Sequence record: MT129654.1 | Source: Escherichia phage MN04 | Length of the DNA: 64,000 nt | Strand: one strand, 5' to 3' | Shown: piece by piece, positions 1 to 64,000 of the stretch | How positions within the stretch are numbered: the first letter of the stretch is position 1 | Layout: every line of letters starts with the position of its first letter | Notes under the pieces: model-generated | Told to the model about the DNA's origin: nothing | The model's database searches: none | What the model saw: only the letters and a program-made list of their open reading frames with translations | Program-made: the position numbers and the translations under genes

Positions 1-27
1 TAGGTAAACTAAAAAGAGGAAAACATA

Positions 28-519
28 ATGAAAGTCTATGAACTCGAATTCCATGTACGTGATTCATCAGGCCAAACGCATCCTTATGATGCTACGGCGT
101 GTCTTATCTTTGTCGACAATGGTATGAATTCTATAACCCAGTTAGAAACACGATTAAAAGATATTAAGCTGCCAGAAAATATTCTGATGAAGGCTTACCA
201 TAACAAAAATGTTGATGTCGCTGAGGGATGCCCTTTTAGTGTGGCTCAAGCCTTGCATATCAAAGGCTATCGTTACCCGGCGGACCCGTATGCCGAAGGA
301 ACAATGGATATTTTCTATAAAGATAGAGATAGAATGGCTACTGAACGTCTTAAAGGTCGTACTTATCTGATTTCTACCGTCGAAGACCTGACGGAGGTAG
401 AATGTCAGATTTGGAAACACTTTGATATTGGTTTGCGTTTTACCCCGACCGAAGAAGCTATTCGTGATGCTAAGTTACGAGCTCGTATGTATGGTTATGG
501 TCCTATCGGTGGTTACTAA
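28..519 (+). CDS. Hypothetical early protein (occupies the position of the T4 mrh-region genes upstream of modB)
   Basis: 163-aa ORF with AG-rich SD (aaaagaggaaaac) before ATG; assignment by position only. Confidence 0.4.
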   Translation: MKVYELEFHVRDSSGQTHPYDATACLIFVDNGMNSITQLETRLKDIKLPENILMKAYHNKNVDVAEGCPFSVAQALHIKGYRYPADPYAEGTMDIFYKDRDRMATERLKGRTYLISTVEDLTEVECQIWKHFDIGLRFTPTEEAIRDAKLRARMYGYGPIGGY

Positions 520-707
520 TGGACTTATTTGATATGTTTGTCATTCCGGACCCTGAGCCTGAAACAACTCAGGAGCCGCCTGTTGACCTTGTCAACGAAC
601 TTGATATGATTATACAGAAGCACGGTTTTAAGTTGCCTAAAGATGCCCTGGCTGACCTTGCTTCTTACTATCAAGACCCTCCACCATGGGCACCTTGGGT
701 AAAATAA
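519..707 (+). CDS. Hypothetical small acidic protein
   Basis: 62-aa ORF, start overlaps previous stop (TAATG); no recognisable motif. Confidence 0.35.
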   Translation: MDLFDMFVIPDPEPETTQEPPVDLVNELDMIIQKHGFKLPKDALADLASYYQDPPPWAPWVK

Positions 708-940
708 TGAATTGGCTAACTAATATACCTACATCGGCATTAGATATCGACCGTAAACAAGCCCGTAAGGAAATCGAGCAAAAAAATATTCAGGCAAAAG
801 CTCCTAAGATTACGGCCAAGGCGCCGGAAATAAAAAGCTCTTATGAAACAAAAAGCTCTTATACTTCATATACCCAATCCCTAACAGGCCAAGCCGCTGA
901 CATTGCGGTGTTTGGCGTCCCACTCGGTGTGTTTAAGTAG
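686..940 (+). CDS. Hypothetical protein
   Basis: 84-aa ORF in six-frame track; start uncertain. Confidence 0.3.
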   Translation: MGTLGKIMNWLTNIPTSALDIDRKQARKEIEQKNIQAKAPKITAKAPEIKSSYETKSSYTSYTQSLTGQAADIAVFGVPLGVFK

Positions 941-968
941 TTTACACCTCCTCCCTTCATGTTATAAT
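940..968 (+). promoter_or_regulatory. T4-type early promoter (-35 GTTTAC, extended -10 TGTTATAAT)
   Basis: GTTTAC at 940-945, 17-nt spacer, TATAAT at 963-968; 25 nt upstream of the 993 ORF. Confidence 0.6.
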
Positions 969-992
969 GACCTCTAAATCACTGGAGGTCAT

Positions 993-1562
993 ATGAACAT
1001 CGAACAAAAATGTCTTTATCAAGACCGAATCAATTCCAAATTTTCAAAATCTGAACAAGCGTTGTTAGAGAAATGTCTGGATGCCAAAAAAGACCCTAAC
1101 TTCCATTACGACCTAGACAAACTGGTTCGTAAGCATGTCACTTCAGTGGTTCCGGTAGAGCTTTATCGTGGGATTACCACCAGAGAACTTGGGCAATTAG
1201 AGCTCCTTTCAGTAGGATGTCAATGGTCTCCTGGCCGGGTTACTTCTTTTAGTACACAATACTCTCAGGCTTGCCAGTTCGCAGGGTCATGGGAATATGG
1301 AACCAAAACCATTTTAAGTCTCAGGAATGCACCCTTCATTTTTGACTACTACAATCATGCTATCGACCTTGTTCTTGCAGGGAGTGCGGACGAACTTGAA
1401 ATAGATGAAACCCGTATTGACCTCTATGATATGGTCGAAACCGAATGTGAGTTCATGGTCTCTAGCCTATCACGATTTGAGATTGTTGAAATCGAAACTA
1501 TCAAAAGAGACCCATACGACATCGAGTACAAAATAATTCATTTAAAAATGTTGGATTTTTAG
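993..1562 (+). CDS. modB: Mono-ADP-ribosyltransferase, ModA/ModB family (ModB position by synteny)
   Basis: 189 aa; ART triad pattern LYRGI ... TSFST ... ECEFMV (R / S-x-S / E-x-E); tandem with a second ART upstream of srd-dda as in T4. Confidence 0.55.
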   Translation: MNIEQKCLYQDRINSKFSKSEQALLEKCLDAKKDPNFHYDLDKLVRKHVTSVVPVELYRGITTRELGQLELLSVGCQWSPGRVTSFSTQYSQACQFAGSWEYGTKTILSLRNAPFIFDYYNHAIDLVLAGSADELEIDETRIDLYDMVETECEFMVSSLSRFEIVEIETIKRDPYDIEYKIIHLKMLDF

Positions 1563-1616
1563 TTTACAGGCAAGGAAGCTTGTGGTACTATCTTTCTATC
1601 AACTGAGGAGAATAAT

Positions 1617-2231
1617 ATGTTATATCCAAGCCATAAATTAGCAGAATTTATCAACAATGCCAAATGCGACGATTTCCGTGAGAATACCCAGATAGAAATT
1701 GATGAGGTGTATTCTGATTTAGAACAGAGCACGCTCTGGCAGTGTATGGAAAATAAACCTGATTCTATCCAGGAAACTCTGAACAAAATTATTCGTAAGA
1801 ACCTGACTTCTGTAGTGCCTGATAAGCTCTATCGCGGTATATCTAAAAAGACCCTGAAGTATCTAGAGTCCACAATGTGTGTGGGTGCGGTAATTGAATT
1901 CGACCGCGTGATGAGCTTCTCTAAAGACTTCAACGTAGCAAGGAATTTCGCATCTTATAACTTCTACGGCACATTTAATATCTTTTGTATTAATGATGCG
2001 CCATTTGTGTACAATTATCAGGAAGAAATCTTTAAAATGTTATGTGCTGCGCCCCCTGAAGAGTTCCCAGGCGCATTTCCTGAATCTACACGTGTAGCAA
2101 ACTTACAATTAATTAATGATGAAGATGAGATGATGTTCCCTGCGGGAACTACGCTGCGCGTAGACTCTATTGAGAGAAATCCTAAATGGAATAATTACAC
2201 CATTTGGAATCTTTCCGTTCTTTCTTACTGA
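1617..2231 (+). CDS. modA: Mono-ADP-ribosyltransferase, ModA/ModB family (ModA position by synteny)
   Basis: 204 aa; LYRGIS ... MSFSKDF ... EDEMMFPAG triad pattern; tandem paralog of the preceding ORF. Confidence 0.55.
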   Translation: MLYPSHKLAEFINNAKCDDFRENTQIEIDEVYSDLEQSTLWQCMENKPDSIQETLNKIIRKNLTSVVPDKLYRGISKKTLKYLESTMCVGAVIEFDRVMSFSKDFNVARNFASYNFYGTFNIFCINDAPFVYNYQEEIFKMLCAAPPEEFPGAFPESTRVANLQLINDEDEMMFPAGTTLRVDSIERNPKWNNYTIWNLSVLSY

Positions 2232-2300
2232 ACCACCCGGTTTAATTGAAAGGCAAAGTCCTTGATTCATTATACTGTTGAAAATTTAAAGCAAAAAAGT

Positions 2301-2329
2301 GTTTACTTTATTAAGCAACATGATACTAT
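2301..2329 (+). promoter_or_regulatory. T4-type early promoter
   Basis: GTTTAC 2301-2306, 17-nt spacer, TACTAT 2324-2329 within conserved catgatactatagacctatcaa leader. Confidence 0.6.
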
Positions 2330-2368
2330 AGACCTATCAACTAATCGTCCGTAAGATGAGAAAATATC

Positions 2369-3118
2369 ATGCCTACTATTAAAACTAACGATGAATTTGA
2401 GTTAAAGGTTTACAACCGCCGCAAACACACCAAAGCTTCTGCTTATAAACGCGGTAAGGACTTCAATCTGTCCAGTAAGTATGTTCGTAGACTTCTCGAA
2501 CAAAAAGTGTGCGCTTATTCAGGCGAGTACTTTGATGAAAATTCAGTTAATGATAAGATTTCATTTGAACGTTTTAACAACGATATCGGTTATATTGAGG
2601 GTAATGTAATCCCAGTTAAAGTTAAGTATAACAGCTTACGTGCCGATTTGTCCCTTGATGAACTGAAACGTGCTCAGACTCGTTTAGCAGTTCGTATTTC
2701 AGGTAGTTCTAAAATGCCTAATAGTTTTAAAGTTACTCCTGATAACTATTATAAAATCCGTAAAATCGTTAAAAATATAAAAGATACCCAAAGAGGTCTT
2801 AAAAAACGTGAAAAACGTCTTAAAGACCTTATTAAATCGGGAGCTACTGATAAGACTCCTTCTGTTATCGCGGTTAAGGCCCGTATCCATGGTTCTAACG
2901 CTTCAATAGGTACTATGGAAAAAGGTCTTAAATCTTTAATTGGTGGGCCTGATTGGCGTGTTAAGTTTAAATTGTCTGAAGCAGAAACGCGTTACGATAT
3001 GTATGATAAAATTATTCAAGGTCTGGAGCGTTTAGAACACCTTTCTTTTATTGACAAATTGAAGTTGAAAAAAGGTCTTCCGCTGAATGCTTCAATTTTT
3101 TCACTGATTAGAGGTTAA
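2369..3118 (+). CDS. srd: Srd-like early protein (by size and position between modA and dda.1)
   Basis: 249 aa, same length class and position as T4 Srd; own early promoter; identity not checked by alignment. Confidence 0.4.
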   Translation: MPTIKTNDEFELKVYNRRKHTKASAYKRGKDFNLSSKYVRRLLEQKVCAYSGEYFDENSVNDKISFERFNNDIGYIEGNVIPVKVKYNSLRADLSLDELKRAQTRLAVRISGSSKMPNSFKVTPDNYYKIRKIVKNIKDTQRGLKKREKRLKDLIKSGATDKTPSVIAVKARIHGSNASIGTMEKGLKSLIGGPDWRVKFKLSEAETRYDMYDKIIQGLERLEHLSFIDKLKLKKGLPLNASIFSLIRG

Positions 3119-3122
3119 CGTG

Positions 3123-3419
3123 ATGTACTATGCATACGTATTAGTTCACAAGGACAAAGATGGGTATGAAATTCCATTAGAAGATGCCGGTGAAGTGACT
3201 TTGTATTCGACAAAGATTGGAGCCGACACTGCTTTAGAGGCTTATGAAATCTCAACAAAAAGATATCTTCGGCTTGGACGCCTTGAAACAGTGTGCACGC
3301 CAAGAAAGTGGTGGTTTGATAAGTGGGAAACTAAAACGGTTTTTCCTACCAAAGAACGGGCCCGAGAATTAAAATTGATTTTAGACACTTTATATGTTAA
3401 GCGAGTAAAATTGGCATGA
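3123..3419 (+). CDS. Hypothetical protein (dda.1 position)
   Basis: ATG at 3123 (track starts at GTG 3120); stop overlaps dda start. Confidence 0.4.
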   Translation: MYYAYVLVHKDKDGYEIPLEDAGEVTLYSTKIGADTALEAYEISTKRYLRLGRLETVCTPRKWWFDKWETKTVFPTKERARELKLILDTLYVKRVKLA

Positions 3420-4747
3420 TTACATTTGAAGACTTGAATATTGGGCAACGGACGGCCTTTAAAGAAATCATTGAAGCTATTAAACGACGTAAGGGCGAAT
3501 GGATTACATTGAATGGTCCTGCTGGTACAGGTAAAACGACCCTTACTAAATTTATCCTTGACCACTTAGTCAAGAATGGCGAACTCGGAGTTATTTTGAC
3601 CGCACCTACACACGCGGCCAAGAAGGTATTGTCGAAACTCGCAGGCCAAGAAGCATCGACAATCCACCGAATCTTAAAGATTAACCCGACTACATACGAA
3701 GACCAGGATATTTTTGAACAACGTGAAGCTCCTGACTTGAGCAAATGTAATGTTCTTGTGGTCGACGAAGGCTCAATGATTGACGGTAAGTTGTTTAAGA
3801 TTATCGAAGCTTCAGTTCCGCCATGGTGCACTGTACTGGGGATTGGCGACCGAGCTCAGTTACAACCTGTAGAACCAGGAAGTGATGGAAGTCCTCAGTT
3901 GTCTCCATTCTTTACCCATCCTAAAATTAAACAGCTACACCTTACTGAAGTAATGCGTAGTAATGCTCCTATCATTGAGGTTGCTACTGAAATCCGTAAT
4001 GGTGGATGGTTCCGAGATTGTATATTCGAAGGTCACGGTGTCCATGGTTTTAAATCTCAAACGGCTTTAAAAGATTTTATGATGAATTATTTTTCCATCG
4101 TAAAAGATGCTGATGCCTTGTTTGAGAACAGGATGTTTGCTTATACAAATAAATCAGTTGAAAAACTGAATAGCATTATTCGTAAAAAGCTTTATGAAAC
4201 CGATACGCCTTATATCAAGGGCGAAATCCTCGTGATGCAAGAGCCTTTTATTAAGGAACTTGAATACGACGGTAAGAAATTCTCTGAAACCATTTTTAAT
4301 AACGGCCAGATGGTTCGTATTTTAGATGTGAACCACACCTCATTGTTCTTGTCTGCCAAGGATGTAGGCACTCGCCAGATGATTAATTACTGGGACCTCC
4401 AGGTTGAATCTGTTGATGAGGATGACGAGTACTATGTAGAACACTTGAAAGTTATTGATGAGGCTTCAGTTGAGAAGTTCCATTATTTCTTGGCTAAGGT
4501 GGCTACTGAGTACAAGGCTATGCGTGGAACAGGTAAGAAACCTAAGTGGGCTGATTTCTGGAAAGCTAAGAGAATGTTCACTAAGGTTCGAGCTCTTCCG
4601 GTGAGCACTGTCCATAAATCACAGGGTCTTACTGTCCAAAACAGTTTCATCTATACTCCGTGCATGCACATGGCAGATGCCAATTTAGCTTCACAGCTGG
4701 CTTATGTTAGTATTACCCGTGCTCGCACTGATGCCTATTATGTTTGA
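3416..4747 (+). CDS. dda: Dda DNA helicase (SF1B)
   Basis: 443 aa; Walker A GPAGTGKTT; long stretches matching T4 Dda as remembered (LTAPTHAAKK, PWCT..GIGD, TPCMH); dda.1-dda-dexA synteny. Confidence 0.95.
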   Translation: MITFEDLNIGQRTAFKEIIEAIKRRKGEWITLNGPAGTGKTTLTKFILDHLVKNGELGVILTAPTHAAKKVLSKLAGQEASTIHRILKINPTTYEDQDIFEQREAPDLSKCNVLVVDEGSMIDGKLFKIIEASVPPWCTVLGIGDRAQLQPVEPGSDGSPQLSPFFTHPKIKQLHLTEVMRSNAPIIEVATEIRNGGWFRDCIFEGHGVHGFKSQTALKDFMMNYFSIVKDADALFENRMFAYTNKSVEKLNSIIRKKLYETDTPYIKGEILVMQEPFIKELEYDGKKFSETIFNNGQMVRILDVNHTSLFLSAKDVGTRQMINYWDLQVESVDEDDEYYVEHLKVIDEASVEKFHYFLAKVATEYKAMRGTGKKPKWADFWKAKRMFTKVRALPVSTVHKSQGLTVQNSFIYTPCMHMADANLASQLAYVSITRARTDAYYV

Positions 4748-4754
4748 GGAAAAT

Positions 4755-4994
4755 ATGATTAAAGTAACTAAAGACCAATTTTATAAGTTGAAATTCGAGA
4801 CGGAATATATTATTAAGGTCAACCCAGACGATACAAATATCCGTGGCAAGGCTCATAAGGTCTTGCATTCACTTAAAGAGATTGAAAGTGATTTTATTGC
4901 AGTGCAAAAACTGATGGACGACAATATCTCTTCGGTTTATATTGAAGACTATACTGTTGGCCAAATCCGAGACCTTATGAGGTACGTTAAATGA
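4755..4994 (+). CDS. Hypothetical protein (dexA.1/dexA.2 position)
   Basis: 79-aa ORF from ATG 4755 with SD ggagg-like (tgaggaaaat) upstream; stop overlaps dexA start. Confidence 0.4.
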   Translation: MIKVTKDQFYKLKFETEYIIKVNPDDTNIRGKAHKVLHSLKEIESDFIAVQKLMDDNISSVYIEDYTVGQIRDLMRYVK

Positions 4995-5665
4995 AAGATA
5001 TAATTATTGACTTCGAAACCTTTGCCACTACCCAAAATGCAGCAGTTATCGACCTCGCCGTAATTGCTTATGACCCTAATCCAGAGGTAGTAGAATCGTT
5101 TGAAGAGCTTACTCAACGCGGTCTTCGTATTAAATTTGATTTGGCTTCTCAACGCGATAAACGTCTGTTCTCTAAAAGCACATTGCAGTGGTGGAAAGAA
5201 CAAGGACCTGAAGCACGTAAAAACCTGGCTCCGTCCGAAATTGATGTGAGTACTTCTATCGGCATTGGTAATTTCCTGGAATACTGCCGTAAAAACGAAG
5301 TGGACCAATGGAAATCCCAGATGTGGTGCCGCGGAATGTCCTTTGACTTTCCGATCTTAGTCGACCTTATTCGTGATGCTTATCGTTCTGAAGGTGTTCC
5401 TGAGAACGAAATCGATACAACTAAGTTGGAACCGGTTAAATTCTGGAACCAACGTGATATCCGCACGGCCATTGAAGCCTATTCACTGACGCGTGGATTA
5501 AGCATGTGCCCTCTGCCTAACGGAACATTGAATGGCTTTGTAGCCCATGACTCTATCCATGACTGTGCTAAGGATATCTTGATGCTGAAATATGCCCAAC
5601 GATATGCTTTAAACCTGGAAGATGTTCCTGAGAATCCAGACCCATTAAGTGTAAAAAATCGATAA
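4991..5665 (+). CDS. dexA: Exonuclease A (DnaQ-like 3'-5' exonuclease)
   Basis: 224 aa; N-terminal MKDIIIDFETFATT exo motif I (D-x-E); size and position match T4 DexA. Confidence 0.85.
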   Translation: MKDIIIDFETFATTQNAAVIDLAVIAYDPNPEVVESFEELTQRGLRIKFDLASQRDKRLFSKSTLQWWKEQGPEARKNLAPSEIDVSTSIGIGNFLEYCRKNEVDQWKSQMWCRGMSFDFPILVDLIRDAYRSEGVPENEIDTTKLEPVKFWNQRDIRTAIEAYSLTRGLSMCPLPNGTLNGFVAHDSIHDCAKDILMLKYAQRYALNLEDVPENPDPLSVKNR

Positions 5666-5669
5666 AAGT

Positions 5670-5698
5670 GTTTACTTCTCCTCATGACATGATATTAT
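5670..5698 (+). promoter_or_regulatory. T4-type early promoter embedded in an 11-bp inverted repeat
   Basis: GTTTAC 5670-5675, TATTAT 5693-5698; arms ttctcctcatg (5676-5686) and catgaggagaa (5711-5721) bracket the -10 and the SD. Confidence 0.6.
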
Positions 5699-5725
5699 CT
5701 ACCCTATCAACATGAGGAGAACAAA

Positions 5726-6229
5726 ATGAAAATTTATCGAGTTGAGTCATCGTTCAGTATCTTAGATGATGGAAACGCTATCACAATACGACGAGACCTC
5801 TGTACTCAAATGACTCCGTATAGAAGTACAATGGACTCATGGAGTGAAGGCTGGTTATTGGAAGTAGGTTTCGACAGACCCAATTTTAAGCATCGTCATA
5901 CCATCAATAAAAATATTCCACTACCAAGTCAAGATAAGTTGCTGGTAGAAAATTCTAATAAAACCATTAGAACTAAGTGGAAACGGCCTGATTATGAAGA
6001 CTGTGATGATTATATTCCAGGTTGGTTTGTTAACCTCTACCATTTTGCTTTTGCCAGTGAGTATGATATGATGCGCTGGTTCACTCGTGAAGAGCGTAAA
6101 GAATTATCTTCTAAAGGATTCTATCTTGCCGTTTACGAAATACCTGAAGATGAGGTAGTCATTGGTGACCGCCAAGTAATGTTCCGCAAGTCCCATGCTG
6201 AACTCGTAGATTTTATTGAAATGAGATAA
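5726..6229 (+). CDS. Hypothetical early protein (MotB position by synteny)
   Basis: 167 aa, similar size to T4 MotB (162 aa); position dexA -> motB; no motif evidence. Confidence 0.4.
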   Translation: MKIYRVESSFSILDDGNAITIRRDLCTQMTPYRSTMDSWSEGWLLEVGFDRPNFKHRHTINKNIPLPSQDKLLVENSNKTIRTKWKRPDYEDCDDYIPGWFVNLYHFAFASEYDMMRWFTREERKELSSKGFYLAVYEIPEDEVVIGDRQVMFRKSHAELVDFIEMR

Positions 6230-6231
6230 TT

Positions 6232-6783
6232 ATGAAATTTAATTATAATCCCAAATACACACCGAACCCGGCGGCCAAATTGATTGATTTTGATGTTTTA
6301 AGCACTTATGCAGCCCCTATTGAACCATTAGAAATTAAGGAAACCACTATGACTACTCAGACTATCGAAATCGGTAAAACCTACAAACTGGTTGAACCTG
6401 AAATTAAAACTAAGGCCTTGATTTCTGGTTATAAAACTCTGACTGATGTTTTTGGCGAAGGCGAATTTATTGTTGAAGAATTCGCTAAAAGTGAGTGGTT
6501 TGACAAATCTTACGTCATCCACGGTCGCCGGTTAGATAATAACAAAATAGAGAAAAACCTGGTTTATGAAGATGAATTTGGGCTTTTCCGTGAAGTCGGA
6601 GTCGAACAAGACCCTACAGACCTGTTGTGTGCTGCTGTGGCTATCCGTCGTCCTTTTGATAATCCTATCTGTGGTTGGGTAACAGACCAGTGGATTGAAG
6701 ATGGTGTTGAACTCCTGAACGTTGTACATGCTGGTGATTTTAGCGTAGTACCTCGTAGTGCAGTGGTTAATGTATTGAATTAA
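6232..6783 (+). CDS. Hypothetical protein, paralog A of a tandem pair
   Basis: 183 aa; C-terminal block GWVTDQWIEDGVELLNVVHAGDFSVVP shared with the next ORF. Confidence 0.5.
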   Translation: MKFNYNPKYTPNPAAKLIDFDVLSTYAAPIEPLEIKETTMTTQTIEIGKTYKLVEPEIKTKALISGYKTLTDVFGEGEFIVEEFAKSEWFDKSYVIHGRRLDNNKIEKNLVYEDEFGLFREVGVEQDPTDLLCAAVAIRRPFDNPICGWVTDQWIEDGVELLNVVHAGDFSVVPRSAVVNVLN

Positions 6784-6785
6784 TA

Positions 6786-6814
6786 GTTTACTTTATCGAG
6801 AGCCATGTTATAAT
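6786..6814 (+). promoter_or_regulatory. T4-type early promoter with palindrome across the -10
   Basis: GTTTAC 6786-6791, TATAAT 6809-6814 centred in agagccatgttataatggctct. Confidence 0.6.
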
Positions 6815-6856
6815 GGCTCTTATGGATTATAATCCTTTAACCAAGAGAGAAAAATT

Positions 6857-7408
6857 ATGATTACTATCGGTGAAATTGTTCGTGTATCCAAAGAATCTCG
6901 CTCAAAAGCCGCAGGTCGTTTTGTTGAAGTTGCAGGTATTCGTACCAATTTAGTAGGTGGAATTAAAGAAGTTAAAGTGCGTATTATTCCTAAAAATGGC
7001 CAGACCGAAACCGAATTTGCTTATGTTCGCCCTAAATTTTTAAAATCGACTGAATTTACCGGATACATCGCTCCTGTAGTTGAAGAAGTTGAATCCCATG
7101 ATGGGTATGTATGTGAAAGCAATGATATTCGCGGCGTAGTAGCTCAAGACGTTGAAACTATTGACCAATCTCATGTCGGCGTTGATTTCAAATGGAAATT
7201 AGGTCGAGGAGTGTGTTTTAATACTCCTAAACCGTTCAAATATGTTGACGAACCTTTTGGTACTTACGAAACCAGTAGCATGTCTGGTTACATCACAGAC
7301 CAGTGGGTTGAAGGTGGCGTTAAGCTCTATAACATCGTGTTCCTTGGAACCTTTAAGGTTGTTCCTGAAAGCTTTATTGTTGAATATGCTAACATTCACC
7401 GTGCATAA
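6857..7408 (+). CDS. Hypothetical protein, paralog B of a tandem pair
   Basis: 183 aa; C-terminal block GYITDQWVEGGVKLYNIVFLGTFKVVP matches preceding ORF. Confidence 0.5.
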   Translation: MITIGEIVRVSKESRSKAAGRFVEVAGIRTNLVGGIKEVKVRIIPKNGQTETEFAYVRPKFLKSTEFTGYIAPVVEEVESHDGYVCESNDIRGVVAQDVETIDQSHVGVDFKWKLGRGVCFNTPKPFKYVDEPFGTYETSSMSGYITDQWVEGGVKLYNIVFLGTFKVVPESFIVEYANIHRA

Positions 7409-7569
7409 AGTTTAAAAAACAGTATACAATACGGTAGGGTAGTGATAAGATTACCCTATCAAAACAAATGAGTGAAATGGAGAATAAAAATGTTTGCACC
7501 TTATATTATGATTACAGTTATCGTTATCTGTCTGTATCTTTTAATTAAAGCTTGTTAAGGAGATTTAAA

Positions 7570-7791
7570 ATGACTACTAAAATCACTGCAAACTCGACTC
7601 GTGAAGAATTTGAAGATGTTCTGTTCAACCCTGATTTAATCGTGGTTCAAAAGGAACATTCTGATACGTTTTCTCATTTATCGTCGGTTTATGTATACGA
7701 AAATCAAGGTGATAAAAACCCTATGTATGCAGTGTTCCGTGAAATCACTGCTGAAGGCACCGACTTCTGGAAGGAAACTTACAATGCTTAA
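7570..7791 (+). CDS. Hypothetical small protein (cef position)
   Basis: 73-aa ORF from ATG 7570 with SD taaggag upstream; T4 Cef is 71 aa at the equivalent position. Confidence 0.35.
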   Translation: MTTKITANSTREEFEDVLFNPDLIVVQKEHSDTFSHLSSVYVYENQGDKNPMYAVFREITAEGTDFWKETYNA

Positions 7792-8287
7792 TCAAGAACT
7801 TGAATTTGAAAAAGGTAAATGGTACTATTTTAAAGATGACGCGGCAGAAGCTGAATTCCGTAAGCTGAATTCCCATAATATTAGGACTCCTAATAATTCT
7901 TCTATAGCAGATATTATTGTCAATTCTGAAGGTTTTTGCCCTGTTAGATTAGCGGCAGGTTATGTGATGAACGTGGACTTGGCTTATGGTGATAACATTG
8001 ATATGGTTTTATATCCAAGCGAGCGTAAATTCTTTACGGAAATGGTTGTAGTTGACAGTGAAGACGAATGGGCCGAAGATGGTTTTTCTGAAGAAGACCG
8101 GTCTGAACCGAGTGATTTCCCTTTGACTAAAATCACTATGGAAATGGGTTTAGTTGGCGGTGAAGACCAGTCTGAAGACGCAGCCCCATATGAACCGAGT
8201 GATTTCCCTTTGACTAAAATCACTATCTCCAATAATTCTGAAGCCTGGACTGTTTACCGGATGTTGAAAGCCCACTTTAAGGAATAA
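7784..8287 (+). CDS. Hypothetical acidic protein with internal tandem duplication (goF position)
   Basis: 167-aa ORF from ATG 7784; contains duplicated peptide EPSDFPLTKIT encoded by a perfect 35-bp direct repeat. Confidence 0.4.
   Translation: MLNQELEFEKGKWYYFKDDAAEAEFRKLNSHNIRTPNNSSIADIIVNSEGFCPVRLAAGYVMNVDLAYGDNIDMVLYPSERKFFTEMVVVDSEDEWAEDGFSEEDRSEPSDFPLTKITMEMGLVGGEDQSEDAAPYEPSDFPLTKITISNNSEAWTVYRMLKAHFKE
8105..8226 (+). repeat. Intragenic direct repeat (2 x 35 bp perfect, period 87 bp)
   Basis: gaaccgagtgatttccctttgactaaaatcactat at 8105-8139 and 8192-8226. Confidence 0.85.
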
Positions 8288-8288
8288 T

Positions 8289-8465
8289 ATGCCACTTTAT
8301 GATTACAAATGCCAATCCGAAGACTGTGCAAAAGAATACGAAAAAATCAAGAAAATCTCTGAAAGAGATAATGATGTTTGCCCTGATTGCCATCGGTTGG
8401 CTGTTCGGTTAGTTTCAGCTCCTAAACATGTTAACGGCGGGTTCTATGACCTGCTAACTAAGTGA
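8289..8465 (+). CDS. Small zinc-ribbon protein (CxxC ... CPxC)
   Basis: 58-aa ORF below track cutoff; YKCQSEDC ... CPDCHR, FmdB-like zinc-ribbon spacing. Confidence 0.5.
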   Translation: MPLYDYKCQSEDCAKEYEKIKKISERDNDVCPDCHRLAVRLVSAPKHVNGGFYDLLTK

Positions 8466-8471
8466 GAAATT

Positions 8472-8732
8472 ATGAAATATGTTAATCGTTCTATTGCAGC
8501 TCTTGTACTAGCAGTTTCGTTGGTTGGTTGTACTGATGCTGATAATGCCACCCGTGTATTGGATGCAAATGGCTACGAACAAATCCAAATCACAGGATAC
8601 AACTTATTTGGCTGTTCTGAAGATGATTTCCAACGTACAGGCTTTATTGCTGTAGGGCCGACAGGTAAAAGGGTTGAAGGAACAGTTTGTTCTGGGTTAT
8701 TCTTTAAAAAGTCAACCATTCGGTTTGATTAA
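8472..8732 (+). CDS. Putative lipoprotein
   Basis: 86 aa; signal peptide with lipobox LVGC (MKYVNRSIAALVLAVSLVGCTD). Confidence 0.5.
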   Translation: MKYVNRSIAALVLAVSLVGCTDADNATRVLDANGYEQIQITGYNLFGCSEDDFQRTGFIAVGPTGKRVEGTVCSGLFFKKSTIRFD

Positions 8733-8750
8733 GGGCTTCGGCCCTTTTAT
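8733..8750 (+). terminator. Rho-independent terminator
   Basis: gggcttcggccc hairpin followed by ttttat. Confidence 0.6.
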
Positions 8751-8798
8751 GCTTTAAGTGAAATGGGATAATATTCTCCTACTACATGAGGAAATAAC

Positions 8799-10616
8799 AT
8801 GATTAAGAATGAAATTAAAGTACTGTCCGACATTGAACATATCAAAAAACGTAGTGGGATGTATATTGGCTCAAGTGCTAATGAAGCTCACGGTCGATTC
8901 CTGTTTGGTAATTTTACCCAGGTGAACTATGTTCCAGGGCTAGTTAAATTAATTGACGAAATCATTGATAACTCTGTCGATGAAGCTATTCGTACCAATT
9001 TTAAATTTGCAAATAAAATCGATGTTCAAATTAAGAATAATCAGGTTTCAGTTTCTGATAATGGCCGTGGTATTCCTCAAGCAATGGTTACCGACCAAAA
9101 CGGTGAACAAATTCCGGGCCCTGTAGCTGCATGGACTATTCCAAAGGCCGGTGGTAACTTTGGAGATGACGCCGAGCGTAAAACAGGCGGCATGAACGGT
9201 GTTGGTAGTAGTTTAACTAATATCTTCTCTGTTTTGTTCACAGGCATCACCTCTGATGGTGAGAATGAGATTACTGTTAACTGTTCCAACGGAATGGAAA
9301 ACAAAGGTTGGTCTACTAAGAAATCTAAAGGTAAGGGTACTTCGGTTATATTCACCCCAGACTTTAACCATTTCGAAGAAAATAGTCTGTCCCAAATTTA
9401 TCTGGATATTACATTAGACCGTCTTCAAACACTGGCCGTAATTTATCCAGATATCCAATTTACTTTTAATGGTAAAAAAGTAGATGGCAACTTTAAAAAG
9501 TATGCTAAGCAATTTGGTGAAGACTTTGTAATCCAAGAAACCGATAATGTTTCGATGGCATTTACTCCTTCTCCGGACGGGTTCCGTCAACTGACGTATG
9601 TAAACAATATCCATACTAAGAACGGTGGTCACCACGTTGAATGTGTGTTTGATGATATCTGTGAGCACCTTCTGCCTGGTATTAAAAAGAAATATAAAGG
9701 AATCGAAGTAACTAAGGCTCGTGTTAAAGAATGCCTTACTATGGTAATGTTCATTCGTGATATGAGCAATATGCGTTTTGATTCGCAGACTAAAGAGCGA
9801 TTAACCTCTCCGTTTGGCGAGATTCGTAACCATATCCAAATTGATGCTAAGAAAATTGCAACGGCTATTCTTAAGGTCGATGGGTTGATTATGCCTATCG
9901 TCGAAGCCGCTTTAGCACGTAAACTCGCTGCCGAAAAAGCCGCCGAAACAAAAGCTGCTAAGAAAGCTTTGAAAGCCAAGGTCCATAAGCATATTAAAGC
10001 CAATATGTATGGCAAAGATGCTGATACGACTTTATTCCTTACGGAAGGTGATTCTGCAATGGGTCCTTTCATTGAAGTTCGTAATAAAGACCTCCAAGGT
10101 GGTTATCCGTTACGCGGAAAGGTTATGAATACCTGGGGTATGACTGCTGCTGATATCATGAAGAACAAAGAATTGTTTGATATCTGTGCAATCACTGGAC
10201 TGGTTATTGGTGAACCTGCAGATAAAACCAACTATCGTAATATCGCTATCATGACTGACGCCGATGTGGATGGTACTGGTTCGATTTATCCTTCGTTATT
10301 AGCTTTCTTTAGTCAGTGGCCGGAATTGTTTGAACAGGGACGAATTCGTTTCTGTAAGACTCCTGTAATCATTGCTCAGGTTGGTAAAGAACAGGAATGG
10401 TTCTATGATGTACCTAGTTATACCAAAGCTAAGGACTCTCTACCAAAACATTCCATTCGATATATTAAAGGTTTAGGTTCTCTTGAGAAAGCTGAATATC
10501 GTCGAATGATTCAAGACCCTAAATTTGATGTGGTTCAATTACCTGAAGATTGGAAAGAACAGTTCGAAATGCTCCTAGGGAATGACCCACAGCTGCGTAA
10601 GGCTTGGATGTCATAA
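8799..10616 (+). CDS. 39: DNA topoisomerase II large (ATPase) subunit, single fused 39/60-type ORF
   Basis: 605 aa; GHKL ATPase motif DNGRGIP, Toprim EGDSA; uninterrupted, unlike T4 where the C-terminal part is the separate gene 60. Confidence 0.9.
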   Translation: MIKNEIKVLSDIEHIKKRSGMYIGSSANEAHGRFLFGNFTQVNYVPGLVKLIDEIIDNSVDEAIRTNFKFANKIDVQIKNNQVSVSDNGRGIPQAMVTDQNGEQIPGPVAAWTIPKAGGNFGDDAERKTGGMNGVGSSLTNIFSVLFTGITSDGENEITVNCSNGMENKGWSTKKSKGKGTSVIFTPDFNHFEENSLSQIYLDITLDRLQTLAVIYPDIQFTFNGKKVDGNFKKYAKQFGEDFVIQETDNVSMAFTPSPDGFRQLTYVNNIHTKNGGHHVECVFDDICEHLLPGIKKKYKGIEVTKARVKECLTMVMFIRDMSNMRFDSQTKERLTSPFGEIRNHIQIDAKKIATAILKVDGLIMPIVEAALARKLAAEKAAETKAAKKALKAKVHKHIKANMYGKDADTTLFLTEGDSAMGPFIEVRNKDLQGGYPLRGKVMNTWGMTAADIMKNKELFDICAITGLVIGEPADKTNYRNIAIMTDADVDGTGSIYPSLLAFFSQWPELFEQGRIRFCKTPVIIAQVGKEQEWFYDVPSYTKAKDSLPKHSIRYIKGLGSLEKAEYRRMIQDPKFDVVQLPEDWKEQFEMLLGNDPQLRKAWMS

Positions 10617-10658
10617 TAAATACGTACGGTACATGAGTACCGTATAAAAGGAGACTTT

Positions 10659-10820
10659 ATGAGAAAGTACTGGGTTACGCTCGTCACAGGTGAATATGGT
10701 TATCTCTGGACAGATACACGTCCTCTTTTTGCAGAGTACGTTACTATCACAGTTGAAACATGGGACGGCGAAGTTTACCAAACCCGTGGTCAAGTTTATA
10801 GAGTCGATTCAAGCAACTAA
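10659..10820 (+). CDS. Hypothetical small protein
   Basis: 53-aa ORF below track cutoff, SD aaaggag before ATG, followed by terminator. Confidence 0.3.
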   Translation: MRKYWVTLVTGEYGYLWTDTRPLFAEYVTITVETWDGEVYQTRGQVYRVDSSN

Positions 10821-10824
10821 TTAA

Positions 10825-10846
10825 GGGCCGCAAGGCCCTTTTTTGG
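10825..10846 (+). terminator. Rho-independent terminator
   Basis: gggccgcaaggccc hairpin followed by tttttt. Confidence 0.7.
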
Positions 10847-10895
10847 GGTTTACAACAGATTAAAAGTGTGATACGATTCTCTAAGAGGTGAGAAT

Positions 10896-11219
10896 ATGAT
10901 TATGCAAGATAATAGTATAGTGAACACTGGCAACTTGGCTTTGTCTTTTATGGAGACCGCAATTCGCAATTGTAAAGACGAAGGAGTAGTGATTACAAGC
11001 GGCAAGGGACTAGAATATCTCAAGGCTGTAAAATCTATTGCCTTAAAGATTAAAGATAACCAGGCGCTCTCTCCTGTTGTCCAGGAAAAGGTTCTAGAGA
11101 TATTGTATCGCCACAGAGAGCACAAAAGTACAATGGGTTCTATGAGAAGAATTCTGGCTGAACTAGGTTCTACCAGAGAATATGTTCAACATGAGGTAGT
11201 TAAAAATGACAAACTTTAA
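10896..11219 (+). CDS. Hypothetical protein (rIIA.1 position)
   Basis: 107-aa ORF immediately upstream of rIIA. Confidence 0.4.
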   Translation: MIMQDNSIVNTGNLALSFMETAIRNCKDEGVVITSGKGLEYLKAVKSIALKIKDNQALSPVVQEKVLEILYRHREHKSTMGSMRRILAELGSTREYVQHEVVKNDKL

Positions 11220-11409
11220 AGTCAACATTGATTTGTTTGATAAAGCTGTCCACAAAGAATTCCGGCTAATCCAGAGATTTTTTGATATCAATGCAGCTGA
11301 AGATTTTAAAGAACGCTTTAAAGAAATCAGATATAAAATACTCAACGACATCGCTACTAAGGAAGAGCTCCTTGAAGTAGCAGATATTTTTAAACGTAAC
11401 CTGAATTGA
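11206..11409 (+). CDS. Hypothetical protein
   Basis: 67-aa ORF overlapping previous stop. Confidence 0.35.
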   Translation: MTNFKVNIDLFDKAVHKEFRLIQRFFDINAAEDFKERFKEIRYKILNDIATKEELLEVADIFKRNLN

Positions 11410-11416
11410 GAAAAAT

Positions 11417-13627
11417 ATGATTATTGAAACCGAAAAAGAACAAATCATTGGCAACGGCTCTAAGTCCACAGGATTTACTATCCAGGCTTCGCCTAAGGTC
11501 TTTAAAATTCTTTCATCAGACCTTTATAGTAATAAGGTACGTGCCGTAGTTCGTGAACTAATTACCAACATGATTGATGCTCATATTCTGAATGGTAATA
11601 AAGAACGTTGGAAAGTACAGGTTCCTGGTAAGCTCGACCCTCGCTTTGTGTGCCGTGATTTCGGCCCAGGTATGAGCGATTTCCAGATTCGTGGTGATGA
11701 AAACGAAACCGGTTTGTATAACTCTTATTTCGCATCATCTAAAACTGCTTCTAATGATTTCATCGGCGGCTTTGGCCTTGGTTCAAAATCTCCGTTCAGT
11801 TATACCGAAACGTTTAATATTACCTCATGGCACAATGGCGAAGTTCGCGGTTATGTAGCTTATATGGATGGTGATGGGCCGCAGATTAAACCTACTTTCG
11901 TAGAACCTATGCAGCCAGGTGATAAAACAGGTATCGAAATCACGGTTCCTGTCGATGAAGAAGATTTCCGTAAGTTTGAAACTGAAGTTCGATATATCAT
12001 GCGTCCGTTCATTGGACTTGGCGATGTTGACGGTGTTGAAGTTGATTATTTCCCTGAATTTGAAGACTACTATCCTGTAACCACTACAAATTATGGCAGC
12101 TTCGAACGTTCAGGACTTTATGCAGTTTATGGTGGTATTGTTTATCCATTGGATTCTGCTTATAATAAAGGCACATGGATGCGTACTCGCCATGATGTAG
12201 TTTATATTAAGTTCCCTATGGGTTCGCTGGATATTGCTCCGTCTCGTGAAGTGTTGTCTCTTGATAAACGTACGATGGAAAATATTGCAACCCGTATCGA
12301 AGCACTGGATGCAGTGGTCTTTAAAAACGATACACAAGAATGGGTTGAATCTGATAATCCACGCCATGTTTATCGCGACCTTTCTAACCTTGGTTACAGT
12401 GCTCGTGACTATCTTACCAAAAAAGGTGGGACTAGCCTGTTTACTACAGAAAAATTGACATATGAGAAATTATACCAACGTTACACACTTCAAAACGACC
12501 TTATTAATTTAGGTGTGGTTTACGAAATCGTTTCAGACCCACGTTTGAAACGAATTAAGCCGAGTGGTAATACTTCTTCGGTGGCAGGACTTAGTAGCCT
12601 ATTAGGCATTAATAATAAAGAAATCCATATTGTTTATGATGATGAAAAGGGTCGTGTGCCACTAGTTCGAGGACTTTGGGCTCTGGCAATGGACAACAGT
12701 GCTTCGGCTAAGAAAATTGTTAAAGAGAACAATATTCCTAAATACGGAACCGACCTTATTTTTGTCGACCCAAATTCAATGCTGCAAATGCAACAACTTG
12801 AAAAGGTTAAAGAACTTTTTAAAGGTGACACTATTCATTTTTATAAAGTCTCTGAACTGAATAAAATTGTTAAGCCATGGATTCCGGTTACTGTCCGTTC
12901 ATCAGAACCTCGTCCTAAAACACCAAGTGCTTATCGTTGGTTCATTAAAGACGGACGTTGGCAACAAGAGACCTTGTACTTAACTGCTGCAGAAGCAGAA
13001 GAAATTACAGGGTACGTATTGTTTGGTAGTCGTTCTGATATCATGGGAATGGACGAAGCTTATGGTATCTTTGACATCAACACCACTACCATGTGTCGTA
13101 TGGCTAATTTGATTGGTGCTACCGAATTCCATATCATTCGTCCTCAAATTGCCAAAAAGATTAAAAAGTTAGGCCAATGTGAATGCTTGATGGAAACCAC
13201 GTTAGAAGCTTATGCCCAAGCCTTAGACGAAGTAGATGTTGACGATTACCTTGGTAGTAACACCCGTGCAAGATATTATCTTGAAATCATTGCCAAGTTC
13301 CCTGAGCTAGGTTTCATGACCAAGTATTTCAGTGATAAGCCGGTGTCTGAAGCATATACTCGTCTGAGCAATTTCTATGATATATTCCGTTATATGAATT
13401 TCCATGGCTATATCACTGATGACAAGCTTTCAGTTATCAAGAAAATTTGTAACACGACGTTCTATACGTTAACCGAAAATGCTTCAAGTAACAATGATAA
13501 AATGACTATACAGTTTGAATCTGATTACCATTTAGTTTCGGACTACATGTATCGTCGTGGAACATCCATTACCGAGGCTTCTGTAGCTCAAATCGTTAAA
13601 TTCATGAAAGCCGTGGAAGCGGCTTAA
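11417..13627 (+). CDS. rIIA: rIIA rapid-lysis / RexAB-exclusion protein
   Basis: 736 aa; N-terminus MIIETEKEQIIGNGSKSTGFTIQASPKVFKILSSDLYSNKVRAVVRELITNMIDAH matches T4 RIIA as remembered; followed by rIIB. Confidence 0.92.
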   Translation: MIIETEKEQIIGNGSKSTGFTIQASPKVFKILSSDLYSNKVRAVVRELITNMIDAHILNGNKERWKVQVPGKLDPRFVCRDFGPGMSDFQIRGDENETGLYNSYFASSKTASNDFIGGFGLGSKSPFSYTETFNITSWHNGEVRGYVAYMDGDGPQIKPTFVEPMQPGDKTGIEITVPVDEEDFRKFETEVRYIMRPFIGLGDVDGVEVDYFPEFEDYYPVTTTNYGSFERSGLYAVYGGIVYPLDSAYNKGTWMRTRHDVVYIKFPMGSLDIAPSREVLSLDKRTMENIATRIEALDAVVFKNDTQEWVESDNPRHVYRDLSNLGYSARDYLTKKGGTSLFTTEKLTYEKLYQRYTLQNDLINLGVVYEIVSDPRLKRIKPSGNTSSVAGLSSLLGINNKEIHIVYDDEKGRVPLVRGLWALAMDNSASAKKIVKENNIPKYGTDLIFVDPNSMLQMQQLEKVKELFKGDTIHFYKVSELNKIVKPWIPVTVRSSEPRPKTPSAYRWFIKDGRWQQETLYLTAAEAEEITGYVLFGSRSDIMGMDEAYGIFDINTTTMCRMANLIGATEFHIIRPQIAKKIKKLGQCECLMETTLEAYAQALDEVDVDDYLGSNTRARYYLEIIAKFPELGFMTKYFSDKPVSEAYTRLSNFYDIFRYMNFHGYITDDKLSVIKKICNTTFYTLTENASSNNDKMTIQFESDYHLVSDYMYRRGTSITEASVAQIVKFMKAVEAA

Positions 13628-13641
13628 TCTAAGGAAATATT

Positions 13642-14610
13642 ATGTACAATATTAAATGTCTATCCGAATCTGAACAGGTTGAAATCGTTAAGTTATATAT
13701 TTCTGGTAATTATACCCAACAAGAACTAGCCGACTGGTATAGTGTATCAGTTGATACAATCCGCAGAGTTTTGAATAACCATAAAGAAGCAGGACAAGCA
13801 CAAGTGGTTATTACCGGAAATATTACGGTAACGGTTCCTAACGAGCCTCGTGTAGTTCCGGTTGAAGTTACTATTGGTGGCTCTCGTCCGGAAATTATCT
13901 GGAACGCCAGTTCTAAATTCGTATCCATCACTGAAGGTCGTACAGTATGGAATACTACTAATAAGAACAAACACTTTGATGCCATCGTACAGGCCCTTAA
14001 AGAATCCCGTTTTGATGATGCGATTAAACTGATTTCCATTAAAGAAGCTGTTAAGGCTTTCGTTAAAGGTAACGTTCGTATTGAAGGTGGACGTCTGGTT
14101 TATCAAGGTATCGAATTGCGTTCAGGGTTGATTGACCGTATTATCACCTCAATGGAAAATGGCGAAGATTTTGAATTCTACCTGCCGTTCCTTGAGAATC
14201 TGTTAGAAAACCCAAGCGAAAAAGCTGTACAGCGTCTGTTCGACTTCCTGGTCGCGAACGATATCAAAATCACTGAAGACGGCCACTTTATCGCATGGAA
14301 AGTTGTTAATTCCGATTACACCGACTGCCGTACTGGTACGTTTGATAACTCGCCAGGTAAGCCAGTTAAAATGCCTCGTTCGCGTGTAAATGATGACGAC
14401 GAAGTAACTTGTTCAAGTGGTCTGCACGTTTGCTCTCGTAGCTATATTGGTCATTTTGGTAACTCTAACTGTAAAGTAGTTTCATGCAAAGTTAACCCGC
14501 GTGATGTTGTTAGTATCCCAGTTGATTATGGTGATGCTAAAATGCGTGTATGTTATTATGAAGTTCTGGAAGACGTCACTGAACAGTTCGCAAACGAATA
14601 CAAATACTAA
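13642..14610 (+). CDS. rIIB: rIIB protein
   Basis: 322 aa directly downstream of rIIA; size and synteny as in T4 (312 aa). Confidence 0.85.
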   Translation: MYNIKCLSESEQVEIVKLYISGNYTQQELADWYSVSVDTIRRVLNNHKEAGQAQVVITGNITVTVPNEPRVVPVEVTIGGSRPEIIWNASSKFVSITEGRTVWNTTNKNKHFDAIVQALKESRFDDAIKLISIKEAVKAFVKGNVRIEGGRLVYQGIELRSGLIDRIITSMENGEDFEFYLPFLENLLENPSEKAVQRLFDFLVANDIKITEDGHFIAWKVVNSDYTDCRTGTFDNSPGKPVKMPRSRVNDDDEVTCSSGLHVCSRSYIGHFGNSNCKVVSCKVNPRDVVSIPVDYGDAKMRVCYYEVLEDVTEQFANEYKY

Positions 14611-14648
14611 ATCAATAAACGGAGGCTCCGGCCTCCTAAGAGGAAATT

Positions 14649-14846
14649 ATGTTAGATTACCAAGCACGTGTAATTGATGAATATGCCCAACTGGTCTTGA
14701 AAATTAATGCACTTGAAGAGTTTATTAAAGGCGTCGTTTTTGAAACTCTTGATATCCGTCAACAAGGGTTACTGATTGCACAACTGGATGCAATGGGTGC
14801 ATATGCTCATTGTTTAGAGGTTCGTATTTCTTATTTCGGTGAGTAA
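14649..14846 (+). CDS. Hypothetical protein
   Basis: 65-aa ORF; hairpin ggaggctccggcctcc at 14621-14636 overlaps its SD. Confidence 0.35.
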   Translation: MLDYQARVIDEYAQLVLKINALEEFIKGVVFETLDIRQQGLLIAQLDAMGAYAHCLEVRISYFGE

Positions 14847-14847
14847 A

Positions 14848-15165
14848 ATGATTAATTTCATGAACGTCGGCGACGAAGATATCAAAGATAGTTATCTCCA
14901 AGGTAATCATGTGGCCGATAAGGTTTATTGTGTGGATGTAATCAAATCTGATAAAGCTACAGGCCATCTTTTTGCAACAGATGTGATTTTCGATTCAGTT
15001 GAAAACCTTAAAAAATTAGACCACAGTAAATTGAGTGAAAACTCTCGTATCTATTTTGGTAATGTTCACGTCGAAGAATTGTATATTGGTGGTGATTATG
15101 AATCCGTCAAATCCGGGACTAGTTCGACTGTCGAAGATGCCGACATTTACCCTGAAGACATCTGA
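14848..15165 (+). CDS. Hypothetical protein (D-region)
   Basis: 105-aa ORF from ATG 14848; 3' end overlaps next ORF in another frame. Confidence 0.35.
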   Translation: MINFMNVGDEDIKDSYLQGNHVADKVYCVDVIKSDKATGHLFATDVIFDSVENLKKLDHSKLSENSRIYFGNVHVEELYIGGDYESVKSGTSSTVEDADIYPEDI

Positions 15166-15178
15166 TTTAACGGGTGAA

Positions 15179-15655
15179 ATGAAGGTCAAGATTAAGGATA
15201 CCGTATTGTATTCCTTAAGCCAGGACCCATCCCAAGATAAGAAAGAAGTATTGACTCGGTGTGTTATTGCAACGTATGCAGAGTACATGGTGGCTGATTG
15301 GTTGAAAGGATATGTCAACAGTGGTCTGGAAGACCATGACGACCCTTATACCTACGCCTGGGACGTTTTAGCCCATCCTATGTACTGTGGACTACGTGTA
15401 GAGGTCAAGACCCACCAATCTGATTCTAAGTGGATTTCCTGCACTACAGGATACTCAGGTGACTTCCCTTATGGAACAGGGATAAACCTAGGACCGCTCT
15501 TGAATCATAAAGTTGCAGACTGTATAATTATATTCGACACTTCAGTAAATGAGGCAGGCGACGTCCTGTTCACTCCTAAGTTCTCTGGTGACAGAGAATC
15601 CATCAAAAAGCTAGTCCGTAAGAGTAATTACAACGGCTGGTATCTCGCCTTATAA
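15179..15655 (+). CDS. Hypothetical protein (region where T4 has denB; identity unverified)
   Basis: 158-aa ORF from ATG 15179 (track ORF begins at GTG 15035 inside the previous ORF). Confidence 0.3.
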   Translation: MKVKIKDTVLYSLSQDPSQDKKEVLTRCVIATYAEYMVADWLKGYVNSGLEDHDDPYTYAWDVLAHPMYCGLRVEVKTHQSDSKWISCTTGYSGDFPYGTGINLGPLLNHKVADCIIIFDTSVNEAGDVLFTPKFSGDRESIKKLVRKSNYNGWYLAL

Positions 15656-15669
15656 TTTTAAAAATAAGT

Positions 15670-15699
15670 GTTTACATACACCATGGATGGTGTTACTAT
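15670..15699 (+). promoter_or_regulatory. T4-type early promoter
   Basis: GTTTAC 15670-15675, TACTAT 15694-15699; palindrome caccatggatggtg in spacer. Confidence 0.55.
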
Positions 15700-15730
15700 C
15701 TTCCTATCAACTACATGAGAGGAAAACAAA

Positions 15731-15991
15731 ATGGATATCAAATTATATTACGCTAAACACAAAGTTACGGGTAAAGTTGTTGCCGCAATGTACGATGCAT
15801 CAGGTGAAGATGTTATTACGGAATTATCCCTTTCTAATTGTAGATTTCTTCGTCCTTTGATAGCGTCAAAAAAAGATTTACAAAAACTTATCGACGGTAA
15901 ATTAGATAATGTCGATGATATAGATATCCATTATGAACTCCGCCATGCACTGAATGATGGGTTTATGGAAATAAAAGAGCTAGTATTATGA
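15731..15991 (+). CDS. Hypothetical protein
   Basis: 86-aa ORF with SD gagagg upstream. Confidence 0.4.
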   Translation: MDIKLYYAKHKVTGKVVAAMYDASGEDVITELSLSNCRFLRPLIASKKDLQKLIDGKLDNVDDIDIHYELRHALNDGFMEIKELVL

Positions 15992-16081
15992 GTAGCAAAA
16001 TGTGGTGCCTTATTTGGATAGCCTGTATCCCAGTGATTTGCGTATGTTTTAGTTTATTGTTGTGGAAATTGGCATAAATCA

Positions 16082-16110
16082 GTATACATCTCCATTAGAC
16101 ATGATATTAT
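16082..16110 (+). promoter_or_regulatory. Early promoter variant (GTATAC -35) embedded in an 11-bp inverted repeat
   Basis: GTATAC 16082-16087, TATTAT 16105-16110; arms atctccattag (16088-16098) / ctaatggagat (16122-16132). Confidence 0.5.
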
Positions 16111-16130
16111 AGACCTATCAACTAATGGAG

Positions 16131-16247
16131 ATGATTATGAAAAACTTACTTAAAGCAATTTGGAACATGTTTGTGTTATTGGTTGTATTGAGCATTTTCC
16201 CAATAGTTTTTATGATTGACCATGTACGTGTATTCTTTAACTTCTGA
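16131..16247 (+). CDS. Hypothetical small hydrophobic peptide
   Basis: 38-aa ORF (MIMKNLLKAIWNMFVLLVVLSIFPIVFMIDH...), predicted single TM helix. Confidence 0.3.
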   Translation: MIMKNLLKAIWNMFVLLVVLSIFPIVFMIDHVRVFFNF

Positions 16248-16257
16248 GGAAAATATT

Positions 16258-16404
16258 ATGGGTAATCGAATTTATAAAGTAAAGTTGCATGGTAAAGTGA
16301 TTACTACCGTTAGTTTTAATTTTTATATCAGCGCTGACTGCGCCCGCGATATCCTCATCGAGGAAGGATATAGCGAATACATCCAAATTGAAGAAGTTCT
16401 TTAA
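16258..16404 (+). CDS. Hypothetical small protein
   Basis: 48-aa ORF from ATG 16258 preceded by stereotyped leader ctgaggaaaatattatg. Confidence 0.3.
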   Translation: MGNRIYKVKLHGKVITTVSFNFYISADCARDILIEEGYSEYIQIEEVL

Positions 16405-16420
16405 TTCTGAGGAAAATATT

Positions 16421-16645
16421 ATGAAACTTTTTAAAGATATCGCAGTTGGTGAAAAATTTGTCTTAGGTAATGGTCAACAATTGATTCGCATTTCTCCTTT
16501 AATGGATAATAGTGAGCGGCCCATTCGTACTGAAAACTGTTTGGATTATCCTTTTTATCAAAAGCGTTTTGCTATTGAAAATAATACCGAGTGTTTCACG
16601 GTTGATGAACTGATGGAATTATCAGAAGAAGTCGACTCTGAATAA
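16421..16645 (+). CDS. Hypothetical small protein
   Basis: 74-aa ORF from ATG 16421 preceded by ctgaggaaaatattatg. Confidence 0.35.
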   Translation: MKLFKDIAVGEKFVLGNGQQLIRISPLMDNSERPIRTENCLDYPFYQKRFAIENNTECFTVDELMELSEEVDSE

Positions 16646-16659
16646 TTGAGGAAAATATT

Positions 16660-17004
16660 ATGTCTAAAGTATTTTTTGGTAATTCTAAAGTTATGTTCTT
16701 TGAGCAACTCAGTCTTAAAGAGGCATTGGCAGCCTTCAATCAAGAACTGGTTACTGGGTTAGATTCAAAAACTATGGCAAGTGCGGATTTCGTTTTCGTT
16801 CAAGACCCGGATACAGGGTTTTATCGATTCATCAAATTCCGTATGAGCATGGACCCTGACTATCGTAGTGCTTACTATGTGAGTTACGAAAATGTTATCG
16901 AAGAATTACGTGATACCTATGGACGTGCTTTGAACCCACTGAATAAGGTTTATAATGCGTCCTTTTATACGAGCGGATTTATTTTAGAACAGCTACAAAA
17001 ATAG
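16660..17004 (+). CDS. Hypothetical protein
   Basis: 114-aa ORF preceded by ttgaggaaaatattatg. Confidence 0.4.
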   Translation: MSKVFFGNSKVMFFEQLSLKEALAAFNQELVTGLDSKTMASADFVFVQDPDTGFYRFIKFRMSMDPDYRSAYYVSYENVIEELRDTYGRALNPLNKVYNASFYTSGFILEQLQK

Positions 17005-17032
17005 TTTACAACCTCGAGAATCATGTTATAAT
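17004..17032 (+). promoter_or_regulatory. T4-type early promoter
   Basis: GTTTAC 17004-17009, TATAAT 17027-17032 within near-palindrome cgagaatcatgttataatggttctcg. Confidence 0.6.
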
Positions 17033-17081
17033 GGTTCTCGTTGACTGGATAACAAAACATTAATCTACTGAGGAAATTGAT

Positions 17082-17531
17082 ATGAATACTTATATGACTC
17101 GCGGTAACGTTCTGTCTGCTGGTGCTACTACTGTTGCTTATGTTAAGAATGGCGAATACCAAAATGGTAAGCCTTCTAAAGAAATCTCAGCCCAGCCAGG
17201 CTTCTACTTCTTTGTTAAAGGTGAAGCAGATTCTCGTGTCGTAGCCGCTCGCTTTTATGTCGGCAACCAACGTTCAGCTCAAGGTCTTGATGGTATTGTG
17301 GCTAACATTCGTAAGAAACGTTCGCAATCAGCTCGTACTATGGCTGTGAATGGTGTAGTGTATGAAGTTCTTTATGTACCTGCTTCTAAAATGAAACCAC
17401 TGACTACAGGTTTTGGTAAGGGTCAAATTGCAATGGCTTTCACTCGCAACCATAGTTCCGACCTTCAGACCCTGGAAGAAATGAACCGCATGTTGGCTGA
17501 TAACTTTAAATTCGTTCTGCAGGCTTACTAA
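17082..17531 (+). CDS. ndd: Ndd nucleoid disruption protein
   Basis: 149 aa; C-terminal half (FYVGNQRS ... [17 protein letters not shown] ... [20 protein letters not shown]) matches T4 Ndd as remembered. Confidence 0.9.
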
Positions 17532-17608
17532 TGAGCAATTTCCATAACGAACATGTGATGCAGTTCTATCGTAACAATCTTAAAACTAAAGGCGTCTTCG
17601 GACGCTAA
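17531..17608 (+). CDS. stp: Stp peptide (suppressor of three-prime phosphatase; modulator of host PrrC/EcoprrI)
   Basis: 25-codon [28 protein letters not shown], matching the T4 Stp peptide as remembered; start overlaps ndd stop (TAATG). Confidence 0.75.
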
Positions 17609-17618
17609 TGAGGAAAAT

Positions 17619-17780
17619 ATGATTATCCTAGTTTTTATTGAACTTATTATGGCTATGGTTTGTTCAGTTTGCTTCTTTTTAGGTGTATGGACCCCTGGTC
17701 CGGTATTCTTAAGTTTTCTGTTTATTGGCTGGGTTCTTTCTACTTTTGTCGGTTTACTTAAGACGATTAAAAATGATTAA
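17619..17780 (+). CDS. Small membrane protein (Ac-like by position)
   Basis: 53-aa hydrophobic ORF preceded by gaggaaaatatg; position between stp and gene 52 as for T4 ac. Confidence 0.4.
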   Translation: MIILVFIELIMAMVCSVCFFLGVWTPGPVFLSFLFIGWVLSTFVGLLKTIKND

Positions 17781-17917
17781 GAAAATCTTGGGCTACTCGG
17801 TAGCCCTTGCTGCTTTATTGGTAGCACTGTATTATGGAGTAATATTCGGTCTTATCCAAGTTGTGCTTTTTATTTCCGATGTTATTATGGTTATTCATTC
17901 ACTAGTATGGTAAAATT

Positions 17918-19297
17918 ATGGCTGATGTAATTGATACCCTTTTTAAACAATCCTTAGATGTTTACGATGATGCTTTTACTCGTCGTGACTTAAAAAGCAT
18001 TATCGACAATGAAGCGCTGGCTTATGCAATGTATACTGTCGAAAACCGCGCCATTCCAAATATGATTGATGGCTTTAAACCTGTACAACGTTTTGTAGTT
18101 GCTCGTTGTCTTGATATGGCTCGTGGTAATAAAGAAAAATTCCACAAACTAGCTTCTATTGCAGGTGGTGTAGCCGACCTTGGATATCACCACGGTGAAG
18201 GTTCTGCTCAAGAAGCAGGTGCTCTGATGGCTAACACATGGAACAACAACTTCCCACTGTTGGATGGCCAAGGCAACTTTGGTTCTCGATTAGTTCAAAA
18301 GGCTGCAGCCTCTCGTTATATTTTTGCACGAATTGGAACTAATTTCGCAAAGGTTTATAAGGATACAGAATATGCTCCGGTTCATGCGGATGTCGAACAT
18401 AAGCCACCAGCTTTTTATCTGCCTATTATTCCTACTGTTCTTCTTAATGGTATTTCCGGTATTGCGACTGGTTATGCAACTAATATTCTTCCTCATAGTT
18501 TTGATTCTGTTAAGAAAGCTGTATTGCAGGTTCTTCAAGAAAAACGCGTAACCAAGCCTAAGGTGGCTTATCCGGAATTCCGTGGCGATGTGGTTGAGAT
18601 TGAACCAGGTAGTTATGAACTACGAGGCACGTATAAGTTCACATCTCGAACCCAAATGCATATCACAGAAATCCCGTACAAATACGACCGTGAAACGTAC
18701 GTGGCCAAGGTACTGGACCCTTTAGAAGACAAAGGGTATATCACGTATGATGACGACTGTGACGAGAATGGTTTCGGCTTCAAGGTTAAGATTCGTAAAG
18801 AATATGAATTGCCTACTGAAGAAAATAAGAAGCATGAAAAAATCATGAAGGACTTCGGGTTAATCGAACGTCGTTCGCAAAACCTGACCGTCATTAATGA
18901 GAAAGGTAAACTTAAGGTTTACGAAGATGTAGTTGAACTGATTCGTGATTTCGTTGAGGTCCGTAAGACCTTTGTACAAAAACGTATTGATGGTAAAATC
19001 ATCGAAACCGAAGAAGCTTTCAAACTGGCATTGGCTAAAGCTACATTCATTAAAGATGTTATTGATGGTGTGGTGGTTATCCAAGGTAAGACCCGTAAAG
19101 TTTTAACCGAAGAATTGGCCAGCAATAAAGTCTACGGTGAATACGCTGATAAACTCGTAGCAATGAATATTTTCCATATCACGTCCGATGAAGCTAAGAA
19201 ACTGGCTTTGGAAGCCAAGGCTAAGAAAGAAGAGCACCAATACTGGAAAACCACTGATGTTGTAACTGAGTATGTTAAAGATTTGGAGGCTCTATGA
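17918..19297 (+). CDS. 52: DNA topoisomerase II medium subunit (GyrA-like breakage-reunion)
   Basis: 459 aa; N-terminus DLKSIIDNEALAYAMYTVENRAIPNMIDGFKPVQRFV is the gyrase A-type segment remembered from T4 gp52. Confidence 0.9.
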   Translation: MADVIDTLFKQSLDVYDDAFTRRDLKSIIDNEALAYAMYTVENRAIPNMIDGFKPVQRFVVARCLDMARGNKEKFHKLASIAGGVADLGYHHGEGSAQEAGALMANTWNNNFPLLDGQGNFGSRLVQKAAASRYIFARIGTNFAKVYKDTEYAPVHADVEHKPPAFYLPIIPTVLLNGISGIATGYATNILPHSFDSVKKAVLQVLQEKRVTKPKVAYPEFRGDVVEIEPGSYELRGTYKFTSRTQMHITEIPYKYDRETYVAKVLDPLEDKGYITYDDDCDENGFGFKVKIRKEYELPTEENKKHEKIMKDFGLIERRSQNLTVINEKGKLKVYEDVVELIRDFVEVRKTFVQKRIDGKIIETEEAFKLALAKATFIKDVIDGVVVIQGKTRKVLTEELASNKVYGEYADKLVAMNIFHITSDEAKKLALEAKAKKEEHQYWKTTDVVTEYVKDLEAL

Positions 19298-19398
19298 GCC
19301 TTGGAGTCGAGTTCTTGTTACTCTGTATCTTTGCTGTTATCCTAGGCCTGGCGACAGGCTTAGCTATAGGTTTAATAGCAGCCCACTTTAAAAAGTAA

Positions 19399-19420
19399 GG
19401 AACCTTCGGGTTCCTTTTTG
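19399..19420 (+). terminator. Rho-independent terminator
   Basis: ggaaccttcgggttcc hairpin followed by tttttg. Confidence 0.7.
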
Positions 19421-19438
19421 GGTTTAGTGCAAAAAAGT

Positions 19439-19467
19439 GTTTACATCTGCTTTAAACATGATACTAT
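19439..19467 (+). promoter_or_regulatory. T4-type early promoter with overlapping MotA-box-like TGCTTTA (copy 1 of a 56-nt cassette)
   Basis: GTTTAC 19439-19444, tgcttta 19448-19454, TACTAT 19462-19467. Confidence 0.6.
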
Positions 19468-19515
19468 AGACCTATCAAATAAATGAACTGAAACAAACAA
19501 CCCGGAGATACAAAA

Positions 19516-19743
19516 ATGAAATTTAAAATCGAAAACGAAATCGTTAAAGCTAAAAATGCTCTGACTGCTAACAAACTGGTTGTAGATGGTATTGAATATG
19601 ATATCTGTGGAGTTCGTGAAGAAAAACCCGGTGTTCTGACTTTCTTCACAATGATTTTTAAATTTAAAGGTGACACAGAATTCAAACAGTTTGATTTTGC
19701 CCCTGAAGACGAAATCGAAGTTCGTAATCTGAACATTAAGTAA
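19516..19743 (+). CDS. Hypothetical protein flanked by duplicated promoter cassettes
   Basis: 75-aa ORF with SD ggag upstream. Confidence 0.45.
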   Translation: MKFKIENEIVKAKNALTANKLVVDGIEYDICGVREEKPGVLTFFTMIFKFKGDTEFKQFDFAPEDEIEVRNLNIK

Positions 19744-19782
19744 GTACTTTATTAGAGCTCTTGAAAAAGAGCTCAAAATAAA

Positions 19783-19811
19783 GTTTACTTCTGCTTTAAA
19801 CATGATACTAT
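19783..19811 (+). promoter_or_regulatory. T4-type early/middle promoter of motA (copy 2 of the 56-nt cassette)
   Basis: GTTTAC 19783-19788, tgcttta 19792-19798, TACTAT 19806-19811; 55/56 nt identical to 19439-19494. Confidence 0.6.
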
Positions 19812-19848
19812 AGACCTATCAAATAAATGAACTGAAACGGAGATTAAA

Positions 19849-20484
19849 ATGTCTAAAATTACTTATATCATCAAAGCTTCTGAAGACGCCCTGAATGAAA
19901 AAACCGCTTCAATCTTAGTACATATCATCAAGCATAACTTCATCACTTCAGGCGAAGTCCGTGAAGCCCTGAGTGAACAATTTAGTGCAGCGGTAGTTAA
20001 CTCTAACATTGGTGTATTGATTAAGAAAGGATTCATCGAAAAATCTGGTGATGGACTGGTGGCTACGGGTGAAGCAATGGACCTAGTTCAAAAAGCTGCT
20101 GACCTGTTCGCTTCTGAAAATGCTCCAGAGATGTTGGAAAAACGTAAAACTCGCAGTTCACGTGGTGTTACTCCTGAAATGGTAGTATTGGCTGGTGAAG
20201 TTAAATCTTTGTTAGAAGACCGAATCGAGATTCGTGAAATCGCTGAAAACCGTAGCAATCTTGAAGTTCGATTCGCTAAACGTACCAACGGTATTCGTCA
20301 AATCGAAGTCCGTCGTGACGGAATGATGCGTATCTTCGGTTATAATATGACCGATAAAGAAAAACAAGTGTTTACTTCCTTGAATCTTGATGTTAAGATT
20401 AAGACTGGTGGTAAGAATACTTATATCGACTTCCAAAACGTATCATCTGAAGTTATCAAAACCGTAACCAACGCAATTATCTGA
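19849..20484 (+). CDS. motA: MotA middle-transcription activator
   Basis: 211 aa, same length as T4 MotA; N-terminus MSKITYIIKAS ... VNSNIGVLIKKG ... EKSGDGL matches T4 MotA as remembered. Confidence 0.9.
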   Translation: MSKITYIIKASEDALNEKTASILVHIIKHNFITSGEVREALSEQFSAAVVNSNIGVLIKKGFIEKSGDGLVATGEAMDLVQKAADLFASENAPEMLEKRKTRSSRGVTPEMVVLAGEVKSLLEDRIEIREIAENRSNLEVRFAKRTNGIRQIEVRRDGMMRIFGYNMTDKEKQVFTSLNLDVKIKTGGKNTYIDFQNVSSEVIKTVTNAII

Positions 20485-20498
20485 CTGAGGAAATTATT

Positions 20499-20828
20499 AT
20501 GAACAAGCTGAATATTGTTAATGAACTTCGTCGTTGTGCAGAACCTACTCAAGAAGGTTGGGATATTTGGTACCATGGCGCTTATCTCGGCACTATTGTT
20601 AAGATTAAAGCAGGTAAATACTTAATCATCCGTGGTGGTTCTGAAGCTTCTATGGGAATTCGTAAGAACTTTATGGCAGCCATCAGCACCTTTGTTCCAG
20701 CTGCTTATGAAGTCTATAAAGCCGACTACAAAGAATACCAGGAATCACAACCGGTTATTCGTTCAATTGGTGTTAATAAAGCTCAACAGAAAACTTTATG
20801 GCAACGTGTTAAAGGATGGTTCAAATGA
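20499..20828 (+). CDS. Hypothetical protein
   Basis: 109-aa ORF preceded by ctgaggaaattattatg. Confidence 0.4.
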   Translation: MNKLNIVNELRRCAEPTQEGWDIWYHGAYLGTIVKIKAGKYLIIRGGSEASMGIRKNFMAAISTFVPAAYEVYKADYKEYQESQPVIRSIGVNKAQQKTLWQRVKGWFK

Positions 20829-21163
20829 TTCCGATGGAACTTAACTGGGACGGCGAAGGTCATTCCCTTAAATTGATTGAAGAACAGCGTAATGATTGGG
20901 ACGAGCGTGTAGCTTTAGTAAACGGTATTAAGAAAATTTACCAACTCAACCTTCATATTGACAATGTTCATCTTGAATTTGGTATGCAGTTATTGCGGTT
21001 TCTTGAGATTATTTTTATAGAAAAGGTAAACATAACTTCGCATGGTGCTGGCCAATCGGTTGTTATTAAATTATCATCCTATTATAAAGGTGATTTAATT
21101 GAAACAGCCACCAAAATTCAAGAATTTGCTAAAGATAACGGCCATAAGGTGATTTTCAAATGA
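20816..21163 (+). CDS. Hypothetical protein
   Basis: 115-aa ORF overlapping neighbours by a few nt (operon-like packing). Confidence 0.4.
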
Positions 21164-21648
21164 ATCCATTAAAAGGTAAAGAATTATCCTTTAAAGACCG
21201 TATGGCTTTATTAGATAAAGCTCTTTCTCGTGAAACACCTGAAAGCTTAGCAGCTAAATTACGAGCCTATGGTGATTACACTGAATATTCGGAAGAGGAT
21301 GTTTTGGAAGAGGTTCCTGAAATCTGTTGGCAGATTGCTCATTGGAACAACAATGAAAAATATCAGCGACGAATTGTGTGTGCAGCCAATCGCTTTAAGT
21401 TAAAAGACGGCGGGACTTTGGTTATTCCTGGCGCGCGTCATTATTCAAAAGATATGGCGGAAGTGCTTGACCAAGTAAGTGATAAACTTGTGTCAGAGCA
21501 TGTTTGCGGTGATGACCAAGGATTTATCGACCAATACTCAAATTATTGGACTCGCGAAGAAGCAATGATTATTGCAACATATGCTAATCAAGTTCGTATT
21601 GAACGTGGTGGTAGTGAAAAAGAACTTTACTCTGAGGACCTTTACTAA
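21160..21648 (+). CDS. Hypothetical protein
   Basis: 162-aa ORF; no motif recognised with confidence. Confidence 0.4.
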
Positions 21649-21929
21649 TGAATCTTAAACAACTCCAGATTGATGCAATCGAAGCCCATATCAACCATAT
21701 TAAACGTCTGAATGTTATGGTGGAAGATAATTGGGGAACTTATGTCAACCAACCGGCTTGGGATGCATTAGATCATGAATATATAAAGAATATTAGTTCT
21801 AAGACAATTCATGGGAATATGGAAGGGTTGAAGCCGTTCCTACGTGATATGTATATTGCAACTAATAAAGAAATTATCAGTTCTCTTGAATATCAATTAA
21901 GGAAATTACGTGAACAATCTTGTAGCTAA
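21648..21929 (+). CDS. Hypothetical protein (size and position compatible with T4 arn; unverified)
   Basis: 93-aa ORF upstream of asiA. Confidence 0.3.
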   Translation: MNLKQLQIDAIEAHINHIKRLNVMVEDNWGTYVNQPAWDALDHEYIKNISSKTIHGNMEGLKPFLRDMYIATNKEIISSLEYQLRKLREQSCS

Positions 21930-22162
21930 GCACGATTTCAATAAGGCTTCGGTCCATAAGGACAAGAAGAAAAATTTTAAAGAGTCCAAGCGTAAGCAGA
22001 AACATAAGGGTAAAGGGTATGAGTCATAACTTAGAGAATACCGTAACAGGTATGCGTACGCGTGAGCAGGAGTGCTTTGAGGAATTCCTAGGAGCTGATT
22101 TTAAGTTCCAGGAACCTATTGAAGAAATGTATCAGGAATATGTTAAAAAGAACGAAGAACAT

Positions 22163-22191
22163 GTTTACAATCCATAAGGATATGTTATTAT
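22163..22191 (+). promoter_or_regulatory. T4-type early promoter of asiA
   Basis: GTTTAC 22163-22168, TATTAT 22186-22191. Confidence 0.6.
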
Positions 22192-22232
22192 AGCCTTATC
22201 AGATAATGTCGTACTGAATTGAAGAGAATATT

Positions 22233-22508
22233 ATGACTAAAATTGAAATCGTTTCCGAAATTGCTACTATTGTTTCCATTTTGATTAAAACGGATTGTGA
22301 AGACATCATGCAACGCCGTGATGAGTTTATTGCCTTTTTGAATGAGTTGGGTATTCGTAATGAACATGGAAAGGAACTTAACGGTCTATCTTTTAATAAA
22401 CTCTTTAAGTCTTTAACTGAAGATGAACGTGATACTCTTATTGAGCAATTTAATGAAGGGTATGAAGATATACACCGTTATCTAATGATGTATACCTCCA
22501 ATTTTTAA
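22233..22508 (+). CDS. asiA: AsiA anti-sigma-70 factor
   Basis: 91 aa; IAFLNELGI ... LIEQFNEGYEDIHRYLMMYT matches T4 AsiA (90 aa) as remembered. Confidence 0.9.
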   Translation: MTKIEIVSEIATIVSILIKTDCEDIMQRRDEFIAFLNELGIRNEHGKELNGLSFNKLFKSLTEDERDTLIEQFNEGYEDIHRYLMMYTSNF

Positions 22509-23158
22509 CGAGTTCGACCTAATGTCCTCCCGGCCTGACCACACATAGACGAAAGTCTAGGAAATCCTAAATCCGGTTTGATGTCATACCAGTATAATGA
22601 TATCGAACCGGCATAGATGTTATCCAAATTAAAAAACGGACATGAAAACATATACGTGAAATGGGTTTTCTTCTTTGTAGGAAGGAACACAGTTTCTGTA
22701 CTTGATTCAAAATAATTCCCGTTAACTCCCGCCATATACTCCACTGACGTTTTGTCAATCGGAAATCCTCCCGTATTTTTTGCGTCTACCGTTTCCGGTA
22801 ATTTACCCTCATAAGCAACCATGTCCACAAAATAATTCATGTTGGTTGGTCTAAAAGAATATATTGCTGTGAAGTCTGCGCCTGAAGAAGAATGCACTAT
22901 TCGGAGCTGCTCGATAGCCGCAATTTTAAATCTATTGTCCTGGTCTTGTCTAATCATTTCAGTATAAGAGGCATAAGTTGTCTCTTTATAAAAGTTTAGA
23001 ATATATTCGCCTTTATACCAAACCAGTGCCATAAAGAACAATAATATTACGACTAGGACCCGGGAAAAAACTACTTTCCCGGAAGAAGTATCTTTAAAAA
23101 TTCTATCAAGAAGTCCAAAAAGTAGGTCTGATAATGAAAATCCTACTTTTGGTTCCAT
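22505..23158 (-). CDS. t: Holin T
   Basis: 217 aa; LLDRIFKD ... FSRVLVVILLFFMALVWYKG, single N-terminal TM helix and large periplasmic domain as in T4 T (218 aa). Confidence 0.9.
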   Translation of the reverse strand: MEPKVGFSLSDLLFGLLDRIFKDTSSGKVVFSRVLVVILLFFMALVWYKGEYILNFYKETTYASYTEMIRQDQDNRFKIAAIEQLRIVHSSSGADFTAIYSFRPTNMNYFVDMVAYEGKLPETVDAKNTGGFPIDKTSVEYMAGVNGNYFESSTETVFLPTKKKTHFTYMFSCPFFNLDNIYAGSISLYWYDIKPDLGFPRLSSMCGQAGRTLGRTR

Positions 23159-23176
23159 ACTTTTCTCCTTTAAAGA

Positions 23177-23184
23177 TATTTATA
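23177..23184 (-). promoter_or_regulatory. T4 late promoter TATAAATA (minus strand) upstream of t
   Basis: plus-strand tatttata at 23177-23184 = TATAAATA on the coding strand of t. Confidence 0.6.
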
Positions 23185-23200
23185 ATTTAATACTTTCGTA

Positions 23201-23974
23201 TTATAACCAAGAGCCGTAGATAGTGCCTGTAGCGCCCCATGATGGGGCGGAACCGAATACTGCTCTACCAGGAGCACCACCACCCGACCTGGATAAGTTT
23301 TTACCCCATCCATCTCCGCCCCAACCTCCAGCATCACCGCCATTGCCTCCGCCGAATTGGGAAGTGTAACCGGCGCCACCTGGACCATCATAACTAGCAT
23401 TGCCACCTGGCCAATTAACACCACCGCCGCCGAGACCAAATGGTCTGCCGCCACCGCCACCTGCTGTAGAATTTGCAGGCCAACTATTCTGTAATGATAC
23501 GGCACCGCCGCCACCACCACCGGAGGCTATCACACCATAATTCCAAATGCGAAGTCGCCCACCAATATCATTTTGGATTACGTCACCACCATTAGTGCCT
23601 GGGCTTCCATTTACGCTACCATTACCACCTCGGCCCCACATATGAACACCACCATGAATATTCAAAGTAACATATTCGTTAGGGGTATCACCGTACATAA
23701 AGAACAACGGAACATCTTTAGTATATGATACTAAGTTGCCTGTGATATTAAACACTATAGGAGCACCGCCGGCTTCAAAACAACGGTCTCTAAACCATTG
23801 CCCGTTAAAGTTATGGTCGGCCCCAAGCGTGTGAATTACTTCAACAGATCGACCTATCATATTACTCATCCAAAAAGGAACACCCATTCTTAATCTTACG
23901 GCTGCTCCTGCCATCCAAGGGTCTCCAGTTTGTACCCTTGCAGACCATCCTACCCACGGTCCTTCAACTGCCAT
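23201..23974 (-). CDS. 38: Long-tail-fibre tip adhesin gp38, T2-type with glycine-rich motifs
   Basis: 257 aa from ATG 23974 (track starts at upstream TTG); repeated poly-Gly blocks (GGGGGG, GGGGG, GGGG) separated by short variable segments; directly downstream of gp37. Confidence 0.85.
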
Positions 23975-24005
23975 ATAAACCTCCAAGGGGCCTAAGCCCC
24001 TCTTA

Positions 24006-27000
24006 TTATTTTAACAATGATTTAACTAAAGCTTTAAGTTCTTCAATCTCTGATTTCAATTCTGTTATTTCGGCAGTATGCTCATTGATTGCAGCTGTAT
24101 TTAAACCAATTACACCGTTATAGTTCAAACGAAGTAAAGCTTCACTATTAGGGTCACCTTCAACCAATTCAGGTAAAATAGCTTGAACTTCTTGGGCAAT
24201 TAAACCAGCATTAGGTTCCCATTTCTGATTACCTTCCTCATCTAGGCCTCGCTTCTGCATATAAGTGTAACCGTTAATTTTAGAAAGCTTCTGAGAAGCA
24301 TTTTCAAATTTAACAAGGTCTTTTTTAACGCGAATATCAGAACGAACATAAACATCACGGACATATGTAGAATAGGCATCACTTTGTTGGATTAAATGAC
24401 CAAAAGAAATAATAGCCCTTCCTGTTTCGGTCCACAAAGCACCGGTGGTATCCCAAAGACCTTGATGGATATGGTAAGAGCTAGACCAAGATGCAATATG
24501 CATACCATTGGCAACCATATTGATTCGGCCATCACCGCCGTGTGATAATCCTGTGTCATTATCACCAATAGCAATACTAGGAGAGCCTAATCCGTTAACA
24601 GTTCCAACACCAATGGCAGGAGTCTGGACTAAAGTCGGGGCGTAAAATAAACCGCTAGAGTGGAATTCGAAAATACCTACAGGACCGTCGCCACGCTCGG
24701 CATTACCTACTCGAATTATCGCTTGTCCCCATGCTTGTGGAGTACGACGCATGCCTAATTCAACAGAAGTAGTATAACCCTGACCACTAATTACAGATCG
24801 GCCTTTAATAATGGGATAATAACTGTCTTCACCCACACTACCAAACTCAAGGAAATAAGGTGCTTCTAAGCCCCATTGGTCACCCCATGCACCAGATTTA
24901 TGTGCAATCCAGTTGGAACCGTTCATATAAATACGGTCTCGGTTTACATTGAATACTGAAGCACCTTGTGGAGATAAAACAACCTCACCATTATGGGTGA
25001 TATTAATACCACCTTGGGATTGGAAGCTCCAGAAGGCTAAACCGTTATCAGCACCACCATTACCTACATACCAGTTATCAACACCACCTTTTTTACCCTT
25101 AACATAACCAGCTTCATCTGCCGGATAATCAATAACAATAGCGTCTGAATTGGTTTTAAGAGTTAAGCGGCCTGTCATTGTGTCCCCGCCTTTACCAACA
25201 CGAGTATTCACCGCTGCGTCAAGGTTAGTAGCACCGCTATACTTGTTCCAAATAGAACCTGCAATATTACCATCAGTATTCATGAAAGCTGTACCGGCAT
25301 ATAAGCGGTTCTGAGCCATGAAGTTACCTTCTTTGGTAAAGCGCCAATATTTTAATCCTGTAGCATCACCATCACCAAGCAAATCACCTTGAGCAACAAT
25401 TCGATATTCACTTGTAGCTCGGTCCATACCTTGAGTAACAGTTACGTTCGAATCAATATTTTTCTGCTTAGTAATAGGGTAAAATGCTTGAGTTGCAGCA
25501 TCGAGCGTTTGATATACCAGAGCTTTAGTCGTGTTCTGGTTGGCATAAGATGCACCGTTACTATTAGGGAATTCTAATGCACCATTACCCCTAAAATAAA
25601 CCTGGTCTGCTTCTAAGTTAGGGATTTTAACCCGACCGGTGTCTAACATAATACTTAATGGGCGTAATGGACCCAATCCGCCACTTTCACCAGCATTAAC
25701 ATTGGTTGGGATAATATGTAGCTGGTCTTCTGAATTTCGAAAAATAACACCATACTTATCATTCCAAATACGAAGACCACTAGCAGCGCGGACTTTAATT
25801 TCATTGGAAACATATAGATTGCGTTTTAAAGATGTATCTTGACTGACAGACAATCCTTCGACGATGTTCATCGTGCCGTTTAAATAAGATTCGACTTTAC
25901 CTGCCGTATTTCGTTGAATATAGTGCATCCAGCCGGTAGCATCAGATGTTTCCAATACGTTTTTACGAGAACCACCTACCGTATTAAAAGTGTCACCCCA
26001 ACCTTTGAGCTCTATATTATCAACTGAACTATATCCTGAGGTACTTCCTTTAAAAAGCACAGTGGAAGCGTTACCACGACCGTCAATATTAACCGAACCA
26101 CCACGGACTTCAACGTTACCAGGAGTAACCAACAACCCACCATCAGTGTTAACGTTTGTTACACCTTTACCACGGAAATAATGGTGGTATTTACCACTCT
26201 GATGATAACCTAAAAGAGTCTGCCCATCACCAAAGCCGTTTTTATCATTAGTAGTATTAACAATAACTAATGGATAGTTTTGAGCTGTAGGAAGAATTAA
26301 ATCAGAACCGTTGGTTGAATAACCCGCAACTAACTGTTTAAGGCTTGTAACTTCAGTCGGAGTTGTAAGTAAAGTATAAGCTCCATTATTAACTGTATGG
26401 AACTGGCCGTCTTGTTTCCATTTCAAACCTGTGTTATTGTCACCAAGAGCAATTGAAGCCGTCCCTAATTCAGAATATCCTTTAGGGCCACCTGGAAGAC
26501 CTACAGAAATAGAATGACCGGCTTTCAATCCACCTGCCCAGTTAAACGACAAAATATAAGTGTCTAAGCCATCTCCGGAATACCAGGCTATTCCGTCATT
26601 AACATTAACTTCGTGGAAAATACCTGCTCCTACAGCATTTCGCATAACACGGAGGTGGTTAATAGCCGTTTCGCTTTCTGCCAATGGAGTGTTATTTGAT
26701 AATGAAGATATATCGTAATCGCCGGCGGCTTTACCGTCGGTAATAACTTTATTAGTATAAATTATTGGAGATTTTACCGATGTTCCACCAGAAATAGATG
26801 GAGCATAAAATAAACCGTCACCGTTGAATGCAAAAATATTAGATGTTGAATTAGTGTAATCCTGAACACGAACATTTAAGATTTGCTTGGTATCCCCAGC
26901 ACGGTTTTGAGAATAAATTATGCCTCTTTCACGCGCATCAGCCAAATCCTGGAATCGAACGTGGGTAGTTCCTGCACCCCGTACAAGAACTTCACCGTTA

Positions 27001-27320
27001 TCTGTCATTAGGCGAGATTTTGCTGTGATATCACCATTTGCTGTTATACTTCCGGATGTCGTATAACTACCTGTTTGGGTAAAAGCACCCTTCAGGGCAT
27101 AATCGCCGGTCTGGTTGTAGTTACCGTTATGAATAACGTTTCCGTCGATATTACCACCTTTAGCAAAGCCAAGGTCGATAATCGCTCCAGTGTCATCTTT
27201 GGTAAATAACAAACGGTCTTTTAAGTTAATAGCCAGCTCGCCTTCAGCCAACTGCGCTGGCGTAGGACGTACACCAGCTACTTTACTTCTTTTAAATTGT
27301 ATCTGTTTTAAAGTAGCCAT
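24006..27320 (-). CDS. 37: Long tail fibre distal subunit gp37
   Basis: 1104 aa; N-terminus [43 protein letters not shown] matches T-even gp37. Confidence 0.92.
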
Positions 27321-27328
27321 AATGCCTC

Positions 27329-27976
27329 TTAATAATAACCAAAATCTTGAATAGAATCTTTTTGAACAATCTGGTCAAAGCGAGGAACGTGTCCTGCACC
27401 AGAGGCCGGATTCCGTGAAATAAAGTTAGGAGCCGCTAGCACTCCATCCATTATTTGCATGTCAGTATTATTTATTTGGACCTGTTTTGCGTTATCTACT
27501 AATGACAATCCAACTTGAGCTTTAGTAGGGGTGTTGCCTGGGCTGAATACGCGGCCTGATTCATCATATACTTGACGGAATAATGAATCACCCATTACGG
27601 TAAGACGTTTAGCCCCAACTGTTGTATTTGGGTCAAATATCATAAACGGAGTACCATCTTCCGTTTCATATCCAAAAGCACCTTTAATACGGAAAGAAGC
27701 TGTGAACGGAGCCCCGCCGGTTCTTGCTCCTAATTTAATACCATATCCATTAGTATCATTAAAGGTCAAACCTTTTTCAAAATACACGTTGTTCTTATAA
27801 TTACCGCCGTTAGCTTTTGAAACGAAATCGTTATCAACTGCTTGAGGTTTATTATACTCGGTGTAAACTTTATATGTTTTGTAAAGAAGGTCATTTGATA
27901 CAGGCGTTAAGGGGAAATTACCTTGGTGCCATAATACCGAACCTCCTGCTGTAGAACCTAATTTTAAATCTGCCAT
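27329..27976 (-). CDS. 36: Long tail fibre distal connector gp36
   Basis: 215 aa; MADLKLGSTAGGSVLWHQGNFPL ... HVPRFDQIVQKDSIQDFGYY matches T4 gp36 termini as remembered. Confidence 0.9.
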   Translation of the reverse strand: MADLKLGSTAGGSVLWHQGNFPLTPVSNDLLYKTYKVYTEYNKPQAVDNDFVSKANGGNYKNNVYFEKGLTFNDTNGYGIKLGARTGGAPFTASFRIKGAFGYETEDGTPFMIFDPNTTVGAKRLTVMGDSLFRQVYDESGRVFSPGNTPTKAQVGLSLVDNAKQVQINNTDMQIMDGVLAAPNFISRNPASGAGHVPRFDQIVQKDSIQDFGYY

Positions 27977-28033
27977 TTTGAGTTTCCTTTGGGAGTTATA
28001 GCCTTTTATATATATTTATGGCTGTAGAAAACG

Positions 28034-28056
28034 AAAAAAAGGAACCCGAAGGTTCC
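28034..28056 (-). terminator. Rho-independent terminator on minus strand after gene 35
   Basis: ggaacccgaaggttcc hairpin preceded on plus strand by aaaaaaa (T-run on minus strand). Confidence 0.6.
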
Positions 28057-29178
28057 TTAATATTTTTCTCTAAATTCAGCGACCCAAACCTGACCAGGTT
28101 TAGTGCCTGTTTTATCATATAGCTGGGCTATGGTAGTACCCATATTTTTAGTTTCCGTACCAAAGTTCATACGAATACCGTTAACACCAAATTCAGCAGG
28201 TTTTGGCTGAGGTTCTGATTCAGATATCTCACCGAACATAACATTTCGAACTCCGCCTTGGCCAGCCGAAGCTGTTTTTCTGGCATAAAGGGTAAAGTCT
28301 GTAGTACCTTCAGGAACCATTACTACCCGTTCAAACGTCATCCATGCACCAGCAGGAACGTTGGAAGGAACGTCCATATTAACTGTCCCAGTTAAAGCAC
28401 CTGAAGCATTAAAAAATCTAACAGACATCTGAGAAGTCCCGACGTCTTTTAAAGCCTGGTCGCACATCATTTGAAACTTAAGGTAAAAGAATTCACCTGG
28501 TTTCATATTATAATCTGTTAATGGGGTAGTAGGAGATTCGGTGGGAAATCGCTTAATTTCATCTCCCTCATTGCTTAGATAAGTGCTTTCGTCTTCAACA
28601 ATTCTGACAGGATATCCTGTACCACCGACGTCGCTGATATCATCAAATACCACTTCTAATGGAGTAGAAACATCTTCGACAAGCACCCCATCATTATAAA
28701 GCACATGTTCCATTACTATAGCATTCCTTCCCGAAACATAAAATGCTGAATAAGACGGCTCGAAGCGGTCTATTAGCCATTTAGATGGAAATGCGGTACT
28801 TCCTGCTGCATGGAACCAATCGATAAGTTTTTGTGAAGCATTTAATCTACCGGAAGATACTAAACAAACTATTCTATTGGCTGGTATAGAATTTATATAC
28901 GTTATAAAAGCTTCAGAAATAACATCAAAATCTTTTGTAAAACTATAAGTTTTGTTAGCCACTATTTTGGGTTCAGCACTAACATCGATTTCTATAAGGT
29001 TTAATCCATTTTGAAAATTTTGGGAACCGAAGTTCCCATCTTGAAATTTAACATATGCCTTTGTGGTAGACTTAGTACAACTACCCGCTATACTAAGTTT
29101 ATACCTTACGGCATTGTTTTCAGATAATGTAGGAACCTGGACATATCCTTGTCCAAATTCTGCCATAAATCTTTCCAT
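28057..29178 (-). CDS. 35: Long tail fibre hinge protein gp35
   Basis: 373 aa between gp34 and gp36; size and synteny as T4 gp35 (372 aa). Confidence 0.8.
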   Translation of the reverse strand: MERFMAEFGQGYVQVPTLSENNAVRYKLSIAGSCTKSTTKAYVKFQDGNFGSQNFQNGLNLIEIDVSAEPKIVANKTYSFTKDFDVISEAFITYINSIPANRIVCLVSSGRLNASQKLIDWFHAAGSTAFPSKWLIDRFEPSYSAFYVSGRNAIVMEHVLYNDGVLVEDVSTPLEVVFDDISDVGGTGYPVRIVEDESTYLSNEGDEIKRFPTESPTTPLTDYNMKPGEFFYLKFQMMCDQALKDVGTSQMSVRFFNASGALTGTVNMDVPSNVPAGAWMTFERVVMVPEGTTDFTLYARKTASAGQGGVRNVMFGEISESEPQPKPAEFGVNGIRMNFGTETKNMGTTIAQLYDKTGTKPGQVWVAEFREKY

Positions 29179-29186
29179 AATACCTC

Positions 29187-32100
29187 TTATTCAATCCACT
29201 CAAATTTAACGGATTTAGTGACCGGGTCAGGAATAATGCGAACGTTACCAATACGTAACCAATCAAGGATTGTAATGTTACCCATTGTAGCGTTATCAGC
29301 AGGCAATGCACCAACCTCTTCCGCAGAAGGAGGGTTATCTGCGGTATAGACCATAGAGAACGTAGTCCATGCGTTTTTATTTTTCTGCCAGGTGCGAGTA
29401 TAACGAATAGTACCACCATTCAATCCTGTAGGATAGCACACCCAATCCTGATAACATGAATCCAATGTATTACCAAACTGTGTTAACGTACCAGGATATT
29501 TAACTTCCTTATCACGAACAGAATAATCAAACCAAGTACCACGTAATTTCTGACCTGATGTACCGAGAACTTCGTCACCAAAACTACCGTCTTCGTTACG
29601 ATAACGAATAGCCGGGGAACTAAATGCACCCGTTTCTGTCAACCAACCAGAAGCATTCCATATCTCATCAGAAACACCTGCAGGTTTAGTTTGGACCGTA
29701 TCGATATTAACCTGACGTTTAGTTTTCATCGTCCAATAACCTGGGAACAGGTTAAATGTAGCCGAATCATTGATATCGACAGACCAGAAGCCAACTGTTT
29801 CTGCAGTAGGGGCCTGGGATGCTAATGTAGGTTTAACACCAACAGAGCGGACGTATTTTTGAGCAACCAAACCATTGTTTGCCGATACTTGCCCTGTAGA
29901 AACGATAGTACCTGAAGTAGTTACGTTTTGCAATGAAGACAGAGCAGAAGCATTTAGTGTGGTTGTAGAAACACCGTTAGAAGTGGTTATACCTGTGATA
30001 TTAGCATTCTTAGAAATACTAATGGAACCACTATTAACAGCAAAGTCACCAGTCGTATTAAAGGTCCAGTAGGAAGATTCTAAAGAACCCGGCGATGGAA
30101 GATAATGTATTTTAAAATCACGAGTTCCATCGTTTACAGTGCCTAAAGAGAATGTACCTTGCCCTAAACGTTGTTTAACAATAGGATGGAACTTGGCATC
30201 CGGGGTCGAATTTATCTCGGCAAAAATCGGAGCTAAAGTATCGCCTTGAGAGTTCCAAGTACCGGCACCTGACTGTGGTCCTACAAATTTAATAGATTTA
30301 CCTGAGCTAACAGATACATCATTTTTAAAAGTAGAATTCCCGGTTACTTCCAGAGAACCTAAAATAGTGTTGCCGGTAATATTAGCAGTACTAGAAGACA
30401 CCAGAGGAGCCGCCAGGTTCAATTGTTTGGTCAGGATTAAAGAACCATTAACCGTTTGGTCGACGTCTCTACGAATGAACTGAAGTGAATCCAGACCATC
30501 CAATTTCTCGGAGTTCACAGCCGTAGCATTTATAGGTAAAAAGTTCTGTAAAGTTTTATTCATCTCGTAAGATGAAACCGCATAACCTGTTTTAGGATAG
30601 TTGGCTGCATTCAGAACAGTATCGTCGTTCTCATAAAGGCCTGTACCTGAGTTAAATTTAACACCAGAACCGGTAACTTTATTTCCTGAGTAAGTCAAAG
30701 CACCTTCGGTCAATTTAACAAATCCACGACGAAGTGCAGTAGCTTCCCAAGTGGTTTCGGACTGTACTACATATTTTAAACCAGAAGGGCTTACAGCCAG
30801 AACTTTAGAAGTTCCTGCAGTGGTTTCGGTATTCGTTGCAACACGAATAATACCTTCAGAACTTTCAGTAGATTTTTTAGAGTGTAATTTCAAAGGAGTG
30901 ATGATGGTTTTGTCATCAGTGCCAACATTGACTTCGGTCTGGGTAGCCAGACGAGCGGTACCACGTTGGGTCTCATTTGCTTCTCTAATATCTAGTGTAT
31001 AATGGTTCCATAAGGTTCCTGATTCAATCAAACCGCTGGCTGCTGAGACAGAAGTTCTAGCAGTATCATTAAGTCTTGTTTTAATTTTCAACGGAGTTGA
31101 AATAACATTATCTAACGTACCAGCATCAAATTCTGCTTGGGTTGCAATTCTAGCAATACCAGTCAATCCTTCCGTAGCTTTCCTGTCATTTAACGTTTTA
31201 GGCGTTACCGCACGAGTATAATCTGTTCCAGTATCGGTCTCTACTTGCGTAGCAATTTCAATTAACCCTGTACGAGTATCAAGAGCCACACGGGCATGCA
31301 ACGTTTCAGGAGAAACCGCACTGTTAGCAAATCCGCTAGCAGACTGTCCAGTATTAACTTCTGACTGGGTAGAAAGATATACTGTACCTTGTTGGGCTTG
31401 AGTAGCTTTATATTGGTCAAGTGCTTTAGGAGAAATAACCAAATTGCCTACGTTCTTATTATAAACGTTAGTACCTACAGTGTCCCTAGCAGTCGCAGGA
31501 GTGGTGTCCACCGTAGAGGTATATTTTACAATACCTGAAAGACTTTCAGTGCCCTGGCGCGTCTGTAGCTTCTTAGGAGTAATAATGGTGGTATCGTCAA
31601 CACCAGCATCAGTTTCCTGTTGCGTAGCAATTTCAGCTACACCACGACGAGTTTCGGTTGCAGTACGTTCGTTTAATTTCTTAGGAGAAATAATCAAATC
31701 GTCCTGGAATGCGAAGGTTGTGTCCTGGTTCACCTGAGCAGTAGTAGCAATACGAGCAATACCACGACGAGTTTCAGTGGCAACACGATTGGCTAAAGTC
31801 TGCGGAGTAATTGCAAGTTCTTTTTCAGGATTATTTTCATGGTCGACGTTTGCCTGGGTCTGAGACGCAAGGGCAATAACACCTAGACGAGCACGAGTTA
31901 AATCATCCTTAGAATCAACACGTTCTACCGTAGGAACGTTCTGAGCAACAACCCAATATTTACCACCTGTAGTGGTGTCTTCGATATAACTCAGTTCAAT
32001 AACCGGGGTATAACTTATATTACCATTAAAGGTCAATACATCATTCAACACCCATTCAGTATCTGGTGGATATTCAGAACGTTTAGGGAACTGGAGCAAT

Positions 32101-33236
32101 TGAACCGAAGAAGCAATTTTATCACCTACAGCGGCCTTAATATTTACTGTCTGTGCTTTACGAAGATAGTTCAATGCGATTTTAATAGTATCGCCTTGTG
32201 CTACGCTAGTAGGTAAAGTGATGTTAATAGTTTGTGGAGTTGTGTTATTAGGACCAAAAACAATAATACTTTCGTTAGCCAAAAGTTCTACGTCATCACG
32301 AATAACACGCAGACGAGTTTGACGGTCACCGTCCCAAACATACCACATTTTTTCAACAGAGTTATAAACAAAGAATCCATCACCAGAGGTACGGAATTCC
32401 ATGCTATGCTGGCCAGGCTTACCTAATGAAGATGACGCATCAAACGTTTCAACTACTAAATGGAACTTACTTCCAAGACCATCGATATCAACGGTTTTAA
32501 CCATATCACCTTGGTTTGCATACTTAGGAAGAGTAAATTTAATTACTGCACCTGAAGTATAACGACGTAAAACGTTATCACCTGCTTGAGCTTGGAACTG
32601 TGCAGTATTGGGCTCTACGCGAATACCACGTTCTTCGTTACCTGCTTCCCAGAAATGCCAAAGGCGGTTAGCAAAGATAAGCATGTTATAAGAAAAAGGC
32701 TTCGTAATTAAGGTCTCAGTAAACTGATTACCAAAACGAACAATTTTCTGGTTACCGCCACCAGGAGCAGAACTAGATTGGACCTTTATTTCGTTATAAC
32801 CAACACGTCCACCGATATCTTTAATTACAACGGTATCGCCATCAGTAGGGTTCGGAGGCAGGGTAAATGTAGTAAAGCTAGCAGCAGAATCCACAGCAAT
32901 ATATTCACCGGAAGCCAGCTGGCGTGTAGGAGATGCTACGGTAATCCATTTAGGGTCAGTACGGGTAGCAGTCCAATAACCAGGTACAAAGGCTCCTGCT
33001 GGAGCATTGATATCACGTTGAGCAACCCAAATACGTTGGTCATGGATTACTGCAAACCCTTTCTTATATCCGCGCGTCTCGTCGTACGCCTGGATGGTGT
33101 TCTCATCTATAAAGAATTCAACGTTGACGCCATCATCTAATACATTGTAATCGGCTTTGGCAACATTGATAACTTTCTCGCCCGCAGCATCGAGTCCGGA
33201 TGTAGCACGGAATGCAGGTTTTAAAATATCAGCCAT
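29187..33236 (-). CDS. 34: Long tail fibre proximal subunit gp34
   Basis: 1349 aa, head of the 34-35-36-37-38 block, divergent from rnh as in T4. Confidence 0.88.
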   Translation of the reverse strand: MADILKPAFRATSGLDAAGEKVINVAKADYNVLDDGVNVEFFIDENTIQAYDETRGYKKGFAVIHDQRIWVAQRDINAPAGAFVPGYWTATRTDPKWITVASPTRQLASGEYIAVDSAASFTTFTLPPNPTDGDTVVIKDIGGRVGYNEIKVQSSSAPGGGNQKIVRFGNQFTETLITKPFSYNMLIFANRLWHFWEAGNEERGIRVEPNTAQFQAQAGDNVLRRYTSGAVIKFTLPKYANQGDMVKTVDIDGLGSKFHLVVETFDASSSLGKPGQHSMEFRTSGDGFFVYNSVEKMWYVWDGDRQTRLRVIRDDVELLANESIIVFGPNNTTPQTINITLPTSVAQGDTIKIALNYLRKAQTVNIKAAVGDKIASSVQLLQFPKRSEYPPDTEWVLNDVLTFNGNISYTPVIELSYIEDTTTGGKYWVVAQNVPTVERVDSKDDLTRARLGVIALASQTQANVDHENNPEKELAITPQTLANRVATETRRGIARIATTAQVNQDTTFAFQDDLIISPKKLNERTATETRRGVAEIATQQETDAGVDDTTIITPKKLQTRQGTESLSGIVKYTSTVDTTPATARDTVGTNVYNKNVGNLVISPKALDQYKATQAQQGTVYLSTQSEVNTGQSASGFANSAVSPETLHARVALDTRTGLIEIATQVETDTGTDYTRAVTPKTLNDRKATEGLTGIARIATQAEFDAGTLDNVISTPLKIKTRLNDTARTSVSAASGLIESGTLWNHYTLDIREANETQRGTARLATQTEVNVGTDDKTIITPLKLHSKKSTESSEGIIRVATNTETTAGTSKVLAVSPSGLKYVVQSETTWEATALRRGFVKLTEGALTYSGNKVTGSGVKFNSGTGLYENDDTVLNAANYPKTGYAVSSYEMNKTLQNFLPINATAVNSEKLDGLDSLQFIRRDVDQTVNGSLILTKQLNLAAPLVSSSTANITGNTILGSLEVTGNSTFKNDVSVSSGKSIKFVGPQSGAGTWNSQGDTLAPIFAEINSTPDAKFHPIVKQRLGQGTFSLGTVNDGTRDFKIHYLPSPGSLESSYWTFNTTGDFAVNSGSISISKNANITGITTSNGVSTTTLNASALSSLQNVTTSGTIVSTGQVSANNGLVAQKYVRSVGVKPTLASQAPTAETVGFWSVDINDSATFNLFPGYWTMKTKRQVNIDTVQTKPAGVSDEIWNASGWLTETGAFSSPAIRYRNEDGSFGDEVLGTSGQKLRGTWFDYSVRDKEVKYPGTLTQFGNTLDSCYQDWVCYPTGLNGGTIRYTRTWQKNKNAWTTFSMVYTADNPPSAEEVGALPADNATMGNITILDWLRIGNVRIIPDPVTKSVKFEWIE

Positions 33237-33268
33237 TTTATTTCCTTTTCGTTTTCAGGGTATAGAAC

Positions 33269-33276
33269 TATTTATA
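33269..33276 (-). promoter_or_regulatory. T4 late promoter TATAAATA (minus strand) for gene 34
   Basis: plus-strand tatttata at 33269-33276. Confidence 0.65.
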
Positions 33277-33283
33277 GCAAAGT

Positions 33284-33312
33284 GTTTACTTCTTCCAGGG
33301 CCATGATATAAT
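33284..33312 (+). promoter_or_regulatory. T4-type early promoter of rnh, divergent from the gene 34 late promoter
   Basis: GTTTAC 33284-33289, TATAAT 33307-33312. Confidence 0.6.
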
Positions 33313-33343
33313 AACCTTCTACACTAATTGGACAGAGGTTCAT

Positions 33344-34291
33344 ATGAACGATTTAGATTTTTTACTTCCTGAAGAAGACCAACAAAAAGATGGATTTTTA
33401 CTCCTGGATTTCAGCCAAATCATTATGGCGGCAGCCTTCCAAGAATTTGGTGAAAACGCTGGATTTCCTAAAGTAACAACAGCAATGCTTCGACATCTCG
33501 TCTTGAATTCAATCAAGAAAAACATTAAAGACTTTAAAAAACAAGGTTACAACCAACTAATCATTTGTGTTGATAACTCTAAATCAGGTTATTGGCGTCG
33601 TCGTTATTCTTCTTATTATAAGAAAAACCGTGCTAAGGCACGTGACGAATCACCATTTGATTGGGAAGGCTTATTCACTGCAATGCATATTATTGTGGAT
33701 GAGCTTGAACAAAACATGCCTTATATTGTTATGAATATCGACACAATCGAGGCCGATGACCATATTGCTGTATTGACTCGCATCCTTACGGCTTTAGGTC
33801 ATCCTGTTATGATTGGCTCTTCTGATGGTGACTTTACCCAACTTCATAAATTCCCTGGTGTAAAACAATGGTCTCCAATGCAGAAAAAATTCGTCAAAAC
33901 AAAATCTGGTGATGCTCTGCTTGATTGTGTGACCAAGGTTGTTAAAGGTGACCGCAAGGATAACGTTGCAAGTATTAAAGTTCGTGGTGATTATTGGTTG
34001 ACAATGGTTGAAGGTGAACGTACTCCTAGCACTCGTGCTAAGGAACTTGAAGCAATTGCTCTGAATTATTATGACCATGATATAATTAAAACACTTCTTA
34101 CTGAGGAACAATATGAACGTTTCTGTGAAAACCAAATCTTAATTGATATGGACTTTATTCCAGATGATATTGTTGCTTTAATTACTGAAAGATATAATAC
34201 GTATAACAAACCTTCGAAATCTAAAGTTTATCCTTATTTCGTTAAATCAGGTTTGTCTAAACTAACTGCTACAGTAGCTGATTTTTATTAA
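33344..34291 (+). CDS. rnh: RNase H (5'-3' exonuclease, FEN-1 family)
   Basis: 315 aa; CVDNSKSGYWRR ... YKKNR ... SSDGDFTQLHK ... VKQWSPM matches T4 RNase H as remembered. Confidence 0.9.
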   Translation: MNDLDFLLPEEDQQKDGFLLLDFSQIIMAAAFQEFGENAGFPKVTTAMLRHLVLNSIKKNIKDFKKQGYNQLIICVDNSKSGYWRRRYSSYYKKNRAKARDESPFDWEGLFTAMHIIVDELEQNMPYIVMNIDTIEADDHIAVLTRILTALGHPVMIGSSDGDFTQLHKFPGVKQWSPMQKKFVKTKSGDALLDCVTKVVKGDRKDNVASIKVRGDYWLTMVEGERTPSTRAKELEAIALNYYDHDIIKTLLTEEQYERFCENQILIDMDFIPDDIVALITERYNTYNKPSKSKVYPYFVKSGLSKLTATVADFY

Positions 34292-34301
34292 GGTGAATAT
34301 A

Positions 34302-34571
34302 ATGGCTAAAGAAAAAGTGAAAGTTGAATTCAACCAAGAAGAACATGGTAATACCCTGGCCCAGTTGATTAAAACTGCTTCCGATACTAAATTAAAAATG
34401 GAAGCATATGGTGACGAAATTAAAGATATCAAAGACCGTGCTAAGACTGAACTTGGTGTAGACGGTAAAATGTTTAACCAGCTGTTCTCCTTGTATCATA
34501 AAGGCACTCGTGAACGTTTCGAAGACGAAAAAACTGAAGTGGTAGAACTGTATGACACAATCTTTGAATGA
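34302..34571 (+). CDS. dsbA: DsbA, dsDNA-binding late-transcription accessory protein
   Basis: 89 aa from ATG 34302 (track starts at GTG 34293), same length as T4 DsbA; position rnh -> dsbA -> 33. Confidence 0.6.
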   Translation: MAKEKVKVEFNQEEHGNTLAQLIKTASDTKLKMEAYGDEIKDIKDRAKTELGVDGKMFNQLFSLYHKGTRERFEDEKTEVVELYDTIFE

Positions 34572-34854
34572 TTTTGATGGAGCGGTTAATACCGCTTCTG
34601 AACCTGTCCATGTATTGGTAAACAAACAACAGAATGGCCTTGATATTGAGGCCTTTGTTGAGGCTGAAGGGTGTAGTTACCTCGAAGCGGCTACCGCATG
34701 GTTGGAAGAGAACAGCATCCCTGAAGGTAACTTTGCTCGTTATTTGCCTGCAGGAATTATTGATAAAATTATGAACGAGGCCATTGATGATAACTTGCTT
34801 CGTCCTTCAATGGCACGAACGCAAAAAACTAATACTCTGGATTTCTTGTTATGA
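34552..34854 (+). CDS. 33: gp33 late-transcription co-activator
   Basis: 100-aa acidic ORF between dsbA and 59 (synteny). Confidence 0.6.
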   Translation: MTQSLNDFDGAVNTASEPVHVLVNKQQNGLDIEAFVEAEGCSYLEAATAWLEENSIPEGNFARYLPAGIIDKIMNEAIDDNLLRPSMARTQKTNTLDFLL

Positions 34855-35504
34855 TTAAGATTCGCATGCCACCAAACAATAACCGTATGGTGAATGGCAA
34901 GAGCGTATATTCACTATACTTAATGCTCAAACATCACTTCAATGCCAAATACGACGTTATAAAATATAACTGGGTCATGCGAATCTCCGATACGGCTTAC
35001 CAAAAACGTCGTGACAAATATTTCTTCGAGAAATTGAGTGATAAATACACTTTGAAAGAGCTTGCTCTTATCTTCATGAGTAACTTGGTGGCTAACCAAG
35101 ACGCATGGATTGGCGACATCAGTGATGCTGACGCCTTAGTCTTTTACCGAGAATATATCGGTAGACTTAAAAGAATAAAACAAGTTTTTGAGGACGATAT
35201 CAAAAACATCTATTATTTCAGTAAGAAAGTGGAAGTTCAAGCGCTTTCTGAAATTTTTGATTATAATAAAAAAGTTAATTCGAGCTATATTTTTAAGCTC
35301 CTTCAATCGAATGTGATTTCATTCGAAACGTTTATTTTGCTTGATTCATTTATGGACATAATAAATAAACATGATGAACAGACTAACGATTTAGTGTGGT
35401 CTAAGTATTCGACTAAATTAAATGCTTATAAGAAAATCCTTATAATCGATAATTTAGAAGCTCGTAAATTGTTCATTGAAACTATCAAATCTTGCAAGTT
35501 TTAA
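34851..35504 (+). CDS. 59: gp59 helicase loader
   Basis: 217 aa; KYDVIKYNWVMR ... IFMSNLVANQDAWIGDISDADALVFYREYIGRLK matches T4 gp59 (217 aa) as remembered. Confidence 0.92.
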   Translation: MIKIRMPPNNNRMVNGKSVYSLYLMLKHHFNAKYDVIKYNWVMRISDTAYQKRRDKYFFEKLSDKYTLKELALIFMSNLVANQDAWIGDISDADALVFYREYIGRLKRIKQVFEDDIKNIYYFSKKVEVQALSEIFDYNKKVNSSYIFKLLQSNVISFETFILLDSFMDIINKHDEQTNDLVWSKYSTKLNAYKKILIIDNLEARKLFIETIKSCKF

Positions 35505-35529
35505 TGCTTCAAATCAACTGTGTTAATAT
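35505..35529 (+). promoter_or_regulatory. MotA-dependent middle promoter of gene 32
   Basis: MotA box tgcttca 35505-35511, 12-nt spacer, -10 TAATAT 35524-35529. Confidence 0.55.
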
Positions 35530-35593
35530 ACTAACTCAATCTGTTAAAAACTGTCAATAAAATACAACTGCTAAATCTGCTAAGGTAAATAAT

Positions 35594-36499
35594 ATGTTTA
35601 AACGTAAAGACCCTTCCCAACTGGCTGCTCAACTGTCTGCAATGAAAGGTGGTTCTTCTTTCTCTTCCGATGATAAAGCTGAATGGAAATTGAAAGATGA
35701 CAATGGTGTTGGTACTGCGGTAATTCGTTTCCTACCTTCGAAAAACGAAGAAAATCCATCTCCATTCGTTAAGCTCGTTAACCACGGCTTTAAGAAAAAT
35801 GGTCAATGGTACATTGAAAACTGTACGTCTACTCACGGTGATTTCGATTCTTGTCCTGTATGTAAATACATGAACCAGAACGATACATATAATACTAATA
35901 ACGCCGAATACAAACTGATGAAACGTAAAACTTCCTTCTGGGCTAACATCCTTGTTATTAAGGATAGTGCAGTGCCTGCTAACGAAGGTAAAGTGTTTAA
36001 ATTCCGTTTCGGTCAGAAAATTATGGATAAAATCAACCAGATGGTTGAAGTTGATACTGATATTGGTGAAGTGCCGGTTGACGTAACATGTCCGTTTGAT
36101 GGTGCTAACTTCGTACTGAAATCTAAGAAAGTTGGCGACTTCAAAAACTACGACGATTCCAAATTCATGGGTCAGTCTGAAATTCCTAACATCAATGATG
36201 AAGCTTACCAAGCTAAATTGATGGAAGAAATGCACGACCTTTCTAAACTGCTCGAGTTCAAATCCTTTGAAACTAACGAAGCCAAGTTTAAGAAAGTTGT
36301 TGGTACTGCTGCTCTTGGTGGTGCTGCCGCTAAAGCTTCTGCAGCTGCTGATAAGATTGGTGATGACCTGGACGCATTCAGTGCAGACCTTGATGCATAT
36401 GATTCCAAACCGTCTACACCGGCCCGTTCCACTACTCCTGAACCATCAGTAAGTCCTTCTGATGACGATGGTCTGGACGACCTGTTAGCTGGTCTATAA
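35594..36499 (+). CDS. 32: gp32 single-stranded DNA-binding protein
   Basis: 301 aa; [10 protein letters not shown], zinc site [14 protein letters not shown], acidic C-terminus [12 protein letters not shown]; matches T4 gp32 as remembered. Confidence 0.95.
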
Positions 36500-36515
36500 G
36501 TTATTGATTTATAAT

Positions 36516-36542
36516 GGGAAGACTTCGGTCTTCCCTTTTTGG
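36516..36542 (+). terminator. Rho-independent terminator after gene 32
   Basis: gggaagacttcggtcttccc hairpin followed by tttttgg. Confidence 0.75.
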
Positions 36543-36551
36543 CATTTAATG

Positions 36552-36580
36552 GTTTACAATGCCTTTAAACATGATACTAT
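36552..36580 (+). promoter_or_regulatory. T4-type early promoter
   Basis: GTTTAC 36552-36557, TACTAT 36575-36580. Confidence 0.6.
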
Positions 36581-36609
36581 AGTCCTATCAACTACATGAG
36601 GAAATAAAA

Positions 36610-36981
36610 ATGGAAATTGGTAAATTTTACGTATTAGACCCTGCTGCCAAAAAACAATTCATCGCTGGTAGTCCTGATGATAATTATAATTCGTGCATAG
36701 TAAGATTGTTGGAACAACATGGCAATTCCTTCAAAGTCCTGGATATGAGTTATATTGAAGGTGATTATTTTGTTGAAAAAGTTGAAATGAAAGATGGCAC
36801 CATCCTGAATAGTATGGGCGGTGCTGATGAGTACTTTGAACTCGGTGAATGGGAATTCTGTCACTTCCTGGAAGTTGATGGCGATGCTCCTGCCGTTGAT
36901 ACCCAAACTATCCATGTACAGGTAAACCACAAAAATGCGGCAGAAGTTGTTGCCTTGATTAAAGCTACCTTTGGAATTTAA
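36610..36981 (+). CDS. Hypothetical protein, paralog A of a tandem pair
   Basis: 123 aa; MEIGKFYVL ... EYFELGEWEFCHFLEVDGD shared architecture with next ORF. Confidence 0.5.
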   Translation: MEIGKFYVLDPAAKKQFIAGSPDDNYNSCIVRLLEQHGNSFKVLDMSYIEGDYFVEKVEMKDGTILNSMGGADEYFELGEWEFCHFLEVDGDAPAVDTQTIHVQVNHKNAAEVVALIKATFGI

Positions 36982-36983
36982 AA

Positions 36984-37367
36984 ATGAAAATTGGTAAAAA
37001 ATACGAACTTCGCCCTGAGTGTATCAAAGCTTTTATTAATATCACCCCTATCAATAATAATGATATGGTCGATATTATCCAAGAAAACGGCGGGTGGTTT
37101 GAAGTAAAGGATACAATGACCACAGATGGGGATAAATTTGTAACTAAAATCAAATGTGCTAATGGCAAGATTTTTAGTGCAGATGGAACACTAGAGGAAT
37201 ATTTTGAATTGCATGAAGATGAGTTCTATTGCTTCCGTGAATATGATGGACAAGATGAAGTTGACAAACCTGTTACTAAGACCGGCGTGACCCAAATCCA
37301 TTGCATTGTCACTGAACAGAACGTCGACCAAATTATTGAACTTTTGCAAAAAACTTTTAAGGCCTAA
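36984..37367 (+). CDS. Hypothetical protein, paralog B of a tandem pair
   Basis: 127 aa; MKIGKKYEL ... EYFELHEDEFYCFREYDGQ. Confidence 0.5.
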   Translation: MKIGKKYELRPECIKAFINITPINNNDMVDIIQENGGWFEVKDTMTTDGDKFVTKIKCANGKIFSADGTLEEYFELHEDEFYCFREYDGQDEVDKPVTKTGVTQIHCIVTEQNVDQIIELLQKTFKA

Positions 37368-37368
37368 C

Positions 37369-37629
37369 ATGACTAAAGATGATTTCCTGGATGCAGTAGA
37401 AAAAGCCAGTGAGAAATTTGAAGTGATGGGTGTACGAGTTCATAAAGACCGAAATTACGGCCTCGATATCCAAACGTATTCGTTATGGCTTGTAGGCGAA
37501 CATAGTCTTGTAACCACCTTAGTTATGGGTGTTGATGCTCAACCCTTACTGGTTAAATTCAGAAGTATGGAAAAAGCTACCAAAGAAATGATTAAACTTG
37601 GTAAATGGCTTGATAAAATTCAAAAATAA
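37369..37629 (+). CDS. Hypothetical protein
   Basis: 86-aa ORF from ATG 37369 (track begins at upstream TTG). Confidence 0.4.
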   Translation: MTKDDFLDAVEKASEKFEVMGVRVHKDRNYGLDIQTYSLWLVGEHSLVTTLVMGVDAQPLLVKFRSMEKATKEMIKLGKWLDKIQK

Positions 37630-37631
37630 AT

Positions 37632-37660
37632 GTTTACAAGGTCTATAGGCATGATACTAT
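37632..37660 (+). promoter_or_regulatory. T4-type early promoter
   Basis: GTTTAC 37632-37637, TACTAT 37655-37660, flanked by palindrome aggtctatag / ctatagacct. Confidence 0.6.
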
Positions 37661-37692
37661 AGACCTATCAACTAACGAGTGAGGAAAATAAA

Positions 37693-37920
37693 ATGGCTAA
37701 GGTTAATATTGATATCGTTGATTTTGAATACACTTACGAAGTTATCCGTAATCGTTATCCTTCTTTGACTATGACTTATATCAAAGACACACAATTCTGT
37801 AGTATGCAAATTGAAGTCCAAGGTCCTCTTGAAGACCTTACCCGCTTTATGGCTGATGAATATTGCGATGGTATGCATGCTGAAGACGCTGAATTTTATA
37901 TGGGCTTAATTCAAAAATAA
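37693..37920 (+). CDS. Hypothetical protein
   Basis: 75-aa ORF with SD gtgaggaaaat. Confidence 0.45.
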
Positions 37921-37922
37921 GT

Positions 37923-37952
37923 GTTTACCTAAGGCTATGGTAGTGATACTAT
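37923..37952 (+). promoter_or_regulatory. T4-type early promoter
   Basis: GTTTAC 37923-37928, TACTAT 37947-37952, palindrome aaggctat / atagcctt. Confidence 0.55.
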
Positions 37953-37978
37953 AGCCTTATCAATTTGAGGAGAATAAA

Positions 37979-38218
37979 ATGAAATTACAACGTGAATCAA
38001 TTAAAGATTCTGAAGTTAAAGGCAAATGGTACTTCACAATCCAAGGTAACAATCCGGAAGCTCTGGAAAAAGCCGAACAAGCTTTGTGTGAAATGGGCTG
38101 GAAAGATGAGTGTGATGGATGTCCTCTTTATGAAGATGGTAGCTCATCTGGTTTCTGGATTCACCATTCCGATGTTGATCAATTTAAAGCTGACTGGAAA
38201 GTCGCTAAGAAAGCATGA
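37979..38218 (+). CDS. Hypothetical protein
   Basis: 79-aa ORF, SD gaggag. Confidence 0.45.
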   Translation: MKLQRESIKDSEVKGKWYFTIQGNNPEALEKAEQALCEMGWKDECDGCPLYEDGSSSGFWIHHSDVDQFKADWKVAKKA

Positions 38219-38228
38219 GGAAAATATA

Positions 38229-38473
38229 ATGCAAATTACTATAAATTTAAAAGAGTTTACTGGTACTGAAGCAGAATTAGATAGACTTTATAATAATACA
38301 GCATATGACGAATCCTTTTGGGTCAGGGACCGTTATGAAAACCTCCATAAGGTGTCTTTGGCCTGGGAGCAAGGCCGTGGTAATAATTATCGTTTTGTTA
38401 AGGGTGATATTTCCTATTATAACCATCATGACATCATTTGGCCAAACGATATCACACATGTTGAGGTGCTATA

Positions 38474-38474
<1 letters not shown>
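38229..38474 (+). CDS. Hypothetical protein
   Basis: 81-aa ORF from ATG 38229 preceded by catgaggaaaatataatg. Confidence 0.4.
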
Positions 38475-39595
<1,121 letters not shown>

Positions 39596-39596
<1 letters not shown>

Positions 39597-40459
39597 TGAA
39601 ACAATACCAATTTTTAATTAAAGATATCCTGGAAAATGGCTACGAAACCGACGACCGTACCGGCACCGGTACAATTGCACTGTTCGGTACTAAATTACGT
39701 TTTGATTTAACTAAAGGCTTTCCTGCAGTAACAACTAAAAAATTAGCATGGAAAGCCTGTATTGCTGAGCTCCTTTGGTTCCTTTCAGGTTCAACTAACG
39801 TTAACGACCTTCGTTTCCGTACTCACGGTTCATTAATTGACGGTAAAACTATTTGGGACGAGAATTATGAAAATCAGGCCAAAGATTTAGGTTATCATAG
39901 CGGTGAACTCGGTCCTGTATATGGGAAACAATGGCGAGATTTTGGTGGTGTCGACCAGGTTGTAGAAATCATCGACCGTATTAAAAAGATGCCTAATGAC
40001 CGACGTCAAATCGTATCTGCATGGAACCCGGCTGAAATCAACCAGATGGCTCTTCCACCATGTCATTGTTTTTATCAGTTCAACGTTCGTAACGGCCATC
40101 TTGACCTCCAGTGGTACCAACGTTCGGTTGACGTGTTCTTAGGATTGCCATTTAATATCGCCTCTTACGCCGCTCTTGTGCATATTGTAGCTAAGATGTG
40201 TAATCTTATTCCGGGTGATTTAGTGTTCTCAGGCGGCAATACGCACATCTATTCTAACCACGTTGAACAATGCCAAGAAGTATTGCGGCGTGAACCTAAA
40301 GAGCTTTGTGAACTGGAAATACGGTATTGGCATAAAGATTTCCATGAGTGGACAACAGAACAACAGTTGGCTTGGGTTACCGGAATGATGTATCCTGAAG
40401 ACTTCGTTCTTAAAGGTTACGAATCACACCCTACTATTAAGGCTAAAATGGCTGTATGA
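39596..40459 (+). CDS. td: Thymidylate synthase, uninterrupted (no group I intron)
   Basis: 287 aa from ATG 39596 (MKQYQ...); active-site region ALPPCHCFYQF; continuous ORF, whereas T4 td carries an intron. Confidence 0.95.
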
Positions 40460-40520
40460 AAATTCAAATAATCTGTACTCTATTTTTGGTTATTATGGTC
40501 GGACTGAATTTGGTGCTATA

Positions 40521-40814
40521 ATGAGAGTCTGTAGAGTTGTTAACAAGTATAAAGAAGATTTTGATGTCAATATCCAGCGTGGAACTATGTGGGGTAATCC
40601 ATTTAAAGACGGTACCCGCGAGGAAAACATCAAGAACTTTAAAGAATACTTTATTGCTAAAATAAAATCGGGTGAAATTAAAAGAGAACATCTTGAAACC
40701 CTTAGAGGTATGCGAATAGCGTGTACCTGTAAACCTAAGGACTGTCATGGGGATGTGATAGCCCTGGTTGTTAACAAACTTTTCAAAGATACGTTCTCAT
40801 TAGAAGACCTATAA
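40521..40814 (+). CDS. Hypothetical Cys/His-containing small protein
   Basis: 97 aa; GNPF motif and CTCKPKDCHGD; unassigned. Confidence 0.4.
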   Translation: MRVCRVVNKYKEDFDVNIQRGTMWGNPFKDGTREENIKNFKEYFIAKIKSGEIKREHLETLRGMRIACTCKPKDCHGDVIALVVNKLFKDTFSLEDL

Positions 40815-40880
40815 ATATCAGTCCATGCTTAACAGGTTCTATGATAGAATAATTGTAGAACCTAACATATTGAGGAAATT

Positions 40881-43136
40881 ATGCAAGTACAAAAGAGTAG
40901 TGGTGTATCCCAAGATTTTGACGCACAAAAAATTATTAAAGTTCTGACTTGGGGCTGTGAAGGAACCCAAATCGACCCCTATGAATTATACGAAGAAATC
41001 AAAACCCACCTTCGTGATGGTATGACTACCAAAGATATCCAAAATCTGACTGTTAAGGTAGCGGCCAACCTTATCTCGGTTGAAGAGCCTGACTATCAGT
41101 ATGTTGCTGCAAAGCAATTGATGTTTGCACTGCGTAAAGAAGTTTATGGCCAGTTCGAACCACGTAGTTTTATCGACCATATTTCCTATTGTGTTAACGA
41201 AGGTAAATATGACCCTGAATTGTTGTCTCGTTATTCTGCAGAAGAAATTACTTTCTTAGAATCTCATATCAAGCATGAACGCGATTTCGAATTGACTTAT
41301 GCTGGCGCAATGCAGCTGAAAGAGAAATATCTGGTTAAAGATAAAACAACCGGTAAAATCTACGAAACTCCTCAGTTCGCTATCATGTGTATTGGTATGG
41401 CCTTACACCAAGACGAGCCGGGTAACCGTTTAGCACATATTATTCGTTTTTATGACGCTGTAAGTACTCGTCAGGTTTCGTTGCCTACTCCTATTATGGC
41501 TGGTGCACGTACTCCAACCCGTCAATTTAGTTCTTGTGTTGTTATTGAAGCAGGTGACTCACTGAAATCTATTAACAAAACTGCAAACTCAATAATTGAA
41601 TACATTTCTAAACGTGCAGGTATTGGTATCAACGTTGGTATGATTCGTGCTGAAGGTTCTCGTATTGGCATGGGTGAAGTCAAACATACTGGTGTTATTC
41701 CGTTCTGGAAACATTTCCAGACTGCTGTTAAATCATGTTCACAAGGTGGAATCCGTGGCGGCGCTGCTACTGCTTATTATCCTATTTGGCATTTGGAAGT
41801 TGAAAATCTGCTCGTTCTGAAAAACAACAAAGGTGTCGATGAAAACCGTATTCGTCATATGGACTACGGAATCCAGTTGAATGACCTTATGATGGGACGT
41901 TTCGGTAAAAATGATTACATTACCCTGTTTAGTCCTCATGAAATGGGTGGTGAGCTTTATTATTCTTATTTTGAAGACCAAGAACGTTTCCGTGAATTGT
42001 ATGAAGCGGCTGAAAAAGACTCTAGTATTCGTAAGAAACGTATTAAAGCACGCGACCTCTTCGAATTGTTTATGACCGAACGTTCAGGCACTGCACGAAT
42101 TTATCCTCAGTTTGTTGATAACACTAACAACTTCACACCATTTATTCGTGAAAAGGCTCCTATTCGCCAGAGTAACCTGTGTTGTGAAATTGCTATCCCG
42201 ACTACCGATGTTAACAGTCCTGATGCTGAAATCGGGTTGTGTACTCTGTCTGCATTCGTATTGGATAACTTTGATTGGCAAGACCAAGACAAAATCAACG
42301 AACTTGCTGAAGTACAGGTACGTGCACTTGATAACTTGTTAGACTACCAAGATTATCCTGTTCCTGAAGCTTTGAAGGCTAAGAAACGTCGTAACCTTGG
42401 CGTGGGTGTTACTAACTACGCAGCATGGCTGGCAAGCAACTTTGCTTCTTATGAAGACGCAAACGATTTAACTCACGAACTGTTTGAGAGATTACAGTAT
42501 GGACTTATCCGAGCATCAATCAAGTTGGCCGAAGAAAAAGGACCTTGCGAGTATTATTCAGACACTAAATGGTCTCGAGGCGAGCTTCCTATCGACTGGT
42601 ACAATAAAAAGATTGACCAAATCGCAGCCCCAAACTATGTTTGTGACTGGTCGTCGTTGCGGGAAGACTTGGCTAAACATGGCATCCGTAATAGCACATT
42701 ATCAGCACTTATGCCATGCGAGTCAAGCAGCCAGGTTTCCAACTCTACCAACGGTATCGAACCTCCGCGTGGTCCAGTAAGTATTAAAGAATCTAAAGAA
42801 GGTAACTTCCGACAGGTAGTTCCTAATGTAGAACATAACCAAGGCCTTTATGATTATGCTTGGAGCCTCGCTAAGAAAGGTAATAAACCTTATCTTACCC
42901 AAGTAGCAATTATGTTGAAATGGGTTTGCCAATCAGCATCAGCGAATACGTATTACGACCCTCAGAATTATGAGAAAGGAAAAGTTCCTATGTCAGTAAT
43001 GCTTGATGACCTGTTATATTTCTGGTACTTTGGTGGTAAGAACCTTTACTATCATAACACCCGTGATGGCTCTGGTACTGACGATTATGAAATCGAAACT
43101 CCTAAAGCCGATGATTGCGCAGCTTGTAAGCTTTAA
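40881..43136 (+). CDS. nrdA: Ribonucleotide reductase large subunit
   Basis: 751 aa; class Ia RNR size and T4 synteny td -> nrdA -> nrdB. Confidence 0.92.
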   Translation: MQVQKSSGVSQDFDAQKIIKVLTWGCEGTQIDPYELYEEIKTHLRDGMTTKDIQNLTVKVAANLISVEEPDYQYVAAKQLMFALRKEVYGQFEPRSFIDHISYCVNEGKYDPELLSRYSAEEITFLESHIKHERDFELTYAGAMQLKEKYLVKDKTTGKIYETPQFAIMCIGMALHQDEPGNRLAHIIRFYDAVSTRQVSLPTPIMAGARTPTRQFSSCVVIEAGDSLKSINKTANSIIEYISKRAGIGINVGMIRAEGSRIGMGEVKHTGVIPFWKHFQTAVKSCSQGGIRGGAATAYYPIWHLEVENLLVLKNNKGVDENRIRHMDYGIQLNDLMMGRFGKNDYITLFSPHEMGGELYYSYFEDQERFRELYEAAEKDSSIRKKRIKARDLFELFMTERSGTARIYPQFVDNTNNFTPFIREKAPIRQSNLCCEIAIPTTDVNSPDAEIGLCTLSAFVLDNFDWQDQDKINELAEVQVRALDNLLDYQDYPVPEALKAKKRRNLGVGVTNYAAWLASNFASYEDANDLTHELFERLQYGLIRASIKLAEEKGPCEYYSDTKWSRGELPIDWYNKKIDQIAAPNYVCDWSSLREDLAKHGIRNSTLSALMPCESSSQVSNSTNGIEPPRGPVSIKESKEGNFRQVVPNVEHNQGLYDYAWSLAKKGNKPYLTQVAIMLKWVCQSASANTYYDPQNYEKGKVPMSVMLDDLLYFWYFGGKNLYYHNTRDGSGTDDYEIETPKADDCAACKL

Positions 43137-43189
43137 TAAAATCTGATTATAATTGACTCATGGATGAGTCACTAACAAATGAGAATAAC

Positions 43190-44329
43190 ATGTCTACAGT
43201 TTTTAATACTACCCCAGTTGATGTTTTAGTCGAACCGATGTTCTTTGGTTCAGGATTGGGTATTGCTCGTTACGATATCCAACGTCATAAAGTATTCGAA
43301 GAGCTTTGTGAAAAGCAGTTGAGTTTCTTCTGGCGTCCAGAGGAAGTTAACTTGATGATGGATGCTGCCCAGTTTAATAAGCTTCCACAATTCCAACAAA
43401 ATATTTTTACCAATAACCTGAAGTATCAATCACTTCTGGATAGTATCCAGGGACGTGCGCCGTCTGCTGCACTCCAAGCCTTGATTTCAGACCCTAGCCT
43501 TGATACTTGGGTGGCTACATGGACCTTTAGTGAAACCATTCACTCTCGTTCGTATACCCATATCATGCGTAACCTTTATACAGACCCATCTAAGGTATTT
43601 GATGAAATTCTGTTAGATGAAGCTATCATGAAACGTGCTGAATCTATTGGTCGTTATTATGATGATGTTATTGAGAAAACCAGACTTTACCAGAATGCCT
43701 TAGAAGAATATCATGAGTTTAGCGAAGGCGTAAAACAGGCCAAATACGAACTAATGCGCTCTCTTTACCTCTGCCTGCATGTAATCAATGCATTGGAAGC
43801 TATTCGTTTTTACGTATCTTTCGCATGCACCTTTAACTTCCATAAGAATATGGAAATCATGGAAGGTAATGCTAAGATTATGAAGTTCATTGCACGTGAT
43901 GAACAGCTTCACCTTAAAGGCACCCAATATATTATTCGTCAACTCCAGCTTGGTACTGATGGTGATGAATGGGTTAAAATTGCTCAAGAGTGCGAACAAG
44001 AAGCAGTTGATATTTTCATGGAAGTTAACCGACAAGAAAAAGAGTGGGCTGCGCACCTGTTCAAAGACGGTACTTGCCCTGGATTAAATACTCAGAACAT
44101 GGGTGCTTTTGTCGATTACCTGACAGTTTCTCGTATGAAGCAATGTGGCTTACCATGTCCTATTACTGATGCTCCTACTCGCCATCCATATCCTTGGATT
44201 CGCGAATACCTGAACTCTGATGCTGTACAGGCTGCTCCTCAGGAAGTGGAAATCAGTTCTTACCTTGTAGCACAAATTGATAATGATGTCGATGAAAAAG
44301 TAATGGCGTCATACAAGAAATATTTTTAA
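43190..44329 (+). CDS. nrdB: Ribonucleotide reductase small subunit, uninterrupted (no group I intron)
   Basis: ATG 43190 (MSTVFNT..., track starts at upstream ATG 43160); di-iron/tyrosyl radical protein class; continuous ORF. Confidence 0.92.
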   Translation: MSTVFNTTPVDVLVEPMFFGSGLGIARYDIQRHKVFEELCEKQLSFFWRPEEVNLMMDAAQFNKLPQFQQNIFTNNLKYQSLLDSIQGRAPSAALQALISDPSLDTWVATWTFSETIHSRSYTHIMRNLYTDPSKVFDEILLDEAIMKRAESIGRYYDDVIEKTRLYQNALEEYHEFSEGVKQAKYELMRSLYLCLHVINALEAIRFYVSFACTFNFHKNMEIMEGNAKIMKFIARDEQLHLKGTQYIIRQLQLGTDGDEWVKIAQECEQEAVDIFMEVNRQEKEWAAHLFKDGTCPGLNTQNMGAFVDYLTVSRMKQCGLPCPITDAPTRHPYPWIREYLNSDAVQAAPQEVEISSYLVAQIDNDVDEKVMASYKKYF

Positions 44330-44356
44330 GGAATGGGGCTTCGGCCCCTTATTGCT

Positions 44357-44770
44357 ATGAAAGAAATCGCAGATGAATTTAGCTTTATCAAGTACGTTAC
44401 ACTGGAGCTCCAAACAGATGCTACTATAGCCCCTATCACGGTTCCAAACAAACAAAATGTCATATATGCTATAGCGGTTGATGATATACTAGTCTACATC
44501 GGGAAGACTAAAAATCTTCGTAAGCGCATCAACTACTACCGAACAGCTATTAATCGTAAGGACCAAACGTCGGATTCGACCAAGTCCATTCTGATTCATG
44601 AAGCATTAATGGCTGGTAAAAAGGTAGAGTTCTATGCTAGACAGTGCTTTAATCTGTCGATGACTAACGAACTTGGAACTATGTCAGTTGAGACCATGTC
44701 TCTTGAAGAGCCAATGTTCATAAAGAAATTTAATCCACCTTGGAATACCCAACATAGGATAAAGCAATGA
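44357..44770 (+). CDS. denA: Endonuclease II (GIY-YIG family)
   Basis: ATG 44357 (MKEIADEF...); VIYAIAVDDILVYIGKTKNLRKRINYYRTAINRKD GIY-YIG core matching T4 EndoII as remembered. Confidence 0.85.
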   Translation: MKEIADEFSFIKYVTLELQTDATIAPITVPNKQNVIYAIAVDDILVYIGKTKNLRKRINYYRTAINRKDQTSDSTKSILIHEALMAGKKVEFYARQCFNLSMTNELGTMSVETMSLEEPMFIKKFNPPWNTQHRIKQ

Positions 44771-45915
44771 TTGAATTATATGATAACTTGATGACTTTGG
44801 TTAAAAACTCGACTAAATCTAAGTTCTTCTTTAAAGACTTCCAGAGTGCTCTAGGAGTCAACTATCGCATCTTTAGTTATAACTATGCATCGTACAGCGA
44901 TTGGTTGGAAGACGGCGCGCTAGAGTGCCGAGGCATTATGTTTGAAATGGACGAGAACGGTCCTGTACGTATCGCTGCTCGTCCTATGCAAAAGTTCTTT
45001 AATCTCGATGAAAATCCATTGACTATTGGTTTGGATTTATCACAAGAAAATATCGACCTCGTAATGGCTAAGGAAGATGGTTCCTTGATTTCTACTTTCA
45101 TGGACAGACAATATCTTTCTGTTAAATCTAAAGGCTCTATCCATTCGTCGATGGTACATGATTCTTTACGTTTCCTTCGACTCCCTGAAAACGAGGCCTT
45201 CGCTGCTCGTTTAGAAGAAATTACTAAAGCAGGCTATACATGTAACCTCGAGTATGTTTCGCCTACTAACCGTATTGTGCTGGCTTACCAAGAAACAAAC
45301 CTTATCTTACTGAACGTTCGTAATAACGAAACGGGTGAGTATATCCCTTACGCTGAACTGTTTAAAGATGGCGCTCTGCGTAAGCATTTGGTTAAAAGCT
45401 ATGAACTCGCCGAAGGTGATTTTGTTGACAATATCCGTAAACAAGAGGGTATTGAAGGCTTTATCTTTGTACTTAAAGATGGCACGTTCTTTAAACTCAA
45501 AACCGCTTGGTATAGCGCACTGCATCATACCAAAGATTCCATTAACAATAACGAACGTTTATTTGAAGTTGTAGTGGCTGGTGGAACCGATGACCTCCGA
45601 GGTTTGTTCAGCACTGATTCATTTGCTATCGAGAAAATCAATGCATTTGAACGTACCCATTTAGACTACTTAGAACAGTCCTTGGCTTTGTTAGAAGCAG
45701 CATATTCCCAGCTCAAAGGCCGCGACCGTAAAGACTACGCTGTTACTGGTCAGTTAATCCTCAAAGACTTCCCAGGGCTGTTCTCTATTCTTATGCAGGC
45801 GTACGTAGACGGTATTAATTATGATACGGTCGTGGACCAGATTAACTCTGTGTTCTTGAAAAATCATAAGGCCCAAATCCCTGAAAAATATTTGAAAGAA
45901 ATTGTAATAGAGTAG
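44767..45915 (+). CDS. rnlA: RNA ligase 1
   Basis: 382 aa; YRIFSYNYASYSDW, adenylation site KEDGSL; matches T4 gp63 as remembered. Confidence 0.9.
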   Translation: MIELYDNLMTLVKNSTKSKFFFKDFQSALGVNYRIFSYNYASYSDWLEDGALECRGIMFEMDENGPVRIAARPMQKFFNLDENPLTIGLDLSQENIDLVMAKEDGSLISTFMDRQYLSVKSKGSIHSSMVHDSLRFLRLPENEAFAARLEEITKAGYTCNLEYVSPTNRIVLAYQETNLILLNVRNNETGEYIPYAELFKDGALRKHLVKSYELAEGDFVDNIRKQEGIEGFIFVLKDGTFFKLKTAWYSALHHTKDSINNNERLFEVVVAGGTDDLRGLFSTDSFAIEKINAFERTHLDYLEQSLALLEAAYSQLKGRDRKDYAVTGQLILKDFPGLFSILMQAYVDGINYDTVVDQINSVFLKNHKAQIPEKYLKEIVIE

Positions 45916-45943
45916 TTTACATCTCCTCATGATGTGTTAGTAT
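45915..45943 (+). promoter_or_regulatory. T4-type early promoter embedded in a 9-bp inverted repeat
   Basis: GTTTAC 45915-45920, TAGTAT 45938-45943; arms tctcctcat (45922-45930) / atgaggaga (45958-45966). Confidence 0.55.
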
Positions 45944-45973
45944 AGACTTACCAACTAATGAGGAGAAAACAAA

Positions 45974-46474
45974 ATGAATATGCAAATGATTACCAACGAA
46001 ATGGTTGTTAAAGCTTTTGGTGACTCTACTGACGGTATCCAAGTTTTTAAAGGTTCTCGTGCAGTAGGTTATCTAACCGATCTTCGTGTTACTTTAGCTA
46101 AAAATGCTAAAAAGAAAATTAAGCAAAAAGAATACTCTACCCGTTATGCAGAAGAAAAGCGTGAAGCCATGCCCGAAGCTGTTAACTCTATGGTTGAGTT
46201 TCTCCAAAACAACCTTTCTAAGTATGATGCTGAGGTATTCATTAATATTAGCCAACCTAATGTCAAAATCGCAGGAATCACTTTCTATTTGATTTGCGAC
46301 CCATTAAGCGATAAGTTTAATCGCCTTGGCATTTCGAGCCCTTACCATACCGCTGAAGAATTGTGCGTGATGTTCGAAACGTATAAAATCCAGTGTGAAA
46401 ACCCTAAAACGGTTCTTATCAACTCCCTGTCACGTGATGACATCATCGAGATTATTACTAAATGTCTAAATTAA
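45974..46474 (+). CDS. Hypothetical protein (Alc position by synteny; T4 Alc is 167 aa)
   Basis: 166-aa ORF immediately downstream of rnlA. Confidence 0.45.
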   Translation: MNMQMITNEMVVKAFGDSTDGIQVFKGSRAVGYLTDLRVTLAKNAKKKIKQKEYSTRYAEEKREAMPEAVNSMVEFLQNNLSKYDAEVFINISQPNVKIAGITFYLICDPLSDKFNRLGISSPYHTAEELCVMFETYKIQCENPKTVLINSLSRDDIIEIITKCLN

Positions 46475-46815
46475 GTATTTACCTTTTAGCTGGAGCCATT
46501 GCAGTAGGTGCTTACGGTTTTATTTCGTATCAATCGAGCCGTATTGATACATTAACCGAAGAACTGAAAACAACCCAGCAAACGGCTAAACAGAACGCTG
46601 AAGCTGTAGAGGACCTTCGTGGTCAATACTCTGATATTGAATTCCGTACTACTGAAATGAATGCCCGAATGGATAAAATTAAGGCAGAAAATGAAAAGCT
46701 CCGTAAAGATTCGAAGAAGGCGCACGTGGTGGCAAGTAAGCCAGGATTGGTCGAAAAACAAATCAACAAGTCCTTCGATTCCTTTACCCAAGACTTCAGG
46801 AGCATCACAGAATGA
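46462..46815 (+). CDS. Hypothetical membrane-anchored coiled-coil protein
   Basis: 117 aa; N-terminal TM segment then charged helical region. Confidence 0.4.
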   Translation: MSKLSIYLLAGAIAVGAYGFISYQSSRIDTLTEELKTTQQTAKQNAEAVEDLRGQYSDIEFRTTEMNARMDKIKAENEKLRKDSKKAHVVASKPGLVEKQINKSFDSFTQDFRSITE

Positions 46816-47102
46816 TTAAATTGACTGCTGTAATGTTATCTATTGGCTTGTTAGTTGGGTGTGCCCAGGATGTTCCTGTAGCGCCTAAACAACAACTCCA
46901 CCCTTCATGGCCGCAACCTATTGCCGAACATAATGTTAAATGGCAGGTTAAGGTAATCGACGGTAAGGCCTGGGTTGGTATGCCATTTGAAGACTCGCAA
47001 GAACACCGAATTTGGTTGAACGACGTAAAAAGATATGTACAAGACCAGAAATCTATGTTATGTTATTATCGTTCTGGACTAAAAGAGGAGAAGTGCAAAT
47101 GA
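46812..47102 (+). CDS. Putative lipoprotein
   Basis: 96 aa; signal peptide with lipobox LVGC (MIKLTAVMLSIGLLVGCAQD). Confidence 0.45.
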   Translation: MIKLTAVMLSIGLLVGCAQDVPVAPKQQLHPSWPQPIAEHNVKWQVKVIDGKAWVGMPFEDSQEHRIWLNDVKRYVQDQKSMLCYYRSGLKEEKCK

Positions 47103-47205
47103 TTGAAGCCTGTATCGATGGGTGGGATGTTTTTAAATTCGGTGCTGCATGTTTTTGCTTTGGCATCGTGTTCAGCCTGTGTATGAATGGTATTTTTGGG
47201 AAGTA

Positions 47206-47235
47206 GTTTACAAACTCTTGGGAGCAGAGTATAAT
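47206..47235 (+). promoter_or_regulatory. T4-type early promoter
   Basis: GTTTAC 47206-47211, 18-nt spacer, TATAAT 47230-47235. Confidence 0.55.
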
Positions 47236-47269
47236 GCTCCTACGGATTATAAAAATTGAGGAAATTATT

Positions 47270-47748
47270 ATGACTTTACGTGATAACAGTTTTGTAGCTA
47301 AGCCTGAATACATTTCAGGTGTTAAATCGCCCGCATTACAAAAGCTCCTAAAACTAGGGTCCTGTGCAAGTACACCACTTGAAAAGAAGGCAACTTTCGA
47401 TTTTGCTTGGGCTATTGTGGACGGTATTGATGTAGTAAGACAGGTAACTTTTTATGCTCCAGGGTCTATTGAGCCTTCGCAGATTATTAATTTGAATGGA
47501 AGTAATTATATTACCATCCAACAGTGGTATCGTATGATGCGCCCAGTTTGGGAATACCCTGAATTCATTGAAGAGTACAATGAAAAAGAACGTATTCGTG
47601 AATTGGTGAAAAGTTTTGAATACGCGGCTAAACGCCATGGCCAAATGCAATCCGCAGTAACTCTCGGCGATGTTCCTGAAAGTGTTGCTTATGAATCCGG
47701 TAAAACCCTTAAAACCTGCCGTGAAGAACTTTATAAGGAGCTTGGTGT

Positions 47749-47752
<4 letters not shown>
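47270..47752 (+). CDS. Hypothetical protein
   Basis: 160-aa ORF from ATG 47270 preceded by ttgaggaaattattatg. Confidence 0.45.
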
Positions 47753-48952
<1,200 letters not shown>

Positions 48953-48953
<1 letters not shown>

Positions 48954-49150
48954 TGAATAATATCGAAAAGATTTTTCGTACAATCGAAGAAATTGAAAAA
49001 CGTAAATGCTTTTTCTTCGGCGTGTGGCCTTTAACTGATGGACGTATTGGCCTGGATGTTATGGACTATAGAGATGAAGACAGGGTCGATGGTGGTATTT
49101 TTAAATCAGCGCCAGAACTCCTTGCCTTCTTGGAAAAACATTATGTATAA
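48953..49150 (+). CDS. Hypothetical small protein
   Basis: 65-aa ORF from ATG 48953. Confidence 0.35.
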
Positions 49151-49358
49151 CAAACACCATGAAGTTGAAGAAGAAGCTTATAAAGAGCTTCAGAAACTGG
49201 TAGGGCTTAATATGTCTCCTACCCTCATTAACTCTCTAGCAGCTCTCCGTAACGATTTGAATGAACGTTACAAAGGTGAGTACTATGTTGAGTTCGTTCC
49301 TCTGACTGAAGTCGTTGACCGGTTTATTGTTAACGTGAAGGTCCATACAGTACACTGA
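49143..49358 (+). CDS. Hypothetical small protein
   Basis: 71-aa ORF from ATG 49143 (ATGTATAA overlap with previous stop). Confidence 0.35.
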   Translation: MYNKHHEVEEEAYKELQKLVGLNMSPTLINSLAALRNDLNERYKGEYYVEFVPLTEVVDRFIVNVKVHTVH

Positions 49359-49365
49359 GGTAATT

Positions 49366-49644
49366 ATGTTCCCTACTTATTCTGAAATTGTTAAAGTAGT
49401 TTTTAGTCAGATTGTATCTGATTACCTATACGAACCTGTCGACACGTCGATTGAATTAAAAGTGCACGGACGTTTGTCTGCTATTCTGGAAATCATGTTC
49501 CCAGATGCAGTTGATGCAATCACTGTCCAACTCACGACTGGTGCAGCATTTGCAATTGTTCCATTTAAAATTGATGACCACATTTTGGCTATTTCATGCA
49601 AAATGGACTTCCAGAAACAAACGGTAGTTGTCGAAGCAATTTAA
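49366..49644 (+). CDS. Hypothetical protein
   Basis: 92-aa ORF. Confidence 0.4.
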   Translation: MFPTYSEIVKVVFSQIVSDYLYEPVDTSIELKVHGRLSAILEIMFPDAVDAITVQLTTGAAFAIVPFKIDDHILAISCKMDFQKQTVVVEAI

Positions 49645-49646
49645 GT

Positions 49647-49676
49647 GTTTACATCATGGTAGGACTGTGGTATAGT
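49647..49676 (+). promoter_or_regulatory. T4-type early promoter
   Basis: GTTTAC 49647-49652, TATAGT 49671-49676, palindrome ggtaggact / agtcctacc. Confidence 0.55.
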
Positions 49677-49706
49677 AGTCCTACCGAAACAAATGAGGAA
49701 ATCGAA

Positions 49707-50261
49707 ATGAGCAAGTTCTTTGAAGAGCGTAAGTTTTATAAGTTCGGTAGTGAATACACTAAAAACAAATTCACTAATAACGGCGCTTATGGCCTCAATA
49801 CAGCTTTTGCCAAGTATGTAGGTATGAATCCGTTTGAAGTTGAAATTGATTACCATAATGGGCGTGAACGTGTAAGCCGAATTCGTGTATATGACGAGAT
49901 GATGTTTGTCGACCCTAGCAAAATCACAGGTAATCCTGATGATGCAAATGCTGTTCTTTTTAATTCCTCAGGCTTTTTTGGCCATGAATTCGATTACTTT
50001 ATTGAAGTGGTACGTCCACTGGCCTCGGTGAGTATTCCTGAAAATGGTGGACCTAAACAGGTAAAAGCCACTGCGGATTGGAAAGTGCTTATCGTTAAAA
50101 ATGGTAAGATTGAAGTTCATTCTCGCCATAACACAAAGGAACAAGCCGATCGTCAGGCTGAAGAGCTTTTGACCAGTTCGTTCCAACAAGTGTGTTATAT
50201 TGTTAAAGGCGACGTTATTCAAGCTACCACTACCAAACAACTTAAGTTGGAGACCATCTAA
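49707..50261 (+). CDS. Hypothetical protein
   Basis: 184-aa ORF from ATG 49707 with SD gaggaaat. Confidence 0.45.
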   Translation: MSKFFEERKFYKFGSEYTKNKFTNNGAYGLNTAFAKYVGMNPFEVEIDYHNGRERVSRIRVYDEMMFVDPSKITGNPDDANAVLFNSSGFFGHEFDYFIEVVRPLASVSIPENGGPKQVKATADWKVLIVKNGKIEVHSRHNTKEQADRQAEELLTSSFQQVCYIVKGDVIQATTTKQLKLETI

Positions 50262-50494
50262 TGCTGAGCGAACAACCTATTACTGTAGAGCAGTTTCAAG
50301 TTAAAGTTAAAGAATTTGCTCAGGCCCTGATTAATAAGGTTTCTGTACGTTTTCCTGATGCGACTCTGCGAGTAATCCAGGAATCACCACGTGCGGTATT
50401 GGTTATCGTTAATCCTAAAAATGGCGGCCAGATTACCCAGTTAAAACTTGGTTCTGATGGTCTGGTCGAAGCGCAGCGAGTGTTCGTAGAATGA
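50261..50494 (+). CDS. Hypothetical protein
   Basis: 77-aa ORF. Confidence 0.4.
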   Translation: MLSEQPITVEQFQVKVKEFAQALINKVSVRFPDATLRVIQESPRAVLVIVNPKNGGQITQLKLGSDGLVEAQRVFVE

Positions 50495-51036
50495 AAGCAA
50501 GCACATACCTTCAGATTGCCTATCTGATTTCTCAGGAATCAAAATGTTGTTCATGGAAAGTGGGCGCGGTTATTGAAAAGAATGGCCGCATTATTTCTAC
50601 AGGGTATAATGGTTCTCCGTCTGGCGGTGTTAACTGTTGTGACCATGCAGTGGAACAGGACTGGACTCGTGTTGTGTATGACCCAGCACGAATGACCCAT
50701 AAATCGATTCTTCTTAAAGAACATCGTATGGCTCATGCCGCATGGTCATCCAAAAATGAAATCCATGCCGAACTGAATGCTATCCTGTTCGCAGCTCGTA
50801 CAGGAAGTTCTATTGACGGCGCTACGATGTATGTGACACTGTCCCCGTGTGCAGATTGTGCTAAGTCTATTGCGCAGTCCGGAATTAAAACTCTGGTTTA
50901 TGCTGAACTCTATGACCGAAATCCTGAAGGATGGGATGATATCCTCCGTGAATCAGGCATCGAAGTTATCCAGTATAACCGTACTGGTCTCCGTTCTCTG
51001 AACTGGGAATCAATTCAAAACTATTGTGGTGAATAA
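50491..51036 (+). CDS. cd: dCMP deaminase
   Basis: 181 aa; cytidine/dCMP deaminase zinc motifs HAELNA and PCADC. Confidence 0.9.
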   Translation: MKASTYLQIAYLISQESKCCSWKVGAVIEKNGRIISTGYNGSPSGGVNCCDHAVEQDWTRVVYDPARMTHKSILLKEHRMAHAAWSSKNEIHAELNAILFAARTGSSIDGATMYVTLSPCADCAKSIAQSGIKTLVYAELYDRNPEGWDDILRESGIEVIQYNRTGLRSLNWESIQNYCGE

Positions 51037-51269
51037 TGAAATTTCGATTAGTGAAGTTTTCAGGTCTGAATTCAAAAGGTGAAAGCTTAGTAGCCTATTC
51101 GGTAGAATACAAAAAGTACTTTTTCTCTCGATGGAAATCGTACTATAAATCTGAGTGGGTCTATGCCAACATGAAATACAAAACGGTGCCTATTCTTGAT
51201 AATTGCCATAGCCTACTAAGAGCTCTAAAAGAGCGTAATGCAACCACTATTAAAACTATTCTGGAATAA
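51036..51269 (+). CDS. Hypothetical protein
   Basis: 77-aa ORF. Confidence 0.4.
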   Translation: MKFRLVKFSGLNSKGESLVAYSVEYKKYFFSRWKSYYKSEWVYANMKYKTVPILDNCHSLLRALKERNATTIKTILE

Positions 51270-51271
51270 TT

Positions 51272-51571
51272 ATGATTTTAACTGAACAAGAAACTATTCG
51301 ACTCCGTGAAAAAGCCAAGACTATTCTGTCTGTAGGTACTCACGAAGTTCTGTTTGAAAAGGCGGATGGTAGCGTTCGTCGTATGACTTGTACTCGCGAC
51401 CTGGACCTTCTCCCGTATAAAGAAATTCAAGCACCGGGCCCAGAAGCTAATAAAGAACCGGTTAATTATATTCGTGTATTTGATACCAAGGTTAATGACT
51501 GGCGTTCATTCCGTTTCGATAAACTGATTTCTATTAATGGGCTTCAGACTGAAACTCTGCTTGTCCTGTAA
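51272..51571 (+). CDS. Hypothetical protein
   Basis: 99-aa ORF upstream of gene 31. Confidence 0.4.
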   Translation: MILTEQETIRLREKAKTILSVGTHEVLFEKADGSVRRMTCTRDLDLLPYKEIQAPGPEANKEPVNYIRVFDTKVNDWRSFRFDKLISINGLQTETLLVL

Positions 51572-51629
51572 TATGCTTTAAGAATAGCGTGTTATTATTA
51601 ATCTATCAACAAAACAACATGGATTAAAT

Positions 51630-51953
51630 ATGGAACTTCCTATTAAAGCGGTCGGAGAATATGTTATTCTCGTTTCCGAACCAAAACAAGCTGGTGATGA
51701 AGAAACTACTGCATCTGGTATCGTTATTGGCAAACTTCATCAAGGTGAAATCCCTGAACTTTGTGAAATTTATTCTGTAGGACCTGATGTCCCTGAAGGT
51801 TTTTGTGAAGTAGGTGATTTGACTCCACTTCCTGTTGGTAAGATTGCTAACGTGCCACATCCTTTAGTTGCATTGGGTATTAAACAGCCTAAAGAAATTA
51901 AACAGAAATTCGTTACCTGTCACTATAAAGCTATTCCGTGTCTTTATAAGTGA
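51630..51953 (+). CDS. 31: gp31 co-chaperonin (GroES analogue)
   Basis: 107 aa; [12 protein letters not shown] ... [10 protein letters not shown] ... [15 protein letters not shown] matches T4 gp31 as remembered. Confidence 0.88.
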
Positions 51954-51961
51954 TATAAATA
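51954..51961 (+). promoter_or_regulatory. T4 late promoter TATAAATA upstream of rIII
   Basis: tataaata at 51954-51961, immediately after gene 31 stop. Confidence 0.6.
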
Positions 51962-52099
51962 ATAATATGGATTGGCTGCCGGACTAGTTAGTTAACCGGA
52001 GAATCCTAAGCGGTGGACTACAACTGAGAGACTTGCCGAAAGGAAGTGAAATTCAGAAGAACATGTCCACCAATCTTTATCTCGAATCGAGAATTTAAA

Positions 52100-52348
52100 A
52101 TGAACAAACATCTGAATCACGCTCTTGAACTGCAACGCAACGCTTGGAACAACGGTCACGAAAACTACGGCGCATCTATTGATGTTGAAGCCGAAGCACT
52201 GGAAATCCTGCGTTATTTCAAACATCTTAATCCGGCTCAGGCTACTCTGGCTGCTGAATTGGAAGCAAAAGATGAACTGAAATATGCTAAGCCTTTGGCT
52301 TCAGCAGCTCGTAAAGCAGTACGTCATTTTATTATTACCCTGAAGTAA
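52100..52348 (+). CDS. rIII: rIII lysis-inhibition accessory protein
   Basis: 82 aa from ATG 52100; MNKHLNHALELQRNAWNNGHENYGASIDVEAEALEILRYFKHLNPAQ matches T4 RIII as remembered. Confidence 0.9.
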   Translation: MNKHLNHALELQRNAWNNGHENYGASIDVEAEALEILRYFKHLNPAQATLAAELEAKDELKYAKPLASAARKAVRHFIITLK

Positions 52349-52702
52349 AATCGAGGAGCCGTCGAACTGTCTGATTAATGATTTGCGAATCATTATAGTT
52401 TTAAGACCCCCGGCAGTTTTACGGTGTACCTCTTGAATGGTATTTTATAGCGGCAAGTGCATGCTACCCCGAGGTGATGGCCAATCGGGAGTACGCCTCA
52501 AGGCCTATATATCCATCAGTATATATCTTATCCTCGAGAAATCGAACCCGGAACCTTTAAGCTAACGGTGTGCAACAGATAAGAGCTATGATGACGAGGT
52601 TTACGGTTATCCTGTCGTTAAATATCTAAAACCTATGTTCCCCTTGAGGGCTTGCGCAGGCAATGCCAATAAGTCCTGCATCCTAATTTAAGAGATTTAA
52701 AA
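52349..52702. other. ORF-free, comparatively GC-rich intergenic island of unknown function
   Basis: about 350 bp with no ORF of 60 codons or more on either strand; several inverted repeats (taatgatt/aatcatta, cctcaagg/ccttgagg, gcagg/cctgc). Confidence 0.5.
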
Positions 52703-52864
52703 ATGGCTAAGAAAGAAGTTAAAGTAGTTGACGGAACCTCTAAACGCGCTGGTTACAAGCGTGCGTCTAACAAGCGTATCAATCAGGTAGTTGATAAGCT
52801 TCAAGCTCGTGCTCGTGCAGTATTGCGTGCAGATGCTGCTTGCTTCGGTAAAGTTATTGCATAA
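52703..52864 (+). CDS. Hypothetical small basic protein
   Basis: 53-aa ORF below track cutoff (MAKKEVKVVDGTSKRAGYKR...), followed by strong terminator. Confidence 0.4.
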   Translation: MAKKEVKVVDGTSKRAGYKRASNKRINQVVDKLQARARAVLRADAACFGKVIA

Positions 52865-52869
52865 GTTAT

Positions 52870-52897
52870 GGGACTCTTCGGAGTCCCATTTTTGTTT
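52870..52897 (+). terminator. Rho-independent terminator
   Basis: gggactcttcggagtccc hairpin followed by atttttgtttc. Confidence 0.75.
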
Positions 52898-52915
52898 CTA
52901 AATCTTTAAAAAAGG

Positions 52916-52944
52916 GTATACATCTCCAGTAGGCATGATACTAT
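52916..52944 (+). promoter_or_regulatory. Early promoter variant (GTATAC -35) with inverted repeat spanning the leader
   Basis: GTATAC 52916-52921, TACTAT 52939-52944; arms tctccagt / actggaga. Confidence 0.5.
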
Positions 52945-52985
52945 AGACATGTACCAAATAATACGAAAACAAACTGGAGAATAAA

Positions 52986-53318
52986 ATGAAAACTGTAAAC
53001 CTGAATGCATCTGTTAAAGCTAAATGTTTCAACGGTGAATATCAAGAAACCATGTGGGTCCTGACTGCAGTTGAAGGTGATATCATCGAAGTTGAAACAA
53101 CTGAAGGTATGGGTACTGATTTCACATTTACCATCGAGCTTCACAACTTCTTTACAGGTTGGATTTATGAACTGAAAACTGTAATTACTGGTCGTATTGA
53201 AGAAAACAAAATTGGTGAATTCTATTACGTTAATGCCCGTACACGTGCTGAACGTCTGATTGCTCAGATGAAAAAAGTTGGTAAACTTGATATGAAAAAT
53301 TGGAATGTTGTGAAATAA
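52986..53318 (+). CDS. Hypothetical protein
   Basis: 110-aa ORF. Confidence 0.45.
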   Translation: MKTVNLNASVKAKCFNGEYQETMWVLTAVEGDIIEVETTEGMGTDFTFTIELHNFFTGWIYELKTVITGRIEENKIGEFYYVNARTRAERLIAQMKKVGKLDMKNWNVVK

Positions 53319-53321
53319 ATG

Positions 53322-53350
53322 TTTTACTTTGGTACAGGTTGTGTTATTAT
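53322..53350 (+). promoter_or_regulatory. T4-type early promoter with palindrome across the -10
   Basis: TTTTAC 53322-53327, TATTAT 53345-53350 inside ggtacaggt ... acctgtacc. Confidence 0.5.
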
Positions 53351-53391
53351 AGACCTGTACCAAATAATACGAAAACAAACTGGAGAATAAA

Positions 53392-53757
53392 ATGAACTAC
53401 ATCAACTTCGAACGTAAATATGTTTCTAACGGTATCGCTGGTTCTTCTGAAGTTATTTGTCTGTGGAAACACAACAACGGCACAGTGTGCGAAATCGAAC
53501 AGTGCATGACTCCTAACTACGTTTATATGCGCTTTGAAAATGGTATCACGGTTTCAATCACTATGGAAGGTTCTACTTTTAAAATCGCTTTGGATGATGA
53601 TTTCCGTCAACGTGATTTAGGTACCCATCCTTGCTGGAACGGTGATAATCGTAAGCTTCTGGTTAAAACCTGGATTCGTCACATCCTGAGCAACCGTGCT
53701 AAACCTGAACACCTGGAAGCAATCTTTGATGTAGTTCTGAATGAATTTGATATCTAA
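53392..53757 (+). CDS. Hypothetical protein
   Basis: 121-aa ORF with leader identical to that of the 52986 ORF. Confidence 0.45.
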   Translation: MNYINFERKYVSNGIAGSSEVICLWKHNNGTVCEIEQCMTPNYVYMRFENGITVSITMEGSTFKIALDDDFRQRDLGTHPCWNGDNRKLLVKTWIRHILSNRAKPEHLEAIFDVVLNEFDI

Positions 53758-53798
53758 TCTTAAAAATGGAGGCTTCTGCCTCCTTTGAGGAAAATATT

Positions 53799-54086
53799 AT
53801 GTTTATGACCACTTATTTCGATACTCGTAAAAATTTCTGTGAAGTTGTCTTCTCTAAGGCAGGTAAAGATGTTCCTGCTGACAAACAGCCTACTCGTGAA
53901 TCCATTAAGGCCTATGCTGATGTGGTTTGTCCAGTAGAATTCCGTACAGTCAATGGTCGTGACACCCTAGCAATCACTAAGCTCAACCGCGATATTAACA
54001 TCGACCCAAGTGTCGCCCGCGAAGTCAATACTTCTGACATCTACGGCGGTAATGTTAAATCACATGGATTCCAGATGAGGTTCTAA
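53799..54086 (+). CDS. Hypothetical protein
   Basis: 95-aa ORF from ATG 53799 preceded by ttgaggaaaatattatg. Confidence 0.4.
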   Translation: MFMTTYFDTRKNFCEVVFSKAGKDVPADKQPTRESIKAYADVVCPVEFRTVNGRDTLAITKLNRDINIDPSVAREVNTSDIYGGNVKSHGFQMRF

Positions 54087-54280
54087 TGCAACTATTCTTA
54101 TCACAAACCGTTCAGTTAAAAGGTGTAGGTATTCCTGGTATGATTTCAAAGGTTTTACCTGCTTTTAAATTGGGTAATGCTACTATTAAAGAAGCCTACA
54201 CGGTCCTATGGGTCGATGGCACTGAAGACGTTCGCATGGGTTCTGAATTGTCTGTAATCAAATGTTTGAAGCGAGGATAA
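54086..54280 (+). CDS. Hypothetical small protein
   Basis: 64-aa ORF. Confidence 0.35.
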   Translation: MQLFLSQTVQLKGVGIPGMISKVLPAFKLGNATIKEAYTVLWVDGTEDVRMGSELSVIKCLKRG

Positions 54281-54281
54281 T

Positions 54282-54497
54282 ATGGTCAAGAAACTGATTC
54301 AGAAATTGTTAGGTACGGAAATGGTTGAAGTGACTTATCGTGTGACTGATGTTTCTCCTCATACGGCGGACCATTTAGAACCTTATATCATGACAATTAA
54401 AATGCCTAAACATGACGGTGGTTTATCCATTGAAGACCGACTGCCGGGTTATGGTTATTGGGCTGATGTTGAAATTATAAGTGTCAAAGATGTCTGA
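54282..54497 (+). CDS. Hypothetical small protein
   Basis: 71-aa ORF. Confidence 0.35.
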   Translation: MVKKLIQKLLGTEMVEVTYRVTDVSPHTADHLEPYIMTIKMPKHDGGLSIEDRLPGYGYWADVEIISVKDV

Positions 54498-54948
54498 GTT
54501 AGAAATTAGAAGTAACTTTCCGTGGCCATCATGTGCATTAAGTAACTTTGCTAAATGGCCTTTCGTTATGGATGGTATCCAATTTGGTGGACTTGAAGGA
54601 TTCCTCCAAGGATGTAAGGTGAAAAATGTTGAACAACAAAGACGTATATTTAGGATGTCCGGGTTGGACGCGCAAAAAGCTGGACGAGCTTATGCTAGGG
54701 CTCAGGACCGTGGCACGTTGTTCTGGCTTGGAACCCCGTTTTCAAGATATTCCGAAGCGTGGAAAGAGCTTTACGAAAGTGCGTATTTTGAAGCAGCGCT
54801 CCAGAACAAAGGATTCCGAGAAGCTTTACAAGCCACTAAAGGTAAGGTTTTAAAGCATTCAATGGCAAGCCACCTCAAAGAATGTGATACAATACTAACT
54901 GAAAAAGAGTTTATCGACATCCTAAACAAATTGAGAGATTTATTATGA
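54481..54948 (+). CDS. NADAR / YbiA-like domain protein (candidate ADP-ribose-processing enzyme)
   Basis: 155 aa; SNFAKWPFVMDGIQF resembles the YbiA/NADAR signature SNFAAWP..VDG; identified by motif recall only. Confidence 0.45.
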   Translation: MSKMSELEIRSNFPWPSCALSNFAKWPFVMDGIQFGGLEGFLQGCKVKNVEQQRRIFRMSGLDAQKAGRAYARAQDRGTLFWLGTPFSRYSEAWKELYESAYFEAALQNKGFREALQATKGKVLKHSMASHLKECDTILTEKEFIDILNKLRDLL

Positions 54949-55583
54949 AACCAGTTATCTTAACAGATATCGATGGAGTATGTTTAAGTTGGCAGTCCGG
55001 CTTGCCTTATTTCGCACAGAAATATAATTTGCCTTTAGAACATATTTTGAATATGATTCAGGACGAACGTTTCTTATCTCCAGGTGAACTGTTTAATTGT
55101 GACGACGAATTAGGCGCACGTTTAATTGAGAAATATAATCAGTCGGATTTTATTCGTTATCTGTCCCCTTACATGGACGCATTAAAACACATCAACAAGC
55201 TCAAAAAAGACTTCGATTTTGTAGCCGTGACTGCGCTAGGCGACTCAATTGATGCCCTGCTGAATAGACAATTCAATTTGAATGCTTTGTTCCCTGGCGC
55301 ATTCAAGGAGATTCTGATGTGTGGTCATTCAGAATCAAAAGAAGACCTGTTCATAAGAGCTAAAAATACGTACGGCAAACGCATTAAGTTTTATGTTGAC
55401 GATTTGGCTCACCACTGTGATGCTGCATCTAATATTCTCATGGATATCCAAGTTTATTGGTTAGCCCGTGGTGAACGCGACTTTAAACCTAATTTAGCCG
55501 TAAAGGTTAATTCATGGGACGATATCGCAGCAATCGAATCCCTTCGTAATAATGCAGCCGTTGAATGGATTGCACGAGGTTAA
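54945..55583 (+). CDS. HAD-superfamily hydrolase (nucleotidase-like)
   Basis: 212 aa; N-terminal HAD motif I ILTDIDGV and C-terminal YVDD acidic motif. Confidence 0.5.
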   Translation: MKPVILTDIDGVCLSWQSGLPYFAQKYNLPLEHILNMIQDERFLSPGELFNCDDELGARLIEKYNQSDFIRYLSPYMDALKHINKLKKDFDFVAVTALGDSIDALLNRQFNLNALFPGAFKEILMCGHSESKEDLFIRAKNTYGKRIKFYVDDLAHHCDAASNILMDIQVYWLARGERDFKPNLAVKVNSWDDIAAIESLRNNAAVEWIARG

Positions 55584-55584
55584 T

Positions 55585-55848
55585 ATGTTTGTTGTTCATA
55601 CTATTACTGATGGAATCCCTAAATCCCATGATTATGGAAACTTTAGACAATTCCTTCGATTGAATCCTGTATATTTCCAAGCCAAAGATGAAGATATCTT
55701 TATCCAATGTGTTCGGCGTGGATTTATGTATGTTACTGAATATGATATTAAAGATAAGCGTATTATATCGTATCACAAAACTTTAAATGAGCTTTTAGAT
55801 GAAGTAGCTTATAATAGAAGTACACAAACTGTAAGGACGGTAAAATGA
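55585..55848 (+). CDS. Hypothetical protein
   Basis: 87-aa ORF from ATG 55585. Confidence 0.4.
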   Translation: MFVVHTITDGIPKSHDYGNFRQFLRLNPVYFQAKDEDIFIQCVRRGFMYVTEYDIKDKRIISYHKTLNELLDEVAYNRSTQTVRTVK

Positions 55849-57368
55849 TTTTAGATATTTTAAACGAAATTGCTTCTATTGATTCTACTAAAGCTAAAGA
55901 AGCTATTATTGCTCGTGAAAAGGATAACGAGCTTCTGAAACGTGTATATCGTATGGCTTATACCCGTCGTTTGAACTATGGTATTAAAAAGTGGCCAGAA
56001 CCTGGATTTACGTCTCAATCCTTTGGTATGATTACACTTGAAGACCTTCTTGATTTCGCTGAGTTCACATTAGCCACCCGTAAGATTACGGGTAATGCTG
56101 CTATTGAAGAGCTTGCTCAAATTATTGCTGATGCTAAGGGTCCTGACGCTGAGGTATTACGTCGCGTAATGATGCGTGACCTTGAATGTGGTGCATCGAT
56201 TTCTATTGCTAACAAGGTTTGGAAAGGTTTAATCCCTGAACAACCTCAAATGTTGGCTAGTTCTTATGATGAAGATTTGATTAAGAAAAATATTAAATGG
56301 CCTGCGTTCGCCCAATTAAAAGCTGACGGCGCCCGTTGTTTTGCTGAAGTTCGTAACGATGGCGTAACATTCCTTACTCGTGGTGGTAATGAATACCAAG
56401 GGCTTAATCTTTTGGCGGCTGAATTAATGGCCATGACCGAAGAAGCTCGACAGCGCCATCCTAATGGTGTTATGATTGATGGCGAATTAGTTTACCACAC
56501 TCCTAAAGTAGAACCTAAAGCATCTAATGATTTGTTTAGTATGTTTGATGAGGAACTTCCTGAATTAAGTAAAGCCAAGGAATTCCAAACCGTAGCCGAT
56601 CGTTCTACTTCAAACGGGTTGGCTAACAAGGCTCTTCAAGGAACTATTACTCCAACCGAAGCAGCAGGTATGGTGTTACAGGCGTGGGATTATGTCCCAT
56701 TGGATGTCGTATATTCCGAAGGTAAAATTAAAGGCGATAAGTATGATGTACGCTTTGCAGCCTTAGAACTTATGGTTGCTCATAATGTCGTATTGCATGG
56801 TACAACGCGTGTTGAAGCTATCGAAAACCAATGGGTTAATAATCTTGACGAAGCTAAAGTCGTTTATAAGAAATATGTCGACCAAGGCCTGGAAGGTATT
56901 ATCCTTAAGAACATGGACTCCTACTGGGAAAACCGCCGTTCTAAGAATCTTATCAAGTTCAAAGAAGTAATCGATATCGCTTTAGAAGTGGTAGGTTATT
57001 ATGAACACTCGAAGGACCCAAACAAACTTGGTGGTGTCGAGCTAGTATCACGGTGTCGTCGAATTACATCTGACTGTGGTTCAGGCTTTAAAGATACTAC
57101 CCATAAGAAAGATAAATCAGGTAAAAAGGTATTGATTCCATTAGAAGACCGTCCTGATTTAGACCGTGAACTTCTTATGAAACAAGCCCGTGAAGGTAAA
57201 TTGATTGGACGTATTGCTGACTGTGAATGTAATGGTTGGGTTCATTCTAAAGGACGTACTGATACTGTAGGTATTTTCCTTCCAATTATTAAAGGTTGGC
57301 GTTTCGATAAAACAGAAGCTGATACATTTGAAGATGTATTTGGTGATTGGTCTCAAACTGGACTATAA
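55845..57368 (+). CDS. 30: ATP-dependent DNA ligase
   Basis: 507 aa; adenylation motif KADGAR; N-terminus MILDILNEIASIDSTKAK and motif-VI region matching T4 ligase as remembered. Confidence 0.93.
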   Translation: MILDILNEIASIDSTKAKEAIIAREKDNELLKRVYRMAYTRRLNYGIKKWPEPGFTSQSFGMITLEDLLDFAEFTLATRKITGNAAIEELAQIIADAKGPDAEVLRRVMMRDLECGASISIANKVWKGLIPEQPQMLASSYDEDLIKKNIKWPAFAQLKADGARCFAEVRNDGVTFLTRGGNEYQGLNLLAAELMAMTEEARQRHPNGVMIDGELVYHTPKVEPKASNDLFSMFDEELPELSKAKEFQTVADRSTSNGLANKALQGTITPTEAAGMVLQAWDYVPLDVVYSEGKIKGDKYDVRFAALELMVAHNVVLHGTTRVEAIENQWVNNLDEAKVVYKKYVDQGLEGIILKNMDSYWENRRSKNLIKFKEVIDIALEVVGYYEHSKDPNKLGGVELVSRCRRITSDCGSGFKDTTHKKDKSGKKVLIPLEDRPDLDRELLMKQAREGKLIGRIADCECNGWVHSKGRTDTVGIFLPIIKGWRFDKTEADTFEDVFGDWSQTGL

Positions 57369-57369
57369 T

Positions 57370-57540
57370 ATGAAAGCTTATTTAGAAACAATTGTTGTAA
57401 CAAACGCAAATAACACTGCGGCCTCTCAAATCATCCTAGAGTTTGAGGATGAAATAGCTTTTGCCGATTTTAAAGACGTGTTTGACGGCTATGAAAAAGG
57501 CCCGACATTCGAAGTATATCGTACGTTGCTACCACTTTAA
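57370..57540 (+). CDS. Hypothetical small protein
   Basis: 56-aa ORF from ATG 57370. Confidence 0.3.
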   Translation: MKAYLETIVVTNANNTAASQIILEFEDEIAFADFKDVFDGYEKGPTFEVYRTLLPL

Positions 57541-57558
57541 GGCCTTCGGGCCTTTTAT
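57539..57558 (+). terminator. Rho-independent terminator
   Basis: aaggccttcgggcctt hairpin followed by ttat. Confidence 0.6.
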
Positions 57559-57590
57559 GGCATAAATACGGTTATTAAAGAGGAATTATT

Positions 57591-59678
57591 ATGACCGAAC
57601 AATTAAATGAAGTGTTTGAGTCCGAAGGCACCCTGCCTACTGTAAACTTAAACCCAAAACTTAAAGTACCCCAGATTTGGAAGATTGGCGACGCCGAATC
57701 CCAATTAGTTGCTCGTATGGTATCTTATGCCTCTGAAGGCGATGCTATTAAACAGGTTAAATTAGGTGATAAATATGCCCACGTTATTTTGATGAGTTTA
57801 TCAGCTAAAGGTACTCCAGCCGAACTTAAAGGTGGATTAGGCCCTACTCCTATTGATGCTATTAATACCATTTTCGACGTAGTATTCGAACAAGTTAAAA
57901 AGCTTCGTATGGATGCTGTGATGTTCCGTTTTCCAACCAAGAAAATGAAAGGACAAGGACCTATTGTCCAACGGATTATCCAACGTTTGGTAGCACAGAA
58001 AACCGGTGGACGTTTTAAAGTAGTTCCAGCCATGTACCAATTTACCGGTAAACATACTTATATCCTAGTAGTTCGTAAACAAGCTGATATCGAAGATATC
58101 AAAGGTATGCCTGGAATTAATGCCGAATTATATACTAAGGTAGATTCTGATGTTGGTGAAGTTTATATTTCTAAAAAAGAAGGCGCTCAGGTTACTAAAG
58201 AAACCGCTATTGCCGGCAGTATTGCTAAAGTTGAAGAACGTCGCACTGATAAAATGGTTATAACCAAGACTAAGATTTCTCGTCGTGCGATTGCGGCAAG
58301 CCAGTCATTAGAAGCAGACCGTAATGAAGGTGAATTATTTCAGAAATATGAACAAACTGCCAATGAGTTCAGTGCGCCTGCTACGGCGGAATTAATTCCA
58401 CAAGCAGCCGAAGTTGAATTATCATTATCATCCGAAACAGCTAAGGATAAGCTGGCTACGGCTATTGATTTTAAAATTTATAATACTATGGATGATTCAT
58501 TTAAATTTGCGGATGAAGTTTCTTACGGTGATAAAATTAACTCTTCTTTAGAAAAATTTGTCAAAAAAATTAAAAATGAAAAAACCACGTCAGTTAAAGC
58601 TTTAGCCGCCTTTGTTGAAGCTGCTAATGAAATCGCAGAATCTATTAAAAGTGATTGGTTTGAAGATTATAGAAAAGACAATTTCCATTTGGAAAAAGAG
58701 ATATTGAATGAAAACAGTGAAAGAGTATGGAAACAACGTAAGTCTTCATTCTTGTCTAAGATAATGTATACATACGCTATAGAATCAACTAGAGAAATTC
58801 TTAATATAACAACATCTCGAGACCCTAAACAATATACACTTGCAGAAAAACGAGCTATCAGAGAATACGCCTCTTCAGCTTATATTGATATTAACAATGT
58901 CCTTCTTGGCCGTTATAAACCGGGCTTTTATGAAGTTTTGGACGAAAGCGAAGTTAAACGTGCTATTGATGGAATGGATTCTGCCTTTAAAAATGGTGAC
59001 CGTTTACCTGAAGGAATAATGGTTTATAGAGCACAATCTTTGCGCGCGCCTATCTACGAAGCATTAGTTAAAAATAAGGTATTCTATTTTAGAAACTATG
59101 TTTCAACCTCATTGGCTCCAATCATTTTTGGTGGCTTTAAAGAGAATGCGGCTATTGGTCTTGCTTCCGATGATGTTCGAAAAGAATTAAACATTGATAA
59201 TAATGACGAAGGCGTTACCATCTCTGCTAGTCAAGTGCGTACACATATGTATGCGCCGGATCAAATCCGTGTTGATGTTGGCTGGGCTATTAGTGGCGCT
59301 CATAAGGTTAACGTGATTTATCCTGGCCAATTAAGCATGCATGCCAACGAAAAGGAAATAATTTTACCACGCGGGCTACTTGTAAAAATAGATAAAATCG
59401 TGGATGCATCAGCCAATACTGGTTCTGGGGCGGTTTCTAACAATAAATTTATTCAAGCTGAAGTTATGACATCAGATGAGCTTCAAGAATCTGTAGTGTA
59501 TGATGGTGACGTACTAATGGAAACCGGTGAGTTGGTCGTATACCAAGATGACTTCGATACTTCCGAAAGCCCTGTATCTTTTGATTCATTTGTTAAATCT
59601 ACACGGTTTGACGTACTGCCTCTTTTGGCTTCATGCATAGACCTCTATGGCATACCAGAAAAATTCATCCAAGGGTAA
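57591..59678 (+). CDS. alt: Alt-type ADP-ribosyltransferase (virion-injected), copy 1
   Basis: 695 aa (T4 Alt 682 aa); C-terminal ART pattern MVYRAQ ... YVSTSL ... EKEIILPRG; position downstream of ligase as in T4. Confidence 0.8.
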   Translation: MTEQLNEVFESEGTLPTVNLNPKLKVPQIWKIGDAESQLVARMVSYASEGDAIKQVKLGDKYAHVILMSLSAKGTPAELKGGLGPTPIDAINTIFDVVFEQVKKLRMDAVMFRFPTKKMKGQGPIVQRIIQRLVAQKTGGRFKVVPAMYQFTGKHTYILVVRKQADIEDIKGMPGINAELYTKVDSDVGEVYISKKEGAQVTKETAIAGSIAKVEERRTDKMVITKTKISRRAIAASQSLEADRNEGELFQKYEQTANEFSAPATAELIPQAAEVELSLSSETAKDKLATAIDFKIYNTMDDSFKFADEVSYGDKINSSLEKFVKKIKNEKTTSVKALAAFVEAANEIAESIKSDWFEDYRKDNFHLEKEILNENSERVWKQRKSSFLSKIMYTYAIESTREILNITTSRDPKQYTLAEKRAIREYASSAYIDINNVLLGRYKPGFYEVLDESEVKRAIDGMDSAFKNGDRLPEGIMVYRAQSLRAPIYEALVKNKVFYFRNYVSTSLAPIIFGGFKENAAIGLASDDVRKELNIDNNDEGVTISASQVRTHMYAPDQIRVDVGWAISGAHKVNVIYPGQLSMHANEKEIILPRGLLVKIDKIVDASANTGSGAVSNNKFIQAEVMTSDELQESVVYDGDVLMETGELVVYQDDFDTSESPVSFDSFVKSTRFDVLPLLASCIDLYGIPEKFIQG

Positions 59679-59681
59679 ATA

Positions 59682-61805
59682 ATGGAAAATTTAAACGAAG
59701 TTTTTGATAGTGATTCCGCTAAAAACTATCCAGTAACAAATCTTAAGCCGGGCTCCGGTATCCCACAGATTTTCTCTATCCAAGCACCAGGTAACGATAA
59801 CCTGGTTGCTCGTATGGTATCTTATGCGTCTCAAGGAGACGCTATTAAAATGGTTAAGCCAGGCGACAAATATGTCCATGTTATTTTAATGAGTTTGTCG
59901 AGCAAGGGTGCTCCAGCCGAACTCAAAGGTGGTCTTGGTTCCGACCCACTTGGTGCATTGAATACTATTTTTGATACGATATACGAACAAGTAAATAAAC
60001 TTAAAATGGATGCGGTTTTGTTCCGTTTCCCTACCAAGAAAATGAAAGGTAAGGGCCCTACTGTTCAGCGTGTATTAGCTCGTTTGGCGATGGCACGTAC
60101 CGGTGGTAAGTTTAAAGTTGTCGATGATATGTTCCAGTTTAGTGGTAAACATACATACGTTCTTTTAGCACGTCGTGGCACTAATATCGAAGATATCAAG
60201 GGTATGCCTGAAATTGATGCGGACCTTTATACCAAGGTTGAGTCTAAAGTCGGTGAAGTTTATGTTTCTAAGAAAACCGGCCAGGCCGTAAGTAAGGTCG
60301 AAGCCGTAGCGGCATCTATTGCACAGGTTGAAGAGAAACGTACCGATAAGGCTGTTATCTCTCGTACTAAAATTTCCCGTCGTATGGCTGCAGCAGCGCA
60401 GTATTCTACTGCCGAACCTGAAACTTTATCACCTAAAGAATTGCAGGTTTATAACGAGTTTGAAGCTTCTGTCCCTGTTCACTCGGCCGAAGGCCCTGAG
60501 AACGAAGGTATTGAGCAGATTAGTCAGAACTTTAAAAAAGGTGCTATTACTAAAATGCGTCAGGCCTCTCAGTTTAAATCTAAGAGTGAGGACCTTGCCA
60601 ACTTTAGATACACCATTGCTCTCACGCACGCTTTAATGACTGATAGTAAATTTAAACTAAATTATGCTAATAGAGATAAACAAGGGTTTGAAATTTACTC
60701 TAATAATATGGCATTTTTTAATACGGAAGTCGATAGACTTTTAAGTGGCCTTTCTCAAATCAATACTACCAATAGTCTGGATATTATTAAGAGAATTGTT
60801 AATAACCTGAGTGCCCGTTTTCAGGGGTCTCCTTCAGAGAAAGCATCCCGAATTGCTTTCGCTATGGAAGCCGTTTATAAACTGATTAACGATTCTATTA
60901 GCGATGCATATGCTTATTCAGGCGAGCTCATTAAACCTAAGGGCTTGACCAAAGACGAAAGTAATGCCATTATTGAATATTGTGCGGCTGAATATGCTCC
61001 TATGAACTTATTCCTTTTAGGTAAACCTGAATCCGAAAACAATACAACAGCTATTAAATTGATTAAGGATTTAGACTCAGCATTTACCAAGGGTATTAAA
61101 CTTCCTAAGGGTACTATTTTGTATCGTGGTCAGGATTTACCATACAAAATTCTGCGCCATAATATTGATAACAAAACATTTTACTTTAAGAACTTTGTGT
61201 CCGCTTCATTAAAGCCTAATATCTTTGGCGAATTTGGTAAAAATTATATGGCCCTCGACAACCAAGCAGTTTTTGTTGGCGATGAAGGTTCTTTATCCTC
61301 CGCTGATGAGTTGTTTAAATTAGCCAGTGGTAGTTCATCTGATGTAGGCGAAGTTGATGATGAAGAGGTAGAATGGGAAGAAGACGAGTTCGGTAATCCA
61401 ATTGCACCTGAAGGCCCTGCAGACAGGATTGCTGAAATCGGTATGGTTATTCGAGGTGCTGAAGCAGTTAAAGTTATCGCTCCTGGTGACCTTACAGAAT
61501 ATTCCGAAGAAGCAGAAATTATCCTTCCGCGAGGATTATTGTTGAAGGTTGATAAAGTAGCGGCTTTTGCTATGAATGATAGAGTATCTCACAAATACCT
61601 TATGGAAGCTACAGTGACATCTCCTTCAGAACTCAGTGGGTCCGTTTACGATGGTGACCATCTGATGGAAACCGGTGAAGTTAAATTGATGAATGGGTTT
61701 AAAGAATTCCTAGTTTCAGAATCTGTTTCAGAAAGTAATGAGGCTATGGAAATCCTTGCTGCATCTTTGGACATCTCTTCTTTACCAAATAAATTCAAAA
61801 TGTAG
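59682..61805 (+). CDS. Alt-type ADP-ribosyltransferase, copy 2 (tandem paralog)
   Basis: 707 aa; N-terminal ~230 aa near-collinear with copy 1; C-terminal ILYRGQ ... FVSASL ... EAEIILPRG. Confidence 0.75.
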   Translation: MENLNEVFDSDSAKNYPVTNLKPGSGIPQIFSIQAPGNDNLVARMVSYASQGDAIKMVKPGDKYVHVILMSLSSKGAPAELKGGLGSDPLGALNTIFDTIYEQVNKLKMDAVLFRFPTKKMKGKGPTVQRVLARLAMARTGGKFKVVDDMFQFSGKHTYVLLARRGTNIEDIKGMPEIDADLYTKVESKVGEVYVSKKTGQAVSKVEAVAASIAQVEEKRTDKAVISRTKISRRMAAAAQYSTAEPETLSPKELQVYNEFEASVPVHSAEGPENEGIEQISQNFKKGAITKMRQASQFKSKSEDLANFRYTIALTHALMTDSKFKLNYANRDKQGFEIYSNNMAFFNTEVDRLLSGLSQINTTNSLDIIKRIVNNLSARFQGSPSEKASRIAFAMEAVYKLINDSISDAYAYSGELIKPKGLTKDESNAIIEYCAAEYAPMNLFLLGKPESENNTTAIKLIKDLDSAFTKGIKLPKGTILYRGQDLPYKILRHNIDNKTFYFKNFVSASLKPNIFGEFGKNYMALDNQAVFVGDEGSLSSADELFKLASGSSSDVGEVDDEEVEWEEDEFGNPIAPEGPADRIAEIGMVIRGAEAVKVIAPGDLTEYSEEAEIILPRGLLLKVDKVAAFAMNDRVSHKYLMEATVTSPSELSGSVYDGDHLMETGEVKLMNGFKEFLVSESVSESNEAMEILAASLDISSLPNKFKM

Positions 61806-61834
61806 TTTACAACACCACAAGGATGTGGTACTAT
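61805..61834 (+). promoter_or_regulatory. T4-type early promoter
   Basis: GTTTAC 61805-61810, TACTAT 61829-61834, hairpin ccacaaggatgtgg in spacer. Confidence 0.55.
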
Positions 61835-61862
61835 TACCTTACACAAACATGAGGAGAACATT

Positions 61863-62153
61863 ATGAAATCTACATTCCGCTTTAACGGTCAAGAACTGGT
61901 AGTTGAAAACGTTATCCCTGCTTCTGAAGAGTTCGACAGTGCAGTCGGTAATGAATTACGTCGAGTTTTCGGCGAAGACAAACAGTTCGACTTACGCCCG
62001 GTTGAAAATTTTTCACAACCTGAACAAACTGAAAATATCTTTAATGGTGTAGTAACCGGTCAGCTTGAATCTGAAGCTCCTATTTCTATTACGGTCTTTG
62101 TTAAAAAGCAGCCATTAATGACCGCAGCAGGTTTTATCTCGTTCCGTAAATAA
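61863..62153 (+). CDS. Hypothetical protein
   Basis: 96-aa ORF with SD gaggag, followed by terminator. Confidence 0.45.
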   Translation: MKSTFRFNGQELVVENVIPASEEFDSAVGNELRRVFGEDKQFDLRPVENFSQPEQTENIFNGVVTGQLESEAPISITVFVKKQPLMTAAGFISFRK

Positions 62154-62162
62154 ACCCCTAAA

Positions 62163-62187
62163 GGAGAGCGTAAGCTCTCCTTTTTTG
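62163..62187 (+). terminator. Rho-independent terminator
   Basis: ggagagcgtaagctctcc hairpin followed by tttttt. Confidence 0.75.
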
Positions 62188-63141
62188 TTATAACAACCTG
62201 GATATTCCATTATTAATAGCACGCCCACCAAATGTATTAACCAATCCGGTCAATCCACTAGAAGCTCCTGAAAGTCGGCTTAATTTAGCTACAGAAGCAC
62301 TTAATGAGTTACTCTCACTTATACCTGCTACGCCTTTAAGGACTTTATCTTCCAGCCATTCATAAGCAGCTTGTTTACCAACTGCACCTGTCTGCACACT
62401 TCTATAAGCAAATGTAACATCAAACGAAGCAATTTGGTTATCACCATCATAGGATAATTCCGGCGATGAAACACTAACAGGAACACATCCATTAAGCATT
62501 ACCACCGTATGTGGCAATCCATTACGAGAATGAAGGTTGACTTGGATGTCAGCTTCAACATCTTCAGGCAATGCTCTTAATTGTGTAATAGGGTCTTGGA
62601 CACTATTGACCCAATCATTAAAAGCACGGTAGTTGGCAGCTTCAGAATCCATACGGAAGCTTAATACCAATGGGGAATATTCTCTTCCGGTAATTTTGAT
62701 ATTAGGCGAGTTGTGGTTCAAATCCATTTCATAGTTCAAAGTATTATCCGGAATTTTAACGGCATGGACTAAAAGACCTGCCGTAGGATAAGCCATATTG
62801 AAAAAATCCATAAGATAAGTCCCGACTTCAAACTCACCTAGTAAGCTCTGCACAACCCTGGATGACATAGCTCCAATCAGATATTTACTTATGCCGGACT
62901 TACGAATCAACTTCTGAGTGCCCGCTGTCACTAATGTCGTAACACCTTGGGTTAAATCTCCTTGGGTAATTCCAAACAAATCGGTATTCAACGGGATATT
63001 GTTAAATAAAGCTCCACCGAACTGGTCGAGGAGCGCTTGGGATTTAGAAGAAGGAACTGTAGCAAATACTACACTAAACAGGTTATTCCTTTGTAGGTCA
63101 ATATTAATTGCCTGGTTTTGAAATTCTTGTAAAGTATACAT
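62188..63141 (-). CDS. 54: Baseplate tail-tube initiator gp54
   Basis: 317 aa (T4 gp54 320 aa), minus strand, immediately downstream of gp48 with ATGA overlap. Confidence 0.75.
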   Translation of the reverse strand: MYTLQEFQNQAINIDLQRNNLFSVVFATVPSSKSQALLDQFGGALFNNIPLNTDLFGITQGDLTQGVTTLVTAGTQKLIRKSGISKYLIGAMSSRVVQSLLGEFEVGTYLMDFFNMAYPTAGLLVHAVKIPDNTLNYEMDLNHNSPNIKITGREYSPLVLSFRMDSEAANYRAFNDWVNSVQDPITQLRALPEDVEADIQVNLHSRNGLPHTVVMLNGCVPVSVSSPELSYDGDNQIASFDVTFAYRSVQTGAVGKQAAYEWLEDKVLKGVAGISESNSLSASVAKLSRLSGASSGLTGLVNTFGGRAINNGISRLL

Positions 63142-64000
63142 TAGAATCCTTCCGTATAAAGTGAGCCGCGGTTCAAAGTAATGATTTCACGGAAAGTAAC
63201 TTCTAAACTAAACGTGGATGGTAAGTTAGGAGCAATAGCCAAACCATTAAAATGTCCGTCGGGAGTTTTATCAAATCGTATACTTTGGATTTGGCACGGT
63301 CCGAAAATATCTTCACGTCCGTCATATGAACTTGTATTACCAAAGTTTCGAATATACCAAATAGTTGGGTTACTTACCACAATAACATTAGAAAGGAAAC
63401 TTGTGATACCTTCTCCTAATAGCTTGCCGTCAAAGTTATCAATAGCTTCTTTTTTAAACGTAGAACGGTACCATGTATCAATCTTCTCTTTTAATTCGCC
63501 GGCAAAGGCAGAGTTGCCTGTTTCACCATAAGAATAGTAATTAAAGATTTCGTATATTTTAATAATCTGAATAAGGTCTTGGGCGTTTCTAGGGGTCATT
63601 TCCCAAGTGAATACCTTAGTACGGTTATCCGGTCCTGCATACATACTACGTGCGGTAGTGTATATTTGCTCACCGGAATCGGCCATTACACCGTTAGTTA
63701 CAGATTCCAATGCGCCAAATACAGCAGTACTGGCAACGTTACTCAAAATACCTGTAGCAGTACCACCACCTTTAGTAATTAATGATTCGCCTACATCATT
63801 AAATTTATGCGTAACCGAATCAACATCAGATTTGGAACGAGGGAGCAAAATATTGGCTAAAGCCTGGCTATCAAATTTAACTCCTTTAGAGTTGTTACTA
63901 AACAAGTTTTTAACAGCACTGAACCCTCCAGTATTACCGGTAAGTTTACCTGCAGCTTTTGAAAACTTTTTGGTCATTTGGCTCGAGCGGTCGTTACGTA
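63141..64000 (-). CDS. 48: Baseplate tail-tube junction protein gp48 (5' end probably beyond the window)
   Basis: at least 278 aa; reading frame stays open upstream of the first ATG to the window edge; T4 gp48 is 364 aa. Confidence 0.65.
   Translation of the reverse strand, partial: RNDRSSQMTKKFSKAAGKLTGNTGGFSAVKNLFSNNSKGVKFDSQALANILLPRSKSDVDSVTHKFNDVGESLITKGGGTATGILSNVASTAVFGALESVTNGVMADSGEQIYTTARSMYAGPDNRTKVFTWEMTPRNAQDLIQIIKIYEIFNYYSYGETGNSAFAGELKEKIDTWYRSTFKKEAIDNFDGKLLGEGITSFLSNVIVVSNPTIWYIRNFGNTSSYDGREDIFGPCQIQSIRFDKTPDGHFNGLAIAPNLPSTFSLEVTFREIITLNRGSLYTEGF

What the first reader, a model, noticed from the sequence alone, without database searches (positions are those of the whole stretch)
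45915..45976. Same promoter-plus-SD-sequestering inverted repeat upstream of the alc-position gene
Arms tctcctcat (45922-45930) and atgaggaga (45958-45966) bracket the -10 region and include the SD before ATG 45974. The arm sequence is almost identical to the one at 5676/5711, about 40 kb away, which suggests a reused regulatory cassette rather than a chance palindrome.
Basis: seen in the sequence. Interest (0 to 1): 0.45.

Follow-up and report, generated by a model that had tools for sequence, protein, structure and literature searches.

The report
Early promoter hiding alc ribosome site
In this T4-like phage the early promoter of alc, the gene that shuts off host transcription, contains a sequence that pairs with the gene's own ribosome-binding site, so probably only RNA started at that promoter is translated and RNA reading through from upstream is silent; the design recurs, with different sequences, across T4 and at least six other phage genera.

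Summary
TCTCCTCAT (45922-45930) and ATGAGGAGA (45958-45966) are perfect complements that bracket the -10 hexamer and contain the alc Shine-Dalgarno (SD) sequence. A twin sits upstream of motB.2 (5676-5721). Chance is excluded.

The promoter's own mRNA therefore cannot form the hairpin. Only read-through RNA from rnlA can.

Predicted SD accessibility is 0.00 in read-through RNA and 0.79 in own-promoter RNA. Thirteen of 19 alc leaders, with 11 different arm sequences across at least seven genera including T4, keep the same spacer-to-SD pairing. Their base pairs covary and wobbles are mostly G·U, which points to a sense-strand RNA structure. The alc, motB.2 and ndd.4 loci all carry it in both T4 and this phage.

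Best reading: a translational switch set by where the transcript starts, confining these proteins to the immediate-early burst. This is the logic known for T4 e, soc, 49 and I-TevI, but built into an early sigma-70 promoter. It is also an undescribed variant of the promoter-early stem-loop (PeSL) cassettes.

"Reused cassette" is only partly supported. The function is inferred, not shown.

The parts
44767..45915 (+). rnlA (RNA ligase 1) coding sequence. Its stop codon TAG (45913-45915) overlaps the first base of the -35 element, and it is the source of read-through transcripts.
   Evidence: ORF. Annotated rnlA in JS10 and JS98. No terminator-like site between 45420 and 45974.
45915..45920 (+). 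-35 element GTTTAC of a T4-type early promoter
   Evidence: Conserved in 25 distinct alc leader sequences.
45922..45930 (+). 5' arm TCTCCTCAT (anti-SD), inside the 17-nt promoter spacer and therefore upstream of the predicted start site
45935..45943 (+). Extended -10 element: TG (45935-45936), one base, then TAGTAT (45938-45943). It lies in the hairpin loop.
   Evidence: the scan flags TG before the second hexamer
45950..45950 (+). Predicted transcription start (A, 7 nt after the -10), giving a 24-nt unstructured leader. Inferred from sigma-70 geometry, not mapped.
   Evidence: Inference. One search uses this position; one search shows the RNA from 45950 leaves the SD unpaired.
45958..45966 (+). 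3' arm ATGAGGAGA, containing the alc SD GAGGAG (45960-45965)
45974..46474 (+). alc (inhibitor of host transcription), 166 aa
5670..5728 (+). Twin cassette upstream of motB.2: -35 GTTTAC 5670-5675, 5' arm TTCTCCTCATG 5676-5686, -10 TATTAT 5693-5698, 3' arm CATGAGGAGAA 5711-5721, ATG 5726. Its SD context GGAGAACAAAA matches the RegB cleavage consensus GGAGRAYARAA.
   Evidence: (-26.8 kcal/mol, z -6.0)
16082..16139 (+). Third cassette of the same design, upstream of the ndd.4 ortholog (36-aa membrane peptide): -35-like GTATAC 16082-16087, 5' arm CATCTCCATTAG 16087-16098, -10 TATTAT 16105-16110, 3' arm CTAATGGAGATG 16122-16133, ATG 16137
   Evidence: (-22.5 kcal/mol, z -5.0)
940..995 (+). Fourth, weaker cassette upstream of modB: -35 940-945, -10 TATAAT 963-968, 5' arm ATGACCTC 967-974 (overlaps the -10 and ends at the predicted start), 3' arm GAGGTCAT 985-992 covering the SD, ATG 993. 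An alternative 5' arm ACCTCC lies at 946-951.

Best explanation
The element is an early (sigma-70 type) promoter with an anti-Shine-Dalgarno sequence written into its -35/-10 spacer.

RNA polymerase that initiates here starts about 7 nt after the -10, near 45950. It makes an alc mRNA with a 24-nt unstructured leader and a free SD, which is translated at once.

RNA polymerase that arrives from upstream transcribes the whole promoter. These would be delayed-early or middle transcripts running through nrdB-denA-rnlA, and there is no terminator between rnlA and alc. The spacer sequence UCUCCUCAU then pairs with AUGAGGAGA and buries the SD in a hairpin of about -17 kcal/mol. On such RNAs alc is not translated, or only poorly.

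The net effect is that Alc is made only while its own early promoter fires, in the first minutes of infection. The same would apply to MotB.2, Ndd.4 and probably ModB in this phage.

What is shown: the complementarity, its statistical significance, its covariation across lineages, the sense-strand G·U bias, and the position of the arms relative to the promoter hexamers.

What is inferred: the start-site position, the existence of read-through RNA, and the effect on translation.
For: 1. Anatomy. The 5' arm lies in the spacer, the -10 in the loop and the SD in the 3' arm.

2. Folding. The 62-nt read-through segment folds at -17.6 kcal/mol (z -3.8). RNA starting at 45950 leaves the SD unpaired. 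Mean probability that the SD is unpaired is 0.00 in read-through RNA against 0.79 (alc), 0.61 (motB.2), 0.58 (ndd.4) and 0.56 (modB) in own-promoter RNA. Promoters without the feature give 0.31-0.73 in read-through RNA.

3. Not a by-product of consensus. The matched-versus-mismatched permutation gave 0 of 20000.

4. Ortholog covariation at alc. Of 19 distinct leaders, 13 pair the spacer with the SD region, using 11 arm types. They come from Dhakavirus, Tequatrovirus (T4), Kanagawavirus, Winklervirus, Gelderlandvirus, Moonvirus, Jiaodavirus and three IMG/VR lineages of unknown genus. Matched duplexes are -15 to -23 kcal/mol against -6 to -11 for mismatched ones, ranking 0-2 of 18. There are 2-5 pair types at positions +2 to +5 and +7 to +11 after GTTTAC. 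One example is TCTCCTCAG/CTGAGGAGA in L048 against TCTCCTCAT/ATGAGGAGA here.

5. The same three genes (alc, motB.2, ndd.4) carry the design in both T4 and this phage, with different arms. In T4 it also occurs at regB, denV, nrdC.8 and alt.-3, and the T4-wide permutation gave 0 of 20000.

6. Internal wobbles are G·U on the sense strand 15 times and A·C 3 times. That fits an RNA helix on the coding strand, not a DNA cruciform.

7. Read-through is plausible. There is no terminator-like site after rnlA. In T4 the nearest listed middle promoters (PnrdB, PI-TevIII) lie upstream of denA-rnlA-alc (PMC2988021).

8. Precedent. In T4 e, soc, 49 and I-TevI, a promoter lies in the DNA encoding the 5' strand of a helix that buries the translation start, and lysozyme synthesis falls about 100-fold on long transcripts (PMC3014915).
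Against: - There are no experimental data for this phage. The start site is inferred from promoter geometry only.
- Six of 19 alc lineages lack the SD pairing. They have a hairpin confined to the spacer or bracketing the -10, or none, so the feature is dispensable or replaceable.
- The stem in this window is the weakest of the family (9 bp with a 27-nt loop, -15 to -18 kcal/mol). It may reduce translation rather than abolish it.
- Most early promoters in the window carry covarying hairpins that do not touch the SD. A function common to all of them, such as attenuation, processing or recombination, could be primary, with SD burial as a side effect at some loci.
- A benefit from limiting Alc to the first minutes has not been demonstrated.
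Confidence: 0.62

Rival explanations
1. It is an ordinary promoter-early stem-loop (PeSL) cassette. The stem-loop would attenuate or terminate transcription coming from upstream, directly or by uncoupling translation and exposing the RNA to Rho. The conserved roughly 60-bp cassette would also serve as a recombination site that shuffles genes. SD burial would be incidental.
For: - PeSLs are described in T4-type phages as early promoters with stem-loops between -35 and -10 or overlapping the -10, with SD and ATG at the 3' end. One such stem-loop from the RB49/phi1 phage pair reduced lacZ expression as strongly as a strong terminator (PMC2839356; PMC4122927).
- At least 8 other promoters in this window have covarying stems around the -10 only.
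- There are signs of cassette exchange. The T4 alc and alt.-3 cassettes are nearly identical. The 3' half of the L036 alc cassette equals this window's alt.-3 cassette. Some T4-like phages carry at alc the arms found at this window's 49647 promoter.
Against: - No U-tract follows the 3' arm (AAAACAAAAUG), the loop is 27 nt, and the terminator scan finds nothing here, so it is not an intrinsic terminator.
- A generic attenuator would not need its 3' arm to coincide with the SD in 11 independent arm types at the same gene.
- rnlA-alc synteny held in every annotated lineage fetched except the Acinetobacter phage, which has one small ORF between them, so this is not a plastic region.
- The PeSL papers do not mention translation or SD burial, and none of their five positional subclasses spans to the SD.
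Confidence: 0.17
2. The hairpin protects the GGAG of the SD in long transcripts from the phage endoribonuclease RegB and the decay that follows. It would stabilise polycistronic read-through mRNA rather than silence alc.
For: - RegB cuts single-stranded GGAG in the SDs of early mRNAs and is easily inhibited by secondary structure.
- T4 motB.2 is a documented RegB target (PMC1702504).
- The motB.2 SD here, GGAGAACAAAA, fits the consensus GGAGRAYARAA exactly.
Against: - The alc SD context here, GGAGAAAACAA, violates the consensus at positions 7 and 9, and C is never seen at position 9.
- Many alc lineages with the hairpin have no GGAG at all: T4 GAGGAC, L038 and KEN25 GAGGAU, CIP9 GGGGAU.
- Protection from RegB and translational silencing are not mutually exclusive.
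Confidence: 0.08
3. It is a translational coupling device. Ribosomes terminating at the rnlA stop codon melt the 5' arm and open the alc SD, so that on read-through RNA alc is translated in proportion to rnlA.
For: The 5' arm begins only 7 nt after the rnlA stop codon here. It begins about 9-13 nt after it in T4 and several other lineages.
Against: The -35 hexamer always separates the stop codon from the arm. From general knowledge of ribosome geometry, not tested here, a ribosome with the stop codon in its A site unwinds only about 5-7 nt beyond that codon. That would reach at most the first base pair here and none in T4.
Confidence: 0.06
4. It is a DNA-level element. A cruciform or a spacer-sequence effect would tune promoter strength or melting, and the match to the SD would be coincidental.
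For: The inverted repeat surrounds the -10, where DNA is melted. PeSL stems were reported to block sequencing polymerases on single-stranded DNA.
Against: - Sense-strand G·U outnumbers A·C 15 to 3 in the stems. A cruciform needs both strands to pair.
- The 3' arm tracks the SD, not a fixed distance from the -10 (loops of 14-21 nt by duplex prediction).
Confidence: 0.05
5. It is a chance palindrome produced by the promoter and SD consensus sequences.
For: The 3' arm is a common SD context.
Against:: 0 of 100 shuffles, 0 of 20000 permutations in this window and in T4, and covariation across 11 arm types.
Confidence: 0.01

Closest known systems
T4 helices that bury the translation start of genes e (lysozyme), soc, 49 and I-TevI, with a promoter inside the DNA encoding the 5' strand (reviewed in Uzan and Miller 2010, PMC3014915; also Aeh1 mobE)
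   Same: The SD and/or AUG is buried in a helix on long transcripts. A promoter is placed so that its own transcript lacks the 5' strand and is translated. The result is control of translation by transcript origin.
   Different: In those cases the internal promoter is a late (gp55) promoter, and the effect is to delay expression until late. Here the promoter is an early sigma-70 type, the 5' strand lies in its -35/-10 spacer, and the predicted effect is the opposite: expression confined to the immediate-early burst. I found no description of this for alc, motB.2 or ndd.4 in the papers I could read.
PeSL (promoter-early stem-loop) cassettes of T4-type phages (Arbiol et al. 2010, PMC2839356; Comeau et al. 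2014, PMC4122927)
   Same: An intergenic early promoter in a T4-type phage, preceded by a stop codon and an AT-rich stretch, containing a stem-loop and ending in SD plus ATG. Similar cassettes occur at several loci, with signs of exchange between them.
   Different: Described PeSL stems lie upstream of, within or just after the promoter hexamers (five subclasses) and are interpreted as terminators or attenuators and recombination sites. None is described as reaching the SD, and translation is never discussed. JS98 is mentioned only for PeSL-like sequences near gene 43. This stem has no U-tract and sits in a syntenic, non-plastic locus.
RegB endoribonuclease target sites in T4 early SD sequences (GGAGRAYARAA; Durand et al. 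2006, PMC1702504)
   Same: They act on the same SD sequences of early genes, require single-stranded RNA, and T4 motB.2 is a known target. Together with the hairpin this would give a short pulse of expression.
   Different: RegB is a trans-acting nuclease. The element here is a cis RNA structure, and the alc SD context does not fit the RegB consensus.

Membership tests
PeSL (promoter-early stem-loop) cassette | Sigma-70-like early promoter in an intergenic space of a T4-type phage, with an AT-rich stretch upstream of the -35 | tested here: met
   GTTTAC-17-TAGTAT with a TG extension. The upstream sequence gaaagaaattgtaatagagta is AT-rich. The phage is a Dhakavirus relative.
PeSL (promoter-early stem-loop) cassette | A sequence able to form a stable stem-loop inside the cassette, with SD and ATG at its 3' end | tested here: met
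   9-bp stem, -17.6 kcal/mol, z -3.8. SD and ATG at 45960-45976.
PeSL (promoter-early stem-loop) cassette | Stem-loop in one of the five described positions: upstream of the -35, overlapping the -35, between -35 and -10, overlapping the -10, or between the -10 and the start site | tested here: not met
   The 5' arm is in the spacer, but the 3' arm is the SD, beyond the predicted start site. Other promoters in the window do fit the 'overlapping -10' subclass.
PeSL (promoter-early stem-loop) cassette | Terminator or attenuator activity of the stem-loop | not testable with these tools
   No U-tract and no terminator-like call at this site, so it is not a canonical intrinsic terminator. In-vivo attenuation cannot be assessed.
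PeSL (promoter-early stem-loop) cassette | Association with indels or gene shuffling between close relatives | tested here: inconclusive
   rnlA-alc synteny held in every annotated lineage fetched except the Acinetobacter phage, which has one small ORF between them. Cassette halves are nonetheless shared between alc and alt.-3.
T4-type helix burying the translation start, with an internal promoter (e, soc, 49, I-TevI) | SD and/or start codon base-paired in transcripts that start upstream | tested here: met
   Prediction only: P(unpaired) of the SD is 0.00 in read-through RNA. Covariation in 11 arm types supports the helix.
T4-type helix burying the translation start, with an internal promoter (e, soc, 49, I-TevI) | A promoter positioned so that its own transcript lacks the 5' strand of the helix | tested here: met
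   The 5' arm (45922-45930) lies between the -35 and -10. The start site is inferred near 45950 and has not been mapped experimentally.
T4-type helix burying the translation start, with an internal promoter (e, soc, 49, I-TevI) | The internal promoter is a late (TATAAATA, gp55) promoter that delays expression | tested here: not met
   There is no TATAAATA near the site; the + strand has it only at 24926, 40810 and 51954. The promoter is the early sigma-70 type.
T4-type helix burying the translation start, with an internal promoter (e, soc, 49, I-TevI) | Demonstrated difference in translation between long and short transcripts | not testable with these tools
   Needs reporter, pulse-labelling or ribosome-profiling experiments.
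Intrinsic (Rho-independent) terminator | GC-rich stem with a short loop followed by a U-tract | tested here: not met
   27-nt loop and an A-rich tail. No hit at this position.
RegB/S1 cleavage site | Single-stranded GGAGRAYARAA | tested here: not met
   alc has GGAGAAAACAA: A at position 7, where Y is expected, and C at position 9, which is never seen. The twin at motB.2, GGAGAACAAAA, does meet it.
Any curated RNA family (Rfam 15) | Match to a covariance model | tested here: not met
   No hit at gathering threshold in the whole window, and none at E<=1 in 45800-46100.

The most novel reading that the evidence does not exclude
T-even phages may have a general, so far undescribed layer of temporal control. 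A defined set of immediate-early host-takeover genes carries an anti-SD sequence inside the spacer of its own early promoter. The set includes alc, motB.2 and ndd.4, plus regB, denV, nrdC.8 and alt.-3 in T4 and modB here.

These genes would then be translatable only from transcripts born at that promoter. They would be silent, and resistant to RegB, on the delayed-early and middle read-through RNAs that continue to cross them. That would help explain the abrupt decline of early-protein synthesis, which RegB and promoter shut-off do not fully account for.
Probability: 0.4. Interest if true: 0.65.

Novelty: new variant of a known kind. Interest (0 to 1): 0.52.

Why it matters
Alc is one of the first weapons a T4-type phage uses against its host. 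How its synthesis, and that of other immediate-early proteins, is confined to the first minutes is only partly understood.

The T4 reviews state that the shut-off of early promoters, and so the abrupt decline in early-protein synthesis, is not completely understood (PMC3014915, PMC2988021). A cis-encoded switch that reads transcript origin would be a simple, protein-free contribution.

It is directly testable in T4, where the same architecture exists at alc, motB.2, ndd.4, regB and denV.

It also revises how PeSL cassettes are read: at least one subclass looks translational rather than transcriptional. It gives annotators a sequence rule, spacer complementary to the SD, for flagging such genes. 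And it offers a compact design for synthetic biology: a promoter whose downstream gene ignores upstream transcription.

Tried and rejected
- **MAFFT alignment of the alc leaders.** It put the 3' arms out of register. I therefore did not use RNAalifold or the count of structure pairs. I used alignment-free matched-versus-mismatched duplex energies and a per-position pair table anchored on GTTTAC. The pair table comes from each sequence's own predicted duplex, so it is descriptive only.
- **Exact-arm scan of IMG/VR.** It found the cassette only in six JS98-like genomes, at the same two loci. Four other exact matches were unrelated sequence without the SD arm. This gave no support for a widely mobile cassette.
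- **Rfam.** No matches.
- **Literature.** The T4 genome review (PMC150520) is not held. Searches for a described alc, motB.2 or early-promoter SD hairpin found nothing beyond the reviews cited. The T4 omics paper has no usable data on alc translation.
- **Outer inverted repeat around the motB.2 cassette** (tcgataaa 5659-5666 / tttatcga 5733-5740). It is broken in one relative (L022), so I treated it as chance.
- **Late promoter near rnlA or alc.** None found.
- **Translational coupling by terminating ribosomes.** Considered and judged unlikely on geometry.
- **motB.2 orthologs.** Only two arm types were available (JS98-like and T4-like). They are supportive but too few for statistics.
Full report
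**What the window is.** The 2-kb region around the finding is 98% identical to coliphages JS10 and Esco_phi_B-01 and 97% identical to JS98. These are Dhakavirus, T4-type phages of the Tevenvirinae. The gene downstream of the finding is alc itself: PHROG 'inhibitor of host transcription', E 4e-71, annotated alc in JS10 and JS98, about 50% identical to T4 Alc. The gene upstream is rnlA (44767-45915).

**The observation.** It is correct to the base.
- The rnlA stop codon TAG ends at 45915, and its G is the first base of the -35 element GTTTAC (45915-45920).
- After one base comes TCTCCTCAT (45922-45930).
- TG lies at 45935-45936, and the -10 hexamer TAGTAT at 45938-45943.
- ATGAGGAGA lies at 45958-45966, containing the Shine-Dalgarno (SD) sequence GAGGAG.
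- ATG is at 45974.

At the other site the arms are TTCTCCTCATG (5676-5686) and CATGAGGAGAA (5711-5721), before ATG 5726. The gapped pattern occurs twice in the window and never in 100 shuffles.

The question was whether the promoter and SD consensus alone could produce such arms.
- I collected 21 T4-type early promoters on the + strand.
- For each I computed the duplex energy between its 17-18-nt spacer and every promoter's downstream leader (from the -10 to the ATG).
- This keeps all consensus features but breaks the site-specific match.
- Matched pairs average -11.0 kcal/mol and mismatched pairs -7.1. None of 20000 permutations reached the observed mean.
- For alc, only the motB.2 spacer pairs better with the leader than its own spacer does.

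The complementarity is therefore site-specific and not a by-product of consensus.

**The point that changes the interpretation.** The 5' arm lies between the -35 and -10 hexamers. Sigma-70 promoters start about 7 nt after the -10, which here is near A45950. The mRNA made from this promoter therefore begins after the 5' arm and cannot form the hairpin.
- Folding agrees. RNA from 45950 onward leaves the SD unpaired (-4.1 kcal/mol, z 0.1). The segment 45915-45976 folds into the arm helix at -17.6 kcal/mol (z -3.8).
- In partition-function terms, the mean probability that the SD is unpaired is 0.00 in an RNA that begins 80 nt upstream of the -35 and 0.79 in the promoter's own RNA.
- The same contrast holds at motB.2 (0.00 vs 0.61), ndd.4 (0.00 vs 0.58) and modB (0.00 vs 0.56).
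- Five promoters without the feature give 0.31-0.73 in read-through RNA.

The only RNAs that can form the hairpin are those that cross the promoter from rnlA. No terminator-like site lies between rnlA and alc. In T4 the nearest listed middle promoters, PnrdB and PI-TevIII, lie upstream of denA-rnlA-alc. Such read-through RNAs are therefore expected, although I could not observe them.

**A family within the window.**
- About half of the early promoters have a specific stem whose 5' arm lies in the spacer.
- In most of these the 3' arm lies immediately after, or overlaps, the -10. Examples are 53322 (12 bp), 37632 (10 bp), 49647 and 37923 (9 bp) and 6786 (8 bp).
- At alc, motB.2 and ndd.4 the spacer arm reaches the SD; at modB the SD instead pairs with an arm overlapping the -10. 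The cassettes are 45915 (alc), 5670 (motB.2), 16082 (the ndd.4 ortholog, a 36-aa membrane peptide; CATCTCCATTAG/CTAATGGAGATG, 12 bp, -22.5 kcal/mol, z -5.0) and, more weakly, 940 (modB).

**Comparative evidence at alc.** I fetched alc loci from IMG/VR and GenBank phages and T4 itself.
- Of 19 distinct leaders that keep the GTTTAC promoter, 13 pair the spacer with the SD region, using 11 different arm sequences.
- Examples: T4 AAGTCC(C)TCGTG / CATGAGGACTT; L038 ATCCTCATTTTGTTG / CAACAAAATGAGGAT (15 bp); Moon TCTCCATTTGGTT / AACCAAATGGAGA; Proteus phage ATCTCCGTTT / AAACGGAGAT; KEN25 ATCCTCGTCAG / CTGATGAGGAT; L049 AACCTCTCATTTT / AAAATGAGAGGTT; L048 TCTCCTCAG / CTGAGGAGA, which is one compensatory pair away from this window.
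- Matched duplexes are -15 to -23 kcal/mol against -6 to -11 for the same translation start region (TIR) paired with other lineages' spacers. They rank 0-2 of 18.
- Positions +2 to +5 and +7 to +11 after GTTTAC show two to five different pair types.
- Six lineages lack the feature. They have a hairpin confined to the spacer, one bracketing the -10, or none.

**Comparative evidence in T4.**
- The same permutation test on 34 early promoters is also significant (0 of 20000).
- Strong spacer-to-TIR helices occur at alc, alt.-3, denV, regB, nrdC.8 and motB.2. Another occurs at ndd.4 once its SD-proximal ATG is used.
- So alc, motB.2 and ndd.4 carry the design in both T4 and this phage, with different arms.

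**RNA or DNA.** Among 43 stems from the window, T4 and the alc orthologs, internal non-Watson-Crick pairs are G·T on the sense strand 15 times, A·C 3 times and other 3 times. Two of the G·T pairs are shared by the duplicated T4 alc and alt.-3 cassettes. A DNA cruciform would suffer A·C mismatches on the other strand, so the bias favours a helix in sense-strand RNA.

**Most likely mechanism.** The element looks like a translational switch set by transcript origin. RNA started at the gene's own early promoter is open and translated. RNA arriving from upstream is closed. This would confine Alc, and MotB.2, Ndd.4 and probably ModB, to the immediate-early burst.

For motB.2 the SD context GGAGAACAAAA also matches the RegB cleavage consensus GGAGRAYARAA, and T4 motB.2 is a known RegB target. 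The open form would then be inactivated by RegB, while the closed form is both untranslatable and RegB-resistant. That combination would give a sharp pulse of expression. The start-site position, the existence of read-through RNA and the translational effect are all inferences.

**Rivals.**
1. A generic PeSL attenuator or recombination cassette. The class exists and cassette exchange is visible, but there is no U-tract, and a generic attenuator would not need its 3' arm to track the SD across 11 arm types.
2. Protection from RegB. Many lineages lack GGAG at the alc SD, and the alc context here violates the consensus.
3. Coupling to rnlA termination. The -35 hexamer keeps the arm beyond the reach of a terminating ribosome.
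4. A DNA-level effect. The G·U bias argues against it.
5. Chance. Excluded.

**Comparison with what is known.** The logic is that of T4 e, soc, 49 and I-TevI, where a late promoter sits in the DNA encoding the 5' strand of a helix that buries the translation start. Here the promoter is early and the predicted temporal effect is reversed.

The cassette also resembles PeSLs. However, the two PeSL papers describe five stem positions, none reaching the SD. They never mention translation, and they mention JS98 only in passing.

I found no description of this arrangement for alc or the other genes in the literature I could read.

**On 'reuse'.**
- Identical arms at alc and motB.2 are partly forced, because both genes use the common SD context ATGAGGAGA, which alt.-3 also uses without a hairpin.
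- The two cassettes are 74% identical, 4th of 210 pairs.
- The exact arm occurs in IMG/VR phage DNA only at these two loci, in six JS98-like genomes.
- Gene conversion between cassettes is plausible, given the T4 alc/alt.-3 twins and the chimeric L036 cassette, but it is not shown for this pair.

**Verdict.** This is a real, selected and conserved RNA element. It is a new variant of two known kinds, of moderate interest, and readily testable in T4.

Noticed in passing
window 53322-53370, 49647-49690, 37923-37965, 37632-37675, 6786-6825, 17004-17045, 22163-22205, 47206-47250: At least eight other early promoters carry site-specific inverted repeats with the 5' arm in the spacer and the 3' arm just after or overlapping the -10. 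Examples are TTTGGTACAGGT/ACCTGTACCAAA (12 bp) and GGTAGGACT/AGTCCTACC. They do not touch the SD and have no U-tract. They fit the PeSL 'overlapping -10' subclass, and what they do in read-through RNA is unknown. T4 has the same feature at 30.7, ipI, ipII, mobD.2, dmd and motB.
   Followed up: partly
window 19439-19516 and 19783-19849: Two nearly identical early-promoter cassettes share an identical core of about 55 nt (TCTGCTTTAAACATGATACTATAGACCTATCAAATAAATGAACTGAAA). They lie 344 bp apart as direct repeats flanking a 75-aa ORF, the arrangement proposed to excise genes as PeSL mini-circles.
   Followed up: no
window 44335-44348: GGGGCTTCGGCCCC (UUCG tetraloop, 5 GC pairs) followed by a T-rich tail sits in the first codons of denA, immediately after the nrdB stop codon. 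It may be a partial terminator or stabiliser between nrdB and denA.
   Followed up: no
T4 (AF158101) 136336 and 123093; locus L036; window 61805-61865: The T4 alc and alt.-3 promoter cassettes are almost identical from the -35 to the SD. In one JS98-like genome (L036) the 3' half of the alc cassette (accttacacaaacatgaggagaacattatg) equals this window's alt.-3 cassette. This suggests recurrent gene conversion between these two loci.
   Followed up: partly
loci L045 and L050 (T4-like IMG/VR genomes) versus window 49647-49690: Some T4-like phages carry at the alc promoter the arms ATGGTAGGACT/AGTCCTACCAT, bracketing the -10. These are the same arms found in this window at the promoter 3.7 kb downstream of alc (49647). 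Either a cassette has moved or the two are convergent.
   Followed up: no
window 5717-5727: The motB.2 SD context GGAGAACAAAA is a perfect match to the RegB/S1 cleavage consensus GGAGRAYARAA. The alc context GGAGAAAACAA is not.
   Followed up: partly
JS10 record EU863409 alc (138409-138903); T4 record AF158101 ndd.4 (166636-166764): There are two likely start-codon misannotations in reference records. JS10 alc is annotated two codons downstream of the SD-proximal ATG. T4 ndd.4 is annotated five codons upstream of the ATG that has the SD and that aligns with the ortholog here.
   Followed up: partly
window 5659-5666 and 5733-5740: An outer inverted repeat, tcgataaa / tttatcga, encloses the whole motB.2 cassette, running from the dexA stop codon to the first codons of motB.2. 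It is broken in one relative (L022), so it is probably chance.
   Followed up: partly

Follow-up and report, generated by a model that had tools for sequence, protein, structure and literature searches.

Early-promoter cassettes of the PeSL type with a copied leader probably drive the adjacent, unrelated accessory genes 30.8 and 30.7 in Escherichia phage MN04

Analysis of a 64,000-nt stretch of DNA from Escherichia phage MN04 (MT129654.1; one strand, 5′ to 3′; hereafter the window) leads us, with good confidence, to the view that the unrelated accessory genes 30.8 and 30.7 are driven by two adjacent early cassettes of the PeSL (promoter-early stem-loop) type, that the leader of one was copied onto the other, and that the segments they share provide homology for recombination. 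Each cassette would comprise a stem-loop, an AT-rich stretch, a T4-type early promoter, a leader, an SD and an ATG, and would lie in the hyperplastic interval between rIII and gene 30. The 4 kb around the repeat are closest to the JS98-group phages NC-G, JS98 and JS10 (98 to 99% identical; Dhakavirus, Straboviridae), and the order of genes on the + strand (cd.2, cd, 31.2, 31.1, 31, rIII, 30.9, 30.8, 30.7, 30.6 ... 30.1, 30 [ligase]) agrees with the rIII-gene 30 placement proposed in an earlier note on this DNA. The T4 orthologues of 30.8 and 30.7 are 78% and 93% identical in amino acid sequence to the proteins of the window and belong to the early class at both the RNA and the protein level (PMC9697503 supplement). 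The features discussed below are collected in Table 1.

Table 1. Features of the 30.8-30.7 locus (positions in the window)
Feature	Position	Strand	Description
Terminator-like stem-loop	52868-52889	+	GGGACUC-UUCG-GAGUCCC plus T-run, directly after 30.9; from terminator scan; -15.2 kcal/mol, z -5.3
AT-rich stretch	52890-52915	+	tttttgtttctaaatctttaaaaaag, 5′ of the P30.8 -35 box; read from the sequence
Early promoter P30.8	52916-52944	+	-35 GTATAC (52916-52921), N17 spacer, -10 TACTAT (52939-52944)
5′ arm of helix in P30.8 spacer	52923-52930	+	TCTCCAGT; pairs with 3′ arm ACTGGAGA (52973-52980)
Repeat copy 1	52936-52990	+	Exact core 52950-52990; -10 box, predicted +1 at about G52951, leader, SD, ATG plus two bases
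SD and predicted RegB/S1 site of 30.8	52976-52986	+	GGAGAATAAAA; 11/11 to consensus (PMC1702504)
Gene 30.8	52986-53318	+	110 aa, Pfam PF06019 (Phage_30_8); polymorphic ORF between the repeat copies
Early promoter P30.7	53323-53350	+	-35 TTTACT (53323-53328), N16, TG-n-, then -10 TATTAT (53345-53350)
Promoter-straddling hairpin	53328-53364	+	Arms TTTGGTACAGGT (53328-53339) and ACCTGTACCAAA (53353-53364), bracketing the P30.7 -10 box; 12 bp
Repeat copy 2	53342-53396	+	Exact core 53356-53396; ends in ATG plus two bases of 30.7
SD and predicted RegB/S1 site of 30.7	53382-53392	+	GGAGAATAAAA; 11/11 to consensus (PMC1702504)
Gene 30.7	53392-53757	+	121 aa, Pfam PF06919 (Phage_T4_Gp30_7)
GC-rich stem-loop	53768-53783	+	GGAGGC-TTCT-GCCTCC, between 30.7 and 30.6, then GAGGAAAATATT-ATG; -15 kcal/mol, z -3.25

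The earlier note had described an identical leader upstream of both the 52986 ORF and the 53392 ORF, each behind its own early promoter, as a second, cassette-like duplication of promoter and leader. The quoted 37-mer does occur exactly twice in the window (52952-52988 and 53358-53394) and was matched in none of 100 dinucleotide shuffles with up to three mismatches allowed; it belongs to a direct repeat of 55 nt (95% identity, spacing 406) with an exact core of 41 nt, and the A-rich leader within copy 1 measures 35 nt. Both ORFs have a T4-type early promoter of their own, and the count is right as well, the first such pair lying at 19430-19494 and 19774-19838. The extent of the duplication needs some refinement. 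The repeat runs from the -10 hexamer through the ATG and two further bases, so that the leader and the -10-proximal part of the promoter are duplicated, whereas the -35 boxes and spacers differ between the copies; past the ATG, full (100%) identity gives way to a random level after no more than two bases. The word cassette likewise suits the regulatory DNA and not the genes: because gp30.8 and gp30.7 are unrelated, giving no BLASTP alignment even at E ≤ 100 and belonging to separate Pfam families, we take it that regulatory DNA alone was copied, with no gene attached.

Three trivial or older origins of the repeat have to be weighed against recent copying of regulatory DNA. That it arose in sequencing or assembly has a negligible probability, because the same twin copies recur in independently sequenced genomes, exactly in JS98, Bp7, vB_EcoM_005 and CLB_P2 and with one mismatch in QL01, IME281 and IME08; three of six IMG/VR contigs also carry two exact leader copies. 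An explanation by nothing more than the generic consensus of T4-type early promoters and RBSs, common to all early genes, is exceedingly unlikely. Some 10 to 20 early promoters of the window, P30.8 among them, do share the extended core GTTTAC..CATGATACTATAGACCTATCAAC, and the functional motif that closes the repeat, GGAGAATAAAATG, is also present at 7479 and 37969; however, for 231 pairs of early promoter plus leader drawn from the window, the length of the longest exact run in common is 8 nt at the median, 18 nt at the 95th percentile and at most 26 nt for the family consensus, and two adjacent pairs stand out with 49 nt (19439/19783) and 41 nt (30.8/30.7), so the likeness is not limited to the promoter consensus. 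The middle 20-mer of the leader, AAATAATACGAAAACAAACT, was found nowhere else in the window beyond the two leaders with four mismatches allowed, and P30.8 follows its family only as far as TATAGAC before diverging into the special leader: the canonical family runs on as CTATCAAC, the 30.8/30.7 leaders as (A/C)TGTACCAAATAATACG. Very unlikely, too, is a remnant of a tandem duplication of gene plus promoter that left 30.8 and 30.7 as diverged paralogues. The two genes are adjacent, in the same orientation and similar in size, and share the first two bases after the ATG, but the absence of any alignment between their products, their separate Pfam families and the abrupt loss of identity behind the start codons speak against common descent; moreover, the T4 orthologues are similar to the genes of the window, yet the T4 leaders are dissimilar, and the leader identity must therefore be younger than the genes.

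Transcription starts predicted from spacing alone, 7 nt past each -10 box, fall at G52951 and G53357. Since both lie one base inside the exact repeat, we infer that the two mRNAs would carry identical 5′ UTRs of about 35 nt. The leader RNA is unstructured (minimum free energy 0 to -0.7 kcal/mol; none of 200 shuffles folds less well). P30.7 has orthologues in T4, RB69 and VR26, and in TuIa the orthologous promoter and RBS are annotated in the depositors' record. A potential upstream ORF of 11 codons in copy 1, running from an ATG at 52949 to the TAA at 52982, was dropped, because this ATG is situated no later than the predicted +1, lacks an SD and is replaced by CTG or TTG in LHE83, ESCO10 and copy 2.

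The 3′ end of the repeat is predicted to be a shared functional motif. Targets of RegB/S1 have the general form GGAGRAYARAA (11 nt), with GGAGAAUAAAA as the T4 optimum (Durand et al. 2006, PMC1702504), and the last 11 nt of the repeat, GGAGAAUAAAA followed by UG, equal this optimum. The exact DNA motif occurs four times in the 64 kb, against 0.08 expected, and all four copies are in early leaders. Each predicted site at 30.8 and 30.7 lies in a single-stranded leader within the translation initiation region, 6 nt 5′ of the ATG, and the SD of T4 30.7 is a documented RegB substrate (PMC9409239). The segment is kept at both genes across most T-even genera sampled, including T4, RB69, VR26 and Moon; PG7 has one change in its 30.7 copy, and some Dhakavirus 30.7 copies show GGAU instead. 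A search of the 64-kb window with T4 RegB (tblastn) found no regB; the Dhakaviruses CLB_P2 and VR5 encode RegB homologues with 58 to 60% identity.

If the two mRNAs begin with the same unstructured, A-rich leader of about 35 nt ending in GGAGAAUAAAA-UG, in which the SD is at once a perfect RegB/S1 site, then 30.8 and 30.7 would be translated strongly in the immediate-early phase and shut off in a coordinated manner once RegB cuts the SD; this expectation is deduced from the sequence and from what is known of the orthologous 30.7 site in T4. The apparent duplication would be in part a conserved functional motif, the perfect RegB/S1 site, and for the rest recent copying.

Further structure would arise in RNA read through from upstream. 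The hairpin directly after 30.9 is the upstream stem-loop part of the first cassette. Within the P30.8 spacer, TCTCCAGT and ACTGGAGA can pair in a perfect 8-bp helix with a duplex energy of -14.7 kcal/mol (z of the region only -2.1); its 3′ arm covers the SD/RegB GGAG of 30.8 while its 5′ arm precedes the predicted start, and the helix can presumably form only in read-through transcripts, where it would mask the SD/RegB site. At P30.7, the 12-bp hairpin would bracket the -10 box of the read-through RNA; the fold of 53300-53400 has -22.4 kcal/mol (z -3.2), and a 75-nt region gives z -4.05. Repeat copy 2 starts with the 3′ arm of this hairpin, which is the repeat's 5′ end (C/A)TGTACCAAA. Eight of nine genera have a significant equivalent hairpin at P30.7 (z -3.4 to -7.3), built from four arm sequences that are unrelated to one another; in Moon and PG7 (z -6.4 and -7.3, respectively) the SD is covered by the 3′ arm, which stops short of it in this window. 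The P30.7 hairpin has no U-run, and its activity as a terminator is for this reason doubtful; unlike the T4/PST-type PeSL layout, there is no stem-loop just upstream of P30.7. We regard the promoter-spacer stem-loops as the "SL" parts of the cassettes, which probably insulate them from read-through or attenuate it. Complementarity between spacer and leader was, over 21 promoters, only modestly stronger for cognate than for noncognate combinations (-9.2 versus -6.9 kcal/mol, p ~0.017), and among the helix imperfections, in which a preference for G.U over A.C would point to a sense-strand RNA, the few cases were three G.U, no A.C and five others. Rfam matched nothing in 52300-54200 except mir-12 at the P30.7 hairpin, a subthreshold hit (E 0.81; 19.9 bits against a gathering threshold of 55) that we take as chance.

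Comparison of natural variants bears out the earlier description of the interval as recombination prone, with breakpoints in regulatory elements in CLB_P2, IME08, PSD2002, TuIa, AV109, G2285, JM10 and JS10. The genome of CLB_P2 is 100% window-like up to ...GGAGAATAAAATGAAAA, resembles VR26/JS09 over the 30.8 ORF, and is window-like again from GTTTACTTTGGTACAGGTT. In CLB_P2, IME08 and PSD2002, 30.9 and 30.7 are 88 to 100% identical to the window in nucleotide sequence (97 to 100% in CLB_P2 and IME08), and no nucleotide similarity to the window's 30.8 was detected in their 30.8; these are 30.8 allele swaps, with protein identity between the two forms of gp30.8 as low as 37%. In TuIa, AV109 and G2285, 30.8 is deleted and the start codon of 30.7 directly follows a promoter and leader of the 30.8 type, which is the product to be expected if the two leaders crossed over; the TuIa and Mosigvirus deletions involve homology shorter than the 41 nt of Dhakavirus. 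Matches similar to this fusion, seen as matches only, occur in AV114, SQ17 and others. JM10 is a chimera: the -35 box and spacer come from a Mosigvirus P30.8, the leader is the same as in the window, and the junction lies at the -10 box. JS10 lacks both 30.8 and 30.7, with P30.8 joined to a canonical family leader before 30.6, and the stem-loop between 30.7 and 30.6 marks the right boundary of the missing module. Recombination between these particular 41-nt copies is inferred rather than observed, because no sequenced Dhakavirus has a simple deletion of 30.8: all 44 of 44 full-length matches among GenBank phages include the gene, and neither a deletion nor a reciprocal junction was found in GenBank phages or IMG/VR.

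The extent of leader identity differs strongly between lineages. Within Dhakavirus genomes, the 30.8 and 30.7 leaders have an identity of 0.96 with a longest exact run of 41 nt; the Mosigvirus leaders reach about 0.8 with 15 nt, and those of T4, VR26, Moon and PG7 reach 0.44 to 0.56 with exact runs of 8 to 18 nt. Leaders with an identity of 0.92 and 46 exact nt are found in Providencia phage PSTRCR_127; their sequence is unrelated to that of the Dhakavirus leader, and they are an independent case at the same position. Because the middle of the leader (about 20 nt, AAATAATACGAAAACAAACT) is lineage specific and drifting, the 41-nt identity appears to be due to copying in the Dhakavirus lineage and not to functional constraint. 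The direction was probably from the 30.7 leader to the 30.8 cassette, since CCTGTACC, which in four genera forms the 3′ arm of the hairpin at P30.7, has a partner only at P30.7 and is missing from the 30.8 leaders of T4 and VR26. Such a transfer could have occurred by gene conversion or by crossover or reintegration between the cassettes. In LHE83, the identity of the copies reaches further upstream.

Two other accounts of the long identity compete with this copying. The whole leader could be selected to stay identical for a sequence-specific trans-acting factor, be it a RegA-type translational repressor, some other protein that binds RNA, or a small or antisense RNA; the exactness of 41 nt in several Dhakaviruses, the single-stranded and accessible state of the leader, and the twin leaders at the same genes in the Providencia phage would fit. 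We nevertheless consider this improbable, for the middle of the leader is not kept between genera, the T4 leaders share the SD-ATG part alone, and the Dhakavirus copies change independently, with a single substitution confined to the 30.8 copy in QL01 and IME281 (G to T) and IME08 (G to A) and a replaced SD segment (..AAGGAUAAUAAAAUG) in only the 30.7 copy of VR5, ESCO10 and PSD2002. The leader sequence is, furthermore, confined to the 30.8/30.7 locus, a distribution for which a dispersed mobile element was also dropped. Somewhat less remote, though still unlikely in our estimation, is that the twin leader is the scar of a Campbell-type integration, in which a small circle consisting of leader, 30.8 ORF and the upstream half of P30.7 entered the leader of a JM10/TuIa-like genome (P30.8-leader-30.7), an event that would duplicate the leader on either side of the insert. 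If true, integration together with 5′ arms that sit within the promoter and hide the SD/RegB site in read-through RNA alone would turn every early gene into a plug-and-play cassette, self-contained in transcription as well as translation, and T4-type phages would possess a recombinase-free analogue of the integron cassette system.

Judged by their sequence, the 30.8/30.7 elements fit the published PeSL cassettes. The PeSLs of RB49 and phi1 are composite intergenic elements that contain a sigma70-like early promoter and an AT-rich stretch, an SD, an ATG, and a stem-loop that is frequently situated over the -10 box or in the region between -35 and -10; they flank small variable ORFs in hyperplastic regions, crossovers have been mapped between their -10 box and ATG, and deletion of the ORF between tandem PeSLs leaves one chimeric element (Arbiol et al. 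2010, PMC2839356). The MN04 locus has the same composite layout and hyperplastic setting: sigma70-like early promoters with properly spaced boxes (P30.8, GTATAC-N17-TACTAT; P30.7, TTTACT-N16-TG-n-TATTAT), a stable stem-loop in or next to each promoter, an AT-rich stretch 5′ of the -35 box at P30.8, a 3′ GGAG and ATG at both copies, and, among close relatives, indels and replacements with breakpoints inside the element. The boxes here are of the T4 type, GTTTAC/TAYWAT, whereas those of RB49 and phi1 are near-perfect TTGACA/TATAAT; the stems here are not polyG/polyC; and what is identical in MN04 is the transcribed leader, with a predicted RegB site in it. According to Comeau, Arbiol & Krisch 2014 (PMC4122927), the promoter consensus of T4/PST-type PeSLs is TTTACW..TAYWAT, and PeSLs of T4/PST and nt-1/KVP40 are tied to exchanges of ORFs between close relatives. 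The MN04 cassettes share the T4/PST consensus, and the stem-loop of the first lies just 5′ of the promoter, likewise, whereas that of the second sits astride the -10 box in the style of RB49; the 30.8/30.7 pair and JS98-type phages are apparently not treated in that study (PMC4122927).

The position of the arms at P30.8 here, and at P30.7 in Moon and PG7, would match the layout of the RBS-sequestering hairpins of T4 e, soc, 49 and I-TevI, in which the proximal start is preceded by the 5′ arm and only transcripts from distal promoters form the SD-covering helix; these known hairpins work with late promoters and postpone expression (review PMC3014915). Both promoters considered here, in contrast, are early, and the P30.7 hairpin of the window leaves the SD free. 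The morons of lambdoid phages are likewise autonomous additions to a phage genome, each bringing its own promoter and terminator along with the gene, but are not thought to move via conserved flanking regulatory sequences of their own (discussion in PMC2839356).

The locus is orthologous to the T4 region upstream of gene 30 and has the same promoter, terminator, stem-loop and predicted RegB parts. Truncaite et al. (2006, in Virology 344:378; cited in PMC9409239 and PMC1702504) reportedly described a stem-loop, a terminator and two each of early promoters and RegB sites in the T4 region upstream of the ligase gene, and are said to have placed a rho-independent terminator after 30.9 and the RegB sites in the SDs of 30.8 and 30.7; the TuIa record stems from this work. 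The two T4 leaders share only GGAGAATAAA-ATGAA; the 41-nt twin leader is a feature of the Dhakavirus lineage.

Taken as a natural series, the variants (intact pair, allele swap, single-gene deletion, chimeric cassette and double deletion) illustrate how T4-type phages exchange accessory genes, with breakpoints always in short regulatory islands, namely the -10 box, the SD-ATG segment and the hairpin arm; on the proposed reading as adjacent PeSL-type cassettes, the shared DNA segments would act as portable homology for the phage recombination system, leading to ORF replacement, deletion and chimeric cassettes. A specialist on T4 would find nothing unexpected in this. For annotation, 30.8 should be treated as a polymorphic slot with alleles about 37% identical, and for phage engineering, the series indicates safe boundaries for insertion or replacement.

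Upstream of this module, the spacer between rIII and 30.9 shows stronger conservation across genera than the flanking genes do, and its middle part (52449-52592, + strand) forms an unannotated structured RNA of about 135 nt with strong covariation. A 42-codon ORF that overlaps it is broken in VR26. The RNA matched no Rfam family at E ≤ 10 and no tRNA; searches with a covariance model did not reveal another copy anywhere in the window, and T4 rnaC and rnaD, being dissimilar by the model, were discarded as relatives. Across 16 distinct sequences (Dhakavirus, Gaprivervirus, Jiaodavirus, Karamvirus, Muldoonvirus and IMG/VR contigs), 99.0% of the cells in its 39 base pairs are paired, and 14 pairs have compensatory double changes, compared with 4.0 ± 1.5 in shuffles (0 of 500) and one to three in slid registers; G.U pairs assign the RNA to the + strand.

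The spacer between rIII and 30.9 contains an unannotated structured RNA, which is potentially more novel than the twin leaders of 30.8 and 30.7. Alignment of 16 distinct homologues from at least five T4-like genera supported 39 base pairs, with 99% of cells paired, and compensatory double changes were seen at 14 of these pairs; shuffles gave 4.0 ± 1.5 such pairs (0 of 500 shuffles reached 14), and only 1 to 3 were obtained in slid-register controls. The presence of G.U pairs shows that the RNA is of plus-strand sense, and the stretch GCUAACGGUGUGCAACAGAU within it is invariant. In Klebsiella Jiaodaviruses, the RNA is about 95% identical, whereas gp30.7 is only 49% identical. T4, RB69, and Bp7 lack the RNA and have either no insert at this position or another one. 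An Rfam search with the RNA returned nothing at an E value of ≤10. Its identification as a tRNA was rejected, and a covariance-model search showed no relationship to T4 rnaC or rnaD.

Modules A and C, which make up the remainder of the spacer, share about 93 to 98% identity among the window, T4, RB69, and VR26, exceeding the conservation of the genes on either side (rIII, 83%; 30.9, 75%). Frame-breaking indels argue against a coding role. Module A is predicted to fold into a long hairpin. In module C, the motif GAGGGCUUGCG precedes a stem, immediately 5' of the 30.9 start; this stem is GCAGG..CCUGC in coliphages versus GGGAGC..GCUCCC in Kpn6N, PG7, and PS2. Approximately 1,000 phage records match these modules, most of them without annotation there.

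Features of the window considered here
Feature	Coordinates	Strand	Extent or identity	Basis or location
Unannotated structured RNA	52449-52592	+	~135-144 nt	Covariation; rIII-30.9 spacer
Spacer modules A and C	52349-52445 and 52586-52702	+		Cross-phage conservation; rIII-30.9 spacer
Adjacent near-identical early cassettes (second such pair)	19430-19494 and 19774-19838	+		Repeat comparison
ORF	19517-19742	+	75 codons	Between the two cassettes
Early promoter family, example sites	940, 5670, 16082, 37923, 45915, 49647, 52916, 53322	+
Collinear repeats	57708-57990 vs 59805-60087; 58084-58178 vs 60181-60275; 59496-59530 vs 61644-61678		75-83% identity
Direct repeat	8090-8139 vs 8177-8226		50 nt; 88% identity; spacing 87
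Repeat family, three copies	31249-31811		68 nt; 63-74% identity

The 30.8/30.7 leaders are not the only adjacent duplication of early cassettes. The pair near 19.4 kb, which is the "first" cassette-like duplication of the earlier note, is 94% identical over 65 nt with an exact run of 49 nt, and each copy has its own stem-loop and T-run upstream. Some 21 to 23 T4-type early promoters are found on the plus strand of the window, and conservation within this family extends beyond the -10 box (TATAGACCTATCAAC). In 14 of 23 early cassettes, the -35/-10 spacer is linked to the sequence 3' of the -10 box by a helix of 7 bp or more; in 4 of those 14 (5670, 16082, 45915, and 52916), the 3' arm of this helix covers the GGAG Shine-Dalgarno sequence.

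Providencia phage PSTRCR_127 has an independent 46-nt exact leader repeat, ATTATATAACCTCAGTAAGCAAATAAACAAACGGAGTCTAAAATG, 5' of the genes in the 30.8 and 30.7 positions (865 and 1301), and the locus has its own promoter-straddling palindrome of 13 to 14 bp. The repeat is unrelated in sequence to the JS98 leader. In the 30.7 leaders of VR5, ESCO10, and PSD2002, the end ..AAGGAUAAUAAAAUG replaces ..GGAGAAUAAAAUG, which places GGAU in front of the strict A-rich consensus. By its sequence this leader end belongs to the rare class of GGAU sites that RegB is reported to be still able to cleave (Durand et al., PMC1702504).

Two records of relatives carry questionable labels. In the TuIa record (AJ621579.1), GTTTACTCT lies at 78-86 and TACTAT at 101-106, and the depositor's minus_10 and minus_35 labels for these features appear to be interchanged. 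In the ESCO10 record (OM386655.1), rIII is named "thymidine kinase," 30.8 "ABC transporter ATP-binding protein," 30.6 "valyl-tRNA synthetase modifier," and 30.4 "site-specific RNA endonuclease"; the product names around 30.8 look wrongly assigned and appear to have been displaced from elsewhere in a T4-like template.

Among the other repeats, the three-copy family probably lies inside a coding region. The collinear repeats, which are downstream of the ligase gene at a spacing of 2,097 to 2,148 bp, look like two tandem paralogous genes.

Follow-up and report, generated by a model that had tools for sequence, protein, structure and literature searches.

The window analysed here, a 64,000-nucleotide stretch of Escherichia phage MN04 (MT129654.1), is a segment of a T4-type myovirus, a JS98/NC-G-like Dhakavirus within the Tevenvirinae and a relative of T4. 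Its DNA at 53300-56000 is 99.1-99.3% identical to that of Escherichia phages NC-G and JS98. The locus under study consists of two plus-strand ORFs, 54481..54948 (155 aa from a GTG) and 54945..55583 (212 aa), which are genes 30.3 (adfN) and 30.2. Both ORFs, as well as the two motifs that a first-pass annotation had read from the letters alone, SNFAKWPFVMDGIQF and DIDGV, are present at the positions it gave (Table 1). According to annotation and tblastn synteny, the gene order from 30.8 to alt is the same in the window, in JS98 and in T4, and adfN occupies the orthologous position in the T-even 30.x cluster (30.4 - 30.3 - 30.2 - 30.1 - 30). The last 8 nt of gene 30.4 overlap the start of adfN (ATGTCTGA), and 30.3 ends and 30.2 begins within one ATGA, with a GAGAG Shine-Dalgarno-like element upstream. 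Downstream, the conserved gene 30 anchors the 30.3-30.2-30 block, whose synteny we found in T4 and in straboviruses of Acinetobacter, Klebsiella and Aeromonas.

Table 1. Genes and protein features around adfN, in window coordinates.
Feature	Position	Strand	Description
Gene 30.4	54282..54497	+	71 aa; phrog_2042, E 6e-35
adfN (gene 30.3)	54490..54948	+	152-aa NADAR-fold DNA ADP-ribosylglycohydrolase (function by orthology); Pfam PF08010
SNFAKWPFVMDGIQF, N-terminal NADAR signature (aa 18-32)	54541..54585	+	aligns to YbiA FSNFAAWPIKVDG
Glu36, catalytic glutamate	54595..54597	+	invariant in 66 homologues; aligns with the Glu of YbiA SEHYFQ
Lys43, ADP-ribose-contacting	54616..54618	+	invariant in 66 homologues
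His123, last beta-strand, clade marker	54856..54858	+	invariant in 66 homologues; model strand 120-122
C-terminal alpha-helix (aa 138-152), intact	54901..54945	+	model helix 138-151
Gene 30.2	54945..55583	+	212-aa HAD-superfamily phosphatase, NT5C-like
HAD motif I, DIDGV (Asp8 nucleophile, Asp10 acid/base)	54966..54980	+	D8, D10 and G11 invariant in 61 homologues
HAD motif II, Thr96	55230..55232	+	at least 90% conserved (61 homologues)
HAD motif III, Lys132	55338..55340	+	invariant in close (61) and distant relatives
HAD motif IV, Asp152-Asp153 (Mg2+ ligands)	55398..55403	+	both invariant in 61 homologues; D153 also in distant relatives
Gene 30.1 (DUF3045)	55585..55848	+	Pfam PF11243, E 4e-19; JS98 annotation
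Gene 30, ATP-dependent DNA ligase	55845..57368	+	Pfam PF01068

A promoter and terminator scan of 52300-57700 returned fewer promoter-like sites than shuffled sequence (7 vs 15.7) and nothing specific to 30.3 or 30.2. A strong terminator-like hairpin lies between 30.9 and 30.8 at 52868-52889 (9 bp stem with 5 GC pairs, T-run) and is followed by a promoter-like site at 52935-52962; together they may mark the start of a 30.8-to-30.2 transcription unit. Elsewhere, we found two tandem ModA/ModB-like genes (993..1562 and 1617..2231, phrog_832) and two tandem full-length Alt-like ADP-ribosyltransferase (ART) genes (57591..59678 and 59682..61805, encoding 695 and 707 aa, PF03496 and phrog_802). The 64-kb window holds four ADP-ribosyltransferase genes, as the first-pass annotation had counted.

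Regarding adfN itself, the 155-aa ORF reported at first is real, but its most likely start is the ATG at 54490, which gives 152 aa. We favoured this codon because it is the one annotated in JS98 and T4 and because it provides the usual coupled overlap with the 30.4 stop; the GTG at 54481, which is not preceded by a Shine-Dalgarno sequence, was discarded. The resulting protein is 100% identical to gp30.3 of JS98 and aligns without gaps to the 152 aa of T4 gp30.3/AdfN, with 85% identity and 23 substitutions. It matches Pfam Phage_30_3 (PF08010) with an E-value of 2.3e-65 and 219 bits (cut-off 36) over profile positions 2-138 of 138, as well as phrog_652 (E 5e-52), and homologues are found in 1510 phage records. 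The comparison with T4 gave a dN/dS of 0.12 for 30.3 and, for 30.2, a pN of 0.13 and a pS of 0.84 (saturated); both genes are under purifying selection. Since the gapless 85% identity comes with the conservation of E36, K43, H123 and the full C-terminal helix, window 30.3 is, as judged from its sequence, an intact orthologue of T4 adfN.

The ORF had been likened to the NADAR protein YbiA through the signature SNFAAWP..VDG. This resemblance is real, as phmmer aligned gp30.3 to E. coli YbiA (2b3w) over exactly that stretch, though weakly when used on its own (E 0.78). A profile search had been proposed as one check, and it gave a mixed outcome: window gp30.3 had no direct match to Pfam NADAR (PF08719) at E <= 0.1, but 15 of its 66 homologues did match this profile (best E 1.5e-7), and the gp30.3 family profile detected YbiA with an E-value of 0.017. 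In NCBIfam, window gp30.3 had only a sub-threshold match, to TIGR02464 (ribofla_fusion, the YbiA-type N-glycosidase domain; E 0.036), and a PADLOC scan of gp30.3, gp30.2 and gp30.4 gave no matches. Among the 66 homologues, L17, S18, N19, F20 and F25 are invariant. The Glu/Lys helix E-x-(F/Y)-(L/F)-Q-x-x-K is present, and its E36 and K43 align with YbiA SEHYFQAQK. The conserved catalytic acidic residue on which the first reading had staked the assignment is therefore there in the form of E36, but a second acidic residue of YbiA, on the last strand, is replaced by His123. This last-strand His, in place of Glu (YbiA) or Asp (DarG1 type), is what defines the gp30.3 clade, which is still active (Schuller et al.; PMC11125620).

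We then modelled gp30.3 with AlphaFold2, leaving the T4 row out of the input alignment, and obtained a confident model (pLDDT 94.4, pTM 0.90) with strands at 3-5, 25-27, 30-32, 76-79, 82-85 and 120-122 and six helices. Foldseek against the PDB retrieved three NADAR structures at the top: YbiA 2b3w as the best (E 1.3e-4, TM 0.67), followed by PnNADAR 8bau, from Phytophthora, and GlNADAR 8bat, the DarT1-associated NADAR of Geobacter. All PDB matches beyond these three had a probability of 0.06 or lower. With the family matches to PF08719, the profile match to YbiA, the structures retrieved by the model and the conservation of E36 and K43, the NADAR fold of gp30.3 is established.

The function of the T4 counterpart has been described. 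T4 gp30.3, renamed adfN, is a NADAR-fold DNA ADP-ribosylglycohydrolase for the guanine ADP-ribose made by DarT1 (Johannesman et al., Nat Commun 2025, PMC11825919), and adfN is both required for resistance to DarTG1 and sufficient to confer it (Johannesman 2025; Schuller 2023; Toxins 2024; HIDEN-SEQ 2025). T2 and T4 delta-adfN mutants form no plaques on DarTG1 hosts, and ectopic adfN(T4) fully rescues RB69 on DarTG1, a sensitive phage whose own allele is frameshifted and has lost the C-terminal helix; truncation also reduces the activity of T4 AdfN (PMC11825919). The purified T4 enzyme strips ADP-ribose from DarT1-modified DNA, E36A impairs it in vivo and in vitro, K43A impairs it as well, and thymine-specific DarTG2 is not countered by it (PMC11825919). 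AdfN is fully active only during T-even infection (PMC11825919), which implies a phage co-factor. In a separate report, T4 gp30.3 hydrolysed guanine-ADPr in vitro and uninfected cells were not protected from DarT1 (PMC11125620). The T4 study drew on the BASEL collection, which includes no Dhakavirus member.

The HIDEN-SEQ transposon screen showed T4 30.3/adfN to be non-essential on K-12, without fitness cost there, and essential under DarTG1. In the table of that screen that we took to be the DarTG1 one (Data S6), going by the 30.3 signal and the order of the tables, 30.3 drops from 261.0 to 0.7 reads per site (log2FC -7.25, adjusted p 0). The same table lists 71 insertion sites for 30.2, with a log2FC of -0.12 and an adjusted p of 1, and a mild depletion of insertions in 30.4 (log2FC -1.79, adjusted p 0.014). 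Enzymatic activity, the DarTG1 phenotype and the dispensability of 30.2 were demonstrated in T4 by these published studies.

According to these results, 54490-54948 is very probably the Dhakavirus orthologue of T4 adfN, countering DarTG1, and it lies next to an NT5C-like HAD phosphatase that is not needed for the anti-DarTG1 function. Gene identity, orthology, fold and conserved catalytic residues, together with the HAD motifs and fold of gp30.2, are observations made on the window. By orthology, we infer that gp30.3 of JS98-type phages behaves like T4 AdfN. The gene would be expressed early or in the middle phase and its product would act as a free-standing NADAR-fold N-glycosidase. When the DarTG1 system of the host fires, DarT1 would ADP-ribosylate guanines in the phage DNA and replication would be blocked. 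In AdfN, Glu36, Lys43 and the His123 that is specific to its clade would bind the ADP-ribose moiety, and the enzyme would hydrolyse the bond between guanine N2 and the ribose, so that ADP-ribose is freed, unmodified DNA is restored and replication can proceed. It would in this way mimic an orphan type-IV antitoxin whose target is the damage and not the toxin. Like T4 AdfN, the window protein is probably fully functional only in a T-even infection.

The first-pass annotation had suggested a counter-defence role against guanine ADP-ribosylation by DarT-type toxins, and this agrees with the published function of T4 gp30.3/AdfN. The AdfN system is already known, so that the finding in the window is not new and adds little to the biology; it does show that an anti-defence enzyme that is real and was characterised recently can be recognised in raw sequence without any tools. 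AdfN would be expected to make JS98-type phages resistant to DarTG1, a point to consider when T-even-like phages are chosen for therapy against E. coli strains bearing DarTG1.

The neighbouring protein, gp30.2, had been called a HAD hydrolase from its DIDGV motif, and the assignment held: all four HAD motifs are conserved, and the core is Rossmannoid, with motif I followed by an inserted C1 cap. Even in relatives that are 20-31% identical, D8 and D10 do not vary. It is the second Asp of HAD motif I that distinguishes phosphotransferases from dehalogenases. We conclude that gp30.2 is a genuine HAD phosphatase. It is 100% identical to JS98 gp30.2, matches phrog_420 with an E-value of 2.4e-70 and has homologues in 1437 phage records, the family being present in more than 1,400 strabovirus genomes. 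Searches with gp30.2 gave no Pfam match above threshold and no NCBIfam match; the score against Pfam NT5C (PF06941) was below the gathering threshold (12.9 vs 24.8 bits, E 0.1). Among the 61 close homologues, four match NT5C at E <= 0.01. An exhaustive profile search with the family reached 1192 representative clusters at E <= 1e-3, and 23 of 44 distant members match NT5C, with a best E-value of 4.7e-9. When the family profile was run against PDB sequences, cdN was the sole HAD match (E 0.18). The best reading of these profile matches is that gp30.2 is a putative NT5C-like nucleotide monophosphatase. As such, it would depend on Mg2+, carry a helical C1 cap and come closest to the NT5C-type 5'(3')-(deoxy)nucleotidases. 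Its inferred substrate, most likely a nucleoside monophosphate or another small phospho-metabolite of this kind, would be dephosphorylated via an Asp8 phospho-enzyme intermediate. A literature search on gp30.2 found no papers. T4 gp30.2 (L002:1959-2795) has 278 aa against the 212 aa of the JS98-type protein, which is without the C-terminal tail of about 85 aa, and in many homologues the HAD core is followed by a variable tail rich in Trp, Pro and Tyr.

One could argue that the neighbours of adfN are not passive. gp30.2 might itself serve in counter-defence or in pool editing, with an immune signal derived from a nucleotide, or the products of ADPr breakdown, as its substrate; alternatively, 30.4 might supply the T-even-specific factor of AdfN. 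We consider this unlikely. Gene 30.4 is a candidate for the T-even factor needed by AdfN; its mild depletion under DarTG1 in the T4 table is most simply explained by polarity on adfN, whose start it overlaps. Among the loci compared, homologues of 30.4 were found only in those of Tevenvirinae (JS98 and T4, whose copies are 47% identical) and in none of five more distant phage loci.

A two-step module, in which the HAD phosphatase detoxifies or recycles the ADP-ribose freed by AdfN, either as such or once Nudix cleavage has split it into fragments such as ribose-5-phosphate or AMP, is quite unlikely. The idea goes back to the first-pass annotation, and the arrangement of the genes is compatible with it: the ATGA overlap makes translational coupling of 30.3 and 30.2 probable, the two genes are adjacent or at most about 500 bp apart in T4, JS98 and the Acinetobacter, Klebsiella and Aeromonas straboviruses, and they have similar record counts (1510 and 1437) and host distributions. 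gp30.2 is also nucleotidase-like, and the coupling of phosphatases to enzymes that release ADPr has been described as a theme (PMC9503650). However, overlaps of four bases are common in the early regions of T4-type phages. The whole block adjoins the DNA ligase gene, and inherited synteny could explain the pairing. NADARs of the gp30.3 type without a nearby HAD gene are found in Rhizobium phage LG08, Vibrio phage VS2 and jumbo-phage-like contigs (308-424 kb), and gp30.2 accompanies the NADAR gene only within the Straboviridae. The rescue of RB69 by ectopic adfN alone also speaks against the module, although this argument is weakened because RB69 carries its own 30.2. T4 30.2 insertions are neutral in the table assigned to DarTG1, in contrast to those in 30.3, which contradicts a coupling for this defence, and on this basis we rejected gp30.2 as a helper of AdfN for DarTG1 resistance. 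Functional coupling is thus unsupported, given the dispensability of 30.2 under DarTG1 and the restriction of the pairing to the Straboviridae, and synteny conserved among straboviruses is the best explanation of the pairing.

The substrate of gp30.3 could also be other than a DNA adduct. A housekeeping role as a YbiA-like N-glycosidase of riboflavin intermediates, or an action on soluble ADPr-derived immune signals of the cADPr type, would fit YbiA being the closest solved structure and the weak ribofla_fusion match (E 0.036), and soluble ADPr derivatives have been proposed as substrates of phage NADARs (Iyer et al. 2022). The genetics and biochemistry of the T4 orthologue point to DNA-ADPr instead, and gp30.3 carries a His in place of the last-strand Glu that defines the YbiA subfamily, which makes such a role very improbable as the main one; an additional activity on soluble signals is possible. 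Finally, the first reading had allowed for a tuning of the phage's own ARTs. That the NADAR protein mainly regulates ADP-ribosylation by the two Alt-like and two Mod-like ARTs, de-modifying host proteins or RNA/NAD-capped substrates, is scarcely credible: the window does contain four ART genes, of which two lie about 2.6 kb downstream, T4-like NADARs share their early expression with the ARTs (PMC9503650), and T4 AdfN is fully functional only in T-even infection, but we found no link to these enzymes, every reported NADAR activity, including that of T4 gp30.3, is on guanine-linked ADP-ribose in DNA, Alt and Mod target arginine, a different linkage chemistry, and T4 30.3 is cost-free on K-12 and essential specifically under DarTG1.

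The most probable reading, an AdfN orthologue beside an independent phosphatase, can be placed among known systems. The NT5C 5'(3')-deoxyribonucleotidases (cdN/mdN; PDB 2jao, 6g2n; 3bwv) are 14-18% identical to gp30.2. For gp30.3, we found a 35%-identical homologue in Rhizobium phage LG08 (L007:4007-4477), directly upstream of a DNA helicase gene; LG08 is not a member of the Straboviridae, so the clade reaches beyond T4-like phages. PF08010 NADARs are also present on a 308-kb ENA contig (L008:6001-6468) and on a 424-kb contig, both with jumbo-phage-like gene content: many small ORFs without Pfam matches, Thg1-like and NUDIX genes within 4 kb, and no HAD neighbour. A 254-aa ORF downstream of the jumbo-phage gp30.3 homologue was considered as a hidden relative of gp30.2 and discarded (hhalign probability 0.03%).

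E. coli YbiA (2b3w) is the best structural match of gp30.3 and has the SNFA.WP..DG and E..(F/L)Q..K motifs in common with it, but the identity is 19%, and YbiA is a host housekeeping protein that has the last-strand Glu. With DarG1, the DarT1-associated NADAR antitoxin of the BC4488 type (Schuller et al., Mol Cell 2023; PDB 8bat), gp30.3 shares the fold (Foldseek E 0.24 for its model) and, going by T4, guanine-ADPr hydrolysis, both acting on the modification without binding the toxin. In contrast to DarG1, the phage protein has no N-terminal extension, carries a last-strand His where DarG1 has Asp, and is an orphan with no adjacent DarT; in addition, the T4 enzyme gives uninfected cells no protection against DarT1. 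The closest known system is T4 AdfN. The window allele differs from it in belonging to a Dhakavirus (JS98 type), a genus outside the published DarTG1 assays, so that its activity is attributed by orthology, and resembles it in its length of 152 aa, its slot between 30.4 and 30.2, the way in which its ends overlap both neighbours, E36, K43 and H123, the C-terminal helix and the predicted NADAR fold.

Follow-up and report, generated by a model that had tools for sequence, protein, structure and literature searches.

The characterised relative of the proteins described here is gpAlt of phage T4 (NP_049811), a head-packaged NAD:arginine ADP-ribosyltransferase (ART) encoded between alt.1 and alt.-3/gene 54, whose known target is RNA polymerase α (Arg265), in addition to other host proteins. 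The T4 head contains about 40 copies of gpAlt, from which a small N-terminal peptide is cleaved off by gp21 (PMC9958956). Full-length duplicates of alt had already been described in T4-like phages in 2006 (PMC1524935), and a gene pair has been in GenBank since 2007 as alta/altb of Escherichia phage JS98 (EF469154; ABX11129 and ABX11128, respectively). Phage T2 carries a comparable pair (YP_010073851, alt; YP_010073850, “Alt-like”), and a 2026 paper proposes for a Tequatrovirus pair the same idea of expanded targets (PMC13600099). More distant are the C3-like and binary-toxin R-S-E ARTs (Vis, C3bot, Certhrax, CDTa, iota Ia, VIP2; PF03496), at 12-25% identity, from which the Alt family differs by an insert of 60-100 aa between S-x-S and E-x-E, by phage-specific N-terminal, middle and tail regions, and by delivery via the phage head instead of secretion. 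Only with the family profile were the C3, Certhrax and CDTa ARTs retrieved; altA as a single query against PDB chains gave no matches.

The window analysed here is a stretch of 64,000 nucleotides from Escherichia phage MN04 (MT129654.1). Its gene order in the region of interest is 30, alt.1, altA, altB, alt.-3, 54, 48, with the following elements.

57370-57540, plus strand: alt.1 homologue, 56 aa, upstream neighbour (Pfam PF24647 Phage_blade, 3.9e-22; named alt.1 in JS98)
57541-57556, plus strand: short GC hairpin after alt.1, GGCC-TTCG-GGCC followed by TTTT, terminator-like (recognised by eye)
57561-57568, plus strand: CATAAATA, candidate T4-type late promoter by motif match, 23 nt 5′ of the altA ATG
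57580-57583, plus strand: GAGG, Shine-Dalgarno sequence of altA
57591-59678, plus strand: altA, 695 aa, T4 alt orthologue (ORF, BLASTP, Pfam, PHROG; annotated alta in JS98)
59671-59675, plus strand: AAGGG, Shine-Dalgarno-like sequence for altB, within the 3′ end of altA
59682-61805, plus strand: altB, 707 aa, second Alt lineage (ORF, BLASTP, Pfam, PHROG; annotated altb in JS98)
61806-61834, plus strand: sigma-70/T4-early-like promoter 5′ of alt.-3, TTTACA-17 nt-TACTAT with TG (a consensus match only)
61863-62153, plus strand: alt.-3 homologue, 96 aa, DUF5498, downstream neighbour (Pfam PF17602, 3.9e-34; JS98 annotation)
62160-62183, strand not assigned: hairpin terminator between convergent alt.-3 and gene 54, a 10-pair stem and then a T run

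Positions 57300-62200 share 99.1% DNA identity with JS98, whose genes there are annotated alta/altb, and on this identity the phage is placed among the JS98-type T4-like coliphages (genus Dhakavirus), its two ORFs being the annotated alta/altb. The genes are essentially the same in both phages, with a 99.6% identical altB protein and the same neighbours in the same order. In JS98 the altb annotation includes an extra codon at the start (MMEN...); this codon reads ATA in the window, and the start of altB is thus placed at 59682. According to Nolan 2006, T4-like phages have a conserved terminator upstream of alt; the stem of the hairpin between alt.1 and altA has four pairs only and lies under the threshold of the terminator scanner. 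The candidate late promoter of altA reads CATAAATA and departs from TATAAATA. The latter is the T4-type late promoter consensus. ATAAATA is depleted in the window, with 12 occurrences against 25.6 expected. Since the altA stop (59676-59678) and the altB ATG lie 3 nt apart, the two genes are probably co-transcribed.

The first-pass annotation of this locus had described two adjacent plus-strand ORFs of 695 and 707 aa as full-length Alt-type ARTs with a near-collinear N-terminal part, a C-terminal ART core and unrelated central regions. The ORFs and all four peptides that it quoted are present. Each Alt protein is composed of four parts, namely a conserved N-terminal α/β domain with the candidate L-x-E prohead-protease motif at its start, a variable middle, an ART of the C3/VIP2 type (R-S-ExE) and a conserved C-terminal tail, and T4 gpAlt has the same architecture, with R / S-T-S / E-x-E motifs and an N-terminal L/I-x-E. 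The parts and motifs are located as follows.

57591-58244, plus strand: altA conserved N-terminal α/β domain, aa 1-218 (AF2 pLDDT 88.9, pTM 0.86; 65% identity to the altB N domain)
57603-57611, plus strand: altA Leu5-Asn6-Glu7, candidate prohead-protease site (gp21-type, L/I-x-E), putatively cleaved, from family conservation
58308-58826, plus strand: altA variable middle region, aa ~240-412, without detectable similarity to the altB middle and replaced in JS10-type relatives
58827-59450, plus strand: altA ART domain, aa 413-620 (Pfam PF03496, 1.3e-28)
59028-59030, 59103-59111 and 59349-59357, plus strand: altA ART motifs Arg480, Ser505-Thr-Ser507 and Glu587-x-Glu589
59691-59699, plus strand: altB Leu4-Asn5-Glu6, candidate prohead-protease site, from family conservation
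60405-60938, plus strand: altB middle region, aa ~242-419, predicted all-helical (AF2 helices from 205 to 445), without similarity to the altA middle
60939-61619, plus strand: altB ART domain, aa 420-646
61125-61127, 61200-61208 and 61509-61517, plus strand: altB ART motifs Arg482, Ser507-Ala-Ser509 and Glu610-x-Glu612, with Tyr607 at -3
61233-61421, plus strand: altB acidic low-confidence insert in the ART domain between S-x-S and E-x-E, aa 518-580 (AF2 pLDDT <50)

PF03496 (ADPrib_exo_Tox) matches altA with 100.1 bits and altB with 65.0 bits, well above the Pfam gathering cut-off of 23.4, and the ART fold of the R-S-E clade is present. The PHROG 802 profile, “Alt-like RNA polymerase ADP-ribosyltransferase,” is aligned end to end, over profile positions 1-674 for altA (residues 1-694, E = 1e-257) and 2-674 for altB (residues 1-707, E = 9e-251). 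PF26846 is precomputed on all homologues, and no NCBIfam model matches altA or altB. Over their full length the two proteins are 41% identical (BLASTP, E = 2e-151), distributed as 65% in the near-collinear N-terminal part (residues 1-235), 16% in the middle (236-412), 36% in the ART domain (413-620) and 40% in the C-terminal tail. The central regions are indeed without detectable similarity when compared alone (BLASTP E = 11, hhalign probability 0.4%), but they measure ~175-180 aa and not the ~250 aa first given. Pfam searches of the middles returned sub-threshold noise only (E 0.06-0.4), and the helical middle is a prediction from the AF2 model of altB alone.

A closer inspection of the shared N domain identified a nearly invariant G-L-G-x-x-P loop, after which comes a long helix. 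A GNAT fold was considered as a candidate for this domain; searches with three N domains gave no Pfam hit of any kind at E up to 10, and a GNAT profile match with acetyl-CoA motif A (Q/R-x-x-G-x-G/A) was not found. Of 135 family members, 129 have Leu or Ile and 133 have Glu at the candidate prohead-protease site.

The pair had by implication been presented as unusual, which the distribution of the genes does not bear out. It is annotated likewise in JS10 and IME08; T2 has the identical order (30, alt.1, alt, second Alt, alt.-3, 54), and the same synteny is present in many Tequatroviruses, for example RB32 and RB27. A tblastn search found 1,748 places in 1,202 phage records, with a full-length altB-type copy in about a third of the evenly sampled records at ~47% identity, and some Dhakaviruses have three Alt copies. 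T4 Alt is closer to altA (43% identity, 550 bits) than to altB (33%, 324 bits), also in the middle region (25% vs 10%), and altA is on these values assigned as its orthologue. The altB middle and ART domain are 47% and 59% identical to those of the second Alt of T2, compared with 16% and 36% to those of altA, where neighbouring genes of the window and T2 show 56-66% protein identity. T4 alt.-1/alt.-2 match residues 1-116 of this second T2 Alt at 95-96% identity, and beyond this remnant the T4 sequence has a gap of ~1.7 kb. By these alignments altB is the orthologue of the second T2 Alt and of the alt.-1/alt.-2 stump, an old second lineage, and the single full-length alt of T4, correctly stated in the first-pass annotation, is the derived state: T4, with no intact second copy, differs from the window and is the exception because most of that copy was deleted. 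The similarity of the N-terminal 235 residues, 65% between the copies against 42-47% between genera, could be taken as a sign that the pair arose by a recent duplication special to this phage. The same pair is found in all close Dhakaviruses, in T2, RB32, RB27 and many more, and the middle and ART cassettes cluster by lineage across genera, which rules out such an origin; we give it practically no credence. A better explanation of the high N-domain similarity is that the copies recombined or were homogenised inside one genome, or that both were co-adapted to the head of their phage. This grouping of the cassettes places altA and altB in two old Alt lineages, separately maintained since before the Dhakavirus/Tequatrovirus split.

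A second question is whether both lineages encode working and distinct enzymes. The Alt family profile aligns its Arg and ExE with the corresponding Arg and Q/ExE residues in Certhrax and the C3-like toxins, and the family alignment has Arg in 134, the first Ser in 135 and Glu-x-Glu in 135 of 135 members, all of which are kept in altB. The proposal that copy 2 may be inactive came from its S-A-S (507-509) in place of the S-T-S of altA (505-507). The substitution itself is real, and rare: Thr occupies this position in 90% or more of the family, 126/135 in one count, and Ala (7/135) is limited to Dhakavirus altB and one other cluster. This would suit a dead pseudo-enzyme retained as a structural internal head protein or as a binding protein, a reading we consider very unlikely, because the middle residue of the motif alone is altered, with Arg482, Ser507, Ser509, Glu610 and Glu612 all kept. 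Loss of the catalytic Arg or Glu, which would have spoken against the first-pass reading, is thus not seen in the sequence alignment. Selection on altB is strongly purifying (against copy 3 of KIT01, dN/dS is 0.06 for the whole gene and 0.02 for the ART domain, the part under strongest constraint), and its ART domain has zero non-synonymous changes relative to JS10 at dS 0.125. With S-T-S in the T2 orthologue, the motif is canonical for the lineage in general. Given the kept catalytic residues and this constraint, altB looks active, with active-site surroundings that are incompletely modelled owing to the poor AF2 model over the insert 518-580. A further possibility is that the copies are functionally redundant and the duplication raises the dose of a packaged RNA-polymerase-modifying enzyme. 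Architecture, N domain, C-terminal tail and catalytic motifs are common to both, and T4 manages without the second copy. We nevertheless judge this improbable, since the middles have no detectable similarity, the ART domains share just 36% identity, there are differences at the substrate-recognition (ARTT) position and in the loop insert, and dosage copies tend to homogenise or vanish, whereas these lineages have been apart since before the genera split. The first-pass annotation had named a standard pair of known redundancy as a finding against it; the arrangement proved standard, which largely bears this out, with redundancy between the copies only putative.

The reading we prefer is that of two separately kept enzymes with different substrates. 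The divergent middle and ART regions would fit such a difference. At -3 of the ARTT loop, B-lineage proteins have Tyr/Phe and A-lineage proteins His/Ile/Pro/Met. The altB insert region is acidic (21 Asp/Glu vs 5 Lys/Arg in aa 513-600) and its spacing from S-x-S to E-x-E is long (103 aa, vs 82 in altA and 80 in T2 copy 2). These differences make a substrate difference likely, and different host targets for altA and altB are plausible. [quoted passage not shown] Identity, orthology, synteny, distribution, the kept catalytic residues, the ART fold and purifying selection are shown by the analysis, and packaging, injection, catalytic activity and target differences are inferred. We are confident in the account as a whole, that is, the annotated alta/altb as two old, separately kept lineages of late-made, packaged, injected, arginine-modifying enzymes, of which altB has other substrates.

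As a discovery the pair carries little weight, being already known, and its value is in a change of perspective. Knowledge of Alt comes nearly all from T4, a deletion derivative without the second lineage, and the B lineage may have been neglected because T4 deleted that copy. A literature search with altA/altB plus phage found no paper, alt is absent from the text of the Petrov 2010 review, neither proteomic nor biochemical work on a second Alt came to light, and the searchable literature gave no virion proteomics or activity assays that cover the two proteins of this phage or another Alt of the B lineage. T2 and many other T-even phages probably inject two or three distinct ADP-ribosyltransferases.

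In the domain-wise comparison the N domain tracks the genome and the middle and ART are exchanged together like a cassette; JS10-type phages have an altA with a different middle and ART cassette. The JS10-type ART is 94% identical in protein to that of a T2-like phage, against the neighbouring-gene protein baseline of 56-66%. Recent horizontal transfer from a T2-like phage was considered and rejected, since DNA identity is only 77%, and the exchange is therefore not recent. A likeness to polymorphic toxin systems exists in working, not in family: a conserved N domain and C-terminal tail flank a swapped middle and ART. The Alt locus differs in lacking an immunity gene and an array of standalone cassettes, and what it exchanges are alleles within a single enzyme family, whereas polymorphic toxins swap unrelated folds. 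Tentatively, and with somewhat more doubt than conviction, the locus may be viewed as a polymorphic effector system, in which a genome-specific chassis of N domain and tail, fitted to the head of the same phage, would bear middle and ART cassettes shuffled between copies, phages and genera, and each virion would inject one to three enzymes that act on different host targets. On this view the B lineage would be a second injected ART with substrates of its own, for example defence or translation proteins and not RNA polymerase α. The cassette-like exchange of middle and ART against a genome-tracking N domain is perhaps a point worth pursuing.

Both of the adjacent full-length Alt-type ORFs called in the first-pass annotation, altA and altB, are present in the ORF list, and their assignment to the Alt family is upheld by two profiles: each passes the gathering score of PF03496 (ADP-ribosyltransferase exoenzyme; Pfam) in its C-terminal third, and the match of each to PHROG 802 ("Alt-like RNA polymerase ADP-ribosyltransferase") spans the whole protein. 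The two proteins are 41% identical across their full length (BLASTP, E 2e-151). Segment identities were taken from an alignment of 15 Alt proteins (altA, altB, and thirteen from related loci).

The Alt pair and segment identities of altA vs altB (altA numbering)
57591-59678, + strand: altA, 695 aa
59682-61805, + strand: altB, 707 aa, 3 bases from altA
altA 1-235: N domain, 65% identity
altA 236-412: middle, 16% identity
altA 413-620: ADP-ribosyltransferase (ART) domain, 36% identity
altA 621-695: C tail, 40% identity

The N domain bears out the N-terminal likeness noted at first pass. The centres had also been described as unrelated over ~250 aa, which holds at the sequence level, with no similarity between the middle segments compared alone (BLASTP, E = 11) and a probability of 0.4% in profile-profile comparison of their families, but not for the length, which is about 175-180 aa.

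The pair itself is an ordinary finding, as the arrangement is already known. The surrounding 4.9 kb match Escherichia phage JS98 (genus Dhakavirus) at 99.1% identity, and in that phage the pair is annotated as alta and altb with flanking gene 30 (ligase), alt.1, alt.-3, 54, and 48; this annotation is also found in JS10 and IME08, and three Alt genes stand in a row in KIT01, UGJNEcP3/4, WG01, PSD9, and 04086. With altB as tblastn query, 1,748 places in 1,202 phage records were found, and about a third of the records, judging by ranks sampled at even intervals, have a full-length copy ~47% identical to altB beside another Alt, including T2, RB32, and RB27. The T2 order, 30, alt.1, alt (697 aa), Alt-like (685 aa), alt.-3, 54, 48, is that of the window. 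The unusualness implied by the first-pass annotation is thus not upheld; what remains of interest is the unstudied B lineage (altB and the second Alt of T2) and a pattern of chassis-plus-cassette evolution, the chassis being N domain and C tail and the cassette middle and ART.

T4 does have a single full-length alt, as the first-pass annotation says. Behind it lie two small ORFs, alt.-1 and alt.-2, which both a RefSeq note and Nolan et al. 2006 (PMC1524935) regard as an old duplication of the alt start; the same paper (PMC1524935) describes Aeromonas phage 44RR as having a duplicate alt of full length. Residues 1-56 of the second T2 Alt are 95% identical to alt.-1 and residues 62-116 are 96% identical to alt.-2, and when the T4 locus (L004 5066-5451) is aligned with that of T2 (L005 3501-5558), the alignment restarts ~1.7 kb later, with the second-Alt part missing in T4. 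Together, these matches and the missing ~1.7 kb argue that T4 is derived by deletion from the two-copy state. Of the two window proteins, altA (43% identity, 550 bits) is nearer to T4 Alt than altB is (33%, 324 bits).

The S-T-S of altA and S-A-S of altB differ as the first reading had it. This Thr-to-Ala change occurs in 7 of 135 aligned family members, limited to Dhakavirus altB and one other cluster, and the T2 orthologue of altB has S-T-S. All 135 members have the first Ser and the two Glu of E-x-E, and 134 have the Arg; in the Alt-family profile, Arg and E-x-E line up with the Arg and Q/E-x-E that serve catalysis in C3-like toxins and Certhrax. All catalytic residues are kept in altB (R482, S507, S509, E610, E612), which is under strong purifying selection: dN/dS against KIT01 copy 3 is 0.06, and 0.02 in the ART domain, and against JS10 the ART domain has zero amino-acid changes at a dS of 0.125. 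The residues kept and the low ART dN/dS speak against the proposal that S-A-S might inactivate altB, which is probably catalytically active.

The residue 3 before the first Glu in the ARTT loop is Tyr/Phe in the B lineage and His, Ile, Pro, or Met in the A lineage (altA, T4 Alt, and T2 copy 1); C3 and iota toxins have an aromatic residue at the same position. The loop from S-x-S to E-x-E, a spacing of 60 to 216 aa across the family, is strongly acidic and 21 aa longer in altB, whereas the T2 orthologue has a shorter version of the insert.

61233-61421, + strand: acidic insert in the altB ART domain, aa 518-580, between S-x-S and E-x-E; low-confidence model

From the ARTT-loop residue and the acidic loop, it is reasonable to infer different targets for altA and altB. 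The idea that diverged paralogues reach more targets is already published for a Tequatrovirus pair (PMC13600099).

Cassettes sort by lineage across genera: altB and T2 copy 2 are 47% identical in the middle and 59% in ART, and altA and T2 copy 1 are 33% and 60% identical, compared with 9-16% and 34-36% between lineages. Set beside the 56-66% identity of the genes adjoining the pair (window vs T2), this grouping argues that the A and B lineages are older than the divergence of the two genera. In the N domain the pattern is the opposite, with 65-67% identity between paralogues in one genome and 42-47% between genera.

57591-58295 and 59682-60395, + strand: N domains of altA and altB, compared with T2 (L005) and JS10 (L003); relationships conflict by domain

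The conflict suggests that copies in one genome have been homogenised, or that the N domain has co-adapted with the head of its own phage.

On protein and DNA comparisons, the middle-plus-ART module is exchanged among close relatives too. JS10 altA and 04086 copy 2 are 96-98% identical to window altA in the N domain and 96-97% in the tail, but just 36% in the middle and 59-61% in ART, and their ART is 94-95% identical to that of T2 Alt in protein but only 77% in DNA. T4 and T2 Alt likewise are 99% identical in the N domain and 95% in the tail, but 32% in the middle and 64% in ART. At 50% identity, the 135 family members form 3 clusters by N domain, 19 by ART, and 37 by middle.

Loci of exchanged and additional cassettes
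58308-59450, + strand: altA middle plus ART in the window
L003 (JS10) 1792-3876, L006 (04086, OR842557) 3343-5424, L005 (T2) 1404-3497: loci compared for the exchanged cassette
L002 (KIT01) 3883-5928, L006 1439-3334: third-copy or extra cassettes

The 94-95% of the JS10-type ART is well over the 56-66% baseline of neighbouring genes. The third Alt copies of some Dhakaviruses belong to yet other cassette types, their ART being 33-40% identical to A and B alike. In KIT01, copy 2 pairs an altB-like N domain (89%) with a tail nearer that of altA (60% vs 40%), a mosaic as would be expected from recombination between conserved ends. The third Alt gene of 04086 (within L006 6001-7990) is annotated with a shortened N terminus (608 aa) and has X in its translation; L006 6001-6233, just upstream, can still be aligned with the N-domain region of window altB, and the shortening appears to be an error of sequencing or assembly and not a biological feature.

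Both proteins start L-N-E, a motif whose Leu/Ile and Glu are nearly invariant in the family. The T4 prohead protease is specific for L/I-x-E, and the L-N-E start fits a candidate site for such a protease. About 40 copies of T4 gpAlt lie in the prohead core, a small N-terminal peptide is cut off by gp21, and the protein passes into the host, where RNA polymerase is modified (PMC9958956). By analogy, altA and altB would most likely be packaged in the head, trimmed N-terminally, and injected.

Upstream of altA, + strand: small hairpin with T run, then CATAAATA element 23 nt upstream, then GAGG ribosome-binding site
altB start, + strand: 3 nt past the altA stop, with its own AAGGG

No terminator-like site was found between altA and altB, by eye or in a scan, so the two probably form one late transcription unit. 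The late-promoter core ATAAATA is under-represented in the whole window (12 vs 25.6 expected), and one of the 12 sites is that 23 nt upstream of altA. The JS98 altb start is annotated as MMEN; at 59679-59684 the first of the two codons is ATA in the window, so altB can start only at the ATG at 59682. Directly past the altB stop and before alt.-3, 61806-61834 resembles a sigma-70/T4-early promoter (TTTACA, 17 nt, TG-TACTAT), and alt.-3 may therefore follow a different expression schedule from the alt pair.
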